A stretch of DNA of 64,000 nucleotides. Source: Tubulanus polymorphus. Taxonomy: Eukaryota; Animalia; Nemertea. How positions within the stretch are numbered: position 1 is the first letter of the stretch; every line of letters begins with the position of its first letter. The translations under genes were made by a program, and so were the position numbers. The stretch spans positions 1,302,001 through 1,366,000 of the forward strand of contig NC_134034.1 in the NCBI RefSeq assembly GCF_964204645.1, given 5' to 3'. Below the pieces are notes generated by a model that saw only the letters and a list, made by a program, of their open reading frames with translations, was not told the origin of the DNA and searched no databases. Below, one piece after another: positions 1 to 64,000 of this stretch.

Positions 1-342
1 AGTACATCGCATTATGGTGTATTGATATAATTAGGGAGTCATTCATTTATTAGGTACCCATTAGAGGGGAGGGGAAAGTGGAATTGTGTACTGTAATGCA
101 TTAATATGAAAAATTCAATGGCAACACACCTGCCAAATACAGTTAGATATTAGTAACTAACAATACACCGCACCGCGGTGTAGATGTACTATAGTCGTAT
201 ACCAATTCAGCACGCTTGGATGGGATTTTCAAATTATCTCCGCAATTTCGAGTGTGAATTACTCAGCACTAAAAGGGTTAAGAAAAATGTATTTTATTTG
301 TGTAGAATTTAATGTTACAAATGAACTTTTCGAATTTCTCAG

Positions 343-3156
343 ATGCTTCAATGGAGAAGTTGTCCTAAAGTTGACGATCAGGAACGAGAGAAATTCAACG
401 ATTTACAAGAGAAATTATTCGCCGACAACGAAGACCTGTATCGAATGATGATCGATAATGCTGGCTACAAGGGTAACTGGAAAACAGGGTCGTATCTGTG
501 GAGGGTGTTTGAAAATACGGTCATCGCGGTGAGTAGTATTCTTTCAGAAGGCACAAATTTTTGGGAGTCGGAATATTTCGGGAGTCGGAATATTTTGAGA
601 AACGTTTCCAAACTTCGATTTTTAGAAACTGCACGGATTAAAAGTGCCGAGTTGGATCACTGACGACGTGTTCAACCGAATGGAACGAGTCATGGTTCAA
701 CAATCGATCGCTAAGCTCCACGACGACAACCTCGTTAAAGCACGAACCGGTAATGAGCAGACTACGCGATACGAGCAGACTAGGCGATACGAGCAGACGG
801 ATCCGCCGCGTTGACCTTGACATTGCAATTTATGAAATTAATGCAAAACTATGAATGAATTTTGTTCTGTTTGTTTTTGTAGGTGATTTACTGAAGGATA
901 TTGTGAGTCATATCAACACAATGAAACAGAACAAAACACAACCAAAAGCCTACCTTTATTCATCGGTAAGAGATACAACTTTTACTTCTCCATAAATCAT
1001 CCTATGACATCATCTAATTGTCTACTAGTGATTTGATCTATAGAAACTACCACATAAGATGTCTGCCTCCATATATCCCCCTATGACATCATCAAATTGT
1101 CTATTAGTGATTTGATCTATAGAAACTACCACATAAGATGTCTGCCTCCATAAATCCCCCTATGACATCATCAAATTGTCTACTAGTAATTTGATCTATA
1201 GACACTTCTAGAAAAGATGTCTGCCTCCATAAATCCCCCTATGACATCATCAAATTACCTACTAGTGATTTGATCTATAAACCCTTCTAGAAAATATGTC
1301 TGCTTCCAGAAATCCCTTTATGACATCATCAAATTATCTACAAGCGATTTAGTGTATAAACCATTCCTGAAAGTCAAAATCAAAAGTTCTATTTCCGGAT
1401 AGGACCGCGGAACCGGACTCGCTGATTATATTTGCTGTATCTCTCTATTTTGCAGCATGATTATTTGATAATCGCGTTCATGTACGCGTTGGGTGTTTAC
1501 AACGAGAAACCGATTCCGTACGCGGCGACCGTTATATTAGAAATACATTCAAACACGACGACCTCGACTAATCCGTCTGCTGCTGCTGCTAATAGCAACA
1601 ACGATTATATAGAGATTTACTATCGTAATCAAACGGATCAATCAAAACCGATACATCTACCCATCAAAGGTACGCGATACTATACATGTCTGCCTACATG
1701 AATCACCCTATGACATCATTAAATTGTCTGTTACTGATTTGGTCGATAGACATTTCTAGAAAAGATGTCTGCCTCTATGAATCCCCCTATGACATCATCA
1801 CATTATTCTGGTTTGTTCTACATACCTTTCTAGAAAAGATGTCCGCCTCTATAAATCCTCCTATGACATAATTAAATTGTCTACTAGTAATTTGATCTAT
1901 AGACACATTTATAAAAGATGTTTGCCTTTATAAATCACCCTATGACATCATAGAATTGTCTATTAGTGTTTTCTTGAAAACATGTCTGTTTCTATGGATC
2001 CCCCTATGACATTATTAATTTCTCTGCTAGTGATTTAGTCTATGGACACTTTTAGATAAGATGTCTACGTCCATAAATCCCCCTATGACATCATCAACTA
2101 TTCCTATAGTCAATTCCTCAATTCCTATGTTAATTGTAGGTTGTGGTTTGTCGTGTCCGTTGTCCGAGTTTCTCAATAAAATCTCGCATCTCGTTCCCGA
2201 CAATCTCGACGTGGAGTGTGAGGCGACACCCGAACCGGGCGTTCTCACCGGAGGTACGTACTGTGACCTGTCATCTGTTAGACAGGTTTCGATTGGTCTC
2301 TATACTGATTCCGGAATTCTTTTCTGGCGCCTTCATTTCTGTCAACCAGAATACAATCTACCTAGTCCAGAATATGATCTGTAAGGGATCGTTCATTTAT
2401 TACGTACCCATAAAATTTGAATTTTTCAACCCCCCTCCCCCTCTGTACGCAAAATCGGCCATTTTTTCATATACATTAAGCATTACAGTACGCAATTGCA
2501 CTGACCCCTCCCCCTCCCCTAATGCGTACGTAATAAATGAATGACCCCTAAACCTGATAGAAGCGGCCAGGGTCCAGTTTCATGAAAAAGTTAAAATCAA
2601 ATTTTTGGTGTAATTGCCATTGGTTACTTCGTGTTTTCAATAAGGACAACAATTCAAACTTAACCGTTTTAGGCTTAAACTTTTTTGCCTGGGCCCAGTT
2701 TCACAAAAATGATTAAGGCCTAAATCGATTTAAGATAAACTGAATTAATGAAGAAATTTAATCGATTTAAGAGATAAACCTTTTTGTGAAACTGGGCCCT
2801 GGGCCGAGTTTCATGAAAAAGTTTAAGCCTAAAACGGTTTAGTTTGAATTGTTGTCCTCATTGAAAACATGAAGTAACCAATGGCAATTACACCAAAAAT
2901 TTGAGTTAAACTTTTTTGTGAAACTGGGCCCTGGAGAGCGTTTTCTAATCTAGTCCCCCTAAACTGCAATACGTTGCTTGAAATTTCTAGGTGCCATTTT
3001 GATGTTGATGTCTGATGTTTTGTTGCTATTTCAGGTATTTTATACGGTCTGATCGCAGCTATCGGTATAGTCATCATTCTCGTCATCGTGTTAGCCGTTT
3101 ATTTGACGCGCCGACATAAAGGCTACTACATGAAATCATCGCACGAGATCACCTGA
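343..3156 (+). CDS. Lysosomal/prostatic-type histidine acid phosphatase (ACP2-like), 3' part; N-terminus lies upstream of the window
   Basis: GT-AG exons 343-528, 626-749, 883-965, 1456-1669, 2140-2253 and 3035-3156 join in frame: ...KLHGLKVPSWITDD...KARTGDLL...AYLYSS|HDYLIIAFMYALGVYNEKPIPYAATVILEIH...IEIYYRNQT...LPIKGCGLSCPLSEF...ECE. This includes the YSxHD proton-donor motif, followed by a TM helix (GILYGLIAAIGIVIILVIVLAVYL) and a short Tyr-containing tail (TRRHKGYYMKSSHEIT). The RHGxR motif is not in the window. Confidence 0.85.
987..1360 (+). repeat. ~79-bp intronic minisatellite, family A
   Basis: Tandem copies of ctatgacatcatcaaattgtctactagtgatttgatctatagacacttctagaaaagatgtctgcctccataaatcccc. 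Further arrays at ~1686-2100, 8250-8530, 27520-28262, 38145-38420, 46175-46503, 61885-62130 (partly inverted) and 63878-63980. Confidence 0.9.
2385..2548. mobile_element. PIF/Harbinger-like MITE
   Basis: TIRs GGG(A/G)TC(G/A)TTCATTTATTACGTAC, flanked by TAA on both sides. An opposite-orientation copy lies at ~3979-4111 and a truncated copy at ~33-120. Confidence 0.75.
2568..2934. mobile_element. Cluster of three abutting ~120-bp MITEs
   Basis: Repeated termini GGG(C/T)CCAGTTTCA(C/T)(A/G)AAAA and TTTTTGTGAAACTGGGCCC, joined at cctgg/ccagg sites; units 1 and 3 are inverted relative to each other. Confidence 0.65.
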
Positions 3157-3470
3157 ACACCTACCCCTGATCTGAGTTATACGTAGTGAGTGAACACCGA
3201 CCCCTGATCTGAGTTTGACGTAGTGAGTGAACACCTACCCCTGATCTGAGTTTGATGCAGTGAACACAACATGACCGTATCAAAGTCTGGTATTCAGCCT
3301 AAGTGAACACCTACCCCTGATCTGAGTTTGACGCAGTAAGTGAACACCTACCCCTGATCTGAGTTTGACGCAGTAAGTGAACACCTACCCCTGATCTGAG
3401 TTTGACGCAGTAAGTGAACACCTACCCCTGATCTGAGTTTGACGCAGTTAGTGAACACCTACCCCTGACC
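3154..3470 (+). repeat. 37-bp tandem repeat in the acid phosphatase 3' UTR
   Basis: Unit gtgaacacctacccctgatctgagtttgacgcagtaa, about 7 copies; the first copy overlaps the TGA stop. Confidence 0.9.
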
Positions 3471-4776
3471 TGTATGACGTTTTATTTGAAAAACGTAAAT
3501 TCTGTTCAGTGCCAAATTCTGGAAGCTAGATTACGCAATTCCTCAACGAGAAAAATATGTGCCATTTTTACTAGAAATATCTTCAAATGTACAATAGCCC
3601 TGAACCCTATAAGCCCTGTAACTATTTTCCGAAAATGTAAATACCAGTAAAAGTTTTATTTCTGGTATATACCAGTTAGTGTGATTGTCAGTTCACTTCA
3701 TCATTTATAGTGTACAATGTTAGAATATTACTTAGACAAGCCGCATGCTATCGAGTGGATTACCTGCGAGGTCAGAACCAAGTGCAGAGTCTACAGTTAC
3801 CTTTATATTGTATTATTAGTGTCTAGTATTGTAAAATTGATAATTAATTAGCATCATGTATATTTATTGAATCTCAAACGTGAAGAATCTCAAAAAAGAA
3901 AACGCTAGGAAATCATAGGTAAATTCATGCGTAGAGAGTGCTTATACTGTTTAAAAAACAAATGCCAAAATCTGCTAGGGGGGTCATTCATTTATTACGT
4001 ACGCATTAGGGGAGGGGGAGTGGGTCAGTGCAATTGCGTACTGTAATGCTTAATGTGTATGAAAAGATGGCCGATTCAAATTTTATGCGTACGTAATAAA
4101 TGAATGACCCCTAGGGCAAATCCTGAAGTTCAGGTCGACAATATGAATGAACCTTTCGTTCACTGATCCTGGTATCAACACGTGTGGAACTGGGTGCGTG
4201 TTGATGTTGTTGTTTAACGACTGTTAAGCAGCTAATTAACATATTACTACAAGTAGTTCATATATCTAGTCTCAGTGTGTATATAAGACTGTTCAATGTT
4301 CTTGTAAAACTTCACCAAAAAAGAAAATGAGTAAAAGTTTTAAAAGCACGATAGAAATAGGTTTAGGAAATGTCGGATAATTCGCTTAGTTTCGACTGGC
4401 ATTCGTAGTTTTCTCTCAATCTGATTCTATGACAGAGTTGAAACATTGCGAAGGAAGTTCATTATTAACCTCAAAATGCAAATTCGACAAAGAGGTTAAG
4501 TTTCACTCTAGTCAAATTGAAAATAGCTTCGCTTTCCAATGTTTTAAATCTAGAACTGTCGAACTGGATCCGTGATCCATAAACAACGAACTAAAATGTA
4601 ACAAAAAAAAGCGCGTTTATTTTATATTATATTTTATTGATGCTCTACACAAAAATCGTCAGGAAATTCTATCAATTTTACACCGGAGATGATTTTCATT
4701 TTTGAAATATCGAAGTTTGTTGTAATATGATGTATTTATACTATAAACAAATTTGTAAAGTTCCGGCTATATGTGT

Positions 4777-4926
<150 letters not shown>

Positions 4927-5746
4927 CTATACCTAATGAAATTTATAGTTATTGTGTATTATAATAATACGTGTAAACCGTATATTTTTTCTCTCGATTT
5001 TTCTATCAAATTTGAATCGCATCTTTTTGAAATTGATTTACATCGCTACGAAATGAGATGGATAGATTTTGATATCGAGAGCCGCGCCCGGGCCAACTTC
5101 GGTTATCTAGGAGTTATCGGTGAAACCAAATGTCAGTTAGTCGGAACTATATTCCGGAAATGAAATTCAGTTATCAGTTTTGACCACTAGTCGCGACTTG
5201 ATACGAAAACCGAATTTGGCCCTGTTTGTGAATTGGCCCTGTTTGTTTTCATGTGTGAATTTAAAAATCTCGGAAAAAAATTCTAAATTCAAAAGATTCA
5301 AAAAAAATTCCATATTTAAAGAGAATAATAAACACATCCTTTGCCTGCAAATTTACGAGTTACAAAGTTATGTTATTTGTTTTTTGAGGATTGCTCCGTG
5401 GAATGAAGGGGGAACGAACCCTGGTAATGGAGGATATGGGAAACAAGTGACTGGCAATGAGGTTCATCATTGATCTTCGTACAAGCAAAAAAGGCCCGCG
5501 GAGTGGGAGCACTTTTACCACCAAAGACGATCCTTAATTTAAGACACTTGAGTTCAACTCTTTTTGTGAAACTGGTGTTTCTTGTCTGAAAGTGGAAATG
5601 ACTGTATTTGATTCATTCTTGAAATTTTATAATTTGATTTTTTAAAAGTAGCCTACATGTGGCCGCTCAGGCATAGACTGTGAAACAAGTATCAATAATT
5701 CGAAGCCGCTGAGGACTGTACAAAAACGCACTGCGCTGGCTTACCC

Positions 5747-5844
5747 CATCTTCACCCGTCAAGGGATTCGAACCCACTACGCTAAAGCTGTTGCTGGTGG
5801 AAGCGAGTTCGGGAGTGATACTGGACCCCTGGCAAGCGAGGATG
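5747..5844. mobile_element. hAT-like MITE with CATC...GATG termini
   Basis: Termini CATCTTCACC and GCAAGCGAGGATG, flanked by the 8-bp direct repeat gcttaccc (5739-5746 and 5845-5852). Related termini at 9641-9975, ~15503-15675 and 17366-17604. Confidence 0.6.
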
Positions 5845-6174
5845 GCTTACCCCGGTAGCGCCAATTATTTTAAATGAGAAATTGTGGCCAACTTGAGTAC
5901 ATGGCCACATTATGCGAATAAATAACTATTTAAGTTTTTCGCGCAACTCTCTTAATTTCATTAACCGAGGGAGTGCTAGTTACGCCATCGGTTCTCATAA
6001 ACACTTTACAAAATTAACATAAGCGACGTATTTGAATTGCCGCATTCCGTATATTAACGAAAGATGATCAGACGATCCCCCGAATTCCGTAGTCGGGATT
6101 GGGCTTCACAGTCCGACACCGCAGTCCGGTCTACAAATCCGAGTACAAAAGCCGCGTTTTACGCTCATCGCTTT

Positions 6175-6192
6175 TACTTCCTGCTTCCGGTC
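6175..6192 (+). promoter_or_regulatory. Tandem ETS-like sites upstream of ARPC2
   Basis: tacttcctgcttccggt (reverse complement accggaagcaggaagta) about 85 bp upstream of the ATG, as often seen in housekeeping promoters; motif match only. Confidence 0.35.
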
Positions 6193-6270
6193 TCACGCCC
6201 AACTCAATTTTTTTGCAGTAAAAATCCAGTTTTTCAGCGGTTTTTCGGCGTGAATTGAGACGAGTGAAAA

Positions 6271-9200
6271 ATGATTTTGTTAGAGATAAACAACAGATAC
6301 ATCGAGAAGACTCTATCAGGGATCTTTAAAAAGTAAGTCAACCATGATTTAACAATTTTGGTCGCATATTTTGATTTCACAATTTACTTTCCTAAGTTCT
6401 GGTTCAGTTGTTTTCTTTCGGTTTTATTGTATTTACGCACTTCTTTCAAAGAAATGGCCCTATGTGATCGCCAAACGTATCTGTTACAATTCTGATTCTG
6501 CATTTTAAGCGAAACTTAAGTGTTTGTTCCTCATCAATCATTCTTTTGAGTCAACTTGTCCAATGTCCCTGCGGCAGTGCCAGTGGGGTGGCTCCCGACA
6601 GTCTGAGAAGCCTCCCAAAAATCCGTGCCATCTCTTCATCTAGTGGGCGGCTCCATGATGAGAAATGTGACATCGATTGAGCGCTATCTATTTGTTCTGT
6701 GGGGGAGGGGGGCTCCGTAAATATCACCATATCTCTAATGGGCGGCTCCAAAAAATTGAAATCGGATATGGAATATTATTTAGAATTATGCTGAGCCTTC
6801 ACTCCAGTGGGTGGCTCCGGGAATATGCAATTATCATCGTTTATAAATATCGTATAAATTTTATTTTTCTAGTGCTAAGTTTGAACGCGTGGACATCACC
6901 GTCGCTGGTAGGAAAAAATGAAATTTCTAAAATTCCAAAAAAACGTAGAAAAAATTCGTAATTCCAACTTTCAGGTGAAAAAAATCGATTGATGTTATAC
7001 GTGTTTCGTTTCAGATTTTGATGGTGTTTTGTTTCACATTTCAAACCCAAACGAGGACAAGTCAAAAGTCAGGGTAAATATCGCTGTGGAATTTTGAGTG
7101 CATCAACCAGATTTTATATCATATCCTGCTTATCACGCTCACAGTTTTTAAAATGTTACCTATTTTAGGTCAGCATGTCGATGAATTTCTACAAGCAATT
7201 ACAAAGTCACGGCGCCGATGAGGTATATATAAGTAACTAATTATAATTTTACTGAATCGTTGAAGTCATTGAGAATAAGAAGGTCGTCGTTAGTAACTAA
7301 TCATAATTTTACTGAATCATTGAAGTCTAGGAACTAGAAGGTTGTCATTAGTAACTAATTATGATTTTACTGAATCGTTGAAGTCATCGAGAATAAGAAG
7401 GCTGTCATTAGTAACTAATCATAATTTTACTGAATCATTGAAGTCATTGAGAATGAGAAGGTCGTCATTAGTAACTAATTATAATTTTACTGAATCATTG
7501 AAGTCATCGAGAATAAGAAGGCTGTCATTAGTAACCAATCATAATTTTATTGAATCGTTGAAGTCATTAAGAATGAGAAGGTCGTCTTAGTAACTAATTA
7601 TAATAATACTGAATTGACTTATGTCTATCTCAACTTGAGTTGAGAGCACATCAGGTGACTTAGCTAACTTTACTGAATCGTTGAAGTCACTGATGAATCA
7701 GTCATTAATCATAATTTTACTGAATGTATGTATAATAAAAAGTATGTTCGTATTTTGTTGTGTAGTTATTGAAACGAGAGTACGGCTCGTATTTAACCGA
7801 TCCCGAACCGGGATTCAATATTACGCTGCTGTTCGATCTGGAGAACCTTCCCGCCGATCACGAAGAACTCGTCAAGAAAGTCGGTTTGTTGAAACGTAAT
7901 TGTTTCGCGTCGGTGTTCGAGAAATATTTCAATTTTTTGGACGAGGAGAGCACGAACCACGAGCGAGCCGTCATCAATTACCGCGACGATGAAACTTTGT
8001 AAGTTTTGATTTTAACTCAGATTTCAAACTCCATCTCACAACTGGATGCTGGAACCGTTTCCTACTACCTGTGAATTGAATAAGGGATGAGGGGGGCGGG
8101 GTTAAACAGTTGATTAACGTATGTCGAATTGTTCGTTATGACAGGTACGTCGACGCCCAAAAGGACCGAGTCACCGTTATATTCAGCACTTTGTTCAAAG
8201 AATACGACGACATGGTCATCAGCAAAATATTCATGCAGGTAAAAATTACAACCTCCATAAATCCCCCTATGACATCATCAAATTGTCTACTACTAGGAAT
8301 TTGACCTATACTAGACGCTTTGAGAAAAGATGTCTGCCTCCATAAATCCCCCTATGACATCATCAAATTGTCTACTACTAGGAATTTGACCTATACTAGA
8401 CGCTTTGAGAAAAGATGTCTGCCTCCATAAATCCCCCTATGACATCATCAAATTGTCTACCAGTGATTTGATCTATAGACACTTCTAGAAAAGATGTCTG
8501 CCTCCATAAATCCCCCTATGACATCATCGACTGTTGTTATGTTTGTAGGAGTTCAAGGAGAGTCGTAGAACTGCTCAACAAGCTCCTCAGGTTCTGTTCA
8601 GTCACAAAGATCCGCCGTCGGAACTCAGCGGAACGGACGCTAAAACCGGCGATAACATCGGATACATTACATTCGGTAAGATCCTGATTTATTCTCATCA
8701 CTGGAGATTTTCTACTATTTTCGATCAAATGACAATATTGGAATATCTGTTGCATCCATCCTTATTTCTCGTGTGCATTTGGGAGGAGATTCTAGTAGCT
8801 ACTCCAGAGGAGTCGAGAGCTGCCTCTATTACAGGACAATTTGACAAGTCACCAAAGCTGGGACAACGACGAAATCAACTTACAGGGTCCCTACAACTCC
8901 TTGAATCCTTGATTTTTGAAAATATTTTTCAAGGTCCTTGAAAATCCTTTAATTTTGAAAAATATACATAATCTCCGAAACTCCTTAAATTCTGGGAAAG
9001 TCCTGTAAAAAATTTTCAAAAGGTCCTTTTCAGAAGACAGTGTATTCTATTATTCTTCATTACGTGACTTGTGAGTGAAAGTTGTTTCACTTTGAGATTT
9101 ATAACATTTAAACATGTCAAACCAAAACGGCACACACAACAACTGATCAAAATTTGAGAAAAATATGGATTTTGTTTTTGAATTTTCGACTTTTTTTCCT

Positions 9201-10675
9201 TATATATGACCGCGTAAACCTCCTTGAATTTTGAAAATTACTCCTTGAAAATTCCTTGAAAAGTCTTTGAATTCTGGATACCAGGAATTGTAGGAACCTT
9301 GACTTAGCAAATTGAATTAGAAATATAAATTGAGACTAAAAAAATAGAGATGACATCAGTAATGTGACGAAATAATCGCGTTCGAATGTATGAAGGTTTT
9401 CTTTATGTTATGAAATGGTACCAAAAATTCACACTAGTCTTCATGAATTTTTGATGATACCAGTTAAGTTTGTGTTTTCAGTATTGGAACGGCGTCATAC
9501 CAACGCACAGGCTCGAGACAACACTATAAACCTGATTCACACACTGAGGAACTATCTACACTATCATATTAAATGTTCAAAGGTACGTTCTACGCATAGA
9601 AACAAAACATAGAAAACAAAATTTCATTTAGGGCTAGATTCATCCTCCCTCTGCAGGGACTCGAACCTGATGGCATCGCTACACTCACGGCACGAACCCC
9701 TGCATCAGTAGACCGGGTGCGCAGGTACATGCGCAGCTTTCCGAACGAAAACTGGCGGCACCAATCAGATTGCTCGTTGTATAATCGTTGAGGCAAATTT
9801 CAAGGAAGAACTATAAATGGGAAAACCCGGGCTAAAAAAAAAAGGGATTTCTGATTGGCTAAAAATCACATCATCTGAACTGCGTATGTATCTGCGCGCA
9901 CGGTCGATTATGGCAGGGTTTCGTGCCGTGGCGATCTCGATGCCATCAGGTTCGAATCCCTGCCGGGGGAGGATGGGGTAGATTCAGGGATTCTCTTTTC
10001 TTAAGAGGCTGAATTATGAATTGTTCCCGTCAAGTTAAAATGGTTGTTGAATTTTTCGATGATTTAATCCTAGCGTAGAATGTTAATTCTAGCTCTAAAG
10101 CTTCCTTTGTAGTCGCGGTCCTCGAATCAAATTCCCAAATCGACGAGACGATCATCCGGTTCTTGAAATAAGATTCGACTGTTCTAGGATTGAAACAACC
10201 TCTCTAATTCAACAGATTTAGTCGCACTATATATGAAAAACATAACATCTCGGATATCACTCTCAAGTCGGACACATTTCTACGTTCCCAAAAGAAGTCT
10301 ACCCTATTTGGCAAAAAGGGCACTTTTCCAAAATTTATTGGGGGGGGGGAGGGGGCAACTGCTATGTACAGCCCTGTTACTAGTATAGGAAACTCTGAAT
10401 TCATGACTTTTTCCGGATATTTTTGATGAAGAGTTTCGTTTTGTTCGCGCAGGCTTATATCCACTCGCACATGAGGGCGAAAACTGTCGACTTCATCAAA
10501 ATTCTCAACCGCGCAAAACAAACTCCAAAAACTGCTGAAAAGAAAACCATCACGTGAGTTATCGAACGAAATCACTTTCGAAATCGGCGCCCGATTTCTT
10601 ATTCATTCCCGATGCTAATAGGGGGCGTTGTTGTTATTGTTTTTCAGCGGGAAGACTTTCATACAACGATCATGA
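6271..10675 (+). CDS. ARPC2: Actin-related protein 2/3 complex subunit 2 (p34-Arc), 297 aa
   Basis: Ten GT-AG exons (6271-6332, 6873-6907, 7015-7073, 7169-7222, 7766-7998, 8145-8238, 8549-8675, 9482-9582, 10453-10553, 10648-10675) total 894 nt: MILLEINNR...[13 protein letters not shown]...[15 protein letters not shown]...[11 protein letters not shown]...DRVTVIFST...[12 protein letters not shown]...[23 protein letters not shown]...KKTITGKTF. Confidence 0.97.
7232..7610 (+). repeat. 60-bp minisatellite, family C (short, diverged array)
   Basis: About 6 copies of gtaactaatcataattttactgaatcgttgaagtcattgagaatgagaaggtcgtcatta in ARPC2 intron 4; same unit as the 47300-49270 array. Confidence 0.9.
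8882..9301. mobile_element. Non-autonomous DNA transposon (hAT-like) with subterminal TCCTTGAA repeats
   Basis: Starts cagggtccctacaa and ends ttgtaggaacctt (imperfect TIRs); many tccttgaa motifs near both ends. Confidence 0.5.
9641..9975. mobile_element. Long-TIR MITE of the CATC-terminated family
   Basis: About 95-bp imperfect inverted arms (catcctccc...agggactcgaacctgatggcatcg versus cgatgccatcaggttcgaatccct...gggaggatg); flanks ggctagatt and gggtagatt form a near-TSD. Confidence 0.65.
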
Positions 10676-11897
10676 TTTGAAACGTGGAATTGTTGTTATC
10701 ATCTAATGAACTCTTGTGTAATACTTAACGCGTGCGTTTATCCTAGACACTAACAGAGAGAGAAGAACAGACCCAGTCCGAATCCCTCACATGAACTTCC
10801 CTGGAGGAAGTAATTATTCAGATTATTTTTTAATTTTTTTTTTTTTTCATTTTGAAAATGAGAAATCATTATAAAACGAGATAATTTTTTTCGCCGAATT
10901 TTTAAAATAATTTTTTCTTAGGTTTTTTTTCTAGTTCGACTCATTTCATTGAATTCCTTTTTGTTGTTTCCGATTTTTTTCTTTTTTCAATTTAAAAAGA
11001 AACTAATTTTTTAAGCGGAAAATTATCAAGTATCTATTTAAAACGTTTGAAAGAACCAACAAAAATGTACGATTCAATTAAGTAATGATTTTGATGAAAG
11101 TTTTGTCTTTCTGTCGAAATGAAAACCTGTGCACACTGTAAATAGAGTAATGACAAAATAAAATATATATATATATATATATAGACAAATCATGTATTGG
11201 AATTTTATAAATATTAAAAACAACATAACCGAAAAAGAATTGACTTTTTTGAATAATGGTGTATTAACTAGAGACATCCCTTGAGTCTGCTCTTCATGGA
11301 TGAAACATAAATAAATATAAGATTAGGGAATTCCGGTTTGCCTAAAAGCATTTTTATTTCAAAACTAAATAACAACAGTAAAACTTAAAATGTTGAGATA
11401 CTCTTATCAATAACAGAGGCAGATCCAGGGCAAGACTTGAACAAGTCCATCTATTTCTTTCGGTGCCCTTTTTGATTTTGTCTACAAAGATAATAGGTGA
11501 ATTTCACTGCGAAATCATTCCTAATATTTGTCTCATCGGTGACAAGTTCTTCAAAAGAAGTACACTTTACTCTTTTTGGACATCAAAGTGTCCTTTGGGA
11601 CTTGAAAAGTTCTTCAAAATTGGCCTCTGGATCCACCCCTGAATAACGCGGTATATGATTTCTTCAGATAAATGCTGAATCTACAAAGTAACAATCCAGG
11701 TATTATTATTGAGACTAGATTGCAGATTAGACTCTGGGAACCGTGGTACTAGATAGCAGATTAGACTCTTGAGTGCCAGGTACTAGATTGCAGATTAAAC
11801 TCTGGGACCTCTGTGGTCCTATTAAGTTTGCCCTAACAGCATGCTAAAAAGGGACATGGCACCATTTTACTTCTAGACATTGTTTAATTTCCTATTT

Positions 11898-15415
<3,518 letters not shown>

Positions 15416-15828
15416 TTTGTTTGTAAACAGTCATTGCGCAATACCGCTAGAAAGGGCATAATTAATATGTTTATCGCAGATGTATCGGTTTTTTCATTCC
15501 GTCATCCTCGCTTGCCAGGGGCCCCGGTATCGCGCCGAACTCGGTTAGACTGGTTACCGGTGTCTATTCTGACTGCGAATGCGGGTGGCGCAGAATTGGA
15601 CAGGCGACCAGTCTAATATCGCTTCCACCAGCAGGAAACGGCTATAGCCTAGTGAGCTCATATCCCTAGACGTTCCTCTTTGAAATGATTTTAGGTTCAA
15701 TTGTGCTTAGGCGCTGTCTCGCTTTGCCGAATCAAATATTCTATCGGGTTGCATTGAATATAGGATTGTAATATTGCCGTTATGGTGACCCGCACGGCAC
15801 TCTTTATAAAGATTATTTTGAAGACACA

Positions 15829-16162
15829 TAAAGCCGGGCAGGCATAGATCGGCCTTGCGACGGCTTGCGACTCACTGCGACCACCAGCGATGATCGTGTC
15901 GCAACGATTCACCGACCTACGCTACCTTGCGACTGCCAGTGACGGGTTGCGACTGCCAGCGACGCCAGTCGCAATGAGTCGCACATGTTCTACTTTTTGC
16001 GACGCGACGGCGACTGTCGCAACCGATCTACGCGCTCTTGCGACTGGGAGCAACTAGTCGCACACAGTCGCTGACAATCATGTCGCAACCGACTTACGCC
16101 CCCGCTTGTGACGCAACGCGACGATCGCGTTGCGTCGCACGGTCGACCTACGCCCGGCTTTA
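15829..16162. mobile_element. Harbinger-like MITE with internal GCGAC/GTCGC motifs
   Basis: Inverted ends taaagccgggc and gcccggcttta (TAA/TTA flanks); interior dense in tgcgac/gtcgca motifs. Confidence 0.6.
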
Positions 16163-16606
16163 GGGATGATAAACAAGAAATCCCACTTGAGAGTACGTAT
16201 AGACGCCTTGATAAATAACACACAATACTGTGTCAACAACACGAAACAAGAGGGAATCTAGTAAAATTGCAGGAATATCTTTATTCAAGAACCTGTCAAA
16301 CAGAACTTGCACAAAAATATGAGGTCTAGAAAAACATAATCTACGAGCAAAACACGCTACTACTTCACTGACTAAAATAAGTAAGAGGGAGAAGCCTCGG
16401 GTCGCGCAACACCAGGACCAGCAGAGTTCCAGTCAACAATAGTTCACTTGAGCTATGAATTAATGTCAGGTATCGCGGAACTGTGTGCAGACTGATAGAG
16501 GTAGGTTGTTCTGCCTGGTGTCTCAGCGATGCTGCTGTCTGTCTTTCCGTATTGTCCGGTCTGACTCATTTCTCTGTCCGTCTGCCTGTCTCTGTCTAGA
16601 TCAGCT

Positions 16607-19600
16607 TTAGGCGCCTTGTTTGAGTTCGGACGGTGGAGCGGATCTCGGAGGTGGGGTTACATCACGTGTCGTAGAACAACAACCGCCGACTGATCGCTTC
16701 TGATCCGAGCTAAACTGATCAATAAACGTCGTCTACAAATTAGAAATAAACAATATATTCAAATCAAACAATTATGATGAACAGTTATTTTCAGGATCAT
16801 CAATATTCATCCGATATAAGTGATTATCCGACTTTCGCTGATCCGCGACTTACGCAAGGTTGGGTACTACACAAATTCATAATCATATCCCTTTGCTCGG
16901 AGGTAAAAAAGTAAGCTATACCATATAAAACCGTATCCATACGCGGGAACCAATCGGCGGGCAGTATAGCCAGCGAAAGTAGCGCGTATGATGACGTATA
17001 TGCAAATTACGAACCTTTTTATCTTTAGATCTTTGCGCGGTGCGATATAAACACTCAAATATGGCGACGACGACCGCTACGATAACACCGAGCACCAGAA
17101 TGACGAAGGCTCCTCGTATTTCAGACACCCCGATGTTTAAATGACGGGGAAATTCGTCTGCATCGTCGTCCACTCGCGGGCATTCGTTCGAGTGAAACCA
17201 TTTCTGGTAGAGTTGATGCAACCTTCCATTTTCGATTAATTTCAACAGAGCCAAGTTGACCAAGTCCTTGTATGGGGATCCTTTCAAAGATTTGAAAAAG
17301 TTGATTTGAAAATAATTATTCATTCGATAGGTCCAGGTTTTTTTCTTACCATTCAACCATGCCATCATCCTCGCTTACCAGGGTTTGCGTAGATGTGTTG
17401 GGCGGATAAGTTTTCATTCAGCGGCCATCAGTATCTCTAACCAATCAGATGCGTTGTATTGATAGAGAGATTCTGCCGGTGAAAAGAACGCATCTCAGAC
17501 TGGTGGCTGCTGTTGAGCGGCGTAATAGACGTCCAATGAAGGGGCTTGTGGTCGCGGTTTGTGTTGGCGTGAACTTCAGCGGGAAGCCCTGGCAAGCGAG
17601 GATGTATGCCACCAGCTAGCAAGGCAAGTTTAAACCTAAATCTAGATTTCAGCCGCCCACGTAAAACATTAGGTTTACACAGATCGATCATGGATAGCCA
17701 TGACACCAGCCATCCAGGTTTGCATCCCCGCGACGCGCGAGGATCTCATTGCATATTTACCTTTCGGGAAAGCGATACCAAAAGCCTTCGAATCGAGAAG
17801 ACCTCCAACTTTCATCAAGGAGCAAGGTTTCTTCTGAACGACGTAATCGATCATCGTTGATTCGGTGATAAAGGCGTAATTTCCTCTTCTGGCGCGTTCG
17901 AATCCGTCTTTATTCGTATTTACGAATACAGACGGCTCATGCGAGCTCATAAACTGCCACATCTTCTGGTAAACAGTTATCCTTGACTGCAATGGACACC
18001 AATAGATTCGGTTATTAGTAATTTACTCTTTTATAAAGAATTGTATACAGATTATTTGTCTACTACAGGAAAGTGGAAAAGAAGTAGAAACGTTTTTTTG
18101 GTAAAGCCATACACTTGTGTTCCCTGCATTGTTTTCACGGCTACACGGACATCATCATTACAGCTTTTCCCAAGGAAGAATCAAATTGTATCTTAATCCT
18201 AAATAGCATTTATCGCCTTATACAGAAACTTCTCCGGTATTTCGGGGTTCTTTGATATTTCTCCAACTACATTATAGGCCTAATCCGTCCTCCTTTCCAG
18301 CTGTTCTCTAGGGATGGGGAAACCCACCATCTTGAAAGAAATGTTCTTTCCGAGCTAAAATTTCAAGTCTTTATTTTGACTCATCTTCAATGATATTGGA
18401 ACTTCAAAACGTCATTAGAAACTCGATAAAGGGGACGCTAGTTCTACATGAAGGGTTTCTGATTTTAAAAGATTGAAAATCATTACTGTTTTGAAGAAAG
18501 CCATCGTTGAACCGCCAGCTATTGTTCCGTATTTTATTTTGGTCTGAGCTGCGAGGTCAGATGCACTCTGTACGGTTGGTTTCAGCGTACTGTTGGAAAC
18601 GACCCCGATTATTGAGGAGAGCGAAGCCACATAGGTGGCAAATACAAAAAATGAAAATATCCACCAGACGGCGCTGACTATACGAACTGATAACGAGATT
18701 GGTGTCAAACCTGTAAATGAATAAACTAAATCAATCTCATGTACAAAACAGTTTTGATAACACAATTGTCTTTAGTACAGGGCGTTTAAGAAGAGTGTGG
18801 CTTCAATAATCTGCTATGACTGCTTTGTGGCCATTTTGAACAGCCAAATTAATTACAATTATTTACAATCAAATCCTCGCTTAATATATAGGCTTAAGGG
18901 CCATGAGCTTGACCGGATTCATTGTAAGTCAGGGCCAACGCGGATTTTTCAGATAGCTGCCTTGTGGCAATTTATGCTTTGAAACAATTTACCAGCTTTG
19001 CCCGGAAATCCGAACAGAAACCAAGCGCTGTTGAGGCACGAGAATGCGTTTCGTTCCTCGATATCGGAGTTTGGGTTTTGTTGCCACTCTGTGAATCTGC
19101 CGAGTAGGAATAGTATGAAACTCATAACGGCGTACGCGATAACTATAAACACCCAAACCTCCGCCTCAAACGGGGCCAATATTGCGAACATCGACGACTG
19201 GCGCTCCCTGGTGGGTTTCCGCATAACTATAGTAGTGCCGAGATTCAAATAAGGTTTGCTGAAATCGACAACTTGTGATCTCATGTAGGTTATTGTTAAA
19301 GGTGCAGCCGACATATCCACTGTCTGAAATAACGAAACAATTTTTTAAAATAATTCTTACGTCTTCAGATCTTGCTGCAGGTAAACTCTGGACCAGGTTT
19401 TATCGACAGACAAGATATGCAAATAACTTCACGGCAGTGCAGCATGCATAATGTAAATTACTTAGCAACATTGTATACATTATGCAAATTACTTAACGAC
19501 TAAATCTACAGTATGCAAATTACTGGACGCCAGTGCCTGCAGTATATACACATCAACTGATTATCATCTATAGATATGAAAATTTCCTATACGACAATTA

Positions 19601-21275
19601 ACTTTCACATATGCAAATTACTTTTACGAGAGTTCCTAGAAGAAATATGCAAATTACCTTGTTGATTAGTTCGCCAATCATCCCGTTCCATTTGCCGTCT
19701 GGCGTGAGAGCCCCGTATCTCCCGTCGGCGACTAACTTCAATTTGTACTTGAAACCGACTTCATCAGCGAGAGCGTTCACTAAATCAACGATATATCCTT
19801 CAAAAGTCCCGGCAGAAGTTATCATCAGAAACGGTTCCGACTGAATCAAATAAATCATACATTTTTACAATGAACTATTTATCACATTAAGGCGGCCATC
19901 TTGGATCTCGCGCAATTTTGATGGACCACACGGGACTTTAATATCAAGATGGCCGCTGTTATGTGAAATAAGACTGGTGTCACTTACGAGAATTGTTGTG
20001 ATTTTCAGTTCGTCCCCAGGCTCTGAAAACACGGAAAAACTCACAATGAAACATGTTAGTAAAAACTGACGATACTCGGAGGTTGGTTTAAATTCTTTTC
20101 TTTACGCCCGCCTTCCTCGAGGAAAAGATCGTTAAAACCTACTGCAAACTTAACACTGATGATTCTGACCGGAAATTGCATGTTTTCCTATGCATTTGTA
20201 TTTTCAAAGATTCCAAACACCTAAAGGGAGACCCTGTGCCTTCACCGAGAGGGAGACCCTGCGCCTTCAACGAGAGGGAGACCCTGCGCCTTCAACGAGA
20301 GGGAGGGAGACCATGCGCCTTCACCGAGAGGGAGGGAGACCCTGTGCCTTCACCGAGAGGGAGGGAGACCCTGCGCCTTCACCGAGAGGGAGACCCTGTG
20401 CCTTTAACGAGAGGAAGGGAGACCCTGCGCCTTCACCGAGACGGGAGACCCTGTGCCTTTAACGAGAGGAAGGGAGACCCTGTGCCTTTAACTAGAGGAA
20501 GGGAGACCCTGCACCTTTAACGACAGGGAGACCCTGCGCCGTGGCTGCTTTATCCTAGAAAATCCCGCTTGTTTTTCATTTGAACCCTGCCTTCAAGTTT
20601 AACCTATCATCGATCCACCCCTGTTAGCATCCATAGTTTTCCCGGCTTTTAAAATTTGTATATATACATAAGTAACTTAATGACAGCTTTCCCATTTCGG
20701 CGTTGGCATGTAGGAACAATTAAGCATGGAAATCAATTAACTGCAAATAAAAATACCAGACATCCAGTGTTTATTGTTTGGCGTGAAACCTGGAGAGTAG
20801 CCTTATATACTTTGACTGATAACTACAGCCATTTGGTGTCTGTTCTAGAGTTCTAACAGTCACAAACAGTTGTCGGAGTATGTGAAGGGTTGATGATTGT
20901 TATTCCGACAAACTAAACAGTTTGAAACAAGTATAATGTAACAACATTTATTATGTCTACGACGCCCCGCGATTAGTCGGATATACCAAGAATAGATAAA
21001 GAAATACATCATCACAGGTTTTATGGACTGTTGCAGCTGTAGTTTGCCCTCAGAAATTTAGGAACAAGTGATTGGCTTTAATTGACTTTATGCAAACATA
21101 TCCAATAGAACTGCCATTTTTAAAAGATCCTCTGCGGCGCTGAATTTGTTAAAGCTGCATAAAATACTAGGAAACTTTTTAGAGAGAACTTACTTGGTGT
21201 CGCCTGAGCTGCAGTCATCGAGGTCGCTGTCACCATCAGTAACAGAAAACTAACCAACAAATTCATTGCATCCAT
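16607..21275 (-). CDS. Ionotropic glutamate receptor family subunit (AMPA/kainate-like ligand-binding domain, no amino-terminal domain), 490 aa
   Basis: Exons 21275-21194, 20022-19988, 19840-19658, 19323-18993, 18710-18487, 17986-17761, 17280-17015 and 16732-16607 total 1473 nt in frame. Signal peptide MDAMNLLVSFLLLMVTATSMTAA; S1 ELKITTILSEPFLM...FEGYIVDL...DGRYG...WNGMIGEL...APLTITYMRSQVVDFSKPY; M1-M3; S2 YGTIAGGSTMAFFK...YQKMW...YAFITEST...KPC...VGGLLDSKAFGIA...GSPYKD...KWF...C; M4 IRGAFVILVLG. Confidence 0.9.
17366..17604. mobile_element. hAT-like MITE in an iGluR intron
   Basis: 18-bp TIRs catcctcgcttaccaggg and ccctggcaagcgaggatg; degenerate 8-bp flanks catgccat and tatgccac. Confidence 0.65.
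20224..20540. repeat. 25-29-bp minisatellite in iGluR intron 1
   Basis: About 11 copies of gggagaccctg(t/c)gccttca(c/a)cgaga(ggga). Confidence 0.9.
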
Positions 21276-22876
21276 TTTATAAAATCACGATCCAACTTCA
21301 CGCAACGAATCGTGATGTTTACTCGATTATATATATTTATAGTTTGTAGCGCGCAGTCTCTCTCTATATCCACGGTTTATCCACGGTTTATCCACGGTTT
21401 ATCCCAGGTAATATATAGATACTGTGTGTTGAACGCAGCCGCGTCAAACAGTGAGGTAAACCCGCCGCGGGTTCATGCTGAGATAACAATACTCAATTGG
21501 GTTAACGCTGCTACTGCTGCTGCTGCTGCTGTTGTTGTTTTTTGAAAAGTAGGACGAACATCAACGGAAATAAGTATTTATCGAAAATTGCGGTCACACA
21601 ATAATTAAAGTCAATCGTTTCTGTCCCGCGCGGTCGCAGACGCAATCTGGCGAGGGGTCCGGAAAACGGTGACGACTTTAATACTATAACTCGGGAGCTG
21701 AGTAATTCAGTTTGTATCATTTGTTTGTTTTGCTTTTAGTCGCTTGGATCTTGGATCCAAGACTTGAACGCTATTAGACTATTCATTTAATCTAACGTCG
21801 GGACGCGGCCTTTGAAATGTTGCCCGCACACTGTAAGAAGCCGGCAGGACTCGGACCCGTCCAGACATCTAGATCAACGACTGTACCGTCAGGTGCTGCC
21901 GCGATGCACGATGTTGGCGGGTCTTTCATAAACTAACGTGAAAAGGAACCATTCCGACACAGGCAATCGAGTTCGATTAACTGCTAACAACTTGATGAAA
22001 CGATTGAAAAGTTTTAACGTTTCAAAAAAGACTGACGTATAAATTATAAACTAGGACAATTTACTAATGTTCATACAGGTGAAAAATTTCTATAAACATA
22101 AATTGAACAATTAACAATAACAATTGAAGAGTTATAACATGATGATGAACATGTATGTCGTTTTATTCCTATGACAACTATTATACGCATCTAAATGACA
22201 GGTATTATAATCAAAGAATTTATCAGATAAGTTCCTAGTGAACAAACACGTGAACTGCATAGCAAAAACAGTTCAACATAAAAGCATTAATCCGAGAGAT
22301 AAAACTACGAATTCACTCTAAAAAGCTTAAGATTAACAAATCCATCTTAAATTTCATTTTAATTGACATTATTTTCTAAGAGAAAAATATAATTTTGCAA
22401 AATTTGCCTCGCCTTAACTTTAAGATTTTCAAATATAATAAATTCGCTTGAAATAAGTATTCTGACGTTTTTTCTTCCAGCTTTAAAAAACATCAAAATA
22501 ATTACACTATCAATAAAAATCAACAATGATATCGATAATTCAGGTCTTCCATGATTTTTTATTTGCATACACTCGGATTTGCACAATAAACGCCGTAATT
22601 TTATTGATTTGGCTCTTCTCAAGGTCGTCGACCGCATTACACCCACCTTACTGCTATCATTTCAACCTTTCAACTTTCGATTCGAGGTAAAAAACCTCTA
22701 ATAATATTTCATTCCTACCTTTGAGATAAAGATTATCCGAGTTGTTACTAAGATATCTCTCTAATTTTAAATCAAACGATTCTCGAAAATGTTTTTAGGG
22801 TTTGTTAAATTATGATAAATCGTAATTTTCCTCATGATCAATTTAAAAAATATCGGTTTTTTCAATTTCAGATCAG

Positions 22877-28522
<5,646 letters not shown>

Positions 28523-30729
28523 GTGGCGTTGTGGTGTTGTTCTATAGGACTATAGTTTGTGCGTTGGCCTTTAGGGGGCGTGGTGCACCGTAATGTTCAA
28601 AATGTCACGAACTGCTGTAGATTTACTTAAAAAATGATCATAGATTGGTGATTTATATTTTAATGAATAAATTATTGAATGTAATTCAATTTCTTTTTTC
28701 TCAGATTTTCAAAGTCATTATCCTCGATTGCCTCAGTAGCATTCTCGGCTCCAGATTAACCCACCAGAGGCTGAAATACCCTAAAATGCCCACAGAGGTC
28801 GGGCTCTTATTTGAAGCTTGGGGTGAATAGTTAGATGTGTTAATCCGGTGTAGTTAAAAAAACGAGATTGATAGTTCCTAATCAGTATTAATAAACCGGG
28901 TTCGAACCTTGGACACCCTTCTCAACGCAGCATCCAGAAAATTCAAAATTAGTATCGCATCTTATGGAGGCACAATTTCCAGATATTTTCGCTAGATGGC
29001 GCATGCGAAGAGTGGTTAATCGCGAAACTTCGCAGTTGACAATTCCTGAAAGTTAGTCGTTCAGCGAAATTCCAATAGATGGCGACTTTACTCGCCTAAC
29101 GGATTATGCAAATCTATGCAAATAAAACGAATTTTGGATTCGAATCCATGAAATTAAGCGGGATTACAAACTCTCTACCGGCCGCTTCATTAAGGTTCAC
29201 AGATTGCGTTTTTCTGGATTAGCTAGAGTGCGCGTTTTCTTGTCGAAACGAACACGACGGAATCGGTAGAGATCAATTAAAAACTGCCTATAACCCCCTT
29301 TATTCATAACAGTAATTAATTTCTCCATTAAACACAGGAAATTCGCGCATTAATGATTAATCCAGAGGACACATATTGCGCATGGGCGCGTACTGGTGTA
29401 TTCTAGGCAGACACCTGTATGATTACTGTAGGTAACAGTAAACTATGAATCTATAAACGCGACAACAAAACTCGTAGGCAGACAACATAGACCCCGCGCG
29501 CGCGTGACACTGGCGCAGACGGATTTCTGGAACTATCTTCAGGAATCACTTCTTTCGTACCAAAGGTAAACGCGACACAACGCGGCTTGTATTAGAAGAT
29601 ATGAATATAGATGAATGAATGAATGAATTTATTTTCCCAAATATATGAACATCAGGGGCCGGTTGCTCAAAAGTTGGTTAAAGATAACCAGCGGATAAAT
29701 ACCATAGTAACGATGAACCTTTAATTGTCGCTATGTCAACTATCCACTGGTTAACTCTAACCAACTTTAAAGCAACTGCAGCCCTAGAATTTTTTAAAAA
29801 ATGTGTAGATTTTATTTAATCAGAAATCATTAAAGAATCACTCTATGTTGTAACGTCCAAAAAAGAATGAAAAATGAGTTTTCCTTTGGATACTTAGTTT
29901 CATTTGTATATTTGTAGTCATCGTTTAGGAATACTGAATACCTGTACTATCCATGATAAATATCCTACATTCAGCATGAAAATGAATTGCATTTTATTCA
30001 AAGTTTTGACAATGTCCAAATAGCCATTTTCGCAAATACTGTTATGAAAAAATACGCGTTATTGCTAAATAAAATACTTACTACAAAGGAAACATTTTGG
30101 ACTCTATTTTGTTTTCTTAACGTGCGATTCTAAATTACAGGAATTTTTACGGCCGATACAACTCATGTATATATACACTTTTCTAGAATTACCTTCTTGG
30201 TGTTGAAAATTGTATACGTAAGATTTTCATATTGTGTTCAAAAGATTAAACGAAATAATTTATCCCCCCCCCACAAATCGACCCAAGACAAAAAATGAAA
30301 AGAATTCGAAGATTATTTCTGTACTTTTGAAAATACGAGATAAGATAAGAACCTGAACATACGGGTATATGTGGATTTACTCTTATTAAGAAAAAAGATT
30401 TACCAAAGGATTATTTTTAATATGGAACCTGTTTAAAGTATAACGCAGCTTTATAACGCTATGTAATGTAAACACCTGTTGAGTTGTTCAGTTCATTATT
30501 TCAACATAAAGCGATTGAAAATATGTCTTTGTCGAAAATACTCAGCGGGTGTTTTAGAAATAATAAGACAATGAAAGCCTCTTGCCGTTATACACGGACT
30601 ATCAGCTATAGAACACCCATTTACACAGTTATGAGTTAGATTCAACTGTAAATAGGTCAAAATTACTTTTAGTCACGTATTTTCATCTAAGAACCTGGTT
30701 TAATGTTCCACATGGTTTAATGTGTCTTT

Positions 30730-31210
30730 GGATCCAGTTCCACAATTGCACAGTCTGTGTGGGTTTAATTTGAGCTCCACAGTTGTGTGGGTTTAATTTG
30801 ACTCTGAACCCAGTTCCACAGTTGTGTGGGTTTAATTGTACTCTGAACCCAGTTCCACAGTTGTGTGGATTTAATTGTACTCTGAACCCAGTTCCACAGT
30901 TGTGTGGGTTTAATTGTACTCTGAACCCAGTTCCACAGTTGTGTGGGTTTAATTGTACTCTGAACCCAGTTCCACAGTTGTGTGGGTTTAATTGTACTCT
31001 GAACCCAGTTCCACAGTTGTGTGGGTTTAATTGTACTCTGAACCCAGTTCCACAGTTGTGTGGGTTTAATTGTACTCTGAACCCAGTTCCACAGTTGTGT
31101 GGGTTTAATTGTACTCTGAACCCAGTTCCACAGTTGTGTGGGTTTAATTTGACTCTAGATCCAGTTCCACAGTGTGTAGTTTAATTGATATCAGACTCTG
31201 AACCCAGTGG
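30730..31210 (+). repeat. 39-bp minisatellite, family B
   Basis: About 11 copies of ccagttccacagttgtgtgggtttaattgtactctgaac. Confidence 0.95.
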
Positions 31211-31569
31211 CCAGGCTAAAAACATAACCACGATACTCATATTCAGGCGGTCATTATTTTGAATTCATTCCTTAGTTTTGTCTAATACTCGAACTTTAGA
31301 AATTGTCACTGTTACCGACCCTTGAACTCTAGTATAGACTTTATACACACCTGTAATATTTATCTGGTCAATAAACTGTTAAATATATACGCGCAGCACC
31401 GCATTTAGAAGAATTATATTAGCTATTCTGATATAATTTAATATCAGCAGTACCGGGAAACAAGCTCATCCGGTGGTCAAACCGCGATACCTTAACGGTG
31501 GGCCACGTACTGTGTATCTGAATACATCAGCAGGTAATAAATATATTAGTCAAAATTACTGTGGTAAAT

Positions 31570-31940
31570 GATGCTCCATTACGGCAATTGAAGGTCCGCT
31601 TGGAGCGCTAGTGTGAAGTCAGTCTTCCAAGCGCGTTGAAAATGCTACTGTGGCAATCGAAAATCCACTAGGGGCGTCAGTGCCGTGGAATGAACTTTCT
31701 TTACATTATCGGAGAATAGGCAGTTCTACTGTGGCAATGGAGGATCCACTTGGGGCGCTAGTGGGAAGTGTGTCTTCAATGCATACTGACAAGGCTACTT
31801 AGTCGTGGATCCGGTAGGATCGCAAGTGTCGTGGGATCAAAATTGAAGAATTTGCAATCCTGCTACGGTGACAGACATTAGTTGTTAGTCTTGTATATCC
31901 TACTGTGGCGACCGAGGATCGACGAGGGGGAGTTACTAGT
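31570..31940 (+). repeat. Dispersed, degenerate tandem repeat, family G
   Basis: Core ctgtggcaatcgaggatcc(a/g)ctaggggcgctagtg. Relatives at ~34135-34395 (reverse), ~42927-43105 and ~43675-43990 (80-bp tandem units). Confidence 0.7.
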
Positions 31941-32060
31941 TTGTCGGCATGGAGAAGAAGTAACCGCCAGCGAACCTGATGGATCCCCGATTACCAAAGG
32001 CGATGGCCAGTGCAAGATTGCCTTTTTACACCTCTGTCTATTTGTTCTTGCTTGCAGGTG

Positions 32061-34027
32061 ATGGATTCAGAAGATGGAGATCGAGATGCAACGTTTGAGA
32101 ACGGAGGCGAAACTTGCGTCGTTTCCAAGGGAGATAACGGTCAACGTAAGAAACGAAATTCAAACACCTCATGCTCGCTTGACGATACCGAACTCACTAC
32201 AATAAACCCGTTTGGATTCAGCTCGCAGACGGCATATAACGCTAAGGAGAACTTACTAAAATGTCGCAGCGACACCTATCTGATTCGTCACGAACCACCG
32301 GATGTGGATATTTGGTCGCGAAAGCCACCCGACTTCCGGCCGCAGAGTTTCGCACCGAAACCGCCGCCTAGGAATTCACGGGAAGCTATGAAACCGTGGC
32401 GCTACACGAACGCCTCTGACGGCTATTACAACTGGAGGTTGTCGGAAAAACGCGACGGTCTCGTGCTGCCGAGTTTACTGCGACCCTCCTGGCAGGATCC
32501 CAGACCGAAATTCCGCACCAAGTTCGATTTTCCCGACCCCCACGAGGCGCGCGTCGATGCCGTCAAAACTAAAACCTTCAAACAGGGACCGTATACAAAC
32601 CCTAAACCCCACGACCACCGAGGGGTGAGTTCACAATTCCCAAAGAGAACGGGAATGAAAATATGGATTTCATGAGAATTTCGTGAAATATTTAAAAATC
32701 AATTTCATTCATAATCAATTCATCTGTTTTTTGTTTGTTTGCAGTTGCCGCCAATTTCTCAACTAGGACTCGACGAATTTCTCACAGACTACGAACGCGA
32801 TCCGTTTAACATCAAATTCGAATCGCAACGACTTCACACGAGTAAGTATAGACACTCACTCACCGGTACACTGTTCTAGAATTTCAGAATAATAATTCGC
32901 CTCCTTTTGACATGACCAGGGTTCGGTTCCGTTTGATGAAAAGGTTTGTGTGGCTTTTGGTAGAAAATGTTAGAAAGTTTAAATTGTTGTCCACATCGAA
33001 ACAAACATAAAGTTGATTTTAAAAACAAATATATTCAAGTTAACATTTTTCGGAAATCTGGGACCATAACGCCATCATGGTTATTGTGAGGATGATGTGT
33101 TAGTTGGAGATCAGGGGCCAGTTGCTCAAAAGTTGGTTAAAGATAACCGACCGTTAAATACCATAGTAACAATGAAATTTCAATTGTCACCATATCAACT
33201 ATCCACTGGTTTACTCTAACCAACTTTTGAGCAACAGGCCCGAGTTTTTGATCAGGCAAATCAGTAACAAAAGGAATATAGCATGATTATGTTTTGTTTG
33301 TTTCAGTAATCGGGCCTCCGCCTCAGATTGTACCCCGCCAAGTTCTACCGGGTCGATTCGTGGAACCGGTCGATAAACTAGAGAAGTGGAGCCGACATCT
33401 CATCCTGGATAAAGATCGATATCCGGATAGACCGGGATCGTACACTGTAAGTGCAAGTCGGAACTTAAGGGTTAACATTGCCCTATACACACATACATAC
33501 ACACTAAGCCAAGCTCGCTGAAATTGTCATCCGTACATCAATGGCGTGTCTACCAAATTATGACTTGAAATTGATAAATCTAATTTGCAAATGCAAATGC
33601 TGGAACTCAAAAACAGAGACGCCTTCCTTTGAATGTGATGAAATCCAAATGGAGCGATGCACTCAACCGAGCTTAATTATCGTTACTTAATTTTTGCTGT
33701 CCTAAAGTCCAGATATTCATAGTAGCTCTTTGCATATTTTCTATTTATGATAGTTCCTAGTTTTGGTTTGGGGAATTCTAATGAAAAAGAAAACTGAAAC
33801 AGAAACAAAAACGAAACAAAAACCAAAAGCATTTCGTTTAAAAGTAATTCATGTTTTCTAATTCTATTTCGATACAGCGTTTTCGTCGTCAGAGACCAGC
33901 TCGTAGCGCTTTCCTGAACCGAGTCGAGGAACGGCTCACCTCCGACTGGGCGAGAGAACAGATGGAGCAGGCGTTACTAAATCATCACCACCAGCATCAT
34001 CATCAACAACTCTACGTACCAACATGA
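32061..34027 (+). CDS. Conserved uncharacterized protein, C7orf78-like, 316 aa
   Basis: Exons 32061-32624, 32745-32841, 33307-33446 and 33878-34027 total 951 nt in frame. Motifs DIWSRKPPDF, PKFRTKF, YTNPKPHDHR, TDYERDPFNIKFESQRL and SYTRFRRQR...SAFLNRVEERL resemble my recollection of vertebrate C7orf78; the name needs a search to confirm. Confidence 0.7.
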
Positions 34028-35551
34028 CGTCTTGGGATGGACGAGTATTCTGGACCATGTGTTCCTCTAATTACTTATAATCCTCCTCAGACTTAACCCA
34101 CATTAAATATTGAATTAAGAATGCCAGCATTGTCGATGTCCTACTGTACACTAGCGATACCTGGTGGATCCTCACTTGCCACAACATGAATCCTCTATTG
34201 TTGCCGCTTTATACTAGCGACCCCTGGTTCATCCTCTATTACCATGGGAGGACTCCCTCAATGCTGAAGTACACCTTTAGTTGATTGGTTCTAATGCACA
34301 TTAGCGCACCTGGTGGATACTTAATTGCCAGAGGAGGAATCTTCAACCGTCACAAAATATTTTGGATACCACTAGTAACACCTTGTGGATCCTGTGACCG
34401 TTATACAAAACTGGTTCTAGTTTTCTGGACATTTTTGCCATATGGCATTATTCAACTTGTTTTTTTTTTAGAAATCTTTATTTATTTCGATGTACACTTG
34501 AGAGTGAATGTATTAATCAAGAATAAATACATCATATTACGTTTTCAAAATAACAAAAAAACTTATTCGATTACAGTGGTCGCTTTACTTCTGTTATGGG
34601 CTGATCATTCTCTTACTCTGGATGTTGTGTCTCTGTCCCTCGAGTATATGTCTTAGGAAAACCAAGATCAGAAAACGACGCAGAGCAAGACGAACAGGCA
34701 TAATAGTTACAACCCGTAAATATCTTGTTCATTTTCAATCTACTAAATGTGTCAAAAGTAATTCATCTTGCTAATTAATGTGTGGTAAATACAAGAAGTT
34801 AATGAAAAACAACAGCGGTTCACGTGAATCCGACACACTTATTTTTGACGCCATTACCACAAGTTTCACTAGCCCGTGGTCAGTGCGCCTGCGCAAACTT
34901 TGGGACCGGAGTATCACGCCTTCAAAGTGTAACGGGAATTGGAGGAATTAATTTAATCAATATTAATGAGCTAATTGACGGTTTGTAATTGTGAATTGTT
35001 TTCGCTCGTCTAGCACTGGCAGGCGAGTGTCGTATAGCGTCCATGGTGACGTACAGTACCTGTCATAAATAAATAAAACACATATTTTAGACAGACGTCG
35101 TCTCTATATGACTCACGTAGTACGGATCAGTACTGGTTGTCATTATTAACGTTAAACTAATGAGGTTATTATTGCGAGAAGCGTCGAACAGCTACCGTTT
35201 ATATTCAACAATTCAGAGAGGGACTTAAATAAAAGCGGATATAGGCTACGAACGTGCGTGCGTGCGTGCTTGCGTGCTGTTTGGGATTATATATTTACTG
35301 AGACTCGGTCGACTGTGTGTTAGAAAAAAACATTATCGTTCAGGTAAAAATCTGGAAAAAAAACAATATGCTTCAATCATTTGAATTTATACGGCTATTG
35401 TCGTGTTCAAACGGCAAAATTTTTTTTAAAATTCTCTTGACAAGCACGTATTATCGAGCTACCACGGAATTTGGAAGTGACCAAATCCGATATTCAGCGT
35501 CCCCTAGTGACCATTCTTTTTTTTTTACGACGAACAGGTTCTGAACAGAAA

Positions 35552-48900: not shown

Positions 48901-49987
48901 TCATTGAGAATAAGAAGGTCGTCATTAGTAACTAATCATAATTTTACTGAATCGTTGAAGTCATTGAGAATAAGAAGGTCGTCATTAGTAACTAATCATA
49001 ATTTTACTGAATCGTTGAAGTCATTGAGAATGAGAAGGTCGTCATTAGTAACTAATCATAATTTACTGATTGAATCGTTGAAGTCATTGAGAATAAGAAG
49101 GTCGTCATTAGTAACTAATCATAATTTTACTGAATCGTTGAAGTCATTGAGAATGAGAAGGTCGTCATTAGTAACTAATCATAATTTACTGATTGAATCG
49201 TTGAAGTCATTGAGAATGAGAAGGTCGTCATTAGTAATTAATCATAATTTTACTGAATCGTTGAAGTAATCAAAAGAGAAGGTCGTAATCAGAAACTATA
49301 ATCATAATTTACTGATTGAATCGTTGAATGTATTATGAGTCAGACGCTGATCCCGCTTTGTAACCAAGAATTGCCAAAGCGGGAATTAGAAATAGAATTG
49401 GAACTTACAAGCTCTTGTTAAAAAAGCAACTGGCGCTGGTTATCAGAGTTTTCTCATTCATGACGAAACCTCCGCACGACTCTGGAAGTTGTATCCAAGC
49501 TTGCCAGGGGAAATGGCCCGGTGTCGCATCTTGGCCGTGTATTATTTGCTCTGCAATATAAAGGAAATGTATAAAAGCAATTTTCACAACTCTTTCCTGC
49601 TGGCTGTTTTAAGGCCCAGGCTAACCGTTCACACTGGTGCCCACTGGGCCTGTGCCAAACTTTGCCGACCAATTACGTCCGTCGGACCAGATTCCACCGA
49701 CGTAAATGCAAATTGGACCCGTAATTGACTCGCCTCGCTTGCCACAGCATCTTTTCAGAGACCACAGCTCCATTACTTAATAAACGTTGAGTTAATGATC
49801 CAATTTAACTTGGACTCGGGCTTGGATTCCAACTAGTTTGACCTGCACCAAATCGTCTCCGTTTAACCGTCGTGGTTAGAACGAAATAACTCATCAAAAA
49901 CTTACGCGAAGGAGCAATGAATCCGGCAACAATGAAGATCACAACGGTCGCTATCGAGGAATGCATCATCCTGAATGAAGCTAGCAT
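45964..49987 (-). CDS. Secreted trypsin-fold serine protease homologue (pseudo-enzyme; catalytic His->Ser and Ser->Ala), 261 aa
   Basis: Exons 49987-49906, 49550-49409, 47130-47030, 46912-46770, 46682-46521 and 46119-45964 total 786 nt in frame: signal peptide, IIHGQDATPGHFPWQA...SCGG...LITSASC...HENF...SDIAVVK...CTISGWG...LPDKLQYA...DCQQKW...FC...DTGGGDAGGAVV...YGIISAS...STWIEEN. Confidence 0.88.
47300..49270 (+). repeat. 60-bp minisatellite, family C (~32 near-identical copies) in the protease-homologue intron
   Basis: Exact 60-bp periodicity visible line by line, with a few 64-bp variants near the right end. Confidence 0.98.
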
Positions 49988-50262
49988 GTTGATTCTAAGC
50001 GGGTATTATATCATGTTCACTATGTAGCGCTCTCTCGTTCAAGTTCTGACACTTTGACATGTTTTCACAAAATCTTATCATTTCATTGACAATTTATGTC
50101 AAATCGTGTACGTACATTCTATTTTCCTACACGTGGCTTCAGAGGGTAGAGGGATTTAATGAATAGGGGCTTCTTTAGACAGTTGTGTCCAGGTAGATGA
50201 TCTCTGGTAGAACTCAGACCTCATATTCATATAGACCTCGTATTTTTATTTATTTTCATTGG

Positions 50263-51305
50263 CCAGTTCCACAGTTATGTGGGTTCAATTCGACTCTGGA
50301 TCCAGTTCCACAGTTGTGTGGGTTCAATTCGACTCTGGATCCAGTTCCACAGTTGTGTGGGTTAAATTTAACTCTGGATCCAGTTCCACAGTTGTGTGGG
50401 TTTAATTCGACTCTGGATCCAGTTCCACAGTTGTGTGGGTTTAATTCGACTCTGGATCCAGTTCCACAGTTGTGTGGGTTCAATTCGACTCTGGATCCAG
50501 TTCCACAGTTGTGTGGGTTCAATTCGACTCTGGATCCAGTTCCACAGTTGTGTGGGTTCAATTCGACTCTGGATCCAGTTCCACAGTTGTGTGGGTTCAA
50601 TTCGACTCTGGATCCAGTTCCACAGTTGTGTGGGTTTAATGTGACTCTGGATCCAGTTCCACAGTTGTGTGGGTTCAATTCGACTCTGGACCCAGTTCCA
50701 CAGTTGTGTGGGTTCAATTCGACTCTGGATCCAGTTCCACAGTTGTGTGGGTTCAATTCGACTCTGGATCCAGTTCCACAGTTGTGTGGGTTCAATTCGA
50801 TTCTGGATCCAGTTCCACAGTTGTGTGGGTTCAATTCGACTCTGGATCCAGTTCCACAGTTGTGTGGGTTCAATTCGACTCGGGATCCAGTTCCACAGTT
50901 GTGTGGGTTCAATTCGACTCTGGATCCAGTTCCACAGTTGTGTGGGTTCAATTCGACTCTGGATCCAGTTCCACAGTTGTGTGGGTTCAATTCGACTCTG
51001 GATCCAGTTCCACAGTTGTGTGGGTTTAATGTGACTCTGGATCCAGTTCCACAGTTGTGTGGGTTCAATTCGACTCTGGACCCAGTTCCACAGTTGTGTG
51101 GGTTCAATTCGACTCTGGATCCAGTTCCACAGTTGTGTGGGTTCAATTCGACTCTGGATCCAGTTCCACAGTTGTGTGGGTTCAATTCGACTCTGGATCC
51201 AGTTCCACAGTTGTGTGGGTTCAATTCGACTCTGGATCCAGTTCCACAGTTGTGTGGGTTTAATTCGACTCTGGATCCAGTTCCACAGTTGTGTGGGTTT
51301 AATTT
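50263..51305 (+). repeat. 39-bp minisatellite, family B (~27 copies)
   Basis: Unit ccagttccacagttgtgtgggttcaattcgactctggat. Confidence 0.98.
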
Positions 51306-52204
51306 GCTTTAAACTAAGTATAGCACAGGCACATTTAATTCATGTTGAAAAATAGCGCAGAATTCACCGTTTGAAAACAACCTGTCAGTTTTAGCCGAGA
51401 TAAAATGTCAATTATAATCAGTGACAGCCGCGTCAGAATCAGATCGGGAAATATTGAAAATATTCCTGGCTAGAATATCAACTGGTGACGCAGTTAGTTA
51501 AACTCATGGGGTACATGTGGCTGTCAGTGCCGTGTCACCTACAGTCACCTGAAATATTCTATATCTGTATATCGTGATATAGTGAAATATATACTTATTA
51601 TTGAAATTATAAACGAATTCTATTTTCATTCTGTTTGTCTGAAGCTATATACCTGCGGGGTTATAACGTGGAACGGTATCTCGTTAGATATGGGGAGTTT
51701 TAGGGCCCGGGTGGAAGGGACAATACGATGGTGACTGTCTCTTTCCAATTTGGGAAAGCGGAAAAATCAAGCGTGTGAAATATTTTTGGAAAAACTTCGG
51801 AATTTCAAATCCACGTAACTGTTGGGAACTATTCGAAAATACCTGAGCGGATAGGCCGTTCCTTTCAGCATTTTCAAAATTACAATCATTCGGGACTTAA
51901 GCTAAAAATTGTCTTTCTTTTGACCAGCCAGTGGCGCCACGTAGCGTCGCTATTGATTACCATTAGTCGTATTCTTTTGTGAATATAAAAATGAAATCTT
52001 AACTGAAAAATCGCCATATATTCAAAACACATTGTTTCGGTATTTTCTTTATGAAATATTTGTCCTAAATTTTAGGAGTATAGTTTGATATAACGAAAAT
52101 ACTCAGATCAATGTTAATATTGATATATTTATGATTTAATTCAAACACCGGTAAGATAACATCCGGGTCAGTCATATATATAAAATGGCGGATGTTACGT
52201 AAGC

Positions 52205-53314
52205 ATACTTACCTGGCACAGAGGTCCACCGTGATCTGGACCATAGTCCATGCAAAATTCGGCCACATAAAACCAATTAGTCAAAATAAAATCCAAACAA
52301 TTCTAAACGAACATAACATAAATTGGGCTCAAATATGGGGAGACATTTATCATCCAATAACTGAGAATAAATTAGGGGATATGCAATGGAGGTTTCTACA
52401 CGATACCCTAGCTACAGCAACTAAACTCGTGACATGGCAAGTTTCTAACGACCCTACCTGTAAAATATGCGGCCGTGCAGCCACTAATACGCATGTCATA
52501 ATTGAATGTCCGGCAGCTGTAAGACTTTTTACTAGATTTCAAACGATAATAGCTCAGGTAGCAGAACAACCAGCCCTCTTAACTAAACGTACAATTTGTT
52601 TTGGTTTTTCTAAACAAGCGATCATAAATCCACACAGTAGGCGTATATGTAACTATTTGATAACGGTCTTGAAATGGACACTGTATAAGAATCATCGCAA
52701 GGCATGCGCAGGAGAAACTGAACTAGATATGAAAAATTATGCTCGTAATTTTATAGCCAAACGATTGAAACAGGAGATTACGGCCAGGAAAAATATTAAT
52801 GTTTGGACTCAAAATGAAACACTGATCAGATGCAACGGAAATAATTACTTTATAAATGAAATAGCACTCAGTACGATTAATGATATTTTGTAAGGCCAGA
52901 AAAGAGCGTTTAGGTTTCTGTAAATAGCAATTAAATCGTTTTATACATACTATACATGTGACTGTGAATGATGACTTGATATTTCTATACTAGACAAAAG
53001 TATTCCTATTTTGTAAATATAAAGAATAATTTGTGTCATTACGGATAATGTGTAAATATTGGAAAGAATTAAACGATGTATGTATGATGTGTAGTGAAAT
53101 GTTCCAGTTAATGCAGTTTGAATTGTCTTCTTAATATACATATACGACTGTTACTAACCAGTGTTATGAATAACGTTTAAATCGAATTGAAAAGAATTAA
53201 ATATACATTTATGATTGCTTGGAATATGATGTAAATACCTCCAGTCCCCCACCTGACTCCAGTGGGTGTGATGTAGTTGTTATGGAGCCTTCCTTCTGTA
53301 AAATAAAGTTTATA

Positions 53315-53360
<46 letters not shown>

Positions 53361-53500
53361 ACCGTGATCTGGAAGGCGGTGCCTCTATGGCGAGGCCTGT
53401 CATTGCACTAAGACTGGTTGACCCATACGATCTCCCCAAATGTGGGAGACTCGGGTGTGCAATTTCTGGTAGTGGGGGACTGCGTACGCGCTATCCCCTC
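52205..53500 (+). ncRNA. U1: U1 spliceosomal snRNA gene interrupted by a retrotransposon (U1 nt 1-36 at 52205-52240; remainder 53374-~53500 after the duplicated 53359-53373)
   Basis: 5' end ATACTTACCTGG; stem-loop I with loop GATCTGGAAG; loop II ATTGCACT (U1A site); stem-loop III CCCCAAATGTGGG; Sm site AATTTCTGG; stem-loop IV GGGGACTGCGTACGCGCTATCCCC. Reconstructed length is about 163 nt. Confidence 0.95.
52241..53358 (+). mobile_element. 5'-truncated non-LTR retrotransposon (L1/Tx1-like), ~1.1 kb, inserted in U1
   Basis: Open frame to the stop at 52893 encodes an ORF2 C-terminus (W..IY...K.GDMQWRFLH..L.T...CKICG....THVIIEC, a CCHC zinc knuckle, then NYLITVLKWTLYK). It is followed by a 3' UTR, AATAAA at 53302, A41 at 53318-53358 and a perfect 15-bp TSD ccaccgtgatctgga (52226-52240 and 53359-53373). 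Confidence 0.92.
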
Positions 53501-54599
53501 CATACAACAAACTAAGCATAGAACATACTAATGACATTTGAGAGAATTGTGAACATTGCTACGAAGATCGCTGAACATCCTCCCCGACATCTTAAATGCC
53601 ACGGTACGAAACCCTGCCACACTAGCCCGAGTGGATGTAAGTATCTTTTGTGGATACTAGCCGAAACCTTCCAAACTAGTGGAAAAGGGGATCAGTTAAC
53701 ACTGCAATCAAAAGGGCTTTACAAAATAAAGCCTCTCAGCCGCGGATCCGGCAGCCTGGTGTATCGCATTTTTCGAGACACCAAACCTCGGAGCAGATTT
53801 ACTTTCTAAGTATTTCAGATCGATGTGTTGGAAATATTTTTTATCTTCAAATATCTTTATCTATTAAAAAAAATCTTTTTATCGTCTTTTTAGTAGCACC
53901 CTATTATTTATTTGATTGATAGATTTCGTTTGATTTGATTTGATTTGATTTGGTGGATCCCTTTCAAACCCACCACAGCTGCCGCCGGGAACGAAAAAGG
54001 GTTAACGTCCCAACAAAAGTTCAGTATGTATCTGGAGGTGATGTCATTCTAAAATTTCACGCTTTCCCGCGACAATGTGTATTCGGGACAAGAGGTTTGA
54101 CCAATTACAAAATTATGTTTCAATTGATAAAAGCGTCGCTGAATAATTTCTGAATTATTCAATATTTCGGTTTTCGAATAGGCACATACATTACAATATT
54201 CCATATATGAATTGAGGATGTACTAATTGAGGATGTACTAATTGAGGATGTACTAATTGAGGATGTACTAATGATGTACTAATGATTTCGTGCTGGCTTG
54301 GTAGTTTTAGATTATTATCCATATTCGGTTAATACGAAGTAGTCGTAACAGTTACCGATTCAGAATATGAATTCGGTTAAATCGTAAAACCTGTCGCATA
54401 AAGTCATCCGAGCAACATTTATGAATTATACCATGAAATATAAGTTTGGTGGAACTGGAAGGGGGATAACTGGGTCCAGTGTTTCGATTCCAGAGTCAAA
54501 GCTACAACCCAGGGTCCAGTTCCAGTGGTTCCGAGTTAAGATTTAACTCTTGAGTTAAATCATTTGAAATGAATTAACTTTAACTCACAGAGTTAACTC

Positions 54600-54965
54600 T
54601 AAAGCCTAGCGCACATCGACACTGCGATTGGAGACAACTAGTTGCTACCGAACGATTACCCCGCGCACATCGAAATCTAGTTACAACCGGTCAGTTGCAG
54701 CAACTGCATGGCGCGTGTCGATCGTCGAGATCCAGAGCGCGCACATCGACGGATATGACTGCGATTGAGTACAACCAGTTGCTCAAAAGTAGAACATGGG
54801 CAACTGGCTGGAACTGGAGATAGATCGACGCTTACCAATCGTAAGCTCGCTCACATCGACACGTTCAAGCAACTGATCGTATCCAGCCAGTTCCTCTCAT
54901 GCGCCGAAAACTGCCTTGCAACTAGTTGTCTCCAATCGCAGTGTCGATGTGCGCTATAGGCTTTA
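54600..54965. mobile_element. Harbinger-like MITE with ~45-bp TIRs
   Basis: taaagcctagcgcacatcgacactgcgattggagacaactagttgc ... gcaactagttgtctccaatcgcagtgtcgatgtgcgctataggcttta; internal gcacatcga repeats. Confidence 0.75.
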
Positions 54966-55235
54966 CTCTCTATACCGCCATACTCTCAATACCGCCACAC
55001 TCTCTATACCGCCATACTCTCTATACCGCCATACTCTCAATACCGCCACACTCTCTATACCGCCATACTCTCAATACCGCCACACTCTCTATACTGCCAC
55101 ACTCTCTATACCGCCATACTCTCAATACCGCCACACTCTCTATACCGCCACACTCTCTATACCGCCATACTCTCAATACCGCCACACTCTCTATACCGCC
55201 ATACTCTCTATACCGCCACACTCTCAATACCGCCA
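54965..55235. repeat. 17-bp minisatellite
   Basis: About 16 copies of ctctc(t/a)ataccgcca(c/t)a. Confidence 0.93.
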
Positions 55236-55538
55236 AAATCATTCTGCACCGATGTTGGCGGTATATCGGGTGGTGGTGTTGACCGTAGGCCTATAAAATA
55301 TCTAGTATCTGAGTTTCTTGTTTAGATATCGTTGGTAATGAAGGAATCGGTCAATAATTCGTTAGATAAGATTTTGTCGTTTCACTCGATTCAGTTATAG
55401 ATGCGTTAAATATATATCACAGTTAAATATGCAACCCTAAATTACGTTGGATTTGAACCGATTAAATTTTCACCCTAATTCACAGTAATAACCTCATCAT
55501 AATGTACATATTTAGAACAATTAGATTTGTTGAAAACC

Positions 55539-55608
55539 TATAAAAACGGATTTCTGGAACTAAATATCATTGCTTGCAAGTGTCGTCTGCAATACGTAAC
55601 GTGATAAG
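55539..55608 (+). promoter_or_regulatory. TATA box, Inr and non-coding first exon of the Cys-rich peptide gene
   Basis: TATAAAA at 55539-55545, TCATT about 28 nt downstream, a strong donor AAG|GTAAGT after 55608, and an acceptor tttcag one base before the ATG at 56238. Confidence 0.6.
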
Positions 55609-56237
55609 GTAAGTACTTTCTTCAGTGGGTTGAATCATTTCGCTAGGTTTCTGGTGAACCGTCGCCGCTATGCAATTTTTATCCCATCAGAATCGCCATC
55701 TTTTAGAGTTTCATCTGCTAATCTGGTATGAGCAGATCTCTAATTAATTGCTGAATATGGTTTTCTCCATCTTTATTTTTGCCAATCCGTCGAATATCCA
55801 TATATGGACATATCCGTCGAATAAAATCGTGAACTGCCTAATATGGTCAATTCCATCTTGAATATTTTTTCTGGACCCGTCGACTTTCAGTTATCGGAAA
55901 CAAAAGAGCGACAAGCATAAAATCGATTCTTCCTGTACGCAAGTTAATATTCGACGGTTCGTCTGAAAGCTGACGATTTGACTCTGGATCCAGTTCCACA
56001 GTTGTGCGCGGGTTTAATCTGACTGTGGATCCAGTTCCACAGTTGTGCGCGGGTTTAATCTGACTGTGGATCCAGTTCCACAGTTGTGTGTGGGTTTGAT
56101 TTGACTGTATGGCGGAATCATCATTTCATTGTATTCTTATTTGATGTAAATTGTAAGTTTCAGTCCTTTATTTTCGGCTCTGGACGACCCACATCTCCGT
56201 TAGAGCGCGCATGCGATATGTTTTGTTTCATTTCAGA

Positions 56238-56690
56238 ATGTTTACTAAAACTCTATTCATAACCTTGGCCTTGTTTATGGTCGTTGGAGCTATGGTAGCG
56301 ACTGCAGGTACGGTAATCTATGCCCGATTCACGGGGAGCAACCTAGGGCCCAGAGCCCATATTTCTTTGAATCGCAACTCGTCCTGCGGTTTTATTGCCC
56401 ATAGGATACCTATCGAACCGACGTATAAATCCTATAAACCATGTACCCCTTAGAAATGGCTCGCTACTAGTCGAGTATACATTCGGATCACAACCGTAGC
56501 CCTTCCTCGCTCGTTTTATTCATACGTAGCTTTACCACCGATAACGTCTGGTCTTATAATTTTAGGGGACCAGATGAAAAGGGAAACTTTTGAGTCGTGC
56601 ACCTGCAATGGCGAGACGGGATCGTTATTTGAGAAATCGCTTGCTGATGATTGTTGCGAACAAGATGACAAATACTGCTGCGTGTTTTAG
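56238..56690 (+). CDS. Secreted cysteine-rich prepropeptide, 64 aa (toxin/defensin-like)
   Basis: Exons 56238-56307 and 56566-56690 (phase-1 GT-AG intron): MFTKTLFITLALFMVVGAMVATA / GDQMKR / ETFESCTCNGETGSLFEKSLADDCCEQDDKYCCVF*. AATAAA at 56852. Confidence 0.8.
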
Positions 56691-57030
56691 AAGCGTCAAG
56701 CATATAGAAATATAATTCAAACCCATGTCAGAAAAAATACACTTGTTTTTGAATTCATAGTAATCCATGTTTTGCGAGGACAGCACAGGTTACGTTGCGA
56801 ATTTTTGTTTTGGAAAATGATGTCCGATTAATTTGAAATTAAAATATATCAAATAAAGATTGATTCAGAATTAACGTATTTGCGAGGACGGCACAAGTTA
56901 CGTTGCAAATTTTTGTTTCGGAAAAATGATGTCCGATTAATTTGAAATATGAAGATAAAACAAAGATTGAGTCAGAATTAACGTATTTTTCTGGTTATGA
57001 TTTGATCTCCCCGTGTCTATCGGTCACTAA

Positions 57031-57198
57031 TACAGCGAAACCTCGTTACAGCGAACTTCACCGGACCAAAATGTATGTTTGTTAGAACCTACAGTCCGTT
57101 ATATCCAGCTGAAGTTTTCTCACTCGGGACGACATTCTATATTTGTTATTTCCGATGAATCGTCGTATCAGAGTTTGCTATAACGGGGTTTCGCTGTA
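57031..57198. mobile_element. Tc1/mariner (pogo/Tigger-like) MITE
   Basis: TA-cagcgaaacctcgtta ... taacggggtttcgctg-TA. Confidence 0.75.
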
Positions 57199-58134
57199 TT
57201 GTCGCTGCACTTCGACTAACGGCTACCCGCGTATCTGTTGTCGAGGCAGAATCGCGTGGTCTTACGGCGAGATGGCACCACTTAACAAGGGGTCAACGGA
57301 TCTTGAACCTTCGACGAGGAAGAAAGTTCTAGAAACTAGTCAAATGAAACACTCTAATCCGTGTACACTGCAGATGATCGAAGAAGTCTCACAATTCGAA
57401 TTTTATATGAAATAATTTATTAGAATGAAACCACAATGTTTCGGCTGTTGACTAACAGCCATCATCAGGTGGAAAGTTCCAGAAATTGCGGAGGAAAACT
57501 CGCTAGTGTCTCAAAACACTGTTCAATATCCCCGGCAAAATGTCATTCCCTGCAGAGAATATAGATGGCTTAATTATCATACGCAAAATGACATGAAATT
57601 GTTGGTCAATTATAGTTCATTCAGCGAGTTTAGATATCGATCGATATTGTATATGATTCGAACACCAATTCAATTCAATTAAGAATTTAGCTCCAGAATT
57701 GAAACAAGATTACATCGGACAGACACGGCAACCCTGGCCTGGGGACCCTCTTTATAAACATAGCATTCTTGTAGGCCTCTGTATAAAATCCGTTAGTATG
57801 AAACTTGCAAATAAATTGGTTCACATTGAAATTCAAATTGAGTCCACAATGATCAATGACAGGAATGGAAAAATGTTCATATTTACGCAGACAGATATCT
57901 AAAGAACTTGAACCTTTGGAATTTGTCAACATATAACATAAAGGGGCAATAAAAATTGGGCATATTAACTCTTATCTCGGTGAGCTAGACGAGCTGTTTT
58001 TAAGGCACCAGGAACACGTCTGTCCTTACAGCAACAACATGACATAGGCCTTACTCAGCGAGCTGTTATCTTATAAGGCATAAGTTGTTTCTGTCAGTAC
58101 AGGAATACCAACGACTGAATCTAGCTAGAGAACC

Positions 58135-59010
58135 ATGGACGATCGTACGTACAACGAAGCCTTCAAAATCTACCATCAACACCGCAGTTACAACCGCCAC
58201 CGATTGCCACAAATACTACGAGGATGCTACTCCGAAATACCCGAGGTTAAAGATAGAAGAGGGTTGCGGATTTTATCGGTAGGTCCGGCGCACGGGCATC
58301 TTCTGGAAGAGGCGCTGACCGCCGTCGGCGAAGATGTGAAATTCGACCGTTTGGATTGCGTAGAACCGAGCGAGCTGATGTCCGAAGAGTTGACCGTCCG
58401 TATGGGTTTACTAGCCGAGAAATACAACTTCGAGTATAAGTTGTTCAAACGGAAGTTTTCGACCGAAAGCGCCACCTTTTTGCCAAACGAATTTTACGAT
58501 TTGGTCGTATTTTCGCACGTATTCTACTATTTCGACGATCAGGCGCGCGTGTTGCAGACGACATTGCATCGACTGGCGCACAAAAACGGTCGCGTCTACA
58601 TATCCGTAATCTCGTCCACGTACTCGAATTTGGCGAACGAAATCCATCAGTTGAAGGAGCGAGAAGGCTTTGTAGCTAACGTCGACCAGGAGGTGGTGAC
58701 CTTCGCCGACCAAACCGGGCTGCAGCAAGTGATGGTCGACGCTCGCGCGAAGGTTCTATCACACGCTGAAGATAAAGAAGGTATTTTCGTGCACCTGGCA
58801 CTGAAACCGGCTCAAGCGTGCCTCTGCGAACACGACACCAACATGCGCTATATCGGCGACCAGATCCTAGCGTTTCTCGGCCACGGGCGATTTCCAGAAA
58901 AATTGCGAGCCCAAATCCAAGAACTCGTTCGCAAATACACGGTCGACTGTTACGGATTTCCTATCGTTCCGATAACGATTCTCAACTATCTAGTTACCAG
59001 AGACGACTGA
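58135..59010 (+). CDS. Class I SAM-dependent methyltransferase (histamine N-methyltransferase-like), 291 aa, single coding exon
   Basis: Uninterrupted ORF with motif I RILSVGPAHG, post-I DCVEPS, motif II YDLVVFSHVFYYFDD and motif III LAHKNGRVYI. An acceptor ctgtcag at ~58097 suggests a 5' UTR intron. Confidence 0.8.
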   Translation: MDDRTYNEAFKIYHQHRSYNRHRLPQILRGCYSEIPEVKDRRGLRILSVGPAHGHLLEEALTAVGEDVKFDRLDCVEPSELMSEELTVRMGLLAEKYNFEYKLFKRKFSTESATFLPNEFYDLVVFSHVFYYFDDQARVLQTTLHRLAHKNGRVYISVISSTYSNLANEIHQLKEREGFVANVDQEVVTFADQTGLQQVMVDARAKVLSHAEDKEGIFVHLALKPAQACLCEHDTNMRYIGDQILAFLGHGRFPEKLRAQIQELVRKYTVDCYGFPIVPITILNYLVTRDD

Positions 59011-59447
59011 TCGTCTGCTCCAGGAAGTTTTGACACGCAAGTTGGACCACGTTAAAAGAACACCGATAGAAAACTACCAGGTCCAGTTCCACGGCTGTGA
59101 ATTATTCAGACTGAACTCCGATAACTTTGATTTAAGGAGTACTATGTGAGTCGATGTGCACATGATGGTGTGTCATCACCAGTGCCCTCTCAAAATAACA
59201 ATTAAAATTGTGAATTTTGGCGTCTTTTTTGTAATTAGATATATTTCATAACTCTTATTCTATTTCTGATTGATTTAAGAAAATGATTTTTGAGAGGATG
59301 TGTACTACACATCCGAAATCAGTTTATCAGAGAATAATTACGTTATACATAAAATGATTCAAATAAAGTAAATTTAGAATTTACAATCTATGGTCCTCAT
59401 AAGTAACGGACTGCTATTTCTGTGGATGAACCCCTGACGCGCAAGTG

Positions 59448-62400
59448 TTAATAAAGAACTGGTAGTTTGGATAAATCCGGTTGAAACAGTTCGTTCGTTG
59501 TCATCTCGACGCATTTCGATAGTTTACACGGAATCGTCGGCCCGATGTTTAACAAATGATGTTTCACCATCGCTTTTAAACTGGGGAATTTAGTGTCGCC
59601 GTTACACGTATAGTACACCTGACCTGCCACTCGCACCTGCAAAATATCGAGAAATATCGATCAATTTTATTAGCCAGTAAAATTGAAACGTGCTACTGAT
59701 TGGTCGAGACATTTCGGCCTGAAATCTGATTGGCCGAGACACTTCAGCCTGAAATCTGATTGGCCGAGACACTTCAGCCTGAAATCTGATTGGGCGAGAC
59801 ACTTCAGCCTTGAGTCTGATTGGGCGAAACTGTTTACCCTTAAAACTGATGGGTCTGGGATGATCTGCACTCTGAGTGGTGAAGCTGATCGGTTGATAAT
59901 TTCTATTGCGCAATATAATTGGTCTATGATCTCATTGGTCTACGTTGACTTCATTTGATTAGACTGAGAATGAAGCGGCACTCTCACATTCAGTGACAAA
60001 GCGCTTGCTTACCTTATCGATTTTATAATGACAAACCAACCTCTGGCAGGTGAATGAAATAGCGAACCCGTCTCCATCTGAACTATCTCTCAATACAAAC
60101 ACCCTTGAAATAGAAGAATATTAGAATTGAATATCTATGGTGTCCCAATACTGCAGTCGTGTGGTGGGAGGGGGGACTTGGCTAAAGAGGCATGACATCT
60201 TAGATGGATGATTGTTTATTTTGAAGTTGTCCTCCTTTATTTCACGCTTTTTGGTTGGCACAGGGACCTTAAGCAAGCAAACTCGATTCCACTAGAATTG
60301 GGACCAGGGTCTGCCTGGGTATCTGCTATATTGTCGTTATCAAATTACTCTTTAGCGACGAAGGTTCTATTCAAATTCTTACCCGTCGTCTGTCACGTGG
60401 TCGGCGAGCAGGCGTTCCGAGTCGTCACGTGATAACGGGCCGTGGTACCAAGGCTCATCGATCGGTTGACTGGCCGAGTATCTATAAGTCTGTAATAGGG
60501 AATCAAATATTGTAGATAAATTCAGATGCACTGATTCAGTAAAATATGTTAGATATATTTTGAAGCATAGATAGTCCACTGTATCTGTAACTGTGAGGCT
60601 GCTTGATTTACGATGGCAACCGGGGAGGTTATAATGGCAGTTCGAATGGACAAGAGCTGGTGCTGCCACCTCGTGCGATGTTAGGTACCTGGTCGCTGCT
60701 GCCGGATTTGTCGGAAAGTTTTCGAAGTTTATCGTGTCGTCGTAGCGTCACTTGATAATTATCGCGCAGTTGATTCCCGTACTACAAAAAAAAAACAACA
60801 GGAGTAAAAATGAGTAAAAAAATCCCGCCATCCATCAGCGTTTGAGCATTTCAACGCGACGGTCGTGAGATCGAAAACTAACCTTCGCAAATCGTAGTCC
60901 CAGTCGCCACTTTCTCATGGCGTGTTCCGTATCGAAGCACAAACATGTGACGTCATTTTCCGATAGACTCTGATGATAAATAAGGATATATCAATCAATC
61001 TAAGACTAATAACCTTGATTAACAACCACTTATGACGTTAATGACTTTTAATTGAAGATGGCTAATTGATTAAAAATGATCTCCATAATTTATGCACTTA
61101 ATCGTTCATTCACTTATCAATCTTAATTTATCTTTTTTCGAATTGATTCATTTGTCAATTTATCAACCTTTTCATCTTATCTAGGCAATATGGCATTTAA
61201 TCTTATTTCATTTTACTTTATTTCTTAATAGTTTATTCACCAATCCATTCATGTTATTTTCCAAACGTCAATGAACTTTTGTTTTAGTTTTCTCGTTCGA
61301 AGTTACCTTCAGCGCGATGACGAAGTTCGTGGCGGCGCCGCTGTAGAATTTCGCGGTCAGCGCGTCCAGAACGATGTAGATCTCTTTATCCTCGATGCTG
61401 ACGAACGGGCACAAGTGTTTGATCTCCTTCGACGTTCCCCGAGTCGAGTAGTAAATCCCGAACGCTCTCAGCAGACAGAAAGCTCGTTTCCACGATTTCT
61501 TACCCTTCTCTCGGAAGTGCAGATAGCTCTCCGTGTCCGGCAGACGATCGGTCGTTTTGAACATACTCTTTTTATTTGAAAATTTGAAAAATAAACGGTC
61601 GCCGTGACGTCATACACACGCAACCTCTTATCGTGCATAAGTAACTAAACGGTAAGAGGTCTGCCTCCATAGTTTTGAACATACTCTTTATTTGAAAATT
61701 CGAAAAATTAACGGTCGCCGTGACGTCATACCAAGCAACCTCTTATCGTGCATAAGTAACTAAACGGTAAGAGGTCTGCCTCCATAGTTTTGAACATACT
61801 CTTTATTTGAAAATTCGAAAAATTAACGGTCGCCGTGACGTCATACACACATGCAATCTCTTATCGTGCATGAGTAACTAAACGGTCAGATGTCTGCCAC
61901 CATAAATCACACTATGACATCATGAAAGTGTTTACGAGTGGATCGTTTCATGATGATGTCATAGGGGGATTCGTAGAGGCAGCCATCTTCTCTGGAAGTG
62001 TCTATAGATCAAATCACTGAGTTTCCATGGAAGCAGACATCTTTTCTAGAAGTGCCTTTAGATAGAATTACTGGTAAATAATATTTGATGTCGTCATACG
62101 GGTATTGAAGGAGGGAGACATCTTTTTCTAGCATTTTTTTTTATAGCAAAAGGGTTCAGCACCAGTTTAGTACCTGTAAAAGGAAAGCCTTGGCTCTTGC
62201 TGTTTTGTCCTCTTCCTGTGGTTTGTCTTTGCTGCTTCCTTTTCGTTCGGGCGGTTTCTTTTTGACGGGGAAATAAATCTACAAACGAACGATACAAGGT
62301 TTCAGTTGAAAAAAAAGACCAGGGTCTGGTTCCATATTCATGACTTATGTCAAAAAAGCGATCTTCAATCTTCTGACTATAGACGACTAGACTTAGATTC

Positions 62401-63751
62401 GTCTTAAATCTAAAGTCATGATCTGTGCATGCAACTGGCTTCAGTTTGAAATAAGTTTGAAATTTAGCAACTGCAGATTCGTGCAAATTCCATACAAATA
62501 TCTGTTACTGGTTTTCCCGCTGTCGATCTTACCTCTGGCCTCTGGAAAAAATCATACTTTCTAAAATCGTTTCTGAAAATCAGTCTGTTATCGGCATCGT
62601 CTGCCCACGAGTCTATGACTGGTACAATCATTTCATGATCTTCGAGAACCCGCTCTGGAAAAAATGGATTCAGCTACAATTTGTCGAATTTCTTTAGTGC
62701 AATTAAACACATACAACTGTGGATCTGGGTTCAGAGTCAAATTAATTAAAACACACAACTGTGGAACTGGGTCTGGAGTCAAATTAAATCCACACAACTG
62801 TGGAACTGGATCCAGAGTCAAATTAAACCCACACAACTGTGGAACTGGGTTCAGAGTCAAATTAAACCGGCACAACTGTGGAACTGGGCCCAGAGTCGAT
62901 TTAAACCTGCACAAATGTAGAACTGGGTTCACAGTCGATTTAAATCCAAACCACTGTAGAACTGGACCTCCCAGTCAGTTACTCACCGACGTTAAGCTGT
63001 TTAATGTACTCGACGATCGTCCAGTTTTTATCGTCGATCACGTGGTTTTTGATGACTAGCAGATAACACAAATCACGAGCTTTCACCGAGTGATCGACAG
63101 ACAGAGTTCTGTGAGTCCCATCAGTGTTATACACGTGCACTACAATCTATATCAATTATATCAACTTTAATCATCATCATTGATCATCGTTATCATCAAA
63201 TCATTTTCATCTTTTTCACCGGCTCAATCATTGCCGATAATCATCATTTTGTCGTCAGCATCATTTTTTTCAGGGTAAATCCATAATCCATCTTAATCGG
63301 GATTAGTCTGAGCTCTTCTAAGGGCTTTTTTCTATAATTCGACAAATCGACAATTGAGAAAAGAGACTGTTTACGAACCGTTCTGGTTTTAGTCGTCTCG
63401 CTCAGTCGCAGCGACGTGCGACGCAAAAACTCTTTTCTTATTTCATTTTCCGACTGAAACAAAGATTTCGTACTATATCATCTATGAGTATGAATATTTA
63501 GAAGTATAAAAGAAATCATTTTTCTAGGAGACCAACTTTCAGTTCATCCGTAGCCGACTTTCTTCTGACGGAGGCGCCCGTTTTTTTAGCGTACACCTTT
63601 CCGCCGCTAGGTAGCGACACATTGCGGCGTTCCGATGCCGGTGAATTGTCGGCGCTCTTGGAATCGTCGCGCCTTTCGTGGTAAAATATCGGACTGCCCG
63701 GTAGTGATACACTACGAGCGAATGGGTTGTAGGCTTTCGACTGAATTCCAC
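59448..63751 (-). CDS. Grb7/10/14-family adaptor (RA-PH-SH2), 3' part; the 5' end is not resolved and probably lies beyond the window
   Basis: Exons 63751-63537, 63453-63379, 63146-62987, 62654-62533, 62278-62174, 61567-61307, 60969-60883, 60781-60689, 60489-60383, 60103-60013 and 59636-59448 join in frame. RA: IVVHVYNTDGT...ARDLCYLLVIKNH...WTIVE...ERVLEDHE...KYDFF. PH: LHFREKGKKSWKR...LRAFGIYYSTRGTSKE...LRFAKYGNQLRDNY. SH2: PWYHGPLSRDDSE...DGVFVLRDS...GDTKFPSLKAMVKHH...IPCKLSKC. Confidence 0.88.
59695..59830. repeat. 30-bp tandem repeat
   Basis: About 4.5 copies of ctgattggccgagacacttcagcctgaaat in the last Grb7-like intron. Confidence 0.85.
62700..62970 (-). repeat. 39-bp minisatellite, family B (diverged)
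   Basis: About 7 reverse copies. A 41-bp variant array also occurs at ~55975-56107. Confidence 0.9.
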
Positions 63752-64000
63752 CTGAAACGATGCATTATGGGATCAGAAAATTTGCATAGAACAACCAGAC
63801 GTTAAAGATGGCGGCCTCAAATTTCACGCTGCCCGTTGACTGGATCTAAACACTCAGAGAAGTTGGCTGTAACCGTAAATCCCCTTATGACATCGTCGAA
63901 TTGTCTACTAGTGATTTGATCTATAAACCCTTCTATAAGAAGATTTCTGCCTCCACAAATCCCCCTATGACGTCATAAAATCACCGCCATAAATACCCCA

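Follow-up and report, generated by a model that had tools for sequence, protein, structure and literature searches.

A recent LINE insertion in a U1 snRNA gene of Tubulanus polymorphus and a probable preference of its family for one position in U1, U4 and U5 genes

Structure and family of the LINE in the split U1 gene

The window analysed here is a 64,000-nt stretch of the Tubulanus polymorphus genome (contig NC_134034.1). At 52205-53500 it carries a U1 snRNA gene interrupted by the 3′ end of a LINE, with a total insert of 1,118 bp including the poly(A) tail (Table 1). A preliminary description of the locus had reported a U1 gene split by a 1118-bp sense element at 52241-53358, with a C-terminal ORF2 portion of about 217 codons, a CCHC knuckle, AATAAA, A41 and a perfect 15-bp TSD equal to U1 nt 22-36. 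The split was confirmed to the base by the sequence, Rfam and paralogue alignment; the frame comprises 216 codons and a stop, and the remaining elements, including both TSD copies, were found as described.

Table 1. Features of the split U1 gene and its insert, in window positions
Feature	Position	Strand	Evidence or remark
U1 promoter PSE-like box AAACACCGGT	52143..52152	+	Sequence reading; box conserved at -59 in U1 genes
CACCG core of the U1 box	52146-52150	+	Exactly 80 bp 5′ of the insertion nick
U1 TATA box	52175..52182	+	51 bp 5′ of the nick
U1 snRNA nt 1-36, 5′ fragment	52205..52240	+	Exact ATACTTACCTGGCAC; alignment to intact paralogue
TSD, left copy, 15 bp, U1 nt 22-36	52226..52240	+	Sequence reading
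A1 LINE copy, 5′-truncated, sense	52241..53317	+	99.5% identity to full-length copy L078
ORF2 C-terminal part, open, 216 codons + stop	52243..52893	+	Translation; Pfam zf-RVT at homologous residues of longer copies
CCHC zinc knuckle CKICGRAATNTHVIIEC, CX2CX7HX4C	52459-52509	+	In ORF2 C-terminus; zf-RVT region
3′-tail motif (CCCCCACCTGACTCCAGTGGGTG...ATGGAGC), candidate RT recognition element	53246..53290	+	Conserved among A1, A2 and A3
Polyadenylation signal AATAAA	53302..53307	+	Sequence reading
Pure poly(A) tail, 41 A	53318..53358	+	Sequence reading
TSD, right copy ccaccgtgatctgga, 15 bp	53359..53373	+	Identical to 52226-52240
U1 snRNA nt 22-163, 3′ fragment	53359..53500	+	Rfam U1; paralogue alignment

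In Rfam, the 3′ part of the U1 gene reached 91.2 bits (cut-off 69.5). When the duplicated 15 bp are counted only once, the gene has a length of 163 nt and shows three differences from an intact paralogue in the alignment. Its upstream PSE-like box and TATA are the same as in the other 19 U1 genes, which indicates that it was a genuine working gene before it was hit. The bottom-strand nick would have fallen between 52225 and 52226 (U1 nt 21/22). The 5′ fragment at 52205-52240 contains the 5′-splice-site recognition sequence of U1. Reads from a second individual, taken at 99% likeness, covered the unique flanks at 0-3x depth, contained no joints and were cut at the poly(A). Among the sequencing runs searched, no RNA run contained the locus.

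A search of the genome (268 Mb, 77 contigs) with the window element returned approximately 47 matches. Three copies with 98-100% identity keep the frame open through 716 codons upstream in their loci, and one full-length copy of the family, termed A1, was identified (L078, C3:13562300-13568400). Its ORF1 encodes 342 aa with a CX2CX4HX4C knuckle recognised by eye; no Pfam domain was found in it, and a search for homologues returned none. ORF2 encodes 1,271 aa with the Pfam domains Exo_endo_phos (9-219), RVT_1 (518-740) and zf-RVT (1085-1149), that is, the N-terminal APE, RT and C-terminal Cys-His motif of the L1 group. The closest solved protein to A1 ORF2 was human L1 ORF2p, matched over residues 7-870 across endonuclease and RT (phmmer, E = 1.6e-74).

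The window copy corresponds to positions 4537-5607 of full-length A1 at 99.5% identity and is without ORF1, the endonuclease domain and the RVT_1 core of the RT. It is a recent, 5′-truncated, non-autonomous A1 copy, dead on arrival. Hallmarks of TPRT are present, with A41 and a 15-bp TSD in the window copy and truncation at many points in others; other A-family copies have TSDs of 0-16 bp or target deletions. As judged from the sequences, these data support A1 as a young family of the L1/Tx1 group, a LINE with APE, RT and zf-RVT, and they uphold the earlier reading of a young L1/Tx1-group element recently inserted by TPRT.

A1 has a sister family, A2, with 72-73% ORF identity to it and a common 3′-tail motif. 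This motif may act as an RT recognition element, as its conservation suggests; its predicted fold was no better than that of shuffled sequences (z = -0.72). A genome search for retrocopies of the truncated unit (U1 nt 1-36 plus the 1.1 kb tail) found none.

The best database relatives of A1 were only 31-38% identical to it. Among the eleven relatives that were placed on contigs, those residing in small-RNA genes of other organisms (31-35% identity) comprised two in U1, three in 5S rRNA and one in tRNA-Val. The three 5S rRNA insertions share one site, poly(A)/CCGGTTCTCGTCCGATC, and the insertion in tRNA-Val(AAC) lies at nt 20/21 with a 14-bp TSD. One U1 relative is full-length and sits in stem-loop I with a nick at nt 25/26 and a 15-bp TSD, while the other adjoins U1 from approximately nt 23, also in stem-loop I. 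In a FastTree phylogeny of 53 ORF2 proteins, built without labelled Tx1, Repbase or L1 references, A1 fell into a clade of 20 rows with an SH-like support of 81, which holds all relatives dwelling in U1, 5S and tRNA genes. Insertion into multicopy RNA genes, which is typical of the Tx1 clade and not defining for it, occurs both in these clade-mates and in A1 and A2, with seven insertions in U1, U4 and U5.

Insertions in U1, U4 and U5 genes and U1 leaders

In total, 20 U1 genes with an intact 5′ end were counted in the genome. A second one of them, at C10:1832303-1833565, is also split: an A2 element occupies the same 3′ junction as in the window, with A38 followed by CCACCGTG. The two insertions differ in truncation point (A2:4923 vs A1:4537), in TSD length (16 vs 15 bp) and in the U1 variant hit. 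The U1 genes belong to a multigene family scattered along one contig, and their flanks are conserved, as would suit a single original insertion that reached the other split U1 copy by gene duplication or conversion among paralogues. However, ORF identity between the two elements is only ~72%, compared with 83-90% for the U1 flanks; truncation points, poly(A) lengths, TSD lengths and U1 variants all differ, and both poly(A) tails are long and pure. Given the element and flank identities and the differences in truncation and TSD, duplication or conversion was rejected as the source of the second hit, and we assign it a negligible probability.

Only two canonical full-length A1 5′ ends were present in the assembly, and both are preceded by U1 sequence that ends at the 5′ junction of this same U1 site. 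At C3:18324364 the order is TSD GACATATCG (9 bp), U1 nt 1-37 from +1, A1 5′ end, element, poly(A) and TSD GACATATCG. At C3:13562598, nt 11-38 of another U1 variant, ending in GATCTGGA and hence at the same junction, precede the A1 5′ region. The presence of U1 leaders on both full-length A1 copies, one of them starting from U1 +1, implies U1-resident masters transcribed from the U1 promoter. In the simplest reading of these sequences, the leader sources would have been full-length insertions at the U1 site, with the U1 promoter driving their transcription and their own signal directing polyadenylation; no full-length copy inside a U1 gene was found in the assembly.

The leaders might instead stem from an RT that switched templates to U1 snRNA, the process known from human U6/L1 chimeras. 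Such switches to snRNAs have been documented for L1 and proposed for SINEU heads (PMC4494074). Nevertheless, the U1 sequence of both leaders breaks off at nt 36-38, exactly the 5′ junction of the U1 site and not the snRNA 3′ end; such a stop, observed twice, is unexpected under template switching. Furthermore, one leader matches the rare GATCTGAAA U1 variant, also found at the split gene C10:1832303. We consider template switching improbable and retain U1-resident masters as the source of the leaders. Counting the two extant insertions, which belong to different subfamilies, and the two inferred source copies, the U1 site was hit at least four separate times, and the data support it as a genuine, repeatedly used target.

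Two further U1 genes are split in sense orientation at nt 74/75 by another LINE family, B. Family B resembles A1 in its L1/Tx1 type and in its sense orientation within U1 genes. ORF2 identity between the two is only 31%; family B uses a different U1 site, it lies distant from A1 in the same FastTree, and it is not the window element. Four of the 20 U1 genes of the genome have been knocked out by retroelements.

Insertions of the A families also occur in other snRNA genes. The 3′ flank shared by one A1 and one A2 copy is U5 snRNA, and one A2 copy adjoins U4. A search of the genome for poly(A) followed by the target returned two insertions in U1, four in U5 and one in U4; reversed-pattern controls returned none. 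All seven are in sense orientation, and one U5 insertion shows a target deletion of ~55 bp. The 3′ junctions lie at nt 21/22 in U1 (...CACAGAGGT/CCACCG), nt 21/22 in U4 (...GGCGGTAC/CATAGTC) and nt 23/24 in U5 (...CTTCAACC/GCGTTT), and by inspection no common motif was visible around the three nicks. With ~27 independent family insertions as the basis of the estimate, ~1e-5 hits would be expected by chance within +21..+24 of ~61 U1, U4 and U5 genes; seven were observed, which excludes chance.

In the A2 copy in U1, two A runs enclose GCGTTTAAA, with which the U5 3′ flank begins, indicating that the source of this copy sat in a U5 gene. One A2 lineage thus moved from U5 to U1 and hence between snRNA gene types.

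Elsewhere in the genome, an A1 copy lies in the U2 tandem array; the first 8 nt of its 3′ flank equal U2 nt 25-32, the rest has no match to the array, and the copy was left unscored. At the target of the intact full-length copy, Rfam searches with relaxed E-values gave no convincing RNA gene.

The preliminary description had proposed a U1-targeting family whose APE endonuclease is specific for the U1 sequence. Such a strictly U1-specific family, with an endonuclease recognising the sequence of U1 stem-loop I and non-U1 copies as rare accidents, would account for the identical U1 3′ junction used by two subfamilies, for the U1 leaders of both full-length copies, and for the two relatives found elsewhere in U1, no more than 5 nt from the homologous site. 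However, strict specificity would place the great majority of copies at U1, and they are not there. Only 2 of ~27 independent 3′ junctions are in U1, whereas four U5 insertions and one U4 insertion occupy dissimilar sites; ~70% of A-family copies lie outside U1, U4 and U5, and the lineage that moved from U5 to U1 belongs on the same side. The sequence identities speak against a derivation of the U4, U5 and dispersed copies from a different, recombinant element. We regard strict U1 specificity as very improbable. The targeting claim survives in part, given the U1 site reused by A1 and A2, the U1 leaders and the relatives in U1, but the family is not restricted to U1, and a U1-sequence-specific endonuclease is not supported, since U5 (four insertions) and U4 (one) are used at unrelated sequences. 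Other copies at unrelated sites, which the preliminary description had named as evidence against its proposal, are largely what the sequence after each poly(A) revealed: in the ~27 independent A-family copies it was mostly unrelated to U1.

Distance from the promoter and the proposed mechanism

U1, U4 and U5 genes share one promoter layout, with a PSE-like (A/C)CACCG(G/T) at approximately -58 and a TATA at approximately -29. The CACCG core and the nick are 80, 81, 80 and 80 bp apart in U1, U1, U5 and U4, respectively, and the TATA and the nick 51, 52, 51 and 49 bp apart at the same snRNA sites. Outside snRNA genes a clean TSD was present in only three copies. Two of them, L006 (A1) and L012 (A2, which lies in a 59-bp satellite), share the 10-mer CGCACCTATC, whose CACC is exactly at -80; beyond this 10-mer their flanks are unrelated. 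In the third, L078, TATA is at -52 but CACC at -92, which makes this copy an exception. Five other non-snRNA copies without TSD were left out of the distance scoring, and a TSD search for more scorable non-snRNA insertions yielded no further clean case. With this one exception (-92), the promoter distance is constant across targets of unrelated local sequence, although the copy numbers behind the rule are small. Since U1, U4 and U5 have one promoter layout, an 80-bp rule is separable from a rule anchored at the TSS or the TATA, or from three specificities, only via the two non-snRNA sites.

Several local sequence or structure specificities, residing in the endonuclease or another element domain, could alternatively serve U1, U4 and U5 separately, and the equal promoter distance would then reflect coincidence or selection for sites just after the start site. 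Sequence-specific APE endonucleases are the established mechanism in the target-specific LINEs Tx1L and R1Bm (PMC8869645; PMC1919474). Relatives of A1 occupy fixed sites in genes for tRNA-Val and 5S, both lacking an upstream PSE, and the U1 cuts of relatives, no more than 5 nt from the homologous position, also fit recognition of the conserved stem-loop I sequence. On the other hand, the surroundings of the three nicks show no motif in common. Counted from the start site, the positions of the three sites agree to within 3 nt, their spacing from CACCG is 80 bp in each case, and two unrelated non-snRNA targets have CACC at -80. Separate local specificities are, on this evidence, rather unlikely, though a serious competitor.

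We favour a site measured from the promoter because the three local target sequences are unrelated; for this component taken by itself, we hold the evidence to be evenly balanced. In our reading, the element entered a working U1 gene by TPRT: a nick opened the template strand at U1 nt 21/22, the poly(A) RNA was reverse transcribed, and cleavage of the second strand followed at a distance of 15 bp. Under the proposed mechanism, the site would be set by measuring from the promoter, 80 bp 3′ of the PSE-like CACCG and ~50 bp 3′ of the TATA. The endonuclease would be positioned by the element's own proteins or by a promoter-bound host complex (SNAPc/TBP type), and under this promoter-measured reading it would not read the U1 sequence. 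A full-length copy landing at +21..+23 would be transcribed from the U1 start site and so supply the family with a promoter, for which the retrocopies with a U1 leader provide indirect evidence. Taken as a whole, with TPRT, a promoter-set site and promoter capture included, this explanation, in which A1 and A2 prefer one position in Pol II snRNA genes (+21 to +23 of U1, U4 and U5, in sense orientation), is in our judgement probably correct.

Comparison with known systems and significance

Among Tx1-clade LINEs, Keno inserts in U2, Mutsu in 5S rRNA and Dewa in tRNA arrays (PMC4494074, PMC3706591), and the Tx1 targets given by Kojima (2015) comprise U2, U5, 5S, satellites, microsatellites and transposons. 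A1 and A2 resemble Keno, Mutsu and Dewa in being APE-type elements with poly(A) whose sense insertions occupy a fixed site within multicopy genes for small RNAs (PMC4494074, PMC3706591), and the database relatives of A1 are found in 5S rRNA and tRNA genes, as are Mutsu and Dewa. In contrast, these three elements have one target each as described, whereas A1 and A2 use three snRNA genes at one promoter-relative position and many dispersed sites. In the papers searched in full text, no LINE was described as targeting U1 or U4.

In TRE5-A of Dictyostelium and in yeast Ty3 and Ty1, the integration site is set by how far it lies from a transcription complex bound at the promoter, and local sequence does not decide it (PMC3159450, PMC5911963). 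By analogy, their promoter-distance targeting may represent the mechanism favoured here for A1 and A2. These elements insert upstream of Pol III genes and spare the gene, whereas the targets of A1 and A2 are Pol II snRNA genes, which are destroyed by insertion within them, 80 bp 3′ of the PSE. R2 in 28S rDNA and other co-transcribed site-specific LINEs use the promoter of the target gene (PMC4494074). A1 is similar in that its retrocopies carry a U1 leader from +1, a sign of target promoter use; R2 differs in having a restriction-like endonuclease, a single target and self-cleaving processing, whereas in A1 the leader is kept in the progeny.

SINEU are crocodilian SINEs with heads derived from U1 or U2, mobilised by Tx1 elements (PMC4494074). 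Their combination of a U1 5′ fragment, a Tx1-type 3′ tail and poly(A) is also that of the window locus (U1 nt 1-36 + 1.1 kb). SINEU heads are attributed to template switching, whereas the junction in the window is a TSD-flanked insertion in a promoter-bearing gene. Dada-U1 elements likewise use one U1 site in one orientation (PMC3706591); they differ in being DDE DNA transposons with a 6-bp TSD and another U1 site, and their mechanism is unrelated.

A LINE that dwells in small-RNA genes is a known kind of element. The new part would be the use of several snRNA gene types at one promoter-relative position together with the use of the U1 promoter. We advance tentatively, with somewhat less than even confidence, a LINE equipped with a molecular ruler: CACCG would be read directly or via SNAPc/TBP, the template strand would be nicked 80 bp 3′ of it, and the Pol II snRNA promoter would be captured. 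With such an element, promoter-anchored, position-specific integration into Pol II genes would be seen in a LINE for the first time, and a natural route to U1-headed SINEs would be at hand.

Site-specific LINEs are natural models for programmable, RNA-templated gene insertion. To our knowledge, the endonuclease reads the target sequence in nearly all site-specific LINEs described, and we know of tethering to a promoter or promoter complex until now only for elements beside Pol III genes. If true, the use of three unrelated sequences at a fixed distance from Pol II snRNA promoters would point to a different targeting principle, promoter tethering. With the present insertions, U1 and U4 join the small-RNA genes that LINEs have colonised. 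They also let one see directly how the fusion of a U1 5′ leader with a LINE tail comes about, an architecture found in snRNA-headed SINEs.

Family B insertions in U1 genes

Retroelements disrupt 4 of the 20 U1 genes in the genome. Two of these genes are split by family B, a LINE of the L1/Tx1 type whose ORF2 is 31% identical to that of A1, the young L1/Tx1-group family found in the U1 gene of the window (see table). One of the two family B copies is 7.4 kb long with both ORFs open, and the other is a truncated copy of 3.9 kb. The 5' end of full-length family B carries the histone H4 5' UTR with the first 10 codons, and H4 coding sequence lies 3' of another family B copy (L061). Locus L057, in which degraded LINE fragments come after an intact U1 gene, is an old, rearranged U1/LINE locus.

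Features identified at snRNA genes and LINE copies (G000, genome of the window; C, its contigs)
Feature	Locus	Position	Strand	Description
Family B in U1 gene	L054	G000:C10:2390000-2399999	minus	sense to U1, at nt 74/75
Family B in U1 gene	L055	C10:2098000-2104500	minus	sense to U1, at nt 74/75
Old U1/LINE locus	L057	G000:C10:1047000-1053000		intact U1, degraded family B 3' fragments, then lone U1 nt 106-163 fragment
A1 copy	L068+L002	G000:C7:13991500-14000656		in spacer of U2 tandem array, period ~1.8 kb
U4 tandem array		G000:C2:9495536-9501419		old A-family tail fragment in every repeat, ~650 bp downstream of U4 gene
A3 copy	L082	G000:C11:12888650		3' flank GAGTAATCAGACAAGATCGGTCTGATTACTC
A3 copy	L088	C3:2179220		3' flank GAGTAATCAGACAAGATCGGTCTGATTACTC
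A3 copy	L089	C2:30328830		3' flank GAGTAATCAGACAAGATCGGTCTGATTACTC
Full-length A1 relative in U1 gene	L098	ENA ERZ25067906 contig, L098 393-581 and 1153-1192

A-family copies at other repeated loci

The poly(A) of the A1 copy in the U2 array is followed by GATCAAAG, identical to U2 nt 25-32, and the sequence beyond is unrelated; this copy may represent a rearranged U2 hit or a chance match. In the U2 promoter, CACCG, the core of a PSE-like element, is absent from -59. The tail fragments in the U4 array seem to derive from an ancient insertion that was co-amplified with the array. The flank common to the three copies of A3, a third A subfamily, is either another repeated target or part of a duplicated composite unit.

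A relative in another organism and snRNA-like stretches within A1

The U1 gene holding the A1 relative in L098 belongs to a linked U2-U1 cluster, in which it lies ~570 bp downstream of the U2 gene, and the 5' UTR of this relative extends only ~140 nt beyond the U1 leader. At L078, a locus with a full-length A1 copy, the canonical 5' end ATTTACCGTGATCTGGAAGGCTGG (358-381, in the 5' UTR) is similar to U1 nt 24-44, and the preceding 47 bp (311-357) contain two copies of ATCAACCGCAAC, similar to the U5 site TCAACC|GC. Leaders captured at an earlier time, or alternatively PSE-like boxes, could account for these stretches (L078 311-381).

The window also contains a tRNA gene at 36055-36127 on the minus strand (Rfam, 65 bits), which has no relation to the U1/LINE finding.

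The 3' UTR of A1 includes ACGTTTAAATC (window 53163-53176), 10 bases of which match the U5 sequence immediately 3' of the U5 insertion site. An ancestor located in a U5 gene may have left this stretch behind through read-through long ago.
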